Assembly (NCBI GenBank): GCA_037446635.1
Contig: JBBIIG010000029.1
Location: 1 to 56,460 of the forward strand
Direction: 5' to 3'
From: a bacterium
GTDB lineage: Bacteria; Zhuqueibacterota; Zhuqueibacteria; Oceanimicrobiales; Oceanimicrobiaceae
Length of the DNA: 56,460 nucleotides
Positions 1 through 56,460 of the stretch are shown piece by piece (the stretch's first letter is position 1; each line of letters opens with the position of its first letter). The position numbers and the translations under genes are program-made. Below the pieces are notes generated by a model. That model made no database searches. It saw nothing but the letters and a program-made list of their open reading frames with translations, and had not been told where the DNA came from.

Positions 1-701
1 AACGCCGCTTCCATCGAATCGACGATTTCGAATTTGGTGCCAGCCTTTTTCGCGTTGGCGCGCGCAGCTTCGAGGGTAGGTTTCATCAGCGTGTATTCCG
101 GCGGATGCGCCAGCACCACATCCAGTCCAAAGCGCGGCATCAGCATAATCAATCCCTGCGGTACCGACATCGGTTTGGCATACGACGGCGCGTAGGCCCA
201 TGAAACCGCGATTTTTCTTCCGCGCAAATTTTTACCAAAAATTTCGCGAATGGTCATCAAGTCCGCCAGCGTCTGGCAGGGATGATCGACATCGCACTGC
301 ATGTTGATGACCGGCTTGTCCGCCCATTTGGCGATTTCGCGCATGTAGCTGTTGCCTTCGCCGGGGACGAGATCATGACGCACCGCGATGCCGTGGCCGT
401 ACGACGACAGAATGATGCCGGTGTCTTTCGGGCTTTCGCCGTGAGCAATCTGCGACGTGGAGGACTCGATAAAATGCGCGTGCCCGCCCAACTGCGTGAT
501 GCCGGCTTCAAAGGAGTTGCGGGTGCGGGTGGATTTGTCAAAAAATAAGAGGAAGATGGTTTTATCGGGCAAATAGCGATGCGGCACGCCGTTTTTGAAT
601 TTGCCTTTTAGATCCGCGGCGGTGTCTAACGCCAGTTCGATTTCCGCGTCGCTCCAATCCTGGGTGGAGATGTAGTCTTTGCCTTTGAGGGTTTGGTTCA
701 T
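1..701 (-). CDS. Ornithine/aspartate carbamoyltransferase family protein, YgeW-like knotted transcarbamylase (3' end outside window)
   Basis: Manual translation from ATG 701 (RBS GGAAGGAG upstream): MNQTLKGKDYISTQDW...DKSTRTRNSFE (carbamoyl-phosphate motif)...HPCQTLAD...SWAYAPSYAKPMSVPQG, the last resembling YgeW WAYSPSYGKPLSVPQG. Not in the ORF track because it has no stop in the window. Confidence 0.85.
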   Translation of the reverse strand, partial: MNQTLKGKDYISTQDWSDAEIELALDTAADLKGKFKNGVPHRYLPDKTIFLLFFDKSTRTRNSFEAGITQLGGHAHFIESSTSQIAHGESPKDTGIILSSYGHGIAVRHDLVPGEGNSYMREIAKWADKPVINMQCDVDHPCQTLADLMTIREIFGKNLRGRKIAVSWAYAPSYAKPMSVPQGLIMLMPRFGLDVVLAHPPEYTLMKPTLEAARANAKKAGTKFEIVDSMEAA

Positions 702-719
702 GAGTGCTCCTTCCAATAA

Positions 720-1793
720 TTAGTCTTCATCGTCAAATAAGCTTGGCTGAATTCTCTTTGAGAGATCCAGGGTCTCGGGCTTAAATTTCATAAGCTGTTT
801 AAGCAACTCTGCTTGGGTTGCTTTATTACTGATATTAAATGCCCACCCAACTTGAGTCTTGTAGCTCATGCATTTTCTAAGCGGTTCATCGAAAGCACTC
901 GCTACGTTCATAAGAAAATCTTTAACGATCCTTCTTAAGTGTTTCTTAGCTTCGTTATCTTCCCAAATCTCATAGAGTCCGAAGGTAGCAGAATTTAGAA
1001 ATCCCTCAGTTGTGAACACCAGTGAAGCCGGCATATCCGCTCCACCTATCTCACTAATGATATGACTAAGGATTCTTTCAAACAATATTCTTCGACAGAA
1101 TTCCTGTTCTTCTTTGGACTGCTGATCCATGCAGTTTGGATCGTATGGAATGAAATACAAAGGGCGGGGATCGCTATCTTCTTCGAGTTGAATAACTTCA
1201 ACAGGAGATGGTCTTCCAAGACTTAGATGGCGTTCAACCGTTTCGGAGAATTCTAAAAAAATCCCAGTCTGAGACGAAGTTAAGCCAAAACAGCCATGGG
1301 CTCCGGGTTCTAGCTTTAGATTTCTAATTTCTCGTGAAAGAATATCGAAAGTCTCGTCCATTAATTGCATCTGCGATGAGCCAATCAAATAGCACAGTAA
1401 TCCTAAATTTTGGCCTCTTCCTCCCAAACCCAAAACTTCAAAGACGATTGGCCCGGCAAGCAATAGTAGTGTTGTTGCCTGCTTTGCATTTGATGACGCT
1501 GAGCTGAAGGACGAGGCTTTGCATTCGAGGATACAGTATTTCTTGGATGCCTTAATAGACTCTAAAATTAAGTCGGGTCTCGCGCCATCTTGACAGTCCA
1601 ACTTGTCTCCAATAGAAATTCTAATATCTGGCGGCAATGCGAGCAGCGGCCCTATTGAATAAATATTCAATCCGGATTCATAGAACAAAGGATAAACATA
1701 GGAGTGCTCCCGAGCTTGTGGCTGCGTTAGCCAAATTGCCAGATTCAATTGAAATAAAGCGTCTTTGCAAAGCTCGTCGATACTAGGGTTCAT
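720..1793 (-). CDS. Hypothetical protein with putative PD-(D/E)xK nuclease motif
   Basis: 357-aa ORF, AT-rich relative to flanks; motif RPDLIL...CILECKAS; start overlaps the end of the upstream gene by 11 nt. Confidence 0.7.
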   Translation of the reverse strand: MNPSIDELCKDALFQLNLAIWLTQPQAREHSYVYPLFYESGLNIYSIGPLLALPPDIRISIGDKLDCQDGARPDLILESIKASKKYCILECKASSFSSASSNAKQATTLLLLAGPIVFEVLGLGGRGQNLGLLCYLIGSSQMQLMDETFDILSREIRNLKLEPGAHGCFGLTSSQTGIFLEFSETVERHLSLGRPSPVEVIQLEEDSDPRPLYFIPYDPNCMDQQSKEEQEFCRRILFERILSHIISEIGGADMPASLVFTTEGFLNSATFGLYEIWEDNEAKKHLRRIVKDFLMNVASAFDEPLRKCMSYKTQVGWAFNISNKATQAELLKQLMKFKPETLDLSKRIQPSLFDDED

Positions 1794-3042
1794 ACTTCAC
1801 CGCCTTAGACGACTGCTCAACCATTTCCTTGTATTCGACATCTCCAATGTAAGCCTTGGCGGATGGATCGATATACTTCTGAATATTGCAAATGAGACGG
1901 TGAATTGTGTTTCCACAGGTTCCCTTGGGCAATATGGCCATTAAATGTTTGTCGGTTAATTCAAGAAAAATGGGCTTCCAAAGATGTCGATCTATTCCAT
2001 AAACATGAACTTTTTTGGGCCCGAGAATGATTGGATTACCCCAAAGTCGAAAGCGATTATTTAATCGTCCGAAGCTCGATTTGATCCAATAATCAAAAGT
2101 GTCTTTGCTCAGAGATTCACCAAAAATGATTGTCACGGGCGAGCCGATTATTTTCTGAAATTGACCAGGTTTGGCAACGGTTTCATTAGAATACCATGCT
2201 TTCTCTTCCGTCATCTTCATTAGGCGATCGTAAATCCTTTGCACGTAGATAATATGAGACCTGTGATCTCTAAAATTGCCACTCCTGTTTGTGACTTTGC
2301 CGTTGTCAAAAAAATCATGTCCACCTCTTCCAATAGGAGATGGAAATCTTAATTGACTTATTGCATAAAGTGGTGAATAAAGATTTTGAAGCTGACTTAG
2401 TTTTTCTTGGACAACCGAAATTTTGTCAACAAGTTTGAACTTTGATGCTCTTCTTTCAACAATTTGTGTCAGCTCCTCTTCGTCATGAAGCAAGGAGTTT
2501 TCGTCCTCATCTTCGAGTTCGTCGTCGTGAGCTTCGGAATCAATTTGATATAAACTCTCGTGCACAAATAATATACTGGCATATCTATGAGGTTTACTTA
2601 ATTGGACCACTCTTTGCCATAACACATTAAACGTAAGTCCGCTTAGCCACACATGATCCAATTCCGGCGAATGGATTACAAGATGTTTTACCCACTTATC
2701 AGCGTCTTTGCTTTCGTGCAGCGTATAAAACACAAAATATCTATTTGTCAAAACTTCAATAAAGCCTATGCCTTTGCCATTTTCTCTTTTATCAAAAACA
2801 CTGAAGAGCGATTCCTCAATCTCTTTCAACTCAATTCCGAGAGAGAATAAAAGCTCTTGAATCTGCCTTTGCCTTCCAGTATGGCCCGTATATTCAATCA
2901 TATAACTTTTGACCAATGGCCGCTTCACTTTCCGTTCATCCAATTCCTCCATACGTTCGGATGAATATCCGTCCAGATAACGAATCATTCCCTCTCGTGA
3001 GTTTATGGATTTTATTTCTTTGAAAATATCAATACCAAGCAT
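1783..3042 (-). CDS. Hypothetical protein of unrecognised family
   Basis: 419-aa AT-rich ORF with GGAG RBS, a central acidic loop (DDELEDEDE) and C-terminal FRLWG...GTCGNTIHRL motifs. Confidence 0.75.
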   Translation of the reverse strand: MLGIDIFKEIKSINSREGMIRYLDGYSSERMEELDERKVKRPLVKSYMIEYTGHTGRQRQIQELLFSLGIELKEIEESLFSVFDKRENGKGIGFIEVLTNRYFVFYTLHESKDADKWVKHLVIHSPELDHVWLSGLTFNVLWQRVVQLSKPHRYASILFVHESLYQIDSEAHDDELEDEDENSLLHDEEELTQIVERRASKFKLVDKISVVQEKLSQLQNLYSPLYAISQLRFPSPIGRGGHDFFDNGKVTNRSGNFRDHRSHIIYVQRIYDRLMKMTEEKAWYSNETVAKPGQFQKIIGSPVTIIFGESLSKDTFDYWIKSSFGRLNNRFRLWGNPIILGPKKVHVYGIDRHLWKPIFLELTDKHLMAILPKGTCGNTIHRLICNIQKYIDPSAKAYIGDVEYKEMVEQSSKAVKYEP

Positions 3043-3245
3043 TTTTTCTCCACAAGTGGGTGGTTTAGTTTTTATGAAACGTGCGCATCAAAATATAAAA
3101 AACGAGACCAAAAAGCAAATGCCGATTCCGTTAAAACGGACTGGAGAAAATTTGTGAAGGCAGGGGGCCCTCCTGACCGCCACTATTTTTCCGCGACGCA
3201 GATCCGCTAAGCGGACAAAATCGAAAATTTGGGAAGGAAACATTC

Positions 3246-4847
3246 TCACAAATAATCTTTTCGCAGCAGCAACTTTATCATCCCCGGCACGGCGCGCAAT
3301 CTCTTCCAAATTGTATTTTCGTGGAGAAATTCCAACAGTGAGCTAAACCCGCACGGCAAATCTCGATTGTACCGAAACCACCAGAGATCGTTGTCCACCA
3401 AACGCTTGACGGCCTTTCCCAATATCCTATTAAAAAGCGGTCGATCTAAATTAATGTATTTTGGCCGAACCAACTCCATGATGCCCCAGGGGCCATGACT
3501 GACGCCGATGGCGCTGTTTTTGTATCCGGTGTAGGGCGCTTCGCTTTGCGCGATGTGTAGAAAAATATCATTGATGAGCACCGCACCGGCCTTAATTTTT
3601 TGCGCAATCTTGAGGCCGCGCTCACGGTCCCGCGTCCACACGCTGGCGGACAAACCGAAGTTAGAGTCGTTGGCGAGAAACGCGGCTTCATCATCGGTGA
3701 TGAACGGCGTGACGATCATCACCGGCCCAAAAATTTCGTCCCTGGCAATGTTCATTGCAGCGGTTACGTTCGTGAGAATGGTCGGCTCAAAATACCAACC
3801 TTCCTGATTGCGAACGGGTTTGCCTCCCAAACGGACAACGGCGCCCTTTTGGGCGGCGTCGTTGACCAGCCGTTCAATTTTAGCCAACTGCTGGTGGGAA
3901 ATTAAAGACGAAATCTCACCTTCTTCCGAGTCGTTCGCTTTCAATCGCAGCGCGCGCGCTTTGTCGATCAATTCTTCCAGAAATGGCTCGAAAATGGACT
4001 CTTGAACAAACAGCCGCTCTACCGATAAGCACGCTTGGCCGGCGTTGGTGAATCCACCCCACAACGCGGCGTTCACCGCGCGTTTCCGATTGGCATCTTC
4101 CAAGACAATCATCGCATCGCTGCCGCCGAGTTCCATGTTGACGGGCGTCAAATTCTCCGCCGCAGATTGATAGATTTTTCTGCCCACTTCCGTGCTGCCG
4201 GTGAAGCAAATCTTGTCAACTTTTGCGCTGGTCAACGCGCTGCCGATATCGGCCAGGCCGGTGACGATCTCAAGCACACCTTTGGGCAAATAGCTGCGAT
4301 CAAACACTTCGCGAATCTTGAGTCCCATCTGAGTGGCATGTTCCGATGGTTTATGGATTACCACATTTCCCACCAGCAGCGCCGGCACAATGTGGTGCAT
4401 GGCCAGCAAAAAAGGAAAATTCCAGGAGGAAATCACCAAGACGACGCCCAGCGGCTCATAGCGCACGTAACCCGTTCTAATTTTCAGCAGCGGGTTCGAA
4501 GCGGCGACTTTCTGATCTTGTAAAAATTTCGGGATGTATTTGAGGTAGTATTTAAAACAATCGAGCACCACCAGAACTTCGGTGTAGGCTTCAACAATAT
4601 GTTTGCCAGTTTCCTCAGAAATCAAGCGCGCAATTTCATCCCGCGCCAGAAAGAACTCGCGATGGGCTTTGCGGAACAACTCCAAACGGGTTTGCAAGCT
4701 CAGCTCCGACCAGGTTTCAAAAGCGGAGCGGGCTTTGGCAAGAACGGCTGGTATCTCCTCAGGCGGGGTGCTGGCGAAGGCGGCAATGGTTTGTCCGGAG
4801 CCAGGGTGGATGGAGAAGAGTTTGCCGGCGTCAATTTTAAGCGCCAT
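3246..4847 (-). CDS. Aldehyde dehydrogenase family protein
   Basis: SWNFP, FTGSTEVG, ELGGSDA, catalytic NAGQAC and EIFGPV motifs. Confidence 0.93.
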   Translation of the reverse strand: MALKIDAGKLFSIHPGSGQTIAAFASTPPEEIPAVLAKARSAFETWSELSLQTRLELFRKAHREFFLARDEIARLISEETGKHIVEAYTEVLVVLDCFKYYLKYIPKFLQDQKVAASNPLLKIRTGYVRYEPLGVVLVISSWNFPFLLAMHHIVPALLVGNVVIHKPSEHATQMGLKIREVFDRSYLPKGVLEIVTGLADIGSALTSAKVDKICFTGSTEVGRKIYQSAAENLTPVNMELGGSDAMIVLEDANRKRAVNAALWGGFTNAGQACLSVERLFVQESIFEPFLEELIDKARALRLKANDSEEGEISSLISHQQLAKIERLVNDAAQKGAVVRLGGKPVRNQEGWYFEPTILTNVTAAMNIARDEIFGPVMIVTPFITDDEAAFLANDSNFGLSASVWTRDRERGLKIAQKIKAGAVLINDIFLHIAQSEAPYTGYKNSAIGVSHGPWGIMELVRPKYINLDRPLFNRILGKAVKRLVDNDLWWFRYNRDLPCGFSSLLEFLHENTIWKRLRAVPGMIKLLLRKDYL

Positions 4848-4867
4848 AGCGGAGGCCGGTTTGGAAC

Positions 4868-5098
4868 TCAGTTCAAATTCAAAAATTTGAGCATTTCGTT
4901 GTCAAGAAACCGGCTGTGCTCGTCGTTCAGCGGGTCGAGTCGGTACTCGTTCATGAGCATGAGCTGCTGGCTCACCCACGCCTGCCAACAGTCGCGGCAA
5001 GTTGCGGCGAGAATTTTATCGCCCAACTCATTTTTGAAAGGGCGCTCGTCTAACCCCTGCTTTTCATTACCACAGCGAGCGCATTTTATTTTTGACAT
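4868..5098 (-). CDS. yggX: Fe(II)-trafficking / oxidative damage protection protein (YggX family)
   Basis: PF.NELG.KI...C..CW..W...Q.ML.NEYRL pattern, 76 aa. Confidence 0.85.
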   Translation of the reverse strand: MSKIKCARCGNEKQGLDERPFKNELGDKILAATCRDCWQAWVSQQLMLMNEYRLDPLNDEHSRFLDNEMLKFLNLN

Positions 5099-5112
5099 CC
5101 TGCCTCCACACT

Positions 5113-6507
5113 TTAGTTGATCATCTCTGAAACGCGCACCAGTTGGTAGCCGCGCTCCCGCAGGCCGTCGATAATCTCGGTCAGTTTGTGATGGGGAAAA
5201 TCATCCTGGCGCAGCGTTCCCAGGTGCATGATGATGATGGCGCCGTTGGCGCCGCTCTCCGAGCCGTTGCCGAAATTGAGAATCTTATTGAGAATTTCTT
5301 CCGCCGAACGGTACGACGGCGAGGTGCTGTCGGCAACCCAATCCATCGTGTCCATGTTGCCTTCCCAACCGTTTCCAATAGTCCAGCCCACGTGGCGATA
5401 GCCCAGCTCTGCCGCCCAGCGGCGAATCTCGAGGTTGTGTTCGCCGTAAGGCGCTCGCCACAACGGCGCAAATGACGCGCCCGTCAATTTTGTAAATTCC
5501 TCAGCAGCGGCGTTCAATTCCTGGTGCAAAAACTCGCGCGTTATTTCCGGGCGGGTTACATGAATGCGATCGCTGGTAAAATTGGTGAGGTGAGGATGGC
5601 GATTGGTATGGTTGCCGATCTCGTGGCCATCTGCAACCATGCGCATCACCACCTCCGGGAATTTGCGAATAAAGGTTCCGGAAAGGAACATCGTGCTCCT
5701 CACGCCCCGCGATTTTAGCGCGTCGAGAATTTCGCCGCTGGCGTTGGCGAGATAGCCGCCATCGAAAGTCAAAGCGACCTTGCGCTCGGAGAAGTCGCCG
5801 CGCGTGATATCTTTGGATAAAAAATTCAGCGTCGGGTTGGAGAAATCGAAACGCACTGTCTCCATCGCGGTAACCTCGCCGTTTTCTGAAATCGCGCGAA
5901 TCGTAAACGTATTTTTGCCGCGATGAGCTCGGACACCAGAAAATTGAAAGCGGCCGTCGTGCGGCAAAGTCACGGCTTCGATGGCATCGTCTATCGTCAG
6001 CGTGATGATTTGATTTTCCTCGGCCTCGCCTTCGATGGTGATGGTGTTGGATACGACCATGCCGCCCGGAGTCGGCGCCAAAATCGCGAGGGGCTTTCGA
6101 TTCACCATCGGTGCACTTTTTCCGTTGCGGCCGTTATTTTGGACGGCGAGTTGGGCTTGCAACGAGTCGAGCCGTTTACGATAATCGATTTGCAGCCAAA
6201 GCACAAACACCATCAGCGAGAAAAGCGACACGTGCACCAGCAACATGCGGTCGAGCTTCCGCCAAAATTTGAAAATGGATTTGAGCGATTGCGCAGACCG
6301 CCGCGAAGATGGCTTCGTTTTAACGGCACCGGGAGGTTCCGGGGGTGCGGGAGCGACGGCGTTTTGCTGATATTGCTTAAAACAGGCGAGGCTGCAAAAG
6401 TAATGGCGTTCAGCGAGAATCTGGCAATCTACACAGATGTAGGATTGGCACTGAAAGCATCGACGCTTGGAAGATATTTGTGGATGGTTTTTGCAATACC
6501 CTTTCAT
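5113..6507 (-). CDS. Membrane-anchored polysaccharide deacetylase (NodB/CE4) with N-terminal Cys/His zinc-finger region and Ig-like domain
   Basis: CKNHP...CFQC...CVDC...CSLAC N-terminus, TM helix, then ALTFDGG, HEIGNHTNRH, WRAPYG and IIIMHLG CE4 motifs. Confidence 0.85.
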   Translation of the reverse strand: MKGYCKNHPQISSKRRCFQCQSYICVDCQILAERHYFCSLACFKQYQQNAVAPAPPEPPGAVKTKPSSRRSAQSLKSIFKFWRKLDRMLLVHVSLFSLMVFVLWLQIDYRKRLDSLQAQLAVQNNGRNGKSAPMVNRKPLAILAPTPGGMVVSNTITIEGEAEENQIITLTIDDAIEAVTLPHDGRFQFSGVRAHRGKNTFTIRAISENGEVTAMETVRFDFSNPTLNFLSKDITRGDFSERKVALTFDGGYLANASGEILDALKSRGVRSTMFLSGTFIRKFPEVVMRMVADGHEIGNHTNRHPHLTNFTSDRIHVTRPEITREFLHQELNAAAEEFTKLTGASFAPLWRAPYGEHNLEIRRWAAELGYRHVGWTIGNGWEGNMDTMDWVADSTSPSYRSAEEILNKILNFGNGSESGANGAIIIMHLGTLRQDDFPHHKLTEIIDGLRERGYQLVRVSEMIN

Positions 6508-6537
6508 GTCCCCACGTTAGTTGAAAAAAGTGTTGTG

Positions 6538-6566
6538 AGTTTAGAACTAATTAGCAAGAAAGTCAA
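6538..6566 (-). promoter_or_regulatory. Putative sigma70 promoter for the deacetylase-yggX-aldehyde dehydrogenase run
   Basis: TTGACT-N17-TAAACT on the minus strand, about 30 nt upstream of ATG 6507. Confidence 0.55.
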
Positions 6567-6786
6567 GCAAAATTACAGCGGCGCAGCAGTGGGTGCGGAA
6601 AAGAAAGCAGGGTTTAAAAAATTGAGCTTTGTACTATGCTGAGACACTGTAATGAACTACAACGTCGATTTTTCTAAAAAAATTTTTCTTAAAGCAAACG
6701 ATCCCTGAAAAGCGGCAATTGTAATTTTATTTATTTAATAGATGTTACCAACGTGTGAACTGCAGATGATGCGACTCGCAAAAAAC

Positions 6787-6802
6787 TGGCATAATAGTTG
6801 AT
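6787..6802 (+). promoter_or_regulatory. Possible sigma54 (-24/-12) promoter
   Basis: TGGCATAATAGTTGAT: correct GG-to-TTG spacing, but GA instead of GC at -12. Confidence 0.35.
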
Positions 6803-6877
6803 AAAATAGAGGCAACGTTGAATGCGAAGCAAGTTTACTTGCTGACAATAGATTCTCCATCCACCCCTCCTTTCCCG

Positions 6878-6913
6878 AAACGGCGGAGCTAACGTTCCGC
6901 CGTTTTGGTTTTT
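6878..6913 (+). terminator. Intrinsic terminator-like hairpin overlapping the rluD stop (possibly bidirectional)
   Basis: AAACGGCGGA-N8-TCCGCCGTTT followed by a T-rich tail on the plus strand. Confidence 0.55.
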
Positions 6914-7881
6914 GGGGCTGCGCGCAAGCGTTCCAACAACTGCTTCATATCGTCGGGAAGGTCGGAGTCAAACCGCAGATACTCCTTTGTTACTGGGTGC
7001 AAAAATCCCAGGGTTTTGGCGTGCAGCGCCTGACGCGGCATGATTTCCAATAGCTCGGCGGCGAGTTGGCGCTCGCGGCTGGATAGTCCACCCAACTGGC
7101 GATTGCGACCACCGTACGTCAAATCGCCGAACACCGGATGCCCGATAAACGCGAGATGAACGCGAATCTGGTGGGTTCGCCCGGTCTCCAATTTGAGACT
7201 CAAAAGCGACATCATTCCAAATTCCTCCAACACCTTGTAAGTGGTGGCGGCTTCTTTACCGCGGGTATGCACCGTCATGCGCTTGCGATCTTTTGGGCTG
7301 CGTCCAATGAATGTGCTGATGCGATCGCTTTTTTTCTTGAATTTTCCCCACGCGATGGCCCAATATTCCCGCTCGGTTTCTTTGGCAGAAAATTGCTTGG
7401 ACAAATGTTGGTGGGCGTGATCGTTTTTAGCGATGACCATCAACCCGGAGGTGTCTTTGTCCAGGCGGTGCACGATGCCGGGGCGCTGCTTTCCGCCAAC
7501 AGAGGACAAATCGCCGCAATGGTGCAGCAGCGCGTTCACCATCGTGCCAGTGTAGTTGCCGAAGGCCGGATGCACCACCATTCCAGCAGGTTTGTTGACC
7601 ACCAGCAGGTTTTCGTCTTCATACAAAATATTCAGAGGGATGTCTTCCGGGAGGATGTCGTGCTTCTGCGGTTTGGGAATGAGAATTTCGATTTTTTGAT
7701 GGGGCGCGACGAGATGCCTGGCCTTGGCCGGAACGCCGTTGACCGTGACCTTGCCTTCGGCGATCACTTTTTGGATGCGCGATCGCGAAAGCGAGCCCAA
7801 CGTGTGAGTCAAAAAAAGATCGAGGCGCTCCTTCTGTTTGCCGGGCGGGACGATGATTTCATAAAATTTGTCCTCCTCCAT
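6889..7881 (-). CDS. rluD: RluA/RluD-family 23S rRNA pseudouridine synthase
   Basis: S4 domain (RLD...SRSRIQK), VNKPAGMVVHP, catalytic HRLDKDTSG, TGRTHQIRVH, RQALHA. Confidence 0.92.
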   Translation of the reverse strand: MEEDKFYEIIVPPGKQKERLDLFLTHTLGSLSRSRIQKVIAEGKVTVNGVPAKARHLVAPHQKIEILIPKPQKHDILPEDIPLNILYEDENLLVVNKPAGMVVHPAFGNYTGTMVNALLHHCGDLSSVGGKQRPGIVHRLDKDTSGLMVIAKNDHAHQHLSKQFSAKETEREYWAIAWGKFKKKSDRISTFIGRSPKDRKRMTVHTRGKEAATTYKVLEEFGMMSLLSLKLETGRTHQIRVHLAFIGHPVFGDLTYGGRNRQLGGLSSRERQLAAELLEIMPRQALHAKTLGFLHPVTKEYLRFDSDLPDDMKQLLERLRAAPKTKTAER

Positions 7882-7904
7882 AGGGATCGAGGTGGTGGGT
7901 TGAA

Positions 7905-8408
7905 TCAGGTGAAAGAATGGGGCTGCCTTTGCGCCACGGTTTTCTCTTGCCGCTCACGCTTAGGTTCTTTATCGAACAGCACCAGCGCCGCGAGAATGAT
8001 CATGCCAATGGTCACCGCGGCGTCAGCGAAATTGAAAATATACCAGCGGGTATTTTTGACGCCGATGTCGATGAAATCAATCACTTTGCCGTAAAGAAAG
8101 CGATCGATCAAATTGCCAATGGCGCCGCCTAAGATCAGCGCCAGCGCGAACCGCAGGGGCGTTTTTTCCGCACGTGCTTTTACAATATAAATGAAAATCA
8201 CCACCGTGGCGATGGCGGCGAACAGGGTGAAAAAAATCTGTCCGCCCACCTGAATCCCAAACGCCATGCCGGGGTTCTCGATGTAGGTCAAACGAATGAA
8301 ATCGCCAACGATTGGACGGGATTGGCCGTACTCAAAAAAATAGCGAACCAACAACTTCGATATTTGATCCACGACCACCACGACCACCGAGATGAGTAAA
8401 ACACGCAA
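7905..8408 (-). CDS. lspA: Lipoprotein signal peptidase II
   Basis: DQISK, NPGMAFG, GGAIGNLIDR, VIDFI and FNFAD motifs; TTG 8408 chosen because the longer ORF overlaps the upstream gene. Confidence 0.92.
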   Translation of the reverse strand: MRVLLISVVVVVVDQISKLLVRYFFEYGQSRPIVGDFIRLTYIENPGMAFGIQVGGQIFFTLFAAIATVVIFIYIVKARAEKTPLRFALALILGGAIGNLIDRFLYGKVIDFIDIGVKNTRWYIFNFADAAVTIGMIILAALVLFDKEPKRERQEKTVAQRQPHSFT

Positions 8409-8416
8409 GATGACCT

Positions 8417-8800
8417 TCAGGCTTTGACTTTGGTTTTCTCTTCGTTGGATTTGCAAGTGATGCACAAGCGCGCGTGCGGCACCGCTTCCAACCGCTCTTT
8501 GCCGATGGGTTTGCCGCATTCCTGGCATAATCCGTACGTTCCCTTTTCGATGCGCTCAATCGCCTGCTCGATGTGGTATAAAAACCTTCCCTCCTGAGTC
8601 GCGAAAAAAAACGCCTTCTCCCGTTCCATGTTATCGGTGCCCACGTCGGCCATATGGAAGGAGTACGCGGAATTTTCGCCGGCGGAATCCTTCACCGTCG
8701 AGGTCATTTCCTGCTCTTTTAATTTTCCCAAATTGTTGAGGATTTCTTCGCGTTTTGCCAACAATATTTTTTTGAAGTGATTCAGTTCCGATTTAGTCAT
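8417..8800 (-). CDS. TraR/DksA C4-type zinc-finger protein
   Basis: Coiled coil with HMADVGTD tip; YGLCQECGKPI...RLEAVPHARLCITC. Confidence 0.9.
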   Translation of the reverse strand: MTKSELNHFKKILLAKREEILNNLGKLKEQEMTSTVKDSAGENSAYSFHMADVGTDNMEREKAFFFATQEGRFLYHIEQAIERIEKGTYGLCQECGKPIGKERLEAVPHARLCITCKSNEEKTKVKA

Positions 8801-8845
8801 CCAAACCTCCGTATCCGAAATTTATCCCGTGTGTGAGTTGTGGCT

Positions 8846-11800
8846 TTAAACTTTTTCTATTGCAATGACCGCCTTTCGGCCATCGATCTCAAATTCCTCG
8901 TTGTAACCGTGATTTCCAGAATTCCGTGACAGCGCCTCGGCGAGCGTTTCGCTTAAGATGTAAGCCGATTGCGCTAAAATCGCTTTCTCCAATGTATCAT
9001 CCGTTTGATAAAAAATTTTGATGCGATCAACTACCTCGAAACCCGCCTTTTTGCGCATATTTTGGACGCGATTGACGAACTCCCGCGCCAGCCCTTCCAT
9101 TTCCAACTCGGGGGTGAGACGGGTATCGAGCGCTGCCGTCAAATCGCCGTCGCTTTGTACCGCCAACCCCGCGGCGCTCTCGGATTTGATTTCAACGTCG
9201 TCGAGAGCGACCGTAACTTGCCGACCGTTAAACTCGAAGTTGAACGCGCCATCTTTCTGTAAAGTTTCAATTTCAGAATGGGTCAGCGCGCGGATACGCT
9301 CAGCGACGGCATTCACCTCTTTGCCGAATTTCGGTCCGAGCTGCTTGAATTTCGGGTTGGCGCGTTTCGAAACCAATTCCCGATCGTCGCTGACGAAGTC
9401 GATGCGTTTGACGTTCAGCTCTTCGAGAATCAAGTTCGTCATACCGGAAATTTTCTTTTGAAACTCGGCGTCGCGCGCCACCACAATCACCCGCGGCAGC
9501 GGCTGCCGCACTTTGATGGCGACTTCGTTGCGCAGCGCCCGGCCTAAAACGACGACTCGCCGCACCAAGTCCATCCTTTCTTCCAACTCTGGATCGCGGT
9601 ACGTAAAAGCGGTGGCTGATTTTTTGGGATAAAACGTCAGGTGGACGCTTTCGGATTCGCCCTGCTTTTCGCGCGTCAAATTCAAATACAATTCGTCAGA
9701 GATAAACGGAATGAACGGCGCCATCAATTTCGAAAGCGTGTACAAAACTTCGTACAACGTTTCGTACGCCGCCAGTTTGTCTTCGCCCATTTCCGATTTC
9801 CAGAAACGGCGGCGGCAGCGGCGGACGTACCAGTTGGAAACGTCGTCGATCACAAAATCCGAAATTGCGCGGGCGGCTTTGGTGAGATCGTAACGACTCA
9901 AGTAGTTTTCTGTTTTCTCGACGAGATTGTTCAATGAGCTCAAAAGCCAGCGGTCAATTTCTGCGCGCTTTTCAACGGCGACGGTAGATTTTTTATAGAC
10001 GAATTTATCGACGTTCGCATACACCGCAAAAAACGAGTACACATTCAGCAGCGTCCCCAAAAACTTGCGAACAACTTCGGTGACGCCATCAACGTCGAAG
10101 CGTGTGGGCACCCACGGCGGACTGACGGTGAGCAGGTACCAGCGCAAAGCGTCGGCGCCCTGCTCATTCAAAATCAGCCACGGGTCCACGGCGTTGCCTT
10201 TGGACTTCGACATTTTTTGTCCGAACTTGTCAAGAATCAGATCGCTGGAAAGGCAAATCTTATAGCAGGGTTTATCGAACAGCAGCACGGAAATCGCCAG
10301 CAGCGAGTAGAACCAGCCGCGCGTCTGATCCACGGCCTCGGCAATGAAATCCGCCGGGAAACTCTGTTCAAATTTCTCGCGATTCTCAAACGGATAATGC
10401 CACTGTGCCACGGGCATGCTGCCGGAGTCGAACCATACGTCCAGCACCTCCGGCGTGCGCACCATCTGCCCTTGGCATTTCGGGCAGGCAATGTGCACGG
10501 CATCGATGTATGGCTTATGCAGATCGATGTCTTTATTTAAACCTGAAAGCTTTTTAAGCTCGGCCACACTGCCAATGCAGAGCGCATGTTCGCATTTGCT
10601 GCACACCCAAAACGGCAGGGGCGTCCCCCAGTAGCGATCGCGCGACAGCGACCAATCGACGTTGTTTTCGAGCCACTCGCCGAAGCGGCCTTCACCCACT
10701 TCTTTGGGAAACCACTTGATGGTTTTGTTGTGATGAATCAGCCGATCCTTTTTGGCGGTGGTGCGGGCAAACCACGATTTTTTGGCGTAATACAACAGCG
10801 GCGAGCTGCAGCGCCAGCAGTGGGGATAGCTGTGCAGATATTTTTCGGATTGATAAAGCAGCCCGCGAGATTTCAAATCTTTGATGATTTCCGCATCCGC
10901 GGCTTTGACAAATTGCTGCTTGAAGAGCGTCACCTCGTCGGTGAATTTGCCGCTTTTATCAACCGGCTGCAGCACCGGCAAATTGTATTTCAGTCCCAGT
11001 TGATAATCGTCTTCGCCGAACGCCGGCGCCATGTGAACAATTCCGGAACCATCTTCCGTGGAGACGAAATCGCCCAAAACGGTGTAGTGCATTTTCTGTT
11101 CGGCTTTGCAGAAGGAATAAAGCGGCTCGTATTCTTTGCCGGCCAATTCTTTGCCCGAATAACTTTCGACGATTTCGTACTGGTTTTTTAGCACCGGCAG
11201 CCGCGCTTCGGCGAGAATCAAAAACTCGTCGGCGGTTTTCACTTTGACGTATTTGATATCCGGATTGAGCGCCAGCGCCACATTGGAAATGAGCGTCCAC
11301 GGCGTGGTCGTCCAAACTAAGAAAGAAGTGTCTTTCTCCCCCTTGATTTTCATGCGCACATAAACCGACGGGTCCTCGACATCTTTGTAGCCCAACGAAA
11401 CTTCGTGGCTGGAGAGCGGCGTTTCGCAGCGCGGACAGTAGGGCACGATTTTGTGGCCGCGATAGATCAACCCCCTTTTCCAAAACTCGCTGAGAATCCA
11501 CCACACGGATTCGATGTAGTTGTTTTCGTAGGTGATGTAGGGGTGATCGAGATCGAGCCAAAAGGCGATGCGGCGGGTGAATTCGTCCCACTCTTTTTTG
11601 TATTTCCAAACGCTTTCGCGGCATTTTTGATTGAATTTTGCCACACCGTATTTTTCGATGTCATCTTTGCGAGTGAACCCCAATTCCTTCTCGACTTCGA
11701 TTTCCACCGGCAGGCCGTGGGTATCCCAGCCGGCCTTGCGCTCCACGCGATAGCCTTCCATAGTTTTGTATCGGCACACAAAATCTTTGAGGGTGCGGGA

Positions 11801-11980
11801 AATCACGTGATGGATGCCCGGGCGGCCGTTGGCCGTAGGCGGGCCTTCGTAGAAAATGAACGGCTGGTTCGCATCCCGGCTTTCGACGCTCTTTTTAAAG
11901 ATGTCGTTCTTTTCCCAATACGCCAGAATTTCTTCTTCGATGGCCGGGAAGTTGAGTTGTGTCGATAGTTCTTTGTACAA
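8846..11980 (-). CDS. ileS: Isoleucine-tRNA ligase (IleRS type 2)
   Basis: EGPPTANGRPGIHH (HIGH), GWDTHGLP, WTTTPWTL editing motif, DQTRGWF, KMSKS; TTG start. Confidence 0.97.
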   Translation of the reverse strand: MYKELSTQLNFPAIEEEILAYWEKNDIFKKSVESRDANQPFIFYEGPPTANGRPGIHHVISRTLKDFVCRYKTMEGYRVERKAGWDTHGLPVEIEVEKELGFTRKDDIEKYGVAKFNQKCRESVWKYKKEWDEFTRRIAFWLDLDHPYITYENNYIESVWWILSEFWKRGLIYRGHKIVPYCPRCETPLSSHEVSLGYKDVEDPSVYVRMKIKGEKDTSFLVWTTTPWTLISNVALALNPDIKYVKVKTADEFLILAEARLPVLKNQYEIVESYSGKELAGKEYEPLYSFCKAEQKMHYTVLGDFVSTEDGSGIVHMAPAFGEDDYQLGLKYNLPVLQPVDKSGKFTDEVTLFKQQFVKAADAEIIKDLKSRGLLYQSEKYLHSYPHCWRCSSPLLYYAKKSWFARTTAKKDRLIHHNKTIKWFPKEVGEGRFGEWLENNVDWSLSRDRYWGTPLPFWVCSKCEHALCIGSVAELKKLSGLNKDIDLHKPYIDAVHIACPKCQGQMVRTPEVLDVWFDSGSMPVAQWHYPFENREKFEQSFPADFIAEAVDQTRGWFYSLLAISVLLFDKPCYKICLSSDLILDKFGQKMSKSKGNAVDPWLILNEQGADALRWYLLTVSPPWVPTRFDVDGVTEVVRKFLGTLLNVYSFFAVYANVDKFVYKKSTVAVEKRAEIDRWLLSSLNNLVEKTENYLSRYDLTKAARAISDFVIDDVSNWYVRRCRRRFWKSEMGEDKLAAYETLYEVLYTLSKLMAPFIPFISDELYLNLTREKQGESESVHLTFYPKKSATAFTYRDPELEERMDLVRRVVVLGRALRNEVAIKVRQPLPRVIVVARDAEFQKKISGMTNLILEELNVKRIDFVSDDRELVSKRANPKFKQLGPKFGKEVNAVAERIRALTHSEIETLQKDGAFNFEFNGRQVTVALDDVEIKSESAAGLAVQSDGDLTAALDTRLTPELEMEGLAREFVNRVQNMRKKAGFEVVDRIKIFYQTDDTLEKAILAQSAYILSETLAEALSRNSGNHGYNEEFEIDGRKAVIAIEKV

Positions 11981-12259
11981 CTAATTGTTCCCCGCTTCTA
12001 CAAACCAATCAAGCACTTTCGGATTTTCATAAACCAGCACCAAAACATCCAATCCCTGCTCAAGTAACATCTCCGTGCAGAGCTTGCTGGTTAATTGAGT
12101 TATTTCTTCTTTATTGTTCTCCGAAGTAAAGACTTCAATCAAGGTTGTGTCATTCTTCTCGTATTCATTGATAAATTTCACATTCGGAAAAATTTCGATT
12201 ACTCGTTTTTTTAACTCTGAGATTTTTTTTCCCTTCGTGCTTTTATTCATGACTGACAT
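11981..12259 (-). CDS. Small HEPN-partner protein (possible degenerate nucleotidyltransferase-fold antitoxin)
   Basis: 92-aa AT-rich ORF (or from ATG 12250) directly downstream of a HEPN gene; the canonical GS/DxD motif of minimal nucleotidyltransferases is not evident. Confidence 0.55.
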   Translation of the reverse strand: MSVMNKSTKGKKISELKKRVIEIFPNVKFINEYEKNDTTLIEVFTSENNKEEITQLTSKLCTEMLLEQGLDVLVLVYENPKVLDWFVEAGNN

Positions 12260-12699
12260 GCTTGGAAATTTCCTTGATTAACTCGTTGGCTTTATCTAAA
12301 GCTTATGCAATCCATTGAAGCAAGGGTGCAAATAGTTGCACTTTCATAGCGCTTCTGTAGCAGCGCCCTATGGTTTCGTCTGGCGTCTTTTTTACTAACT
12401 GGAACTGGTCTGTAATCAGCAATTTCTCTTAAGCTTCTCAATTCATTCAAATAATTTGAAAATTTTGATGAAAGGACTTTCTTTCTTTTAATAAAATTGA
12501 CAACGAAATTTGCTTGCACCCAAGCATGATCAAAATCTAATTTCGGCGACTTGATGCCAAATTTTGATAATAAAGAAATAGTCGCTTGATATGCAGCAAA
12601 GTATGAGCGATTCGCGCAGGCATTGTACCTCGCATTTCTAAACGCATCTTCCGCATCGTTTATGTTCTCAACCGCTTTCTCAAAAAAGTCTAAGTGCAA
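12243..12699 (-). pseudogene. HEPN-domain (UPF0332-like) gene frameshifted by a 73-nt insertion
   Basis: KA.ENI.DA...YNACANRSYFAAYQA...H..V...F...LREIADY pattern; removing 12303-12375 restores ...KDARRALDKANELIKEISKHVSHE* with the stop overlapping the partner ATG; start (TTG 12699) uncertain. Confidence 0.72.
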
Positions 12700-12716
12700 A
12701 GCAGAACTCGCTGCAA

Positions 12717-13538
12717 TTAAATCCTCTCCACCACCCGCTTCATCAGCAGCGTCAACTTTGGTTCGGCTTCCGCGGCCACGCGCAAAATTTCCTGAATATT
12801 GACCGGCTTGAGCGCATCCGGAAAGCAGGCATCGGTGACCACCGACAGCCCCAGCACTTTCATCGCGCTGTGCACCGCCACAATCACTTCCGGCACCGTG
12901 GACATGCCGACGACGTCGGCGCCAATGGCGCGTAGGAAACGATACTCGGCGCGGGTTTCGAGGCACGGCCCGCTGAGCGCCACATAAACTCCCTTTTGAA
13001 TTTTGACTTTTTCCTCCAACGCAATTTGCTCCACCAGCTCAATCAGAGATTTGGTGTAAGGCTCCGACATATCCGGAAAACGCGGCCCGAGGGAATCATC
13101 ATTCAAACCGATCAAAGGGTTGTCGCCAAAGAGGTTGATGTGATCGGTGATGACCATGATGTCACCGGGCGCAAACAGCGGATTCATGCCGCCGCAGGCA
13201 TTGGAAACCAAAAGCGTGTGCGCGCCCAAATTTTTCATCACCCGCACCGGAAAGGTGATCTGCTGCATCGAGTAGCCTTCATAATAATGAAAGCGGCCCT
13301 GCATCGCCATCACCGGCTTATCCGCGATTTTGCCAAAGATGAGCCGCCCCGCGTGGCTTTCCACAGTCGAAAGTGGAAAGTGCGGAATTTGATCATACGG
13401 GATCACGGCCTCTTTGGAAATTTCCTCGGCGAGCTTCCCCAGCCCGGTGCCAAGTATAATTCCGACTTGCGGTTTGATCTTGGTTTTTGATTTAATGAAA
13501 TCGCTGGCTTCTTTGATTTGCGCTTTTAGATCCTGCAT
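12717..13538 (-). CDS. punA: Purine-nucleoside phosphorylase (trimeric type)
   Basis: IILGTGLG, MQGRFHYYEG, SNACGG, GPCLET, VGMSTVPE. Confidence 0.93.
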   Translation of the reverse strand: MQDLKAQIKEASDFIKSKTKIKPQVGIILGTGLGKLAEEISKEAVIPYDQIPHFPLSTVESHAGRLIFGKIADKPVMAMQGRFHYYEGYSMQQITFPVRVMKNLGAHTLLVSNACGGMNPLFAPGDIMVITDHINLFGDNPLIGLNDDSLGPRFPDMSEPYTKSLIELVEQIALEEKVKIQKGVYVALSGPCLETRAEYRFLRAIGADVVGMSTVPEVIVAVHSAMKVLGLSVVTDACFPDALKPVNIQEILRVAAEAEPKLTLLMKRVVERI

Positions 13539-13552
13539 CCGGCCTCTTAAAT

Positions 13553-14275
13553 TTAAAAAATAAGCTGATCGGAAATGCGCGAGCGTTTTTCCTGGAGCTC
13601 GCTGGTTTGCTCATCACTATTTTCTGGAGTGGGCTGCGTCCAATTCTTGGTCGAATTTGCTACAGGGTTGGTACCTGGCGATGCTTCCGACTTTGCGGTT
13701 ATGCGTTTGCTGATCATTTCTTCGATGCTCTCGAACTCGATCTTTTCCTGATTTTCGGCAGCAGAATTGGAGGAAGGCGAGTTAGCGGCGGCAGGGCGTT
13801 TTTCCTCGAATTTGCCGTAGCCCAGGTCGTCCGATTCCAGCACATCAATCAAATCAATCTGCGAAGTCAGCAGATGACGCAGCCGGCGAGCGAACGATTC
13901 CTTTTGCGACTTGACCAGCACCAGCTCGTTTTTCAGTTCGGCCAACTTAATTTTGGCGTCTTCCAAAATTTTCTCGGCTTTAATTTCGGCCTCGCGCACG
14001 ATCAAGTTGGCCTGGCGCTGAGAATTCTGCCGCGATTCAGCGATGGATTGCTGGGCGGTCATCAAGGTATCCTGCAGCGCCTTTTCGACGTTTTGGTAAT
14101 CGCGCAATTGGGTCTTGAGCTTCAAGGCCTCGTCCTGCAAGCTATTTTTTTCTCGAATCACCGCCTCGTATTCTTCGGCAACCATCTCTAAAAAGGTTTC
14201 TACTTCGATGGGATCATAGCCGCGCATTGCTTTCTTAAACTCTTGCTTCTTAATGTCTAACGGTGTTAGCTTCAA
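13553..14275 (-). CDS. divIVA: DivIVA domain protein
   Basis: (M)KLTPLDIKKQEFKKAMRGYDPIEVETFL signature plus coiled coil; TTG 14275 preceded by AGGAGGTG. Confidence 0.88.
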   Translation of the reverse strand: MKLTPLDIKKQEFKKAMRGYDPIEVETFLEMVAEEYEAVIREKNSLQDEALKLKTQLRDYQNVEKALQDTLMTAQQSIAESRQNSQRQANLIVREAEIKAEKILEDAKIKLAELKNELVLVKSQKESFARRLRHLLTSQIDLIDVLESDDLGYGKFEEKRPAAANSPSSNSAAENQEKIEFESIEEMISKRITAKSEASPGTNPVANSTKNWTQPTPENSDEQTSELQEKRSRISDQLIF

Positions 14276-14344
14276 ACTACCACCTCCTAAACTGAAGTTA
14301 GTACAACATCCACCATCGGCTCCGGTGTCGAAAAATAAGTAAAA

Positions 14345-14373
14345 AATATACGCCACTACTCTATAAAAATCAA
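14345..14373 (-). promoter_or_regulatory. Putative sigma70 promoter of the divIVA-punA-ileS operon
   Basis: TTGATT-N17-TATATT on the minus strand. Confidence 0.5.
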
Positions 14374-14445
14374 TAAAAAATTTGGAAGAAAAATTTGGAA
14401 GGGTTGAAATTACCGGCAACTGGTCGAAAATGTGAAAGAGCGGAG

Positions 14446-16164
14446 CTAAAGCCGGGCTGCCAAGACCACGCTCTTTTTTTCGGAGAGCACCACGCCGGCC
14501 TGAGCATTCAAAGCCTGCAAATAAACCACGTAAATGCCCATTCTGGCCATTTGATTATTATAATCGCGGCCGTCCCAGCGCAGGGTTTTCTCGGCGCCGG
14601 CGGGTTCGTTGTTGGCGAGAAATCGAATGAGCCGGCCGCGCAGGTCGTAAATTTTCACATTGACTGCCGCTGTGGTCACCGGTAATTTGAAGGTGATGAA
14701 AGCAAAATCATCGTGGCCGTCGTCATCCGGCGAGAAGGGATTGGGGGAAATAGTAATCGCCGCCTCGGAAAGCGGGAACTCGGCAAAAATGCTGTTCTGT
14801 GCGCCGGGGGTGCCGCCAGCAAAAACCACGCAGGTGCTCCAGTTTATGCTATCGTTAGAAGCAAATTGCGGGTTGATTCTTTCGAGGGAAAACCCTCTCT
14901 CGCCGCCCCAATTGCTGCGATAATCAACACGATCTATCTGGTTGCCGCTCAAATCATACAGGACGACGCTGTCGAACTCGTTATTCAAAGCTGGCCAATT
15001 TTTTAAAATCGTAAACGTTCCAGCCGGCAAAGTAAGCAAGCCGGTTAAGGTGTCTTCGGCCAAAACAAAATAACCGCCCGGGGGGATGACAATTTCATTT
15101 TCTACAAAGGCGCTCGCGCCGGCATCGGAATCCGTGAGGCGCCAGCCGCGCAAACTCACCGTTTGCGAAGTGGGGTTAAAAACTTCCACCCATTCGGGCT
15201 CGCTAGTTAAAGGAGAATACATGATTTCATTTAATACGATGACCCCGGCTTGGTGGCCCACCCGCAGTTCTTTTTGAGCGAGATTGTTGGCGAGATTTTC
15301 ATCTTCAGAAAATTCGATGGCGGCAAAAAATAAGTGGCGGCCGGCGGCAATATTTTCGAAGCGAAACTCGAAGCGGGTGGAATCGCCGCTGGCGAGGGGC
15401 TGGGTGACTTCAAACCTGGCCAACTCTTCTGCGCCCTCGGGCTGGCCGTTACTATTTTGATCCTCGGACAAGATCACGGAATAATTGTTGGCCGGCAGCA
15501 AACCGATATTTCTAATTAAACCTGACACGCTTATACTTTCGCCGGCGCACACGCTTTGCGGCGAGAAAGCCAGGTCGTCCGAGAAAATTGCGAGATCGTG
15601 ATCGAGCGGCGAAACGCTGTTGCGCGCTCCTGGTGTGCCCAATTGCACGCGGCTGTTTGCCCAGTTCTCCGGCGTGTTGGGACCGGTGAGGTCAATTTTT
15701 TCATCCGAAAAACCGGCGGCGTTGTCGAGGGAGTAGGTGTACTCCGAAACGGTGAAGCCAAAGGCGTCAATCAGAGAAATGGTTTCGGGAGTGGAGTTGG
15801 ACAAACCGGCGCTGCCAAAAGCGGAATCGCCGATTTTCAAAATCAGACTGTTTTCTGGAATCAGGCCGTCGTAAGCGGTGGAGTTGCCGAAGTAGGAGCC
15901 ATCGAGAATGACGGCGAACTGGCCGGGTTGCAGGATCAAGCCGCTGGCAACGGCTTCAATGGCGTCGAAGCCGGCGCCGTCGCTGAGCTGCCAGCCGGCG
16001 AGATCGATGGAATCGGTTTCGGAGGTGTTATAAAATTCGACGAACTCATCGTGGGCTTCGTTGCCCAAGGGGTCAAACATGATCTCGGATAAAACCACCT
16101 GCGAGCAAGCTTCTCCACACAACACTACAAAAAAAATAAATAGCCACCCAGACTTTTGCTTCAT
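14446..16164 (-). CDS. Secreted lamin-tail-domain protein with CARDB-like and C-terminal FlgD/sorting domain
   Basis: Signal peptide; two LSEIMFDP/LNEIMYSP...E(F/W)VE.(Y/F)N...GTPG..NS lamin-tail repeats; C-terminal PNPFSPDDDG...IYDLRG...WDG. Confidence 0.8.
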   Translation of the reverse strand: MKQKSGWLFIFFVVLCGEACSQVVLSEIMFDPLGNEAHDEFVEFYNTSETDSIDLAGWQLSDGAGFDAIEAVASGLILQPGQFAVILDGSYFGNSTAYDGLIPENSLILKIGDSAFGSAGLSNSTPETISLIDAFGFTVSEYTYSLDNAAGFSDEKIDLTGPNTPENWANSRVQLGTPGARNSVSPLDHDLAIFSDDLAFSPQSVCAGESISVSGLIRNIGLLPANNYSVILSEDQNSNGQPEGAEELARFEVTQPLASGDSTRFEFRFENIAAGRHLFFAAIEFSEDENLANNLAQKELRVGHQAGVIVLNEIMYSPLTSEPEWVEVFNPTSQTVSLRGWRLTDSDAGASAFVENEIVIPPGGYFVLAEDTLTGLLTLPAGTFTILKNWPALNNEFDSVVLYDLSGNQIDRVDYRSNWGGERGFSLERINPQFASNDSINWSTCVVFAGGTPGAQNSIFAEFPLSEAAITISPNPFSPDDDGHDDFAFITFKLPVTTAAVNVKIYDLRGRLIRFLANNEPAGAEKTLRWDGRDYNNQMARMGIYVVYLQALNAQAGVVLSEKKSVVLAARL

Positions 16165-16246
16165 TCTACTTTTACTGATTCGATATGATAACCAGAAGAT
16201 GTGATGCTATGCGGGAGGAGGCGTTTTAGAAGATCTTAATCAAAAA

Positions 16247-16852
16247 TTAGTTAGGTCCACCAACACCATATTTTATGTTGAAAAAACTTTCATAGATGAT
16301 GGCATAGTCAGTTTCAAGTATGTGGTATTTTTTGACGAAATCTTTAGCAAGCTCTAATCTTTTTTCGGGAGGAGAATTCCGAATAATTTCTTGCTGTTTT
16401 TTAATTGCTGAAGCCAGTTCAAGCGTCTGACTTGAAGTCAAATTTTTTAGGCTCATCAGGCGTAAATAAGTATTAATATCGATCTCAGGATGTCTATTAG
16501 AAACAACCATTATCAACCCGTTAAAATCTTTTCGCAATTCTTTGAATTCTTTGCCTTGATAATCAATTTTTTGATCCATTGTTTTAATTAAGTCAGACAG
16601 TCCGCTAATCTGACTCGATATTTGATTAAAATCCGTAATATCTCGACGTTGTTTATCATCTATCGCTTCGACTTTTTCAGCTATCCTTTTCAGGTCAACT
16701 TTCATTGAACCGAGTTCTGATTTTAAAAAATCAATATTCAACTGGTTCTCTTTAACAATCAAAATATAACCACCAAATGAGATAATCAAAGCCGATATTA
16801 TTGAAATCAAAACGGGTTTAATAATCTCATTTACTTTTGTATGTTTTCCCAT
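16247..16852 (-). CDS. Hypothetical membrane-anchored coiled-coil protein (AT-rich orphan)
   Basis: 201-aa ORF, GAGGAGG RBS, N-terminal TM helix, heptad-rich middle. Confidence 0.65.
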   Translation of the reverse strand: MGKHTKVNEIIKPVLISIISALIISFGGYILIVKENQLNIDFLKSELGSMKVDLKRIAEKVEAIDDKQRRDITDFNQISSQISGLSDLIKTMDQKIDYQGKEFKELRKDFNGLIMVVSNRHPEIDINTYLRLMSLKNLTSSQTLELASAIKKQQEIIRNSPPEKRLELAKDFVKKYHILETDYAIIYESFFNIKYGVGGPN

Positions 16853-16899
16853 GTAAATCCACCCCTCCTCGAGAAACTGAGAAAATCCTTATTTTCATT

Positions 16900-17811
16900 C
16901 TAATTCAAAATAAACTTGACCGGATCTTGCTGCTCGCCGTCGATGATGACTTCATAGTGCAAATGCGGCCCTGTAGCCAGGCCGGTGTCGCCCACCAGTC
17001 CTATCGGTTTCCAGCGGTCAACTTTGTCGCCCTGTTTCACCAACACTTTGGAGAGGTGGCCGTAGAGGGTTTCGACGCCGCGGCCATGATCGATGATCAC
17101 ATGTTTGCCGTAACCGCGGTGGAGGTTATCGTTGACGACCTTTTTGACCACGCCAGCCGCGGAGGCCAGAACTTCGGTGCCGCGGTCCGAGGCGATATCG
17201 ACGCCTTTGTGGTGCTGGATTTTGTCGATGATGGGGTGCAGCCGCAAGCCAAATTTATCTTTGATGATGCCGTCGATGAGCGGGCGAATGGAAGGAGTGT
17301 GTTTGAGAATCTGCTGGTTTTCGTCTAATTTCCGTTTAATCTCGTCGCGGCTGGTTTTGGTGAGATCGATTCGCCGTTCTAATTTGTCTAACAACCGTTG
17401 GTGTTCAAAAAGCTCGGCGGAGAACGGATCGGGCGCAACCGGGTAGTTGACATTCATAATTCCGCCGACGCCCACATCGCGGGTGTCGGCGTCGATGCGC
17501 GGCAAGTTAGCGACGATGCGCAGTTGGTCGTCCTCTTTCTCCAAATCCAGAATGCGTGATTGGACTTCACGGACTTTGCTGGTCATTTCCACCAACTGAT
17601 CCTTAAGGACCGCGTTGCTTTTGGTTAGAGAGGCGATTTGAATTGAGTGGTAGAAGTCGGTGAAAAGGGCAATGGTTGCAGATACAATGATAAGCAAAAG
17701 AATGAACGCCGTTAACAACAGCGATAAAAATTTCCCCCAGGATAACTCCAGCTGCTTTGCCTCGGAATCGGTAGCCGAAAAATAGATGATCTTAACCTTT
17801 TTGTATTGCAT
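16900..17811 (-). CDS. M23-family peptidoglycan endopeptidase
   Basis: TM helix plus coiled coil; HKGVD, YGHLS and TGPHLHYEV motifs; ATG 17811 with GAGGAAGG RBS. Confidence 0.92.
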   Translation of the reverse strand: MQYKKVKIIYFSATDSEAKQLELSWGKFLSLLLTAFILLLIIVSATIALFTDFYHSIQIASLTKSNAVLKDQLVEMTSKVREVQSRILDLEKEDDQLRIVANLPRIDADTRDVGVGGIMNVNYPVAPDPFSAELFEHQRLLDKLERRIDLTKTSRDEIKRKLDENQQILKHTPSIRPLIDGIIKDKFGLRLHPIIDKIQHHKGVDIASDRGTEVLASAAGVVKKVVNDNLHRGYGKHVIIDHGRGVETLYGHLSKVLVKQGDKVDRWKPIGLVGDTGLATGPHLHYEVIIDGEQQDPVKFILN

Positions 17812-17980
17812 AATACATAACCCTTCCTCAAATAGGTACAAATTCCAATTTCAGACCGACTGCTTACGAGAGGTGCCAAAACAAGCTGACGCTTTAGAGA
17901 ACCTAAGTTTAAGATAAGAAACCGATTACCTGTTTCCTCAAATCAAAGGTAGGAGTGGATGAAGCAATGAAACTGCGCAC

Positions 17981-18010
17981 AATCTAATAAATTAATTGCC
18001 GTTTGTCAAG
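17981..18010 (-). promoter_or_regulatory. Putative sigma70 promoter of the M23 gene
   Basis: TTGACA-N17-TAGATT on the minus strand, implying a leader of about 160 nt. Confidence 0.55.
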
Positions 18011-18070
18011 TAGAAAATATCTTTAACTCTTAAAATTTTAATATTATGTATTCGATGATGAACGAGTTCT

Positions 18071-18919
18071 TCAACCCAGAAAAGAGCGCAGTGGTTTGCT
18101 GCGCGAAGAATGCCGCAGCCTCTTGATGGCCTTTTCTTTGATTTGGCGAACTCGTTCGCGGGTCAGCTTAAAACGCTCGCCGATTTCTTCCAAAGTCAAC
18201 GGGTGCTCTTGTCCCAGGCCAAAATAAAGGCGAATCACTTCCGCCTCACGGTTGGAGAGCCCTTTCAAGATCGCTTCAATTTCTATTTTCAGCGATTCTT
18301 CTAAAAGAATGCGATCGGGCGGCGGAAGTTCGTCGTTCTCCAAAACGTCGAGCAGGCGGCTTTCGGCGTCTTCGTTTAACGGCGCGTCCAGGGAAATCTG
18401 CTTGCCAGAGATTTTCAGGGTATTGATTACCTCCAAAGCCGACATCTGCAGCGCCTCCGCTATCTCCGCCTCCGAAGGCTCGCGCTCATATTCTTGTTCT
18501 AAATTACAAAACGTTTTACCAATTTTATGGAGCGCCCCCACGCGATTGAGCGGCAGCCGCACCACCCGCGACTGCTCCGCCAAAGCCTGCAGAATGGACT
18601 GCCGAATCCACCACACGGCATAAGAGATGAATTTAAATCCGCGCGTGACATCAAAACGGTAGGCGGCTTTGATCAACCCCAAATTGCCTTCGTTGATCAA
18701 ATCCCCCAACGACAGCCCTTGATTTTGATATTGCTTCGCCACGCTAACGACAAAACGCAAATTGGCTTTCGTGATTTTGTCCAGCGCCATCAGATCCCCC
18801 GCTTGCACTTTCTTCGCCAACTCGATTTCTTCACCCGGAGTCAAGAGCGGGACTTCACTGATTTCTTTTAAATAGCGGTCCAAGTACTGCTCGGAATAAC
18901 CGTTTTTTTTTGAAACCAT
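18071..18919 (-). CDS. RNA polymerase sigma70 factor, RpoD/SigA family lacking region 1.1
   Basis: [48 protein letters not shown]...TRERVRQI. Confidence 0.93.
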
Positions 18920-19031
18920 AAATTTGTGTTCAGACCCGGCTGAATGTCAAATCAAAACTGAATTTGATTTTATACTATTACCCAAATTTGAGGAAAATGA
19001 AGACTGTCGATGTGCACTATTTTTGAACGCG

Positions 19032-19060
19032 AATATAAAGATTATTTAAATTCCAGTCAA
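19032..19060 (-). promoter_or_regulatory. Putative sigma70 promoter of the sigma factor gene
   Basis: TTGACT-N17-TATATT on the minus strand. Confidence 0.55.
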
Positions 19061-19339
19061 CTTTTTTGTATTTAACTATCGTCCCTGGTGTTGAACAACA
19101 TTAGCTTTCAAAAAAATCCTTCAGCAGTTTTATTTTCCCCACACTTGTTTGGGAGTGAAATCCTGTCGCAAAATTCGAAAAGGAAATTGAATTGCATTAG
19201 TCGTTGATTTTGTGGATGTGCGCTAAAAGCATGCGGGCATGACTATCAACCAAAATCGACTTTTTGGGCAGCCCCAAATGGGCGGAAGATTCTCTGAATT
19301 TAAAACAACCGTGCCTGAACCTGGTTGCGTGCTCTTTTT

Positions 19340-21856
19340 TTAAAAAAACTCCCGCATGGCGTTGAAAACTTCCGCGGACGGTCCCGCGACGATTTTACAC
19401 CGCGGCAGGGAGTTGAGAAAAATGCGGCCGTAGTTTTTGGTCACCACCCGTTTGTCTAAAATCAACACCGCGCCGCGATCGCTTTTGCGGCGGATGAGCC
19501 GTCCAAACCCCTGGCGAAATTTGATGGCGGCCAGCGGCAGCGCAAACTCCAAAAAAGCATTGCCGCCGCGGCGTTCAATCGCCTCTACCCGCGCCTCGAC
19601 GACGGGTTCGCTGGGCACTTTGAACGGCAGCTTGGTGATAATCACCAGCTCCAGCGCCTCGCCGTGCACATCCACTCCCTCCCAAAAACTGTCGGTGGCA
19701 AACAGCACCGACGACACATCGTTCTTAAACCGCTCCAGCAAGCGGTGGCGATTCTCCTCTCCCTGGCGATAAACGTTGTAGCCCAATTTTTCGATTTCAG
19801 GTTTGAGGCGATGGTGCAGCAGGTTCAGCAAGCCGTAGGCGGTGAACAGCACGAAGGCGCGGCCGCGGCTGATTTCGATGGCGGGCAAAATCAACCGCTG
19901 CAGTTCATCCACAAATTGCGATTGTTTAGGATCGGCGATATCGGTGGGGACGGCTACCAGAGTTTGGCGCTCATAATCGAAGGGCGCCGGCAGCGCCTGT
20001 TCGATGATTTGCTGCGGTTTGAGCCGGTCGAGGCCCAGGCGATTTTTCAGAAAATCAAAGCGCTGCTCCACGGTAAGCGTGGCGGAGGTCATCACCACGT
20101 TTTTGAATTTGGAATAAACCTGCTCTTTCAAAATTCCCGCCACCTCCAATGGCGCCGAGCGCAGCCGCACCACCTTCGATTGCTTATAACCCTCGCGCGC
20201 TTCAATCCAGCGGATGTTCGCGTCGTCTTTCACCAGCAAAATCTGCTCGATGGTGTTGGCGGCAGCGTCGAGGCGGTCGCACTGCGCCTGCAGATCGATG
20301 GTGAGCGAAACGGTTTTGGGGCCGAGTTTGTGCTGCAGGGCTTCCACTTCTGGCAAGAACGTATTCATGCGGCTGGTAAACCGCCGCAGCTCCTGCACTA
20401 ATTTTCTGACTCGAATCAGCGTCTCGTTTCGCCACTGCGGCTGAGCGGTGAAGGCCGTGGTCAATCGTTGTTTGATCTCGCCGAAGTCGCTTTCCGCCTG
20501 GCGCAGAAGCGTAAAATAGATTTGCTCAAAAGTTTCGGTCAGCAAAAAATTCAAGCTTTCGACGCCGCGAATCGCCTCTTCTTGAATGAATTTTTGGGAA
20601 GCGAGGAATTTCTCGTGGGGCAAACCACCGGCGAATTTCGTCAGCTTGCTGGAGAGAAACGTGAGCAAGCCTTTTTCCTCATCGCCTTTTTTGCGATAGA
20701 GACGATGCAGCGCGCGCTGCAGCCCGGTGTAGGTGACGGCGTCGCCGAAATAGTTGGTGGCGGCGTCTTCGACGTGGTGGGCTTCATCGAAAATGATGCG
20801 GTCGTAAGTTGGCAGCACGGCGTTTTCCGACGCGCCGAACGTCGCGCGCAGCGCCAAATCCGAAAACAAAAGATGGTGATTGGCCACTAAAATATCCGCG
20901 CTGGCGGCCTGGCGCCGGGCGGTGTAAAAAAAACATTCGTTGTAAAATGGGCAGCGGACTTTGAGCGAGGTGTCGCTCTCCGATTGAATTTTTTCCCAAA
21001 CCTCGGCGCGCGGTTCGATGTTGAAATCGGATTTGCTGCCATCCTGGGTGGACTTCGACCAGGCGATGATCGCCTGCAGCTCGCTGCGTTCGCTTTCCTC
21101 GGAAAAAAGATCGAGCCCTCCTTCGGCCTCGGCTAACTTGCGTTTGCAGGCGTAATTGGTGCGCCCTTTCACCAGCACCGCGCGAAACTTTTTCTCGAAA
21201 ATCGACGCCAGAAACGGCAGGTCTTTGTGAATCAACTGTTCCTGCAAATTGATGGTGTTGGTGGACACCACCACGCGCTCCTGATTTTGCAGCGCATGTT
21301 GAATGGCCGGCAGCAGGTAGGCCAAAGTTTTGCCGGTGCCGGTGCCGGCTTCCACCACCGCAATTTTATTTTGATTGATGGCGCGGCTCACGGTTTCGAT
21401 CATCTGAATTTGCTGCGGGCGGAATTCGTAGTTTTCCAACTTTTTTGAAATGGGTCCGCCTGCGGCGATGATCGCAATCAAACGCTGTGCGTCGATGGCA
21501 GTTTTCTTTTTCTCGGTGAACGGCTCCACCACCACAAAGATCTCGGAAACCGGGTTGTTGACGATGTAAAATCCCACGCCGTCGTTGCCGAGAAGGGAGG
21601 CCACGTGGATATCCGGCTCTGAGGGCCGCAGCGTTCCGGTGGGGTGATTGTGAATGACTACGTCCCCCGGGCGCGCCACTTGTAAAAGCGCCGGCGCCGA
21701 CGTTTCGTTGCCGCGGGCGAACACTTCCACTGCCGCCACTAAACGATCTTCGTTTACCTTACCCAAAAGAAAAACTTCGTTGCCGCCGGCCTCAATGATG
21801 TGCCGGCGAAGGGCTTCCACCGCATCAATGGATAAATATTTTTCTATCTTGTTCAT
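19340..21856 (-). CDS. DinG/YoaA-family helicase with N-terminal JAB/MPN-like domain
   Basis: N-terminal NEVF...HNHPTGTLRPSEPD; RPQQ, EAGTGTGKT, FDEAHH, TSATL, SFWEGVD, QGFGRLIR. Confidence 0.9.
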   Translation of the reverse strand: MNKIEKYLSIDAVEALRRHIIEAGGNEVFLLGKVNEDRLVAAVEVFARGNETSAPALLQVARPGDVVIHNHPTGTLRPSEPDIHVASLLGNDGVGFYIVNNPVSEIFVVVEPFTEKKKTAIDAQRLIAIIAAGGPISKKLENYEFRPQQIQMIETVSRAINQNKIAVVEAGTGTGKTLAYLLPAIQHALQNQERVVVSTNTINLQEQLIHKDLPFLASIFEKKFRAVLVKGRTNYACKRKLAEAEGGLDLFSEESERSELQAIIAWSKSTQDGSKSDFNIEPRAEVWEKIQSESDTSLKVRCPFYNECFFYTARRQAASADILVANHHLLFSDLALRATFGASENAVLPTYDRIIFDEAHHVEDAATNYFGDAVTYTGLQRALHRLYRKKGDEEKGLLTFLSSKLTKFAGGLPHEKFLASQKFIQEEAIRGVESLNFLLTETFEQIYFTLLRQAESDFGEIKQRLTTAFTAQPQWRNETLIRVRKLVQELRRFTSRMNTFLPEVEALQHKLGPKTVSLTIDLQAQCDRLDAAANTIEQILLVKDDANIRWIEAREGYKQSKVVRLRSAPLEVAGILKEQVYSKFKNVVMTSATLTVEQRFDFLKNRLGLDRLKPQQIIEQALPAPFDYERQTLVAVPTDIADPKQSQFVDELQRLILPAIEISRGRAFVLFTAYGLLNLLHHRLKPEIEKLGYNVYRQGEENRHRLLERFKNDVSSVLFATDSFWEGVDVHGEALELVIITKLPFKVPSEPVVEARVEAIERRGGNAFLEFALPLAAIKFRQGFGRLIRRKSDRGAVLILDKRVVTKNYGRIFLNSLPRCKIVAGPSAEVFNAMREFF

Positions 21857-21869
21857 AAACACCGTAGGT

Positions 21870-21896
21870 GTAGGCCGACCAGACTGGTCGGCCTAC
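21870..21896. repeat. GTAG-type REP palindrome
   Basis: GTAGGCCGACCAG-A-CTGGTCGGCCTAC, perfect 13-bp inverted repeat. Confidence 0.75.
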
Positions 21897-21917
21897 GTAC
21901 GCGACTCACCCCGATCA

Positions 21918-22155
21918 ATTCCCCCTTTCAAAGGGGTTAGGGGTTGTGCTTTGAAATGCAAATTTCAAAATACAAAATGAAAAATGCAAATAACATTTTG
22001 AGTTTTGCATTCCGCATTTTTCAGGTTTCACTTCTTCTCTGCGCAACTCCCGGACAACCCCCTTCCGCGAAGCGGATCCGCTTTGGCGGAAAATCCCCCT
22101 TTTTTCAAAGGGGGACTTTCTTTTCCCCCTTTCTTAAAGGGGTCAGGGGGATTTC
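21918..22155. repeat. Cluster of CCCCCTTT...AAAGGGGG palindromic repeats with embedded AAAATGC/GCATTTT short repeats
   Basis: Several ccccctt..aaggggg hairpins, ggggttaggggttgtgct, ccggacaacccc and gcgaagcggatccgctttggcgg; related units at 26040-26150, 37830-38045 and 39668-39749. Confidence 0.75.
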
Positions 22156-22157
22156 CT

Positions 22158-22346
22158 GCTCTCCTCCACGATTTTGATTTCCTCCTCCGTCAGCTCGTAC
22201 AGCTCATAAACCAGCCGGTCGATTTGGTGGTCGGTGGCGGCGATTTGGCGCTCCAGCCGGGTGAGGGTCTCGCCGGTTTGGATGGCGGCTTTTTGTTGGT
22301 GCAATTGTAACATGCGCTCCACCAGCGCGACCATCTGGTCGTGGCG
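22158..22346 (-). pseudogene. Duplicated 3' fragment of the type IIG restriction-modification gene (189-bp direct repeat of 23003-23191)
   Basis: Encodes RHDQMVALVERMLQLHQQKAA...ELTEEEIKIVEES, nearly identical to the C-terminus of 22994..26038. Confidence 0.9.
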
Positions 22347-22428
22347 AACTGAATGAGGTATTGCTTGCATTTTTAACTCTGATTTTCTACTTTGTTTTAA
22401 AAAAACACAAGGCGCCAGAGAGACCCAA

Positions 22429-22689
22429 ATGCCAGAAGTGAGTAGATTCTTTGGGATAATAATCAGAATGTTTTATGATGAGCATCCGCCGACACATTTT
22501 CACGCTGAGTATCATGGAAGCAAGGCGGTGTTTGATTTGTCTGGGAACGTGATGAAAGGGAACTTAAAGTCGAGAACGGCGACGAAGCTGGTGAGGGAAT
22601 GGCTTGATCTTCACGTTTCCGAAATTGAAGAAAACTGGGAGTTGGCCAGAAAAGGAAAAGATCTGAAAAAAATTGAACCACTTGAATGA
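22429..22689 (+). CDS. DUF4160-family protein (putative toxin-antitoxin component)
   Basis: MPEVSRFFGIIIRMFYDEHPPTHFHAEY...V.EW...H..E..ENW signature. Confidence 0.85.
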   Translation: MPEVSRFFGIIIRMFYDEHPPTHFHAEYHGSKAVFDLSGNVMKGNLKSRTATKLVREWLDLHVSEIEENWELARKGKDLKKIEPLE

Positions 22690-22699
22690 GGATAAAGAT

Positions 22700-22960
22700 A
22701 TGTGGGACATGAATGACGTTACTAAAATAGAATATAAGGATGGGTATGTTTACCACATTGTTTTTGATGATGGCTCATACGGTGATGTTGACTTTTCGGA
22801 ATACCTCGGCAGGGGGCCGGTATTTGAACCGCTGAGAGATCTCGAGTTCTTTAAAAAGGCAAAGATTGAGGGTGGAACAATTTGTTGGCCTAATGGAGTG
22901 GACATCGCGCCGGAAACGTTGTATGAAAAAATAAGTTGTCTCAAAAGTATTGACACATAG
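22700..22960 (+). CDS. DUF2442-family protein (putative antitoxin partner)
   Basis: FDDG...VDF...GPVFEPLRD..FF...GTICWPNGVDIAPETLY signature; GAGG RBS before ATG 22700. Confidence 0.85.
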   Translation: MWDMNDVTKIEYKDGYVYHIVFDDGSYGDVDFSEYLGRGPVFEPLRDLEFFKKAKIEGGTICWPNGVDIAPETLYEKISCLKSIDT

Positions 22961-22993
22961 TGGGCTGGCAACTACTCACCATTTCAACTATGA

Positions 22994-25900
22994 TTACTTC
23001 GTGCTCTCCTCAACGATTTTGATTTCCTCCTCCTTCAGTTCGTACAACTCGTAAACGAGGCGGTCGATTTGGTGGTCGGTGGCGGCGATTTGGCGCTCCT
23101 GCAGGGTGAGGGTTTCGCCGGTTTGGGCCGCGGCTTTTTGTTGGTGCAATTTTAACATACGCTCCACCAGCGCGACTATCTGATCGTGGCGGGCTTTGTC
23201 TTTGGGATTGGAGAAATCGATTCTGCGAATTGGAAGCTGCTCAAGAATTGTTGGCTTGACTTGGGCTAAAACTCGTCCCTTCTCTATAGCTAAAAGTCTA
23301 TAAACAAAAACGAATAGACTTGAGTTAAGAATACCCATCAAATAGTAGGGATTCACAGAACTCTTGAGTCCAAATAAATACAACCCATCAGTAGCAAACG
23401 TCTGCATCTCATCCATGGCAACAGTAATTTTGTCACCAGTGATTACGCCTACCAGCTTTTTGTTTTTTGTGAATATCCTTTCTTCTCTCGGACGATGCAG
23501 AGAATACAATGGGTGCTTCTTTTGGCGGACTTCACTGCAAGTAATTTCATTCTTGAATTGATCAATATAACCACAGATGTTAGGCAGCTCCCGAAAGTTA
23601 TCATCTCGTCTTGTGTAAATTAGCCACAGATCAGGATACTCAATGAAGTAACGTTTTACTTGTTTTCCTCCAGTGAGTACTTCTCGTAGCTTTGATTTTT
23701 CCAGATCATATTTTCTGACGGTTTCACTTTCAACAATGAATGCCTTTTGTAAGTCCGGGCTAACGCCTCGTTGAATTCCATCATCGTCAACAAGATTCTC
23801 TAAACGTTGATGAGGCACTTTATTTACCCTGTTCCAAATGAGATACCTATCTATCTGCGATGTCACGAAAAGCGCGCCGGGAATTTCTAACAATTCTTTC
23901 TGTTTAATTTGCTCATAGTATTTTTCATCAAATAGTGCAGTTCTCTTTTCGATTTTTTCGAATTGAGAAAAATCAGAGATCCTAATTGAATTCTCGTTAA
24001 AAGAAACATTTTCGAAAACTAAAATTGAAGTTGGGCGAGTCACTTTTTCAAAAACGTTTCCCATGTTAAAGACGGAATTGATTTTATAGTTCATCAACAA
24101 ATGACGGCGAAGCTTCTCATTGTCTATTTGATACAAAATCACATCTGGAAGAATCATTCCGAAGTAACCGGCGGCCTTGAGCTTTTCACTCATTTGAAAA
24201 ACAAAATACATGAATGAGTCGATCATTCTAACAATGATGGGTCGATTCCTTTTTCTGAGGTATTCGAGTTCATCCTCGCGAAAGTCGGCTCCCCACGGCG
24301 GATTCCCAATCACCGCATCAAACCCGCCCGCTGCCATGATCTCCGCAAACTCCCGCTGCCAGTCAAACGCGTTGATGCGATACATTTCATCTTCACTCAG
24401 CAAATTGAGCTGTTGGCCGTCGTAAAAATCCGGGCCAATGAGCGAGTTGCCGCATTTGATGTTGCCGCCCAACTCCGGCAGCACGCGCTCGTGAAAAAAC
24501 GCCAACTGCCGCGAGATGCTCTGCTCGTCCTCGCCTTCCAACACTTTCAGCAGCAGCGAAAGCTTGGTCACCTCCACCGCCTGCGGGTCGATGTCCACGC
24601 CGTAAATGTTCCTGAGCAAAATGCGCTTGCGCTCGTCGCTGGTCACCCGCCATTCGCCGTGATCGTTTTTATAAATGCGCGGGCTACGGCCGGCTGCCCA
24701 TTTTTCCGCGCCGTCCGACAAATAGGCGTCGAGGTGCCAGTCCAGCAGAAACTGGTACGCGCCCAACAGAAACGAACCGGAGCCACAAGCAGGATCGAGA
24801 ATGCGGAGCTGGCTGACTCCGCCCCGAGGCCCGGGCTTTTTGCCCTCCACCAGTTTGCCAACGGTTTGCCGCACAATGTAATCGACGATGTAAGTCGGGG
24901 TGTAATAAACGCCGCCGGCTTTGCGCACCTCGGGCTTGTCCTCCACCACGGCACGGTGCCCGGCAGTGAGGCGAATCACTTTGCCGAGGAAACGCTCGTA
25001 AACCTGCCCGAGGATGTCGGCGGGCAGCACGGAAAATTCGTACGGGCTGTCGGGATAGTAGAGGCTTTTGATGATGACCTTCAGTACCTCGTCATCGATG
25101 GTGAGATCCGGCGTGAGGTTGTCGATGCTGTCGCCGGGGCGATCCTTTTCTGGCTGAAAATGGAAGAGGCCGGAGTTGAAGCGCTCGTCGGCGCGATAGA
25201 ACATTTCCACGAGGCGCGGGTAAACGCGGGCGCCGTTTTGCAGGGCGCGCAGGGTTTCATACTGCTCGATGCCGCGGTCTTCGCAAATGCGCAGAAAGAC
25301 GATGCGGTCGATGGTGCGCTGCACCGCAAAGTTGAGATCGCGCTGGCTGAGGTGAGGATTGCGCAGGGCGAGGTTACGGGCGAGGCTTTCGCGCCAGTAT
25401 TCGATTTCTTCGAGGAAGGCTTCGTCCACTTCGGCGGCGCCGCGCTTGCCCTTTTTGGCTTCCACGAATTTGTCGAACGAGCCCTTCATGATGGCGTCGG
25501 GCGAGAAGATGCTGGCGAGCTCGTCCCAGCGCTCGGCGTAGTCGCGGAAGGTGAGGTAGAGGATGCGGGCCGCGGCGGCTTTGTCGGTTTGCACCGGTTT
25601 GATGCGGCAGTCGTACACGGCGAATTCTTCGAAATCGGTGAGAATGCTGACGGGCAGCTTGGCGCTCCACGCGTAGCGGCGCAACTGGTAGGCCGGGTGA
25701 ATTTCCTCTTTGATGAAAACCGACGGCTTCTTGGCTTCGAGGAAGAACTTGCGCACGCCGCCGATGCGGAAGGAGTAGTCGGGCGCTTTGGTGGCGTGCC
25801 CCACTTTTATCGCGTCCTCGTGCACGACCTCTTTGTAGGCCTCGGCGTAGCCTTTGGCGTTGTCGATGTCCCAGCCCAGCGCTTTGAAAAACGGATCAAT

Positions 25901-26038
25901 GAACTCGCGACGGACTTGGGCTTCGTTGTAGCGCCCGGCTTTGTATTCCTCGAGGTTGCGCTCGAAGCGGGCAATGAGGTCAGAGATGGTGGTTTGGTTT
26001 TTCATGATGTTTCCGATGGTGTTGGGTTTTATTCCCAC
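22994..26038 (-). CDS. Type IIG restriction-modification enzyme (fused endonuclease, N6-adenine methyltransferase and target-recognition domain)
   Basis: N-terminal PDY...EAKK nuclease motif; GVYYTP, ILDPACGSGSFL, YGVDID, GNSL and FDAVIGNPPW; alternative start ATG 26005. Confidence 0.92.
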   Translation of the reverse strand: MGIKPNTIGNIMKNQTTISDLIARFERNLEEYKAGRYNEAQVRREFIDPFFKALGWDIDNAKGYAEAYKEVVHEDAIKVGHATKAPDYSFRIGGVRKFFLEAKKPSVFIKEEIHPAYQLRRYAWSAKLPVSILTDFEEFAVYDCRIKPVQTDKAAAARILYLTFRDYAERWDELASIFSPDAIMKGSFDKFVEAKKGKRGAAEVDEAFLEEIEYWRESLARNLALRNPHLSQRDLNFAVQRTIDRIVFLRICEDRGIEQYETLRALQNGARVYPRLVEMFYRADERFNSGLFHFQPEKDRPGDSIDNLTPDLTIDDEVLKVIIKSLYYPDSPYEFSVLPADILGQVYERFLGKVIRLTAGHRAVVEDKPEVRKAGGVYYTPTYIVDYIVRQTVGKLVEGKKPGPRGGVSQLRILDPACGSGSFLLGAYQFLLDWHLDAYLSDGAEKWAAGRSPRIYKNDHGEWRVTSDERKRILLRNIYGVDIDPQAVEVTKLSLLLKVLEGEDEQSISRQLAFFHERVLPELGGNIKCGNSLIGPDFYDGQQLNLLSEDEMYRINAFDWQREFAEIMAAGGFDAVIGNPPWGADFREDELEYLRKRNRPIIVRMIDSFMYFVFQMSEKLKAAGYFGMILPDVILYQIDNEKLRRHLLMNYKINSVFNMGNVFEKVTRPTSILVFENVSFNENSIRISDFSQFEKIEKRTALFDEKYYEQIKQKELLEIPGALFVTSQIDRYLIWNRVNKVPHQRLENLVDDDGIQRGVSPDLQKAFIVESETVRKYDLEKSKLREVLTGGKQVKRYFIEYPDLWLIYTRRDDNFRELPNICGYIDQFKNEITCSEVRQKKHPLYSLHRPREERIFTKNKKLVGVITGDKITVAMDEMQTFATDGLYLFGLKSSVNPYYLMGILNSSLFVFVYRLLAIEKGRVLAQVKPTILEQLPIRRIDFSNPKDKARHDQIVALVERMLKLHQQKAAAQTGETLTLQERQIAATDHQIDRLVYELYELKEEEIKIVEESTK

Positions 26039-26039
26039 T

Positions 26040-26150
26040 TAAAAAAGGGGGTTAGGGGTTGTGCTATTTGTTGCCGCCACTGCCGGACAACCCCTGTGGT
26101 CCCCTTTTTTTAAGAGGACGATTTTGTATCCCCTTTGCTAATGGGACTTT
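26040..26150. repeat. Palindromic repeat cluster matching the one at 21918-22155
   Basis: ggggttaggggttgtgct and ccggacaacccc occur in the same order and orientation at both ends of the restriction-modification island. Confidence 0.7.
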
Positions 26151-26233
26151 GAAAGCGCCGGCGTTTTGAAAAACGGGTTTACATTAACCGTTCACAATTA
26201 TCAATTGTGAATTGCCAACTGCCAACTGATATT

Positions 26234-27928
26234 TCAATACCCTGCGGCCTGGCCATCCTTCCGCGACTCGGAGGCGCCGTAGTAAACTTTGTTCTGCCAG
26301 TCGTACATGATGCCCTGGTAGCCGCCGTAATTGCCGACATTGTAGCCGACTTTGTGTCCCATCTTTATAAGTTCGCGCACGCTTTCGTAGGGGATGCCGG
26401 TTTCCAAAAACACCTGGCCGCCGTCGGTCATCACTTCGCCGGTGGGTTCGGAGGAGCCTTCGTGCAAAATGCGCGGGGCGTCGCCGGCTTCCTGAATGTT
26501 CATTCCAAAGTCCACGATATTCACCACAATTTGCACGTGACCCTGCGGCTGGGTGGCGCCACCCATCACGCCGAAACTCATGAAGGGCTTGCCATCTTGG
26601 GTGATGAACGCCGGGATGATGGTGTGAAACGGACGCTTGTGGGGCGCATAGGTGTTCGGCTTACCCTCTTCGAGATCGAACAGCTCGCCGCGATCATGCA
26701 AGATGAATCCGAGTCCGTCCGGCGAAAGTCCGCTGCCCATGCCGCGGTAGTTGCTTTGAATCAGCGAAACCATGTTGCCTTCGGAATCCGCGGTGCAGAG
26801 ATAAATGGTGTCACCTGCCTGCGCCGGATTGCCGGCGTCATATCGCCGCGCGGCGCGATTGGGATTAATGAGCTTGCGGCGCTCCGCGGCGTATTCTTTA
26901 GAGATGAGCTGCTTCACGGGAATTTCGGTGAAAGCCGGATCGGCATAAAACTTCGCGCGATCTTCGAACGCTAATTTTTTCGCCTCCACAAAAAGATGAA
27001 TGTACTCGGCGCTGCCAAATCCCAGTGACTTGATGTCGTAGCCCTCGAGAATGTTCAGCATCTGCAGCGCCGCGATGCCCTGACCGTTCGGTGGCAGCTC
27101 CCACACGTCGTAACCGCGATAGTTGGTGGAGACCGGCTCCACCCACTCGGAGGTGTGATCCGCCAAATCTTGATATGACAGAAATCCGCCGACCCGTTTC
27201 ATGAACGCATCGATAGTGCGGGCAATTTCTCCTTTATAAAAAACATCGCGGCCGCCGCTGGCGAGTTTCTCCAACGTGTTGGCGAGATTAGGATTTTTGA
27301 AAATCTCGCCTTTCTGCGGTGCGCGCCCGTTGGGCATGAAGGTCTCTTTGAACCCCGGCCACTTTTCGAGAATCGGCACGCTGCGCTGCCAGTAGTATGC
27401 GATCAGCTCCGAGACCGGAAATCCTTCGCGGGCATATTTGATGGTCGGCGCGAGGATGGCTTTCATCGGCAGCTTGCCAAATTTTTTGTGCAGCTCGAAC
27501 CAGCCATCGACGCAGCCGGGGACGGTCACGGGCAGCGGGCCGTAACTGGGGACGCGCTTGTGTCCCTCTTTTTTGAAATGGTCGAGGGTGAGCGAATAGG
27601 GCGAGCGGCCGCTGGCGTTGAGTCCGTATAGCTTTTGCGTGTTGGCGTCCCACACCATCGCAAACAGGTCGCCGCCGATGCCGTTGCCGGTGGGTTCCAT
27701 CAGACCCAGCGCGGCGTTGGCGGCAATGGCCGCATCGATGGCGTTGCCGCCGGACTTCAAAATATCCAGCGCGATTTGTGTTGCCAGCGGCTGGCTGGTA
27801 GCGGCCATGCCGTGCTGGGCGATGACTTCCGAGCGGCTGGCAAAGTTGCGCCCGGTGATGCGGTCCTGGGCGTGGAGAGATGTGGAAAAAAGTAGAATTG
27901 AAAGTGAGAGGAATACAAATCGTTGCAT
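26234..27928 (-). CDS. ggt: Gamma-glutamyltransferase (secreted)
   Basis: Signal peptide; GGNAIDAA, GIGGDLF, ELPPNGQG, nucleophile DT at the processing site, KRPFHTIIP, GVMGG..QPQGH. Confidence 0.92.
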   Translation of the reverse strand: MQRFVFLSLSILLFSTSLHAQDRITGRNFASRSEVIAQHGMAATSQPLATQIALDILKSGGNAIDAAIAANAALGLMEPTGNGIGGDLFAMVWDANTQKLYGLNASGRSPYSLTLDHFKKEGHKRVPSYGPLPVTVPGCVDGWFELHKKFGKLPMKAILAPTIKYAREGFPVSELIAYYWQRSVPILEKWPGFKETFMPNGRAPQKGEIFKNPNLANTLEKLASGGRDVFYKGEIARTIDAFMKRVGGFLSYQDLADHTSEWVEPVSTNYRGYDVWELPPNGQGIAALQMLNILEGYDIKSLGFGSAEYIHLFVEAKKLAFEDRAKFYADPAFTEIPVKQLISKEYAAERRKLINPNRAARRYDAGNPAQAGDTIYLCTADSEGNMVSLIQSNYRGMGSGLSPDGLGFILHDRGELFDLEEGKPNTYAPHKRPFHTIIPAFITQDGKPFMSFGVMGGATQPQGHVQIVVNIVDFGMNIQEAGDAPRILHEGSSEPTGEVMTDGGQVFLETGIPYESVRELIKMGHKVGYNVGNYGGYQGIMYDWQNKVYYGASESRKDGQAAGY

Positions 27929-27958
27929 TGAAAACTCCTTTCAGGTTTGAGGAACACT

Positions 27959-28017
27959 AAGTGCCAGGCACCTTGAAAGTGCCTGGCACTTCTTACTTAA
28001 TGTGCCTGGCACTTCTT
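27959..28017. repeat. REP/REPIN palindrome downstream of the tyrosine transposase
   Basis: AAGTGCCAGGCAC-CTTGAAA-GTGCCTGGCACTT plus an extra GTGCCTGGCACTT half copy. Confidence 0.85.
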
Positions 28018-28019
28018 AG

Positions 28020-28598
28020 TCAGTCGAATAAATACTTGCTTAACCCCTCTTGAATTTTCTTTGGGGAAACGTATTCCAAAACAAATCGCTGGTAGTCGAT
28101 CGGGGATGGAAACCGGGATTGTACAAACGCCCGATCAACGAGCGCGCCATTTCTTTTGCCGATCCATTCTAAATAGTTCGAGAAGGCCCAACCTTCCAAA
28201 TTTGAGACCAACCCTGCTTCAAACGGATTGCGATGAATATAACGGCAAAGATGGATTAAGTAGTTTTCCTCGTCCACATGAAGACTTTTGTATTTTCCCT
28301 CGAAGAGAGTTCCTTTGCGGTTGTACATTTTATTGAATGCTTTCGAGTAGCTATTGAAAAGCGCTTGTATCAAATCACTGATAGGGATATCGCTATTCTG
28401 TCGGAGCAAAAAATGATAGTGATTGGGCATCAAGCAATAGGCAATGACGGTGACGAGATTGGGTTCAAAATATTTTCTTATCCGTCGCAACAAGAAGAGA
28501 TAATTCTCATTGGTTCTGAAAATGGCTTCTCGGTCGCATCCGCGGTTAAAGATGTGATAGTACCCACCGGGAAAGAATTGAACGTTTCTTTGCGACAT
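28020..28598 (-). mobile_element. REP-associated tyrosine transposase (RAYT, IS200-like Y1 HUH enzyme)
   Basis: YHIFNRG, YCLMPNHYHFLL (HUH), LFEGKYK, catalytic RYIHRNP; flanked on both sides by the same palindromes. Confidence 0.88.
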
Positions 28599-28610
28599 GG
28601 CGTTTCCCCT

Positions 28611-28765
28611 AAGTGCCAGGCACCTTTAAGGTGCCTGGCACTTGAATCCGACCGTGCCCAGGCACCTTTAAGGTGCCTGGCACTTGAATCCGACCGTGCC
28701 CAGGCACCTTTAAGGTGCCTGGCACTTGAATCCGACCTTGCCAGGCACTTTGAAAGTGCCTGGCA
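28611..28765. repeat. Tandem array of four REP doublets (about 42-nt period) upstream of the transposase
   Basis: gtgcc(c)aggcacctttaaggtgcctggcacttgaatccgacc three times, then tgccaggcactttgaaagtgcctggca. Confidence 0.9.
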
Positions 28766-28769
28766 ATTA

Positions 28770-29399
28770 TTAGTTGCGATCCCTCAGCAACTTCGCTCCC
28801 CGAAACAGCAAATACATCGCTCCCATTTGAATGACGTGATAGAGATCGTTGTGATTGAAATGCGAGTGAATAGTAAATCCGCTCTGCTGCACGCCGGCGG
28901 CGAAAAACGAAACCAGCACGCCGGCGACGATCCAGCGGGCGGCGGGATCGCGAAATTTGAGATGGGCGTAAATTTGTAAAAGCAAAATCGCGAGCATCGC
29001 CGGAGCATAATCATAAATCACGTACTTAAACTCATTGTGATTGATCATCCAAAGCGCATAAATCAGAAATTTCAAAGCCGTCGCCGCGACCAGCCAGGTT
29101 TGCAGCGGTGGTCGAATCGCGGCGATGATCGTCCCGGTCAACAGGCAGAAACTGGCGGCGCCAATGGCGTACACCGTGGCTTTCCAAATAACGGTTTGCG
29201 AGAAATCATTAAGATAGAGTACAAAGCCGTGGGCTGTTCCGCCTGCGATCGCCGCGAATGCGGTCACCAGAAACGCGGCGCTCCAGAGTTGCACCGCGCG
29301 CTGCCCGGTTTTCTTTTTCAAAAGTTGCGCCGCAAAGTAGATCGTCAGCAGCGCCAGAGCATAATCGGTGAGCAAGGTGGTGGGCTCGGTGATCTGCAT
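28770..29399 (-). CDS. Multi-pass membrane protein (DUF6962-like)
   Basis: EPTTLLTDY, GGTAHG and FNHNDLYHVIQM motifs; about 7 hydrophobic helices. Confidence 0.65.
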   Translation of the reverse strand: MQITEPTTLLTDYALALLTIYFAAQLLKKKTGQRAVQLWSAAFLVTAFAAIAGGTAHGFVLYLNDFSQTVIWKATVYAIGAASFCLLTGTIIAAIRPPLQTWLVAATALKFLIYALWMINHNEFKYVIYDYAPAMLAILLLQIYAHLKFRDPAARWIVAGVLVSFFAAGVQQSGFTIHSHFNHNDLYHVIQMGAMYLLFRGAKLLRDRN

Positions 29400-29536
29400 G
29401 TCGCCTCGAAATATGGTGAAAATTTTGACCGGATTTTTTAAGATTGCAAGCAATATAACAAGTTTCCAGCCATGATCAAGCGTTGGAATAATTTTCGAGC
29501 GCTGCGATATTTAATTAACCAAAAATCCTTCTAAAC

Positions 29537-30184
29537 ATGCGCGCCCACTTTTTCTTTCTGCTGATTGCGAGTTGCAGCTTTCTGACTTGCTCGCAGAAAA
29601 TAATTACGCCGGACTATTACAAACTGAGATACGCCCCACCTGAGTTAGCCAGCCGGATTGAACCCGATTCCATTAATTTCGAGCTGCTGGAATACGCGAT
29701 TTTTTTAGAGAGCAACTTGCAGCGCGAGCGGTTGGGACTGTGGCCGCTGAAATTTGAACCCCGGGCGCAGCTCGCGGCGCGACGGCATTCGGAAGAAATG
29801 GTGACGTTCACCTATTTCAGCCACACCTCGCCGATCTCTAAGAACCGCACCGCAAAAATGCGTTTAAGTCAAGCCGGCTTGCGAGAGGGCACGGTCGGTG
29901 AAAACATTGCGATTCATCCTGTTTACAAACGGCAGGATATCCTTGTTGAAAAACGCACGTCGCAGTTCGAACTTCCTCGGGATTTTTGGAGGAATCACGG
30001 GGTTCATTTTACTTATGGTGAGTTTGCCAAAACCCTGGTAGAACGCTGGATGAACAGTCCCGGACACCGCAGCAATATTTTGAGCAGCTACTTCCGCTTT
30101 TTAGGCGTGGGGTGTGCTCTGGGAAAATTGGTTGACACCGACGTATTTTATGTGACGCAGGATTTTTCTTCGACGAATTATTGA
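29537..30184 (+). CDS. CAP (SCP-like) domain lipoprotein
   Basis: Lipobox-like signal; AARRHSEEM...FSH, GENIA and WMNSPGHRSNIL motifs. Confidence 0.85.
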   Translation: MRAHFFFLLIASCSFLTCSQKIITPDYYKLRYAPPELASRIEPDSINFELLEYAIFLESNLQRERLGLWPLKFEPRAQLAARRHSEEMVTFTYFSHTSPISKNRTAKMRLSQAGLREGTVGENIAIHPVYKRQDILVEKRTSQFELPRDFWRNHGVHFTYGEFAKTLVERWMNSPGHRSNILSSYFRFLGVGCALGKLVDTDVFYVTQDFSSTNY

Positions 30185-30273
30185 AGTGAGACGGCAGATG
30201 GCAAACGGCAAACGTGAAAGTTATTGGTCAACTATTATTAAGTTATATTAAGTTATTACTATTAATTTGGTGA

Positions 30274-30323
30274 ATCCATTGATCCAATCCATCAATCCAT
30301 TACTCCAATACTCCATCACTCCC
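30274..30323. repeat. Short imperfect tandem repeats (atccattg/actccaat)
   Basis: atccattgatccaatccatcaatccattactccaatactccatcactccc; same family at 50753-50834. Confidence 0.65.
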
Positions 30324-30351
30324 AGGATCCATCACCCGAAGGTTGTCCACG

Positions 30352-30882
30352 TCAGGAATATTGCCGCAAAAGGAAGAAAATCGCGACGCCCGTCACGGAA
30401 ACATACAACCACAGCGGCAACGTGATGCGGGCAATTTTGCGATGGGCGGCGCGCTTGTCGCTGAGTCCGAAATAAATCGTGGAAAGCACCAGTGGGAAGA
30501 CAATCATCGACAGCACGATGTGCGTGATCAAAATAAAAAAATAAACCGGACGAATCCAGCCTTCTCCTAAAAATTTTGTGTCGCCCACCTGACTGTGATA
30601 ATAAACGTAGCTGATCAAAAACAGCGCGGAAACGATGAACGCCGAAATCATCAAATTTTTGTGCAAAACTTCGCGGCGATTTTTGATGGCCCAGTAACCC
30701 ACCAACAGAATCACCGTGCTGGTGGCGTTGAGCGTGGCGTTCACCGCCGGCAGTTGTGAAGCCGCGGTGCTGCCTTCGGCGACGCCTTCGCGCAAAAAAA
30801 GCAGCCAAATGAGAAATGTCATCGCGGCAAAGGTGATCGCTGCGTTCCAGAGATAGAAATTTTTGTTGGAAATGGTAATCAT
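30352..30882 (-). CDS. DUF420-family membrane protein
   Basis: LPAVNATLN, HKNLM..AF..S..FL.SY, YFFILITHIVLS and HRKIAR.T.PLWLYVSVTG motifs. Confidence 0.85.
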   Translation of the reverse strand: MITISNKNFYLWNAAITFAAMTFLIWLLFLREGVAEGSTAASQLPAVNATLNATSTVILLVGYWAIKNRREVLHKNLMISAFIVSALFLISYVYYHSQVGDTKFLGEGWIRPVYFFILITHIVLSMIVFPLVLSTIYFGLSDKRAAHRKIARITLPLWLYVSVTGVAIFFLLRQYS

Positions 30883-30910
30883 GCAAATTTTGGAATTTGA
30901 AATTTCGATA

Positions 30911-31420
30911 TTATTTGAGATTTGGGAGTTGCGATTTGAAATTCTCACCTGATCGCACAAAGAAAAAGTCCACCCCGCGTTCTTTACCATTCTGGTGGCC
31001 CTCGATGCGGGCGTGCAGTGAGCCATCATCTTTCAGTTGATAAATGATCCGCTGCGGGAAATCGTGATCGACATTTTCAAACGTGAACGTCTTGCCTTCG
31101 CTTTTTATCAGCTTAAATGACACGGGATATTTGTTGTGTGACACGCGCGACGTGTAGAAAATCTCGCTGCCGAACAACTCGATCCGCAAATATTCGGTGA
31201 CGACTTTCTCGCCATTTTTGAGAAAGTAGCTTTCGCCTTCAAAGGTACGGTCGCTGGCGCGCGTCCAAACTTCAAAAGAGGTGGTTTTTGCGCTCACGTT
31301 TTTCCAGTCGCCCGCCAGCCAGTCCAATAAATTCAAATCCGAAAAAATCGGCTGCTGCGCTTGCATAGTTGCAATAAAAAAACAACTCAGGGCCAACCAA
31401 AACCAACGAATTAATTTCAT
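30911..31420 (-). CDS. Secreted protein (DUF6265-like)
   Basis: Signal peptide; L.WLAG.W...E.W and FEN..HDFPQRIIY motifs. Confidence 0.7.
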   Translation of the reverse strand: MKLIRWFWLALSCFFIATMQAQQPIFSDLNLLDWLAGDWKNVSAKTTSFEVWTRASDRTFEGESYFLKNGEKVVTEYLRIELFGSEIFYTSRVSHNKYPVSFKLIKSEGKTFTFENVDHDFPQRIIYQLKDDGSLHARIEGHQNGKERGVDFFFVRSGENFKSQLPNLK

Positions 31421-31445
31421 ATTTCAAACTGCTACGTTGAGTTTA

Positions 31446-31823
31446 CTACATTTTGCGCGCGGCACGATCGGCTGGCAGCAAGCTCGCCGCAAAGCCTTGC
31501 GGATCGGCGGCGTGGCGATCCAGCATTTCCTGCAATTGCTGCAGAACTTTTTCTTTGGTGGCGAGACCGTACATATAAATTTTCAACGGCCCAATCAGTT
31601 TCAAATAATAATGATGAGCGGGCGAATACTCCGTGGTGCAAGCGCTGGGATTCTGCGCCTGCCGCAGTAGTTGTGCGAAGGTCTCGGCAAAGCGGGCCAG
31701 CAGCGGCTCGCGCTGGAGGTCGCGGGGGATTTCCGGAAACCGCGTTAGCAGCTCCTCCACCGACATCGCCGGCGAATGGGCTGCGGTTTGGTTATTGAAC
31801 CTCAAAAAATCTTTCAACGCCAT
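31446..31823 (-). CDS. Hypothetical protein
   Basis: 125-aa ORF co-oriented with the downstream genes, host-like composition. Confidence 0.55.
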   Translation of the reverse strand: MALKDFLRFNNQTAAHSPAMSVEELLTRFPEIPRDLQREPLLARFAETFAQLLRQAQNPSACTTEYSPAHHYYLKLIGPLKIYMYGLATKEKVLQQLQEMLDRHAADPQGFAASLLPADRAARKM

Positions 31824-31927
31824 AAAATTTAGTTGACTAAGAATATATATTTTCTATTTTTCTTGCTGACTTTTTGAATGGAAACATACCTAAAAAATAT
31901 CAAGCAATCAAGAGATTATTCAACTTG

Positions 31928-32752
31928 ATGAATCGTTTGGCGAACACGAAAGTCAAAAAATCCAGCAGCCGCCGCGACACCCTGATTCGCCTGAAAAACG
32001 TGATTTTGGGCGAAGGCCATTTCACAGTCATCGCCGGCCCGTGCGCGCTGGAAACTCCCGAACAGGCGCTGGCCGCGGCGCGCGCGGTGGAAAAAGCCGG
32101 CGCCAAAATTTTTCGAGGCTCGCTGTACAAACCGCGAACCTCGCCCTACTCGTTTCAGGGAATCGGCCACGAGGGGGTCGAACTGTTACGGCTCATCAAA
32201 CAAGAAACCAATCTTCTCATCGAAACGGAAATTCTCTCAGCTTATCATCTCGAACTTTTGGCTGAGCAGGCGGATATTTTGCGCATCGGCTCGCGCAACA
32301 TGGACAATTTCGATCTCCTGCGCGAGGTGGGCAAAACCAGCAAGCCGGTGATTTTGAAACGCAACATGAGTGCGACGCTGGAAGAATTTCTGCTGGCAGC
32401 AGAGTACATTCTCGCCGAGGGCAACGAGCAAGTCATCCTGTGCGAGCGCGGCATCCGAACCTTTGAAACCTACACTCGCAACACCCTCGACATCCTCGCG
32501 GTGCCGGCGGTGAAAGAACTTTCGCATCTGCCGATCATCGTCGATCCCTCGCACAGCAGCGGCAGCCGCTGCCTGGTGGCGTCCGCCAGCCGGGCGGCGT
32601 TGGCGGCCGGCGCCGACGGCCTCATCATCGAAGTTCACCCGAATCCGCAAAAAGCGCTCTCCGACGGACAACAATCGCTGAATCTTGCTGAATTCGAATC
32701 GTTGATGAATGAGTTGCGCCAGTTAGCGCCCATACTGAAGAAAAAAATGTAA
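31928..32752 (+). CDS. aroF: 3-deoxy-7-phosphoheptulonate (DAHP) synthase, type I-beta
   Basis: IAGPCALE, KPRTSPYSFQG, LCERGIRTF, DPSH, EVHPNP..ALSDG. Confidence 0.9.
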   Translation: MNRLANTKVKKSSSRRDTLIRLKNVILGEGHFTVIAGPCALETPEQALAAARAVEKAGAKIFRGSLYKPRTSPYSFQGIGHEGVELLRLIKQETNLLIETEILSAYHLELLAEQADILRIGSRNMDNFDLLREVGKTSKPVILKRNMSATLEEFLLAAEYILAEGNEQVILCERGIRTFETYTRNTLDILAVPAVKELSHLPIIVDPSHSSGSRCLVASASRAALAAGADGLIIEVHPNPQKALSDGQQSLNLAEFESLMNELRQLAPILKKKM

Positions 32753-32764
32753 ACCTCAAATAAC

Positions 32765-32827
32765 AACCACGAATTACACGAATTTCACTAATAGAAAAAT
32801 TTCGTGTAATTCGTGAAATTCGTGGTT
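32765..32827. repeat. Inverted array of 9-nt CACGAATT repeats
   Basis: aaccacgaattacacgaatttcac...ttcgtgtaattcgtgaaattcgtggtt; same family at 38110-38161. Confidence 0.7.
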
Positions 32828-32829
32828 TC

Positions 32830-33579
32830 ATGTCCCATTCCTTTGCCGATTTACAAACCCAATCCATCGACCGCGACCAGCGGCAAAAGTACGTCGCCAA
32901 TTTATTCGACAAGCTGGCGCCGCGCTACGATCGCTTCAACCGCTGGGTGAGCTTGTTTCGCGACGAAGCCTGGCGGCGGCAAACGGTGGCGCTGCTGAAC
33001 GATCACAAAACCGGGGTGGTGCTCGATCTGGCCGCCGGCACCGGCGATCTCGCCCATCACGCCGCGAAAGCCGGGGCGCGCGCGGTGCACGTTTTTGATA
33101 TTTCTCACGAGATGCTGCGTTTGGCGAAAATCAAAATAACCGGCGGCAACGGCCCAAAACAGCTCATTGCCTTCGAGCAGGGTTCGGCGCATCTTCTTCC
33201 GTTTAAACATAATTCCATCGATGGCATCATCAGCGGATTTGCCATGCGCAACGTCTTTCATTTTTTGGATGAGGTCCTGCACGAGATGCATCGCGTATTA
33301 AAACCCGGCGGCCGCTTTGCCATTCTCGAATTGAGCCGGCCCCAAAATGCGCTGCTGCGATTGGGATTTCGCCTGCACATGAAAACCGTGATGCCGCTGG
33401 TGGGATGCCTCGCCACCGGCAGCTCCGAGCCTTTCCGGTATTTGTACAAAACCACCATGACGTTTTTGTCGCCCATTGAATTCAAACAACGATTGGAAAA
33501 AGCTGGATTCGTCAACGTAAATTTCAAGTGCTTCCTGCTGGGCGGCATCGCCATTCATTTCGGGGAAAAGCCTTTGTAA
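32830..33579 (+). CDS. menG: Demethylmenaquinone methyltransferase (UbiE/MenG)
   Basis: F..LAPRYD..N, LDLAAGTGD, GFAMRNV, EMHRVLKPGG; adjacent to the men cluster. Confidence 0.88.
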   Translation: MSHSFADLQTQSIDRDQRQKYVANLFDKLAPRYDRFNRWVSLFRDEAWRRQTVALLNDHKTGVVLDLAAGTGDLAHHAAKAGARAVHVFDISHEMLRLAKIKITGGNGPKQLIAFEQGSAHLLPFKHNSIDGIISGFAMRNVFHFLDEVLHEMHRVLKPGGRFAILELSRPQNALLRLGFRLHMKTVMPLVGCLATGSSEPFRYLYKTTMTFLSPIEFKQRLEKAGFVNVNFKCFLLGGIAIHFGEKPL

Positions 33580-33673
33580 CTCAAAGCTCTGCTTTTGAAT
33601 TTTCGATTCCCGCAAACGCAGCGAACTGAAGGTAACTCCCTTTAAATAATTCGACTAATCGAGGGATCGACTC

Positions 33674-33976
33674 ATGTCAAACAAGCTTCCGAAACGAGAT
33701 GTCTTTCTGATTACTTTTTTAGGAATCTACTGTTTGAGCGTGGCAGGATTTGCCATGTACTATTTCCTTGTGATGTACGACAACTTGGATCCCCAAATCG
33801 GCAATTCGGAATCCACGCTGATGAAGCTCATCGTCGCGGTGGGAGTGATCGCCGGGGTCGTCCGCGGCGCAGCGTTAGATGACTTAAACGGGTTCGATGC
33901 AACCGAAGCTCCCCCCGACTCACAGCCGGATGATAACTCCTTACCCGCCTCAAAAATCAAACGCGTCCAGAGTTGA
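33674..33976 (+). CDS. Hypothetical small membrane protein
   Basis: 100-aa ORF with GAGGG RBS and two hydrophobic segments. Confidence 0.45.
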   Translation: MSNKLPKRDVFLITFLGIYCLSVAGFAMYYFLVMYDNLDPQIGNSESTLMKLIVAVGVIAGVVRGAALDDLNGFDATEAPPDSQPDDNSLPASKIKRVQS

Positions 33977-34002
33977 GATAGGCACTGACGTTTCTATTGC
34001 CC

Positions 34003-34707
34003 TCACTCCGAATAAACCGTCTCCGTTTTCTCAGCGGCGACGGCGGCTTTGGAGGTCCTCGAATAAGCCCTCGCGTCCACTGCTTTTTTGCGAAATAACA
34101 GCGGCTCGAGGTAAGCCACCAAACCCGTCACACACAAGCCGCCTAAGACATCAATAAAGTAGTGCTGCTTGGTGGTCAAGGTTGAAAGCAGGATCGCCAA
34201 TCCCCAGAGGGCAAACAGCGCAAAATGTTTACGACCGTACAATCGGAAAAACCAGGCGCTGATGGCAGTGATGGCGACGTGCAAACTTGGAAAGCAATTG
34301 TTGGGGGTATCGACATTTGCAACCAGATTCATTGCAAAGGCCACCAAAACATTGTTCTCATCCGGATAAACCGGCCGAGGGTAGGTGGTGGGATAAAAAA
34401 GAAAAAATGCGCCGCAAATAAACAACGCCCCAAAGTTCATTCTCGCCCAGGAATTGAACTCATCCCAATCCTTGAGAATCGTCATCGCGACTGCCACTAA
34501 TACGTACTCGGAAAGATAAACCCAAAACGTCCATGGAAAAAACGGCGCGGCGCGGTCGATGGGCGACAGCGGCAGCAGCCGCGGCGGAGTGAGCGGGTGC
34601 AGGTTGGGATAGATGTAAAAGAAATAGTACAGCGCACAAAAAAGCGTCAACAGCAGAAGTTTATACTTCCAATCAACAGTAGGTTTTTGAATATTGGATG
34701 TTCTCAT
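34003..34707 (-). CDS. PAP2-superfamily membrane phosphatase/phosphotransferase
   Basis: PT..PRP, NCFPSLHV and STLTTKQHYFIDV motifs. Confidence 0.82.
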   Translation of the reverse strand: MRTSNIQKPTVDWKYKLLLLTLFCALYYFFYIYPNLHPLTPPRLLPLSPIDRAAPFFPWTFWVYLSEYVLVAVAMTILKDWDEFNSWARMNFGALFICGAFFLFYPTTYPRPVYPDENNVLVAFAMNLVANVDTPNNCFPSLHVAITAISAWFFRLYGRKHFALFALWGLAILLSTLTTKQHYFIDVLGGLCVTGLVAYLEPLLFRKKAVDARAYSRTSKAAVAAEKTETVYSE

Positions 34708-34713
34708 ACTTAA

Positions 34714-35829
34714 TCAAAGTCTGTTTAACGTGATCTTCTTCAACGTAGCCCGGCGATCGATCTTGCCGCTTGGCGTGGGCGCCGCCGAATCCAAATACAA
34801 AATCTCTTTGGGCAGCTCGAATTTGTTTAGCTTCTTCGCTAGCGCCGCTTTCAGTGCAGCTTCGGTTTCCGCCGACAGCCGCTGTCCCATGAACACCGCC
34901 GCCACTTTTTCGTGGTAGCGTTCATCCGGCAGCCCGCCGACAAAAAACTCACCGTGCTCCACGTTCAGCTCGTACAATATTTGCTCAATGGCTGCCTCCA
35001 CTTTTTCGGCCTGCACTTTTACCCCGCCGCTGTTGATGACATTGTCGATGCGGCCCAGCCAGACGAAACCCGTTTCCGAAGTCAATTCCACGACATCGTT
35101 GGTGATGACGTTCCGGAAATTTGTAACCGCGGAATTGATGGTGAGGCAGCCGCGATCGTCCTGCCCGACTTTCACGCCCGGCAGCGTCTGGTAATGTTCA
35201 GCGGCCCGCGGACCGTTGAGCCGCCGCAGCGCAATGTGGCTCACCGTCTCCGTCATGCCGAAGGTCTGGTAAACCGGCGCGTGCAAATTTTTAATCTGAT
35301 TCTGTAATGAAATCGAAACGGGCGCGCCGCCCACTAACACGGCTTTCATTTTATTCAAGAAATCTATGTGATCGGGATGGGCCAGAATGCTTTGCAGTTG
35401 CAGCGGCACCAGGGCGGTGAAATCAAACGGCGATGAGGTTTTAAGATCCAGTGCGCCAAAGGGATCGCTGCTAGGTTCGACAATCGTCAAATTCAGATCT
35501 AAAACCAAACCGCGAGCGAGCATCATCAACCCGGCGATGTGCTGGGGTGAAAGACAAACCAGCGCGCGATCGCCGGCTTTTAGATTCAGCGCGTCGCCGG
35601 TCAAGCGGGCGCTCAACGCCATCTGCTCACGGGTGATTGAGATGAGCTTTGGCTCGCCAGTGGAACCGGAGGTGGAAACGATGAATCGTTCCACTCCGGA
35701 GAGCCACTCGCCGCAAAATTTCAACGTGTGTTTTTCGGTGTCCGTGAGATTTTTATTCTCAACGGAGCGGAAATGCTGCGCAATCCATTCCCGAGAAAAA
35801 TATTTGCCATTCAACGTGAAGCCTTTCAT
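34714..35829 (-). CDS. menE: O-succinylbenzoate-CoA ligase
   Basis: TSGSTGEPK, FGMTET and GRIDNVINSGG AMP-binding motifs; men operon context. Confidence 0.88.
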   Translation of the reverse strand: MKGFTLNGKYFSREWIAQHFRSVENKNLTDTEKHTLKFCGEWLSGVERFIVSTSGSTGEPKLISITREQMALSARLTGDALNLKAGDRALVCLSPQHIAGLMMLARGLVLDLNLTIVEPSSDPFGALDLKTSSPFDFTALVPLQLQSILAHPDHIDFLNKMKAVLVGGAPVSISLQNQIKNLHAPVYQTFGMTETVSHIALRRLNGPRAAEHYQTLPGVKVGQDDRGCLTINSAVTNFRNVITNDVVELTSETGFVWLGRIDNVINSGGVKVQAEKVEAAIEQILYELNVEHGEFFVGGLPDERYHEKVAAVFMGQRLSAETEAALKAALAKKLNKFELPKEILYLDSAAPTPSGKIDRRATLKKITLNRL

Positions 35830-36932
35830 ACCCGCTCCACCAATTCCAAATCATCAAGTCGGATGATACGATCGCCGCGATCCGCATACGTGAGTTGACC
35901 ATTGCTGAGGTGCAGCGGCGCGGGAAAGTTGGCGCGGTAAAGCTGTCCCGTTCCCAACCCCTGCGGCATCGTCCGCGAAGTGGAGCCGCTTTCGCGGATG
36001 ACCGGCAGCGTCGCGGTCCATTGGGCGATGGCATTGAGGCCGATGTTGGACTCCAGCGCCGACGTTACCCAATAGCCGACGCCGTGTTCATCCGCGAGCT
36101 TAATCCACTCTTCACACGCCGCGAAGCCGCCGAGCAGCGTCGGCTTTAAAATCAAGTATTGCGGACGAATGGCGCGCAGCAGATTCCGTTTTTCAGCGAT
36201 GGTGTGGCAGTCGATCAATTCTTCGTCGAGCGCGATGGGGATGGGAGACGCCGCGCACACCCTCGCCATCTCGTCCCATTGTCCGGCTTGGATCGGCTGT
36301 TCCAAAGAATGGATTCCAAATTGACTCAGCAATTTTAATTTCTCGAATGCTTCACCGGGATTGAATGCGCCGTTGGCATCCAGCCGCAGCGTGATTTTTT
36401 TCGGAGAATGTTGCTGGCGTATTTCGCGCAGCAGCCGACATTCGTTCTCAAAACCAATCGCGCCAATTTTGATTTTGATGCAGGTGAAGCCCGCAGCAAT
36501 TTTGGCGAAGGCCTGCTGCCGCATGGTTTCGTAATCCGCCATCACCACCAGCCCGTTGATGGGGATGGATTGGTAGCCGCGCGTAAAGTCGCTGAGAAAC
36601 AGAATACGGTGGCCGCCAGCACTGAAATCGATGAGCGCGGTTTCCAGCCCGAAGCGAATTGCCGGCCAGTCGCGCAGATCGATCTCCTGTGGAGCGACGT
36701 CGCCATTCAAAAGATCACAGACGTCCTGCAGCTTCTCCTCAAATTCCGGCCGGTGGTCGATGCTCAACCCCGGCAGGGGCGAGCACTCGCCGAGTCCGAA
36801 GCGCCGCGGATTTCGTTGGTCAATCAAAGCTAAAATATAAACCTCGTGATCGTGCAAAACTCCGCGGGAGGTGCCCATCGGTTTGATGAACTTCAAAGTA
36901 AACTTCTTGAATTCAGCTCGAAAGGGATTCAC
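35826..36932 (-). CDS. menC: O-succinylbenzoate synthase
   Basis: Enolase-superfamily KIKIG, RLDANG, EQP, ALDEEL, LKP and SALES motifs; operon context. Confidence 0.88.
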   Translation of the reverse strand: MNPFRAEFKKFTLKFIKPMGTSRGVLHDHEVYILALIDQRNPRRFGLGECSPLPGLSIDHRPEFEEKLQDVCDLLNGDVAPQEIDLRDWPAIRFGLETALIDFSAGGHRILFLSDFTRGYQSIPINGLVVMADYETMRQQAFAKIAAGFTCIKIKIGAIGFENECRLLREIRQQHSPKKITLRLDANGAFNPGEAFEKLKLLSQFGIHSLEQPIQAGQWDEMARVCAASPIPIALDEELIDCHTIAEKRNLLRAIRPQYLILKPTLLGGFAACEEWIKLADEHGVGYWVTSALESNIGLNAIAQWTATLPVIRESGSTSRTMPQGLGTGQLYRANFPAPLHLSNGQLTYADRGDRIIRLDDLELVERV

Positions 36933-37822
36933 AGCAGGATACCAATTCCAAAACTGAAGCTGAACAGCAGGGTGAGGATCGCCATTTGTTTGAGATAGGG
37001 ATCGATCTCGCGGGCGTCAAATTTCAATGAGATGCCAAAGCCGTTTTTCAAAATCAGCGGGATGGTGATGAAAAACATCAACTGATGCACACTCTTAAAA
37101 TTCAGAATCGTGAAGATGAGGGCGCAGACCAACCCGCCGATCAACAACAGCCAGTGATACACGCGCGCTTTGGACTCACCCAGCCGCACCGGGATGGTGC
37201 GTTTGCCGGCCAATTTATCGGATTGAAAATCGCGGAGGTTGTTGATGTTGAGCACGGCCACACAGAACAAACCGCACGAGGCAGCCGGCAGCAAAATCAT
37301 CCAGTTCAAATGATGAGTTTGCAGATAGTACGAACCGAAAACTCCGATAATCCCGAAAAAAAGCAACACGAAAATATCGCCCAGCCCGGCGTAGCCGAAG
37401 GGCCGCGGACCAACGGTGTAGGTCACCGCCGCGATGATGGCCGCGACGCCGGCGGCGTGAAAATACAGGCTTTCATCTTTAATCAAAATGTAGCCAACCA
37501 GCAAACACAACCCCGTGAAAACGATCAGCGCGTTGCGCATCGCCCTCTTCGAGATTTGTCCGGACTGCACCGCGCGCTGCGGGCCTTGGCGATGGGCGCT
37601 GTCCGCGCCGTGCAGGCTGTCGCCGTAATCGTTGGCAAGATTGGAAAGAATCTGCAGCAGCACCGCGGTGGCGAAACACAGCAGAGCTACCCGTAGGTTG
37701 AATAAGTTTTCTGCTGCCGCCAAAAAGCTTCCCAGCGCGATGCTGGCGGTGGCCAGCGGCAGCGTTCGCAGCCGGAAAGCGTGCAGCCAGATTTGGATTT
37801 TATTAACCACAGATTTCACCAA
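36929..37822 (-). CDS. menA: 1,4-dihydroxy-2-naphthoate polyprenyltransferase
   Basis: RLRTLP, NLANDYGD...GAD, NNLRD...D..AGKRT. Confidence 0.92.
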   Translation of the reverse strand: MVKSVVNKIQIWLHAFRLRTLPLATASIALGSFLAAAENLFNLRVALLCFATAVLLQILSNLANDYGDSLHGADSAHRQGPQRAVQSGQISKRAMRNALIVFTGLCLLVGYILIKDESLYFHAAGVAAIIAAVTYTVGPRPFGYAGLGDIFVLLFFGIIGVFGSYYLQTHHLNWMILLPAASCGLFCVAVLNINNLRDFQSDKLAGKRTIPVRLGESKARVYHWLLLIGGLVCALIFTILNFKSVHQLMFFITIPLILKNGFGISLKFDAREIDPYLKQMAILTLLFSFSFGIGILL

Positions 37823-37829
37823 TTAACAT

Positions 37830-38161
37830 ACACCCTCACCCTGAGGTAAAGTCACCCTTTATCAAAGGAGAATTTTCCGCCCAAGCGGATCCGCTTCGCG
37901 AAAGCGGGGTTCGACAGCACGATCGTCCAATTAACCATCAAATCCTCCCTGTCCCTCCTTTTTCAAAGGAGGGGACTATCATCGCCACTTTTTCTAAAAA
38001 GCTTTGCCCGCCGGTTTTTTCAACAGCCTCCTTGAAGGGAGAGGGAAACATGATTACAGATGCCTCTGGAAATTCGAATAACCCGACTCAATTCATCTGC
38101 AAAAACTCAAACCACAAATTTCACGAATTTTAAATTAGTGAAATTCGTGCAATTCGTGGTT
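37830..38161. repeat. Repeat-rich menB-menA spacer
   Basis: ttccgcccaagcggatccgcttcgcg (inverted copy of the unit near 22060-22092), ccctccttt..aaaggagggg hairpins, and a CACGAATT inverted array at 38110-38161. Confidence 0.7.
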
Positions 38162-38168
38162 AATTTTT

Positions 38169-38993
38169 TTACGGGTAGCGCCGGAATTTCGAAAAATCCG
38201 GCTGGCGTTTTTCAACATACGCTTTGCGGCCCTCGTTGGCTTCCTCGGTGTGATAGTACAGCAACGTGGCGTTGCCGGCCAATTCCTGAATGCCAGCCTG
38301 GCCGTCCAACTCCGCATTGAACGCCGACTTGAGCAGTCGGATCGCCATCGGACTTTTTTCGAGAATTTTGAAGCACCACTCGACGGTGGTTTTCTCCAAT
38401 TCCGCCAGCGGCACGACTTTGTTCACCAGCCCCATTTGCAAGGCTTCCTGTGCATCGTACTGATCGCAGAGGTACCAAATCTCTCGCGCCTTCTTTTGCC
38501 CGACAATGCGCGCCAGATACGACGCCCCAAAACCGCCATCGAAACTGCCGACCTTCGGCCCGGTTTGGCCAAAGCGCGCGTTCTCCGCCGCGATCGTGAG
38601 ATCGCACACCACGTGCAGCACGTGGCCGCCGCCGATGGCCCAGCCGGCCACCATCGCAATCACCGGTTTGGGGAGGGAGCGAATCTGCTTTTGTACGTCG
38701 AGGATGTTGAGGCGCGGCACGCCGTCGGCGCCCACGTAGCCGCCAATGCTGCGCACCCGCTGATCGCCGCCGCTGCAAAATGCCTTGCCGCCTTCGCCGG
38801 TGAGAATCACCACGCCCACGTCGGGGTTTTGCCGCGCCAGTTCAAAGGCCTCGCCCAATTCAAACACCGTTTTCGGACGAAACGCATTGTGCACCTCCGG
38901 GCGGTTGATGCTGATTTTGGCGATGCCTTTATAAAATTGAAATAGGATGTCCTCAAATTCTTTGAGGGTTTCCCAGGGATACGTGCTTTTCAT
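38169..38993 (-). CDS. menB: 1,4-dihydroxy-2-naphthoyl-CoA synthase
   Basis: [40 protein letters not shown]. Confidence 0.96.
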
Positions 38994-40768
38994 CAACCCT
39001 CCTTCATGGTCGATTTGAATTTCAAGAAAGTCTCATGGTTCAATTTTTTGTCGGTGTGCACTTCGAGGATGGCGGCGCGATCCTGCAGGCCGAAAAATTT
39101 TGGCAGTTGCTTTTCCAGTTCGCCGAACGACGCGCAGCGGAAATAATTCAAGCCATGATCCACGGCGGTGCGCTCGGCAGTCAGGCCGTGTGCGACTTCA
39201 AAAAATTGTTCCAATTCCGGCAAGCTGCCGGCGCCGTCGAGAATGCGGAAGATGCCGCCGCCGTAATTGTTGATGATGACGATGCGCAGATTTTTGGGCA
39301 CAAACGAATTCCACAAGGCGTTGCGATCGTAAAAAAATGCCAGATCGCCGATAATCGCAGTCGTCAATTTAGTGGTTGCCAGCGCCGCCCCCACGGCCGT
39401 GCTGAGCGTGCCATCGATGCCGCTGACACCGCGGTTGGAGTTGACTTGCACGCCTTTGGTTTCAGACAAACCGAGATAACTGGCGAAGCGAATGACCCCG
39501 CTGTTGCCCAACTGCAGGTGGCTGTATTTTGGCAGATGACTCAGAATGGCGTGAATCGCGGAAAATTCGCAGTTGGGCAAGTCTTGCAGAAAATGCGCGA
39601 GAGATTTTCGGACGCGGTATTCCTGGCGGGTCCAGGTTTCACAATAGGCTGCCGGTGCATCGGCTAGACCTCCCCCTAATCCCCTCCTTTGTAAGGAGGG
39701 GGGACCACCCTCCCCCTCCTTTGTAAAAAGGGAGTTAGAGGGAGATTTTCGAAGCGCGAGTTGTTCAAAAAAATACTGTGCGTCTACCGGCAGAATGTGC
39801 GTCAGGGCTTGGAAGGTATCGATGCACTGGCCGGCGGGATCAAGATGCCAGTGAAGTCTCGGCTTGTGCTTTCTCAAAAACATTTTGAGATTTTTGGAAA
39901 CCAGCGGGCCGCCGAACGAAATCAGCAGGTCGGGCGCCAGCTCGCGCCGAACGTTCTCGTCTTCTGTTCCCAAAATCAGGTCGGCGTGATGAAGAGCAAG
40001 CGCTTCGTGCAAATTTGAAGTGACATCAAATATCACCGCGGCGCTTTTATTCTCCTGCAAAACCCGCAGGCGCTCCGCTAATTTTGGATTAAGCGGGTGC
40101 ATTCCAGCCACAATCAGCCGGCGCGGACTGGCTCGCCACGCGATCAGCAATTCGTCCCAATCGTGATCGTCCAAAACCGGACGGGGCGGAACCGTTGAAA
40201 TTATTTTGGGCGAAGAATCATATTTGATTTCTGCGCTGGGATACAGCGGCTCGCGCAGCGGCACGTTGACGTGCACTGGCCCCGGCGCTGGCCAGAGGCT
40301 GGCGTGAATCGCCTCGGAGACGATGCGCTCGGCGTGCCAACGCGCATCGGGATGGGAATCCTCTGCCGGCAACTCAAAACTGGCGCGGCAGAGCTTGCCG
40401 AACACGTCGCGCTGGGGAATGGTCTGGCCGTCGTTTTGATCGATCCACTCCGGTGGGCGATCGGCGGTGAAGAGCAAAAGCGGGATTCGTTGATAATAAG
40501 CCTCCGCGACCGCCGGCCCGAAATTGAGCGGGGCGGTGCCGGAGGTGCAAACCAGCCCCACCGGGCGTTCCAACTGCTGCGCCAGGCCGAGGGCGATGAA
40601 GCCCGCGGAACGTTCGTCCACAACGACGCGGCAGGTCAAATTCGGATGTCGAACCAGGGCGAGGGTGAGCGGCGCGGATCGCGAGCCCGGCGCGATGATG
40701 AAATTGCGCACATTTTGCCGGGCGCAAATTTCGGCAAGGTTGACGACGTTTTCTTTGAACGCGCTCAT
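38993..40768 (-). CDS. menD: SEPHCHC synthase (ThDP-dependent) carrying an in-frame repeat-derived insertion
   Basis: [50 protein letters not shown]. Confidence 0.94.
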
Positions 40769-42090
40769 CGCCGTGGCATTTCTTCACTCATCGCTTCGGC
40801 AGGAGAAAACAGAGCCACGTCCCGGCCCTCCTCAGAAACATCGAGGAATTTCAGCAGAGCGTTGAATTTAAGCTGAGTCTCCAGCCACTCCTTTTCCGGA
40901 TCGGAATCTTTGGTAACGCCGACGCCGGCGTATAAAACAGCCGATGCAGACAACAACTGCAAACAGCGCAAGTTCACGAACAGATGGGACCCCCCGTCAA
41001 AACCAACCGGCCCCAGGAATCCGCTATAAAACTCGCGGTCGTGGGGTTCGGTTTTTTGGATGTAGCGCAAAGCCGCCTCTTTGGGTAGGCCGCAAACCGC
41101 CGGCGTGGGATGCAAATCCAGCAGAAACCGGTTAAGTGCGGTGAAGTTTTGGCCACCGAGGTTAGTGGAAAACGTTGTTTGCAAATGCAGCAAATCGCCC
41201 ACCCGCACGGTCTCGGGGCCGCGCTCATCAACATTGTTTAGATTGTGGCGTTGAAAGCACGCGCGAATGTACTCGCTGACAATGGCTTGCTCATCCAATT
41301 CTTTTGCACCCCAGACGACGTCGATGCGCGACGCCGGCATGGTGCCGGCCAACGCCACCGTACGCAACCGGTCTGCGCCCATCGTCAGGTGCAGTTCGGG
41401 CGTGGCGCCCACCCAGGTGCCAATTTCCGGCAGAGCGACCAGCGAAACAAAGGCGCCGGGAAACCCTTCACAAAGGCGATCAAATAGATCAACGACGTCG
41501 AAGCTCGTGGGCAGGGGGCGCTCCAGCGTTCGCGACAGCACGACTTTTTTGAAATGCGACTGTTTGATGCCGGCCACAGCGTCGGCGATCATCTTAAGGT
41601 AGGTTTCTTTATTGACCGCTGCATTATTTTTTGGCGACGGCGGCACGTGCCAGCCCAAATCGGCGCTTTTGCCGTTGGCGGAGTGCAGGAGCTCTTGCAG
41701 ACAGCTATCGAAATCAGCGCGGCCGCGCGACAAAACGATCTCGTCGTTTGCATAACGAAGGCGGCCAGCGCGCCAAAAAATATGCGGCGAAAGAAAGTAG
41801 CCCCTCTCGCCGCCAAAATTAATAAAGGGCGAGATGACGAATCCGCTGCGCTCCGGCTGTAAACAAATCGGTCGGAGTTGGCATCGCCCGGAGAGATCGA
41901 CGAGCGCTTGCGGCGAACGCTGGCCCGGTGATCGCCAAATGGCAATCGCCAGCCGTTGGATGATGGCCGTGCGATAAAAATAACGCAAAAAATCCGGCCG
42001 CCCGCTCAGAACAACTTCTTGATCGATTTGCAAATCCACTCCTCTTTTCAAATGGCGGCACAATTTAATCAACCGAACCAATATTGTCAA
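40765..42090 (-). CDS. menF: Isochorismate synthase
   Basis: KVVLSR, GATPE, ALAGT, KE..EQ, LHPTPAVCG, VNLRC, AGVG; start uncertain. Confidence 0.88.
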   Translation of the reverse strand: MTILVRLIKLCRHLKRGVDLQIDQEVVLSGRPDFLRYFYRTAIIQRLAIAIWRSPGQRSPQALVDLSGRCQLRPICLQPERSGFVISPFINFGGERGYFLSPHIFWRAGRLRYANDEIVLSRGRADFDSCLQELLHSANGKSADLGWHVPPSPKNNAAVNKETYLKMIADAVAGIKQSHFKKVVLSRTLERPLPTSFDVVDLFDRLCEGFPGAFVSLVALPEIGTWVGATPELHLTMGADRLRTVALAGTMPASRIDVVWGAKELDEQAIVSEYIRACFQRHNLNNVDERGPETVRVGDLLHLQTTFSTNLGGQNFTALNRFLLDLHPTPAVCGLPKEAALRYIQKTEPHDREFYSGFLGPVGFDGGSHLFVNLRCLQLLSASAVLYAGVGVTKDSDPEKEWLETQLKFNALLKFLDVSEEGRDVALFSPAEAMSEEMPRR

Positions 42091-42168
42091 TGTCTTTTCG
42101 GGACCCTTTGAATTTGATATTTTTATTATCTATTTTTTATGAAACGGTGAATCGAGAAAGCGGCTGAG

Positions 42169-43308
42169 ATGAAAAAAGAAACCTACGATTGCCTGGTGCT
42201 CGGTTTGGGCGGCATGGGCAGCGCGACGCTGTACGCGCTGGCGCAGCGGGGAGTCCGCGCTTGCGGCGTGGAGCAGTTGGGCGTGGCTCACGATCGCGGC
42301 AGCTCGCACGGCGACACCCGCATCATCCGCAAAGCGTATTTCGAGCATCCGGACTACCTGCCACTTTTGAACCGCGCGTATGATTTGTGGGAAGAACTGC
42401 AGCGCGCTGCCGGCAAGCAGCTGTTTGTACGCTGCCCGATGATGGTCGCCGGCGCGCCGGCCGCGGAGGTGATCAAAGGTCTGGAGATTTGTTATGAAAA
42501 CCACGACCTCCCCCATGAACGCCTGAGCGCGGCGGCAGCGCACCAACGCTATCCGCAATTTCATTTGCCGGAGGATTTTATCGTTTATTTGGATCCCGTC
42601 GCGGGCTTTCTTTATCCGGAAACCTGCATCGCGGCGCAGATCGGGCGGGCGCAAAAATGGGGGGCGACAGTTTATAACAATGAAAAAGTCGAGTCGTGGG
42701 AAGAAAACAAAAATGGCTTTCGGGTTAAAACCGAGCGCCGGGAAATCGCGGCCGAGAAACTCATCATCACGGCGGGAGCGTGGGCGAACCGCGAGCTGGC
42801 GTCTTTGAAGCTGCCGCTGCAAATTTGGCGGCGCGTGATGTTCTGGTACGATTGCGGCAATCTCGCGGATTTCGAGCGCGAGCGGTTTCCGATTTTTTAC
42901 GTGGAAACTCAACGCGGCGGCTTTTATGGTTTCCCCGCCATCGATGAGTGGGGGCTGAAGGTCGCCGAACACACGACCCCACAAGTCATTTCGGATCCGG
43001 ACCTAGTGAACCGAACTTTGGCCGCCGGCGACGAGCCGCCAGTGCTCGATTTCTTGCGGGAATTTCTGCCGGGGTTGGCGCCGCGCCGAAGCAAATTTTC
43101 CGTGTGCATGTACACCATGACACCCGACGGCCACTTCATCATCGACCGCCATCCGCTTCGACCCAATCTCGTTTTTGCGGCGGGGTTTTCCGGACACGGA
43201 TTTAAATTCGCGCCCGTGGTGGGTGAGATTTTGAGCGATCTCGCGCTGCACGGCCACACCGCTCATCCGGTGGAGTTCCTCAGGCTGGGGCGGTTTTTCA
43301 ACTCATAA
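42169..43308 (+). CDS. solA: Monomeric sarcosine / N-methyl-L-tryptophan oxidase
   Basis: GLGGMGSA, GSSHGDTRIIR, CMYT (covalent FAD Cys), GFSGHGFKF. Confidence 0.88.
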   Translation: MKKETYDCLVLGLGGMGSATLYALAQRGVRACGVEQLGVAHDRGSSHGDTRIIRKAYFEHPDYLPLLNRAYDLWEELQRAAGKQLFVRCPMMVAGAPAAEVIKGLEICYENHDLPHERLSAAAAHQRYPQFHLPEDFIVYLDPVAGFLYPETCIAAQIGRAQKWGATVYNNEKVESWEENKNGFRVKTERREIAAEKLIITAGAWANRELASLKLPLQIWRRVMFWYDCGNLADFERERFPIFYVETQRGGFYGFPAIDEWGLKVAEHTTPQVISDPDLVNRTLAAGDEPPVLDFLREFLPGLAPRRSKFSVCMYTMTPDGHFIIDRHPLRPNLVFAAGFSGHGFKFAPVVGEILSDLALHGHTAHPVEFLRLGRFFNS

Positions 43309-43311
43309 AAC

Positions 43312-46300
43312 TCACTTCACCAGCAAAAGCTTTTTCGAGGCTTGCCACTCCCCTATCTGAATGCGATAGACGTAAACCCCCGAGGGAACCGCGCGACCAG
43401 CATCATCCAACCCGTTCCAAATCGTAGTGTAGGAACCAGGCGCGACTTCCTCGTCCACCAGCAATCTCACCAATTCCCCCCTCAAATTATAAATGGCCAG
43501 TCGCACGGTGGCAGCGTTCGGCGCAGCAAAATCGATTTTGGTTTGCGGATTAAATGGATTGGGGTAATTTTGCGACAGCCCAAATTCGGTGGGCAGCGCC
43601 CCCGGCTTGTTCTCCACGCTGACCACCACTTCCGTGATGGCGAAGACGTTGTCGCTGGCATCCATCGGCAGAGCGTCGGCGGCGTCCGAGATGCGCACCA
43701 GCGCCTGCTCGGAACCGATGTTGGCGACCTGCCAGGTATAACTGCCGGTATTGGGGACATTGCCGGCAATGCTGGTCCAACTGGCGCCGGCGTTGAGCGA
43801 ATATTCAATTTTGACGAACGGGAAAACGCCGGTCGAACTCCAACTAATTAACTGCTGGCTGTTGCCCTCCCAGCTTTCGCCGCCGTTGGGCGCGAGCACG
43901 GTCAGGCTCGAGCCAATGATGGTAAACACGCCGTTGCTCACATCGGAGGGGGAATCGCCGTTGGCGTTGGCAATTCGCACCAGCGCCGCGCTCGTGGAAA
44001 GATCCGGCAGCGTCCAATCGTAACTGCCGCTGTTGCTGGCGCTGCTGACGATGGCGTTCCAGGTCGTTCCATTGTTGACGGAATAGTCCAATTTGATGGC
44101 GTTGAGGCTGCCGCTCCAAGTCCAGGTGATCTTTTTGACGCTTTCGCCGGTCCACATTTCGCCGCCGTTCGGGGAAGTCAGTGTCAACGTGGAGTTGATG
44201 ATCGAGAAGGGCGCGTCGCTGATATCGGCTGGCGCGCCGTCGCTGGCGTCCGAGATGCGCAGCAGCGCCTGGTTGGTGGGGCTGTTCGGCACGCTCCACG
44301 GGTGGCTGCCGTCGTTGGGGGTGGCATGAATAATCTCGGTCCACGAGGCGCCGTTGTTGGTGGAGTATTCCAACTTCACATTTTCGATGCCGCCGGTTTC
44401 GCTCCAGGTGATGGTTTGGTTGCTGCCCACAAACCAGCTTTCGCCGCCGTTGGGGGAGGTCAGCGTCAGCGTTGAAATGGTGATGGAGAAAACCGAGTTG
44501 CTGGCGTCCGCGGGGGCGCCGTCCGCAGCGTCGGAGATGCGCACCAGCGCGGAACTGGTGGTGATAGCCGGCACCACCCAGTCGTAACTGCCAGTGTTCG
44601 GAGCGCCGCTATCGATTAGGATCCACGTCGAACCGGCGTTGGTGGAGTATTCCAGTTTCACAGATGAAATTTGGCCGGTGGAAGTCCAGGTAATTTTGTG
44701 AAGATTGCCGCTGCCCAAACTTTCGCCGCCATTGGGGGAGATCAGCGTCAGCGATTGGGTGTCGATGGTGAAGACGTTGTTGCTGACATCGGAGGGGTCG
44801 CCGTCGTCGGCGTCGGAGATGCGCACCAGCGTGTTATTGGAGTTGAGGCTCGGCACCATCCAGTTGAAAAGCCCGTTGTTCGGGGCGCTGGCGACGATCT
44901 CCGTCCAACTGCCGCCGGCGTTGGTAGAATACTCCAATTTGACGGCTGAGATCGTCCCAGCGGACGACCAGATGATGTTTTGCAGGCTCCCCCCCGGCCA
45001 AACTTCGCCGCCGTTGGGGGCGCTCAGGGTAAGGCTCTCCGCTGGCGGGACAATGGTAAACGGCCCGTCGTTCACGTCGCTGGGCGCGCCATCCGCCGCG
45101 TCCGAAACCCGCACGAACCCGAACGTCGTGTTGGTGATGGGAACCGTCCAGTTAAAACTGCCGGTGTTGGGGGCGCTGGCAACGATCGTCGTGTATTCCA
45201 ATCCGTTATCGATCGAATATTCTATTCTAACCGCCGCGATGCTGCCGGCGGAAGTCCAGGTGATTTGATGGGTGCTGCCGCCGGTGAGAACCTGGCCGCC
45301 GCTGGGGGAGGTCACCGTGATGCTTTCGGTTAATATAGTAAACACACTATTGCTGACATCAGAGGGCGCGCCATCTACCGCGTCCAAAACGCGCACCAGT
45401 GCTTGAGTGGTGGCCGTCTGCGGCACGCTCCAGTCGTGGCTGCCGTCGTTGGGGGTGCTGGCGATGATCTCCGTATAACTGGCGCCGGCGTCCGTGGAAT
45501 ATTCCAATTTCACATTCGCGATGCTGCCCGTGGCAGTCCAGGTAATGGTGTGCACGCTTCCTGAGGTGAGAGTTTCGCCGCCGTTGGGGGAAATCAGGGT
45601 CAAACTTTCTCCTTGAATAATCGAAAACACGGCGTTGCTAACATCCGATGGGTTGCCGTCGGCGGCGTCGGAGATACGCACCAGCGCGGTGGTGGAACTG
45701 ACGTTGGGCACGGTCCACGCAAAGCTGCCGTCATTGGGCGTGCTGGCGATGATGGTGGTGTAGCTGCCGCCGCTGTTCAGCGAATATTCTAACTTCACGT
45801 TGGCAAAGCTGCCCACGGAAGTCCAGGTAATGTTATGGCTCGCGCCGGCGATGAAATTTTCGCCGCCGTTGGGCGCGATCAACGTCAGGCTTTCAGTAGA
45901 AGTAATGGTAAAGACGCTGTTGCTGACGTCGGCCGGGCTGCCGTCGGCGGCGTCGGAGACCCGCACCAACGCGGTGGTGGTGCTGACGTCGGGCGCCGTC
46001 CACGAGTGGCTGCCGTCGTTGGGGGTGCTGGCGACGATCTCCGTATAACTGGATCCGCCGTTGGTGGAATATTCTAATTTTACGTTGGCGATGTCGCCGG
46101 TAGAAGTCCAGGTAATGGTGTGATTGGCGCCGCCGGCGAGGTTTTCCCCGCCGTTGGGTGAAGTCAGGGTCAGGGTAGCAATAGGGCCGCCCCCGGAACC
46201 GGTGTTTTCGTACCAAATGACGTTGCCCTGCCGGGTAATCAAAGCCAGGTCGGGATCGCCGTCGCGATCAAAATCAGCGATTTCCACACCCTTGGGCCGG

Positions 46301-47307
46301 GTGATGCCGGACTCGATGACGGATTCCGAGAACGACTGGCTGCCGTTGTTGAGAAAGTAACTGACGCGATTTTCAGTGGAGCCGCCATTTTTCGCAAAGG
46401 CGGCAGCGTAGATGTCGGTATCGCCGTCGCCGTCGAGGTCGGCGGCCGCCACGCCCCAGGCTTCACTCCACGCCGCCTCGATGAGACGAATCGTGAACCC
46501 CGGGCCCTGCAGCCAATCCACGTCGAAATTATCGCGCCGGCCGCGCACGATGTCCGGGCTGCCGTCGCCGTTGACATCGGCGGCGTACACGCCATACGCG
46601 CCGCCGGAGGCCACCAGGTTTTTGGTAAAGCTGCCGCCGCCGTTATTGCGGTACCAGGCGGTTCGGCCGCCGCCGCCGGCTACCAAATCCACGCGGCCGT
46701 CCAAATTCATATCTGCAACGTGCAGCGTGTGCCCGCTGTTGAAGCTGCCATCCAAAGTTTGGCGCGTAAAACTGCCGGTGCCGTTATTTTTTAACCAATA
46801 AATGGCGCCGGCCTTCCAGGCCGCCCAGGCGATATCGTTGTCGCCGTCGTCATCCAAATCGGCGGCCACCACGGCGTGGGGATGGCCGGATTCCGTATCA
46901 ACCGTGTGTTTGGTGAAATTTTCCGCGCCGTCGTTTTCCCACCAGGCGATTTCGCTGGGGCCAGTCCAATCTTCGGAGCCGCCGGAACAGGCGACGATGT
47001 CAAGGTCGCCGTCGCCGTCCAAATCCGCGGCGTGGATCGACCACGAGTCCGGAAAATTGGTGCTGATGTTGATGCGGGTGAATGAGCCGCCGTTGTTGCG
47101 GTACCACTTGATGCCGGAATTCAGGGTAGCCGCCAACAAATCCTTGTCGCCGTCGCCGTCTAAATCCACGGCGTAAAGGAAAAAGCCGCCGCTGGCGCTG
47201 TTATCGATCACGCGCTTGCTGAAAGAAAGTTGAGCAAAGAGAGGATACGCCGCCAATAAGCTGGCGCAAGCCAGCGCGTAGTTGAAAACTCTTAGGTGTG
47301 AGATCAT
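43312..47307 (-). CDS. Large secreted protein: FG-GAP/VCBS propeller, nine Ig-like 'SPNGGE' repeats and a C-terminal sorting/FlgD domain
   Basis: Repeated DLDGDGD; nine LTL.SPNGGE...ITW...V.LEYS...W.VP...ALVR..D units; LSQNYPNPFNP tail; ATG 47307 with AAGGAG. Confidence 0.88.
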   Translation of the reverse strand: MISHLRVFNYALACASLLAAYPLFAQLSFSKRVIDNSASGGFFLYAVDLDGDGDKDLLAATLNSGIKWYRNNGGSFTRINISTNFPDSWSIHAADLDGDGDLDIVACSGGSEDWTGPSEIAWWENDGAENFTKHTVDTESGHPHAVVAADLDDDGDNDIAWAAWKAGAIYWLKNNGTGSFTRQTLDGSFNSGHTLHVADMNLDGRVDLVAGGGGRTAWYRNNGGGSFTKNLVASGGAYGVYAADVNGDGSPDIVRGRRDNFDVDWLQGPGFTIRLIEAAWSEAWGVAAADLDGDGDTDIYAAAFAKNGGSTENRVSYFLNNGSQSFSESVIESGITRPKGVEIADFDRDGDPDLALITRQGNVIWYENTGSGGGPIATLTLTSPNGGENLAGGANHTITWTSTGDIANVKLEYSTNGGSSYTEIVASTPNDGSHSWTAPDVSTTTALVRVSDAADGSPADVSNSVFTITSTESLTLIAPNGGENFIAGASHNITWTSVGSFANVKLEYSLNSGGSYTTIIASTPNDGSFAWTVPNVSSTTALVRISDAADGNPSDVSNAVFSIIQGESLTLISPNGGETLTSGSVHTITWTATGSIANVKLEYSTDAGASYTEIIASTPNDGSHDWSVPQTATTQALVRVLDAVDGAPSDVSNSVFTILTESITVTSPSGGQVLTGGSTHQITWTSAGSIAAVRIEYSIDNGLEYTTIVASAPNTGSFNWTVPITNTTFGFVRVSDAADGAPSDVNDGPFTIVPPAESLTLSAPNGGEVWPGGSLQNIIWSSAGTISAVKLEYSTNAGGSWTEIVASAPNNGLFNWMVPSLNSNNTLVRISDADDGDPSDVSNNVFTIDTQSLTLISPNGGESLGSGNLHKITWTSTGQISSVKLEYSTNAGSTWILIDSGAPNTGSYDWVVPAITTSSALVRISDAADGAPADASNSVFSITISTLTLTSPNGGESWFVGSNQTITWSETGGIENVKLEYSTNNGASWTEIIHATPNDGSHPWSVPNSPTNQALLRISDASDGAPADISDAPFSIINSTLTLTSPNGGEMWTGESVKKITWTWSGSLNAIKLDYSVNNGTTWNAIVSSASNSGSYDWTLPDLSTSAALVRIANANGDSPSDVSNGVFTIIGSSLTVLAPNGGESWEGNSQQLISWSSTGVFPFVKIEYSLNAGASWTSIAGNVPNTGSYTWQVANIGSEQALVRISDAADALPMDASDNVFAITEVVVSVENKPGALPTEFGLSQNYPNPFNPQTKIDFAAPNAATVRLAIYNLRGELVRLLVDEEVAPGSYTTIWNGLDDAGRAVPSGVYVYRIQIGEWQASKKLLLVK

Positions 47308-47567
47308 AGCGACTCCTTGACGAACGGTGGTTCTGAGCATAAGTTGGGAGAAATTGAGCGAACGAGTGCATCAACCCTCAACAACTGTTTCATTTAAAAA
47401 CGCTTTGATGGGGTGAAAGACTTAACGAGCCTTAATTGGTTTAAACCTAAGATTTCTATGATTATTACTGGGTCCTTTAGTTGCGATGCGAAAATCGCGT
47501 TATCCCTTAGAATCAAATTTTAGACCAAAATTTTCGCTTGCAGTCGTTGGCTTTTTTTGTTATTTAA

Positions 47568-47771
47568 ACCCAGATTCGGAAAAGTATGTCGAGCGACTGT
47601 CATTGCGAGGAGTCCCGATATTCCTTAATGTTTTTCTATAAAAAATCGGGACGACGAAGCAATCCTCTGCGTATAGAGGCAGGAGATTGCTTCGCTCCCG
47701 TTGGTCGCTCGCAATGACAAGACGTTTGCAATCGTTTTCAAGGCTCGTCTTTCAGTTTTCCGAATCTGGGT
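47568..47771. mobile_element. MITE-like element carrying a GTCATTGCGAG...CTCGCAATGAC palindrome
   Basis: Perfect terminal inverted repeats ACCCAGATTCGGAAAA / TTTTCCGAATCTGGGT, TAA on both flanks, no ORF. Confidence 0.7.
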
Positions 47772-47805
47772 TAAAATTTAAAATTTTTCTAAACGGGAGT
47801 TAACG

Positions 47806-48954
47806 ATGATCGACAAAAAATCTTTGCCCGATTTTCACGAAACCGATTTGCACTCGCCGCCCATCGCGCGCGCCGAAACCATTCCCTCCAGTTGGTACAC
47901 CGCCCCCGAATTTCACGATTTTGACAACGAGGCAATCTTTGCCCGCACCTGGCAGTACGTCGGTTGGCAGGAAAAAGCGCCGAAACCGGGAGATTATTTT
48001 GTAGCGGAGGCGGCGGGAAATCCCATCATCGTGGTGCGCGGGCAGGACGACAAGCTGCGGGCGTTTTACAACGTCTGCCGCCACCGCGGCGGCCCGCTGG
48101 CCACCGAAGACGGCTGCGCCAAGGCTCTGCAGTGCAAATACCACGGCTGGACTTATTTGCTCGACGGCGCCCTGCGCGGGGTGCCGCAGTTCGACCGCGT
48201 GGAGCTGTTTGACCGCAAAGACTTCGGCTTGATCCCGGTGAACCTCGACGTTTGGGAAGGCCTGCTGTTTGTGAATCTCTCCGAAAAACCGAAACCGCTG
48301 AGCGAGTATTTTCACGGCATCGTGGAGCGCATCGCGCCCATCAAACTGGCCGGCAAGAAATTTTGCCAGCGCATCGTTTACGAGCTGAATTGCAACTGGA
48401 AAGTTTACGTGGACAATTACCTCGAGGGCTACCACCTGCCGTATGTGCATCCGGAGCTGTGCAACCTTTTAGATTATCAAAACTACGTCACCGAGACCTT
48501 TCGCTACTACTCGCTGCAGTACAGCCCGTTCACTGGAAAGGACAATTTATATCAAGCGAGCGACGGCGCCGCGTTTTACTATTTCGTCTTCCCCAATTTT
48601 ATGCTGAACATTCTGCCGGGCCGGCTGCAAACCAACCTCATCGCGCCGGTCGCGCACAACCGCACTCAAGTGACTTTCGATTATTTTTATGATGACGTGG
48701 ATTCGCCGGCGGCGAAAAAAATCATTGCGGAAGATATTGAATACAGCGATCGCGTGCAGAGGGAGGACATGGAGATTTGCGAGCACGTGCAAACGGGCCT
48801 GCAATCGCGCGCCTACGATCGCGGCCGCTTTTCAGTTAAATGCGAGCAGGGGGTCTATCACTTTCAAACGTTGTTGAAGGAATTTTACCGCAGCGTCAAT
48901 TCCGCCTCTGTCATTTCGAGGCGAAGCGCAGCGAAGCCAAGAAATCTGAAATAG
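47806..48954 (+). CDS. Rieske non-heme iron oxygenase alpha subunit (choline monooxygenase-like)
   Basis: NVCRHRG...CKYHGW Rieske motif; NWKVYVDNYLEGYH...H and ED mononuclear iron ligands. Confidence 0.88.
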   Translation: MIDKKSLPDFHETDLHSPPIARAETIPSSWYTAPEFHDFDNEAIFARTWQYVGWQEKAPKPGDYFVAEAAGNPIIVVRGQDDKLRAFYNVCRHRGGPLATEDGCAKALQCKYHGWTYLLDGALRGVPQFDRVELFDRKDFGLIPVNLDVWEGLLFVNLSEKPKPLSEYFHGIVERIAPIKLAGKKFCQRIVYELNCNWKVYVDNYLEGYHLPYVHPELCNLLDYQNYVTETFRYYSLQYSPFTGKDNLYQASDGAAFYYFVFPNFMLNILPGRLQTNLIAPVAHNRTQVTFDYFYDDVDSPAAKKIIAEDIEYSDRVQREDMEICEHVQTGLQSRAYDRGRFSVKCEQGVYHFQTLLKEFYRSVNSASVISRRSAAKPRNLK

Positions 48955-48968
48955 CGCCAAAATTATGC

Positions 48969-49802
48969 TTACCGCAAACTTTCCTCCAGCGCCGTGGCCG
49001 CGTCTGTTTTCGCGTCGCGGTATTTGATGATCACTGGCGAGTAAACCGAAAGTCCGTGCTGCTGCGCAAATTTATGTTTCAGCGGCCGCGAGCCCGGCAC
49101 CACCACCGCGCCCGGCGGAATCACCAACGGCGACTCCGCGGTTTTGCGGAGGATAGTTTCGTTCACTAAATCATACACCGCCACCGAGCCGGTGAGAATC
49201 GTGCCCGCGCCAATTACCGCGTTTTCTCCGACAATCGCGCCCTCGTAAATTCCGCAGTTGCCGCCAACCAGCACGTTGTCTTCGACGATCACCGGCAGCG
49301 CGCCCACCGGCTCCAGCACGCCGCCGATTTGCGCGCCGGCGCTCACGTGCACGTTCCTGCCAACTTGCGCGCACGAACCCACCAGCGCGTGCGAATCGAT
49401 CATGGTTTTTTCGTCCACGTACGCGCCGACGTTGACGTACGCCGGCGGCATGATCACCACGCCCGGCGCCACAAACGCGCCGTCGCGAATCGAGGAGCCG
49501 CCGGGAACCTGGCGGACGTTGTCAGCCACAGTGAATTTTTTCAACGGGAAAGTGTGCTTATCGAAATAGCGGAAGTTGTCGTTGATGGAACAATCCACCA
49601 ACTTACCGAGGCGGAATCCCAGTAAAATACCCTTCTTCACCCAGTGATTGACTTGCCATTTTCCGCCGACTTTTTCCGCGGCGCGAATGCGGCCAGTGTT
49701 GAGCCCGGCTTTGAATTCTTCGAAGAGATCAAAAATATTTGCCGGTAGTTTTTCGGTTTCGGTTTCAAAAGCTTGTTCGATGGAGTGCTGGAGATTTTTC
49801 AT
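48969..49802 (-). CDS. dapD: Tetrahydrodipicolinate N-succinyltransferase
   Basis: G.IRAAE...[39 protein letters not shown]. Confidence 0.93.
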
Positions 49803-49861
49803 GATTTTATAAAACTGAGCTTGGCAAAATAATTGAAGACAAAATAATTAAGCTCGCGACG

Positions 49862-49958
49862 TGTCATTCCGAACGCCGACGCTTTATGTCGGCGGAGGAA
49901 TCTGGCGTGGGCATGATCCGTGTTCTACCAGATTTCTCGCTCCGTTTTCGAACTGACG
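49862..49958. repeat. GTCATT...GAATCT/AGATTTC-type palindromic repeat
   Basis: tgtcattccgaac...gaggaatctgg...ccagatttctcgct...; related to 47599-47718 and 48910-48948. Confidence 0.6.
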
Positions 49959-49971
49959 CTTGTGAAGCTTA

Positions 49972-50700
49972 CTATTCACTTAGCAAATCTTCCATCGTGA
50001 ACAGCCCCTGTTTGCCGATGATCCACTGCGCGGCGTAGAGCGCGCCGGCCGCGAATCCCCGCCGGCCGCGCGCGGTGTGTTTCAGTTCAATCGTGTCGGC
50101 CTCGGAGTCGAACCCCACAATGTGGGTGCCGGGAATGAAGCCGGCGCGGGTGGAGGTCACATGCAACTGATTTGCGGCAATCGCGCCCTCCGAAGTTTTG
50201 CCGAGGGCCGTTTGTTTGCGCTTGATTTTTTCGAGAACGATTTTCGCCAGCGAATGGGCGGTGCCGCTGGGGCTGTCCAATTTGCCGCGGTGGTGAAATT
50301 CGTGGATGAACGGATCGTACGGCTCGAAGCGGTCGAACAACTCCGCGGCGTGGGCGACGATTTTAAAAAACAAATTCATTCCAATAGAAAAATTGGAGGC
50401 GTAAATCACCCCAATCTTTGCGGCGCTCACGATTTTTTTGACTTCGTTCAAATGATCGTACCAGCCGGTGGTTCCAATCACCAGCGGCTTGCCCAATTGC
50501 GCGACGGCCTTCACGTTGGCAACGACGGCGCCGGGGACGGTGAAATCAATAAACACGTCCACGGCTGGGGGCGCGCTGGCAGAGGACAGCGGCTGATCAA
50601 TCTCAAACGTCGCGACAATTTCGTGGCCGCCTTCACCCGCCAGTTGCGCCACTTCCTTCCCCATTTTGCCGAAGCCCAGCAGTGCAATTTTTAGAGCCAT
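49972..50700 (-). CDS. dapB: 4-hydroxy-tetrahydrodipicolinate reductase
   Basis: GFGKMG, IDFT, GTTG, ASNFSIG, E.HH..K.DSPSGTA. Confidence 0.94.
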   Translation of the reverse strand: MALKIALLGFGKMGKEVAQLAGEGGHEIVATFEIDQPLSSASAPPAVDVFIDFTVPGAVVANVKAVAQLGKPLVIGTTGWYDHLNEVKKIVSAAKIGVIYASNFSIGMNLFFKIVAHAAELFDRFEPYDPFIHEFHHRGKLDSPSGTAHSLAKIVLEKIKRKQTALGKTSEGAIAANQLHVTSTRAGFIPGTHIVGFDSEADTIELKHTARGRRGFAAGALYAAQWIIGKQGLFTMEDLLSE

Positions 50701-50833
50701 GATCTAACCCGAATGATCTTCTGTTAAAACGAAGTCTCAACTACTTAGAAGGTGGAGTACTGGAGTACTGGAGTGATGGATCAATGAAAGGCTTATCACT
50801 ATTAATCCATTGATCCATTGATCCATCAATCCA

Positions 50834-51835
50834 TTATTCCCTCGTATTCAACAGTTTTTGTACCAATTTCACGTAAATCTCCACCGCGTCGCTCAACTCT
50901 TTTTTGGAAATTCTTTCCTGCGCGGTGTGGGCGACTTTGATTGTGCCGGGGCCGATGAGTAGCGGCTTGCCAAAATTTTTGAGATGGGGGATGTCGGTGC
51001 CGTACGGCAAAACCGTTTGCTCGAATTCCGGCAGGGTTAATAATCTTTGAGGCTCGGCGCGGGTGATGATTTCGATCTCGCCGCGGCCAGCAATCACCGA
51101 TTCCAACTTTTCGAGTACTCGTGACGATGGCACGGTGATGCGAATGGAAATTTGCGCGCTGGCTTCCGCGGCGACCACGTTGTGCGCCACGCCGCCGGCA
51201 ATCGTTCCAATGTTCACCGATGATTTCCCCAGCAGCGCATCTTCGCCCCAATTGGTTGTGCGGACGGCCTCCAAACTATCCAGCAGCTTGTTGATGGCCG
51301 ACTCGCCCATTTCCTGCACCGCCGAATGCGCTGCCTTCCCCTTGGTGAGAATGCGCGCCGCCAGCAGGCCTTTGTGTCCCACGCCCAACTTGTTTTCCGT
51401 GGGTTCGCCCACCACGATAAAATCCGAATTCACCTTCAAGGCGTTGGCGGTTTTCGCGCCGATGCTGTCGGTTTCTTCTCCCACCAAAAATAAAAATCCG
51501 AAATCGCGCACGTTCCTTTCAGACAACTGAATTCCCGCCGCGATCATCGCCGCGAGGATGCCTTTGGCGTCGCACGCGCCGCGGCCAAAAATGTGCGTCT
51601 CGTCTTCGGAAGCCGGGATAAACGGCGGCACAGTATCCAAGTGAGTACATAAAATCACCCGCGGTTTCGGCGAGCGGCTGGCAAAAATATTTTTGCGCGC
51701 CCCAGCGACAACCTGTTCCTGCACTCGAAAATCGTGGCCCCGCAAATAGTCTGCAATAAAATCGCAGACGGCCGCTTCTTCGCCGGTCACCGAGGGAATG
51801 TTCACCAGCGACTTCGTGAGATCAAAAACGGTCAC
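50834..51835 (-). CDS. M20/M25/M40 metallohydrolase (probable DapE-like desuccinylase)
   Basis: THLDTVP, GRGACDAKG, GEE, VGEPT, H..QE; GTG start overlaps the dapA stop (GTGA). Confidence 0.82.
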   Translation of the reverse strand: MTVFDLTKSLVNIPSVTGEEAAVCDFIADYLRGHDFRVQEQVVAGARKNIFASRSPKPRVILCTHLDTVPPFIPASEDETHIFGRGACDAKGILAAMIAAGIQLSERNVRDFGFLFLVGEETDSIGAKTANALKVNSDFIVVGEPTENKLGVGHKGLLAARILTKGKAAHSAVQEMGESAINKLLDSLEAVRTTNWGEDALLGKSSVNIGTIAGGVAHNVVAAEASAQISIRITVPSSRVLEKLESVIAGRGEIEIITRAEPQRLLTLPEFEQTVLPYGTDIPHLKNFGKPLLIGPGTIKVAHTAQERISKKELSDAVEIYVKLVQKLLNTRE

Positions 51836-52710
51836 GCCAGCAGCCCGTAATTTTTCAAAGCCTGTTCGAGCCGCGTTTGGTTGGCCTCGCTCATGGGCGC
51901 CAGCGGCAACCGCAGCTCGCCGACGTCCTGTCCCAGCCGGTTCATCGCAGTTTTCACGGGCGCCGGGTTGGTTTCGTAGAACATCGCCTGGCAAAGGGGG
52001 AAGAGCTGGCGGTGCAGCTTCTGCGCTTTGGAGAGGTCGCCGGCTTGGAACGCGGTGAACAGCGCTTTCAAATCTTTGGGGACGATGTTCGCCACCACCG
52101 AAACCACGCCCACGCCGCCAACCGCAAGAATCGGCAGGAACAGCGAGTCGTCGCCGGAGAAAATTTTGATGCGGTCGCCGCAGGTGGCCGCAATCTCCGA
52201 CGCTTGATTGAGATCGCCGCTGGCCTCTTTGATGGCGACGACGGCGTCGATTTTCGCCAGCCGCGCCACCGTGGCCGGCAACATGTTGACGCTGGTTCGC
52301 CCGGGCACGTTGTAAATCATAATCGGCAAATCCACCGCTTTGGCGATGGCCTCGAAGTGGCGGAACAGCCCTTCCTGCGTCGGTTTGTTGTAGTAGGGGG
52401 TGATGATGAGCGCGGCGTCGGCGCCCATCTCTTTAGCGCGTTTGGTGGCTTTGATGCTTTTGGCGGTGTCGTTGGTGCCGGTACCCGCCACCACGGTTGC
52501 TTTGCCTTTCGCTTCTTCAATCACAATTTCGAAGATGCGGAATTTTTCTTCTTCCGACAGCGTGGGGGATTCGCCGGTGGTGCCGCAGGGCACGAGGCCG
52601 TCCGTGCCGTTTTGGATCTGGAAGCGCACCAGCTCCCGTATTTTCTGTTCGTTGAGCTGGCCGTTTTTAAACGGCGTCACCAGCGCCACGAACGTGCCTT
52701 CTAATTTCAT
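51832..52710 (-). CDS. dapA: 4-hydroxy-tetrahydrodipicolinate synthase
   Basis: ALVTPF, GTTGES, PYYNKP, YNVPGRT, IKEAS, SGDD. Confidence 0.96.
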   Translation of the reverse strand: MKLEGTFVALVTPFKNGQLNEQKIRELVRFQIQNGTDGLVPCGTTGESPTLSEEEKFRIFEIVIEEAKGKATVVAGTGTNDTAKSIKATKRAKEMGADAALIITPYYNKPTQEGLFRHFEAIAKAVDLPIMIYNVPGRTSVNMLPATVARLAKIDAVVAIKEASGDLNQASEIAATCGDRIKIFSGDDSLFLPILAVGGVGVVSVVANIVPKDLKALFTAFQAGDLSKAQKLHRQLFPLCQAMFYETNPAPVKTAMNRLGQDVGELRLPLAPMSEANQTRLEQALKNYGLLA

Positions 52711-52780
52711 TGCGAATGCCTCCTTTTACAATTAAAGTCAACCGCAAAGTTCGCTAAGAAAACGCCAGCGGGCGCAACGA

Positions 52781-52809
52781 AGGTTAAAGATAAAAATTTT
52801 GAATGTCAA
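52781..52809 (-). promoter_or_regulatory. Putative sigma70 promoter of the dap operon
   Basis: TTGACA-N17-TAACCT on the minus strand. Confidence 0.6.
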
Positions 52810-52828
52810 ATAATTTTTGGAGGCTTAG

Positions 52829-52958
52829 AAGGCTGGGCGGAAAATGGAATGTGCGAGCGACTTCATCCTTCGACTCAGCTCAGGATGAAGCTAATTCTCT
52901 TCATGGTGAGCGGAGTCGAACCATGAATTTGTGACATCAAACATTTCCGACCAGCCTT
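52829..52958. mobile_element. MITE-like element with an internal CCTTCGAC..GCTCAGG / GTGAGC..AGTCGAACC palindrome pair
   Basis: Terminal inverted repeats AAGGCTGG(G/T)CGGAAA; CTTAG directly repeated at 52824-52828 and 52959-52963. Confidence 0.72.
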
Positions 52959-53122
52959 CTTAGGCTATTCGCAATTTATGTTATTTATGAAATGCGCCGA
53001 TAAGAAATTAAAACGAGGATTGGGGAATCCGGTTAGGCAACGTTCCTTCTCTTTTCGTTTTGGGGAGGAGAATTTGCACTTCTGCTATTGAGTAGGGCGG
53101 GATATTTTGTACGGAACGAACC

Positions 53123-56100
53123 ATGCGATCGCAATTCTCAATTTTAATCGTGGATGATGAAGTTAGCATTCTCAAGCTGCTTTCCACCTGCCTGCGCAAG
53201 GACTACGAGGTTTTTACCGCGCAAAATGGCGAACAGGCGCTGGCAATTTTAAAGAAGCGCCGCGTCGAAATCATTTTAACGGATCAAACTATGCCGGCAA
53301 TGACCGGACTGGAGTTTCTGCTTGCGGCGCACACAATTCAGCCCGATACCGTCAACGTCCTGTTTACGGGTTATGATGACCTGGCCGCTGCCATCGACGC
53401 CATCAACTCCCGGTTGGTGTGGCGTTACGTGCGCAAGCCCTTCAACCTCGATGATTTGGTGATCACGGTCCGCGAGGCGGCAGAGCGCGGCCAGCTTTTG
53501 GAGGAGAACCAACGTCTCGCCAAGGAGTTAATCAAAGCCAATGCGGAATTAGAGAAAAAAGTCGAGCGGCGCACCCGCGATTTGAGGCAATCGCGCGAGC
53601 AGTACCGCTCGCTGGTGGAATCGGCGCTGACCGGCATCGCGATCGTTCAAGACGATCGCATCCAGTATTGCAACACACGCTGCCGCAAAATTTTAGGTTA
53701 TAAAAAACGCGATTACCTCGGCCGCGAGATTTTTGATTTCATCAGCGCGCGCGATCACGGCCAGCTCAAAAAACGGCTCACGGCGATTCTTCAGGGCCGG
53801 ATTTCCCTGCGGCCGCTGGTGGTGGAGTGGCTGCACCGCAGCGGCAAAATCATCGTGTCCGAAATTTTGGGCGCGCGCATTCTGCACCACGGCCGGCCGG
53901 CGGTGCAGTTGAATTTTATCGACATCACCCAGCGCCACCACGCGCTCTGCGCCTTGCAGGAAAGCGAGCAGCGTTTTGCCACGTTGTTTGAAGAATCGCT
54001 GGACGCCCTGCTGATCGTCGATCCGGCCAATCAAAAAATTTTGCAGGCGAATCGCAGCGTGCGGCGGCTATTAGGTTATAAAAAGAAAGAACTCATCGGG
54101 CAGAGTTTTTCGCTTCTATTTGCCGAAGCCTCCAGTTCAGGTTCGGCAAATTTCGTACACGAGCTGTTGGTTCACAATGCGGTTTTCTACGAACAAAAAT
54201 TTCTCAGCGCCGACGGCTGCGTCATCGCCGCGGACCTGACGGCGACGCTATTGAAATGGGGCGAGACCAAAGCTATTCTCGTCAACATCCGCGACGTCTC
54301 CGAACGCAACGACATGCTGCAGGCCATCCGCCGCCGCGACGAACGCTACGAGATGCTGGTGGAACACATTCCCGACGGCTTTTACCGCAGCACCCCGGAG
54401 GGAAAATTTATCACCGTAAACCGGGCGCTGGTAAAAATGCTCGGTTACGATTCGACCGAGGAGCTGAAAAGCGTCAACATTCCGCGCGATCTCTATTTCA
54501 GCCACGAGGAGCGCGAAATCGCCCAGTCCTCTTTCGCCCAACCGGATTCCGAAACCGTGGTGTTTCGCTTAAAGAAAAAAAACGGCGACGAAGTTTGGGT
54601 GGAAGAAAAAGGCCACATCGGCTATGACGAGAATGGTCAGGTCACATATTATGAAGGCATGCTGCGGGATGTGACCGACCGCAAAAAAGCCGAGGACGCG
54701 CTGCGCCACAGCGAGGAGCTGTTCCGCTTGATTTCGGAAAACGCCGCCGACCTCATCGCCGTGATCGATCGTGAAGGGCGCTACCTCTACACCAACTCGT
54801 CTTTTAAAACGCTGTTAGGGTATTCCGAAGACGAGCTGCGCAACCACACCATCTTCGATTTCATCCACCCGCAGGAAATGGCATCGGCGCGGCGCACCTT
54901 CAGCGAAGCGGTGGCGCTGAAAAAAGGCTGCGTTATCGAAACCCGCGTGCTGCATAAAAACGGCGAGCCGCGCGTGCTGGCGGCCTCGTGCAATATCATT
55001 TTAAACGGCGCCGACCGCGTCGATCGCCTGGTGATGGTGGCGCACGATATCACCGAACGCAAGCAAATGGAAATCGAAATGCAGCGCGCCAAAGAAGCCT
55101 CGGAGGCGGCCAACCGCGCCAAAAGCGAGTTCCTCGCCAACATGAGCCACGAAATCCGCACCCCCCTCAACGGCATCCTCGGCTACGCTGAACTGCTGCT
55201 GGAGGAGCCGCTCACCCCCGAGCAGGCGGATTATCTGGCGACCATTCACAAGTCCGGAAATTATTTGTTGAATCTCATCAACCAGATTTTAGACATCTCA
55301 AAAATTGAATCGCACGGGATTGAGCTGGAATTTGAACCGTTCGTTTTAAGCGATATCATCCGCGAAAAAATCCAGTTCATCCAGCCGCGGCTCACCGAAA
55401 AAGGCGTCACGTTGAACTACCAAGTGCAGCCCGGCGTCCCCCAAAAATTTCTTGGCGATCCCATTCGCCTGGCGCAGGTCATTTTAAACCTGCTTTCGAA
55501 TTCCGCCAAATTCACCGACGCCGGCGCCATCAGTGTTGCCGTGCGCAAAGGCGATTTTGATCCCGGCGACCCGCAGCGCTTTCCGCTGCAGATCACGGTC
55601 AGCGACACCGGCGTCGGCATTCCCGCCGATAAGCACGAATTCATCTTTGAGACCTTCACGCAATTGGACAGCTCCAGCACGCGCAAAAATCATGGCACCG
55701 GGCTCGGGCTGGCCATCACCAAAAAACTGGTGGAGATGATGGGCGGAACCATCGCGGTGGACAGCCAAATTAACAAAGGCTCCACCTTTACCGTCAATTT
55801 GCCGCTAACGGTTTGCGGCGAGGCTGCAGATGCCAATTTCAGCGACTCCAACCAGCGGCTTGATCCCAATGGCAGCGGCGGCGCGCCAGCATCGGAGACT
55901 TCGCCGGCCGCCGGTTATACGCCGCGCATTCTTTTGGCTGAAGACAATGAAGTGAATTGGCGGCTCATTCAAAAAATTTTGGCCCGGCAAGGTTATGAAA
56001 TCACCGTGGCGCAAAGCGGCAAAGCCGTGCTGAAGGCGCTGGCGCTGCAGAAGTTCGACCTGGTGTTGATGGACATGCAGATGCCGGAGATGGACGGTTT

Positions 56101-56460
56101 TGAAACCACCCAAATCATTCGCAAAAATCCGCAATTGCAGCGCCTGCCGATTATCGCCTTGACGGCCTATGCCATGGTGGGAGACGCGGAAAAGTGCAAA
56201 CAAGCCGGCTGCGATGATTACCTCACCAAGCCCATCAACAAAAACGTTCTCATCGAGCGCGTGAACTTTCATTTGCAAAAAGCGCTGGCCATCGCCGAGC
56301 CGGCGCGCCCCGATTTCACGGATTGGCAACTTCAAGAAGACATCGCCGATCTCAAAGATTTTTATATCAAAAATTTAAAGGAGCGCTGCAGCCAGTTGGC
56401 CTCCGCTCGGCAAAAGAAGAGATCGACGGTCCAGATGTTGGCGCGGGTGTGTCCCGCGGG
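53123..56460 (+). CDS. Hybrid sensor histidine kinase: REC, about four PAS domains, HisKA, HATPase, REC, possible Hpt start (3' end outside window)
   Basis: Manual translation: MRSQFSILIVDDE...TDQTMP..TG; PAS repeats; AKSEFLANMSHEIRTPLNG; NLLSNSAKFT; DTGVG; GTGLGLAI; LLAEDN...MDMQMPEMDG. Not in the ORF track (no stop in window). Confidence 0.92.
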   Translation, partial: MRSQFSILIVDDEVSILKLLSTCLRKDYEVFTAQNGEQALAILKKRRVEIILTDQTMPAMTGLEFLLAAHTIQPDTVNVLFTGYDDLAAAIDAINSRLVWRYVRKPFNLDDLVITVREAAERGQLLEENQRLAKELIKANAELEKKVERRTRDLRQSREQYRSLVESALTGIAIVQDDRIQYCNTRCRKILGYKKRDYLGREIFDFISARDHGQLKKRLTAILQGRISLRPLVVEWLHRSGKIIVSEILGARILHHGRPAVQLNFIDITQRHHALCALQESEQRFATLFEESLDALLIVDPANQKILQANRSVRRLLGYKKKELIGQSFSLLFAEASSSGSANFVHELLVHNAVFYEQKFLSADGCVIAADLTATLLKWGETKAILVNIRDVSERNDMLQAIRRRDERYEMLVEHIPDGFYRSTPEGKFITVNRALVKMLGYDSTEELKSVNIPRDLYFSHEEREIAQSSFAQPDSETVVFRLKKKNGDEVWVEEKGHIGYDENGQVTYYEGMLRDVTDRKKAEDALRHSEELFRLISENAADLIAVIDREGRYLYTNSSFKTLLGYSEDELRNHTIFDFIHPQEMASARRTFSEAVALKKGCVIETRVLHKNGEPRVLAASCNIILNGADRVDRLVMVAHDITERKQMEIEMQRAKEASEAANRAKSEFLANMSHEIRTPLNGILGYAELLLEEPLTPEQADYLATIHKSGNYLLNLINQILDISKIESHGIELEFEPFVLSDIIREKIQFIQPRLTEKGVTLNYQVQPGVPQKFLGDPIRLAQVILNLLSNSAKFTDAGAISVAVRKGDFDPGDPQRFPLQITVSDTGVGIPADKHEFIFETFTQLDSSSTRKNHGTGLGLAITKKLVEMMGGTIAVDSQINKGSTFTVNLPLTVCGEAADANFSDSNQRLDPNGSGGAPASETSPAAGYTPRILLAEDNEVNWRLIQKILARQGYEITVAQSGKAVLKALALQKFDLVLMDMQMPEMDGFETTQIIRKNPQLQRLPIIALTAYAMVGDAEKCKQAGCDDYLTKPINKNVLIERVNFHLQKALAIAEPARPDFTDWQLQEDIADLKDFYIKNLKERCSQLASARQKKRSTVQMLARVCPA

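Follow-up and report, generated by a model that had tools for sequence, protein, structure and literature searches.

The window, by which we mean the whole 56,460-nt stretch of DNA that was analysed, carries two overlapping, co-oriented genes, here called A and B, which together form a compact cassette between host genes for an aldehyde dehydrogenase and a carbamoyltransferase (Table 1). In these respects, including the extent of the overlap and the identity of both flanks, the initial annotation of the locus was accurate. It had also described the two genes as more AT-rich than their surroundings, and this is borne out by a GC content of 0.39 for A and 0.42 for B against 0.50-0.55 in four neighbouring genes and a genome mean of 0.525, by GC3 values of 0.38 and 0.41 against 0.63-0.70 in the same four genes, and by the position of the cassette at the 0.3 percentile of GC among 8,827 genome windows of the same size. 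No integrase, transposase or methyltransferase adjoins the cassette in the window, as had been noted, and promoter and terminator scans stayed at chance level (6 against 6.4 and 3 against 2.2, respectively). The ATG of the carbamoyltransferase follows the stop codon of B by just 18 nt, so that this gene may now be co-transcribed with the cassette. Its best NCBIfam match is to the knotted YgeW family (199 bits, under the cut-off, the gene being a fragment).

Table 1. Features of the A-B cassette and its flanks, in window coordinates.
Feature	Position	Strand	Description
Gene A	1783..3042	(-)	419 aa, MJECL33-like (PF25924); predicted alpha/beta scaffold of three TBP-like units
Gene B	720..1793	(-)	357 aa, MJECL32-like; predicted PD-(D/E)xK nuclease domain at the N-terminus and winged helix at the C-terminus
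Overlap of A stop and B start	1783..1793	(-)	11 nt; AAGGCGGTGA precedes at 1797-1806
GGAG ahead of A	3048..3051	(-)	Ribosome-binding-site-like motif (sequence)
Upstream flank	3246..4847	(-)	Aldehyde dehydrogenase (PF00171); host gene, outside the cassette
Downstream flank	3..701	(-)	Carbamoyltransferase (PF02729); host gene, cut by the contig end
GGAAGGAG motif	707-714	(-)	The carbamoyltransferase's own (sequence)
A residues 14-277	2212..3003	(-)	Weak alignment of the model to CENP-L, Iml3 and E. coli RdgC, each along its full length
A residues 283-402	1837..2196	(-)	Predicted extra TBP-like half domain with the most conserved motifs
A acidic loop, residues 170-193	2464..2535	(-)	pLDDT <50; 13 D/E of 24
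B active site, P73-D74...E90-x-K92...Q105	1479..1577	(-)	Predicted
B residues 227-340	774..1115	(-)	Winged-helix domain (predicted fold)

The cassette is an insertion. In G001, a genome of the same genus that is 74% complete, the two flanking genes lie on one contig about 180 nt apart, as compared with 2,544 nt in the window, and their products are 77% and 93% identical to those of the window, which provides the empty site in a relative that the initial annotation had suggested looking for. Among 13 stretches from relatives, it is only in G001 that the carbamoyltransferase lies beside the dehydrogenase. Aligning the intergenic DNA to the empty site gave no definite point of insertion, and no flanking repeats stood out at the cassette. 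A profile of A matched in one of 61 relatives and in one of 167 genomes of the phylum, in each case the window's own genome, which has a single copy. Elsewhere in the window, 20 kb from the cassette, there is a stand-alone 1014-aa fused restriction-methyltransferase gene of type IIG-like character (22994-26038 (-); domains Eco57I, N6_Mtase, HSDR_N and TaqI_C), and the genome further contains a type I restriction-modification (RM) operon (hsdM, hsdS, hsdR; G000:C41:25901-32964) and several lone methyltransferase genes. One DNA sequencing run contained only a 245-base piece of B, and the matches listed included no RNA run.

The protein encoded by A had been regarded as belonging to no recognisable family, a view that has to be revised, as PF25924 (MJECL33) is found on all 120 of the listed homologues (56-78% identity) out of 561 in total, and an atlas cluster named MJECL33 lies nearby (score 0.96). 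We take the names MJECL33 and MJECL32 to denote adjacent genes on the large extrachromosomal element of Methanocaldococcus jannaschii. A itself gave no Pfam match at E<=1 among the models searched, that of RdgC included; the best match of its profile to PDB sequences was unrelated (E 0.068), with no solved RdgC sequence matched; and no match was obtained in 50,697 annotated phage records. The GGHDF, FRLWG, GIDRH and GTCGNT motifs to which attention had been drawn are present at residues 240, 331, 349 and 374, as is the acidic loop; in 104 of 125 rows, columns 165-197 together carry a net charge no higher than -5. The predicted structure (pLDDT 88.4) bears a weak resemblance to the RdgC/Iml3/CENP-L scaffold with one more TBP-like half domain added, and it is in this addition that the most conserved residues fall (D351, H353, C376, N378, R382, N386 and Q388). 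Foldseek searches with the models of A and of B gave no match at E<=0.001, and RexA, Kiwa and DpnI were absent from the fold matches listed.

For B, we found 136 homologues, PF27326 (MJECL32) being present on two of the 120 listed, and the atlas cluster MJECL32 appeared at rank 8 (score 0.94). The core of the predicted model (pLDDT 93.6) has a restriction-endonuclease-like fold, which is in keeping with the PD-(D/E)xK superfamily, and with the domain that follows it B is predicted to be a PD-(D/E)xK nuclease with a winged helix. The RPDLIL and ECK motifs identified initially are indeed there, with a spacing of x12 in place of the x11 that had been claimed, and D/E74, E90, K92 and Q105 are retained in all 92 dereplicated intact pairs. 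The folds closest to residues 1-200 are those of NucS/EndoMS, Mrr-like enzymes and the BsmI/FokI catalytic domains (8-13% identity), which share with B the invariant Q after ExK; the likeness is confined to the common catalytic core, the other domains and partners of these enzymes being different from those of B. B had no match among the Pfam models searched, nor did its profile have any among PDB sequences, and a search for fused versions of B with 642-2000 aa turned up none, a result of little weight.

A and B are inherited as one unit. In metagenome loci retrieved through B (the best 80 of 168), A was directly upstream in 77 of the 77 that had room for it, which answers the question of co-occurrence that the initial annotation had raised, and the two genes overlap in 142 of 145 measured homologous pairs. 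Across 92 dereplicated pairs, the pairwise identities of A closely track those of B (Spearman 0.88), and DNA similarity between the window and its relatives begins at the start of A and ends at or before the end of B. Purifying selection acts on both genes (pN of 0.13-0.15 for A and 0.22-0.23 for B against pS of 0.75-0.82, in six relatives), with A better conserved than B (mean identity of 48% versus 33%). The 11-nt overlap, together with the AAGGCGGTGA motif that precedes the start codon of B, suggests that the translation of the two genes is coupled.

When one member of the pair is lost, it tends to be B. Of 76 assessable loci with an intact A, 9 have a broken B and 7 have none, as against 1 of 62 loci with an intact B in which A was broken; because the A- and B-anchored sets come from different collections, comprise the best 80 matches each and include related, non-independent loci, this asymmetry (16/76 versus 1/62, Fisher p 4e-4) is to be read as a hint, and one that agrees more readily with a restraining role of A on a harmful B than with simple activation of B by A. 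The closer loci L001-L029 show the same tendency (a defective B in 5 of 28, compared with the 1 of 62 seen for A, p 0.01), and after dereplication a B-defective member occurred in 13 of 68 clusters. The A-anchored locus L038 has a stop in A and an intact B, and L028, with a 347-aa ORF, was counted as intact though the coverage cut-off had scored it as broken.

The pair moves between phyla. A scan of GTDB yielded 124 relatives of A, the best 80 of which span many bacterial phyla and an archaeon, and copies are carried by Bacillus, Metabacillus and Halobacterium plasmids and by one viral contig. The IMG/VR viral contig L190 has an intact, divergent A-B pair. On two Bacillaceae plasmids (L191:9064-9801 and L192:7051-7767) a gene with the annotation PemK/MazF toxin lies ahead of the pair in the same orientation, and the corresponding place at L051 is taken by a 240-aa ORF with no Pfam match at 1e-10. 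Second copies of A, divergent or partial and without B, lie near an intact pair at L057:14324-15379 (-) and L047:9548-10240. In sponge-type Acidimicrobiia (L033, L045, L047, L050, L053, L058, L059 and L068) the cassette often has a DUF222/HNH gene directly adjoining it, a gene that at L045 and L059 occupies the former place of B.

To place the pair in its genomic context, we used RM-subunit profiles built from GTDB neighbours. These matched within 4 kb at 39 of 80 independent metagenome loci, and at 31 of the 52 whose flanks extend for 3 kb or more; the corresponding figure for 20,000 random windows was 1.4%, a baseline drawn from the window's own genome only and set beside metagenome loci that are related to each other; the equivalent GTDB count (26/80) is circular, since the profiles derive from those same loci. 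The order Res-A-B-Mod was seen 17 times, Mod and Res surrounded the pair in the other order 4 times, and in 8 cases the pair lay inside mod. The last 8 represent a single lineage (90-100% identical) in which mod is split at the end of its methyltransferase domain, with no target duplication at the joint; at L004:8722-13332 (also L005, L006 and L126-L130), the pair divides a type III mod into a methyltransferase part of 425 aa and a C-terminal part of 267 aa, both with open frames. The Res genes show a sub-threshold similarity to the BPTD_3080 family, and the Mod genes resemble type III methyltransferases. At three loci the pair lies inside a DISARM operon, and type I RM, Hma, CBASS, Gabija, BREX-like and Hachiman genes are among its other neighbours. 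The relatives are thus found in the kind of defence neighbourhood that the initial annotation had proposed looking for, with the reservation that the PADLOC part of this list is not a rate, since 66 proteins were hand-picked from 416 dereplicated ones (the Pfam scans covered 130 and 124 proteins). In a quick tree made with no bootstrap, the window belongs to a 20-row clade (SH-aLRT 99) with 13 type III neighbours, 5 members too short to tell and 2 lone ones, and the type III context recurs in other clades. The pair is nevertheless not an obligate RM subunit, because many copies stand alone among housekeeping genes, as the window's does (41 of 92 pairs lack any RM gene within 1.5 kb), and because a Res profile found no Res homologue in the window's genome.

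Searches for a named system with PADLOC-DB 2.0.0 (PDC candidates included) and NCBIfam 20.0 left A and B without a match among the window's proteins, and gave stray matches only (E 0.002-0.03) for 48 and 47 diverse family members and one neighbour, the sets scanned being of 48 and 55 proteins with distant members included. A study of embedded genes argues that such genes are mostly defences (10.1101/2024.01.29.577857), and its candidates, which are contained in the PADLOC library, had no match here. A literature search, outside subscription journals and supplements, found no paper on the function of MJECL33/MJECL32 or on RdgC-like defence, so the module is undescribed in the literature searched; the tables of large defence screens may list the family. 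PF25924 and PF27326, which homologues of A and B carry, are named sequence families with no function or system described in that literature. The proposal of an undescribed sensor/scaffold plus nuclease thus stands in part: the computational checks are favourable and there is a weak fold lead for a non-catalytic partner, but the component families had already been named in Pfam.

Several known systems invite comparison. Lambda RexAB is characterised as a two-gene exclusion module in which RexA has an RdgC/Iml3/Chl4 fold and binds DNA non-specifically (PMC11077077). The A-B cassette is likewise a two-gene module, and the model of A is weakly like RdgC and Iml3. It differs in that its effector has a predicted soluble nuclease fold, whereas RexB is a membrane protein, and in the additional C-terminal half domain and acidic loop of A; given the predicted nuclease and winged-helix fold of B, and with no PADLOC match, we rejected an identification with RexAB. 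PrrC in EcoprrI is described as a nuclease that lies within an RM operon and is kept inactive until infection (PMC12707154; 10.1101/2024.01.29.577857). In many relatives, although not at this copy, the predicted nuclease B also lies within RM operons. PrrC, however, is almost only embedded, whereas the A-B pair is often alone or embedded mainly in type III RM and DISARM, and consists of two genes with neither an ABC ATPase nor a tRNase domain; a PrrC/RloC-type guardian was set aside, since Pfam, NCBIfam and PADLOC gave no ABC ATPase or anticodon nuclease match and the folds differ in kind. The order of domains predicted for B, PD-ExK and then winged helix, is that of DpnI (PMC12707154), but DpnI is a single protein and B is always downstream of its large partner, and no Pfam or PDB sequence match links B to DpnI. 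A type II RM system was likewise discarded (housekeeping flanks, no cognate methyltransferase, and the many pairs distant from any RM gene), as was a Tn7-like element with B as TnsA, for which neither TnsB/TnsC partners nor terminal repeats were found at the locus.

Since two foreign genes travel together and often reside inside known anti-virus operons, the cassette is likely a candidate anti-phage module, and a role in defence, whatever the mechanism, appears probable. We hold with moderate confidence that it is a mobile, two-component anti-phage or anti-plasmid nuclease, in which the effector would be B, and A a DNA-binding protein that acts as its lock and as sensor. A, as a predicted DNA-clamp-like partner, would form a complex with the predicted DNA nuclease B in amounts matched by translational coupling, and would likely hold it inactive; A may bind DNA without sequence preference, by analogy with RdgC and lambda RexA. 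Foreign DNA or a signal of infection would then free B to cut. Free B would be harmful, and would for this reason be the first of the two genes to decay. Such a module could act as a second layer behind methylation-based restriction and independently of it.

A rather unlikely alternative is modification-dependent (type IV-like) restriction, in which B would recognise a modified base with its winged helix, in the manner of DpnI, A would load or activate B, and the pair would support the methylation-based system around it when phage DNA is modified. The lone copies fit such a system, as a cognate methyltransferase would be unnecessary, and B would share the domain order given for DpnI in PMC12707154; GmrSD-like type IV enzymes are, moreover, often embedded in defence operons, according to 10.1101/2024.01.29.577857. 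However, Pfam and PADLOC gave no match to DpnI, Mrr or McrBC models, many unrelated adenine methyltransferases adjoin the pair, and an activating A predicts that both genes should be lost equally, contrary to the 16/76 versus 1/62 found.

It is doubtful that the pair is a selfish toxin-antitoxin or addiction module, with B as DNase toxin, A as antidote and restriction operons as mere insertion hotspots. Typical antitoxins are neither large nor better conserved than their toxins, unlike A with its 419 aa and its higher mean identity, and co-oriented copies inside type III RM and DISARM operons, or next to type I RM, are met with repeatedly, in several clades. In favour of such a module stand the antidote-first order with coupled translation, the earlier decay of B, the numerous lone copies among housekeeping genes and the MazF/PemK gene adjoining plasmid copies.

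That the cassette is a minimal mobile element, moved through DNA cuts made by B with its TnsA-like order of domains, is improbable, as neither terminal repeats nor a duplicated target is present at this site or where mod is split, the recurring neighbours come without transposase or integrase, and one copy is present per genome here. We think it very improbable that the pair is an accessory dedicated to type III-like RM, the window's copy being a leftover: 13 of 15 own-clade members with enough flank adjoin type III genes, and at L003 A overlaps the res stop with mod starting 3 nt past B, but lone copies remain intact under purifying selection, including the window's in a genome where no Res homologue was found, and in other clades the context is DISARM or type I. 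The least credible reading is that of a NucS/EndoMS-like nuclease and an RdgC-like clamp that work together in DNA repair or recombination, as the repair functions of these fold neighbours might suggest, given the sporadic distribution (1/167 phylum genomes), the foreign composition, the frequent loss of B and the defence contexts of relatives.

Returning to the two-component defence nuclease, a more specific form of it can be put forward tentatively, in which A is a bacterial relative of the RdgC/CENP-L clamp that acts as sensor and lock for the nuclease, as a portable guardian of type III RM, DISARM and type I RM. On gripping DNA or a phage DNA mimic, A would release the PD-(D/E)xK-winged-helix effector, in bacteria and archaea alike. 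If this is true, the cassette would represent an undescribed defence architecture and the second use in defence of a kinetochore-related clamp fold after RexA, and, should A prove a true RdgC/CENP-L-type clamp that gates a nuclease, it would link a kinetochore-related fold to prokaryotic immunity.
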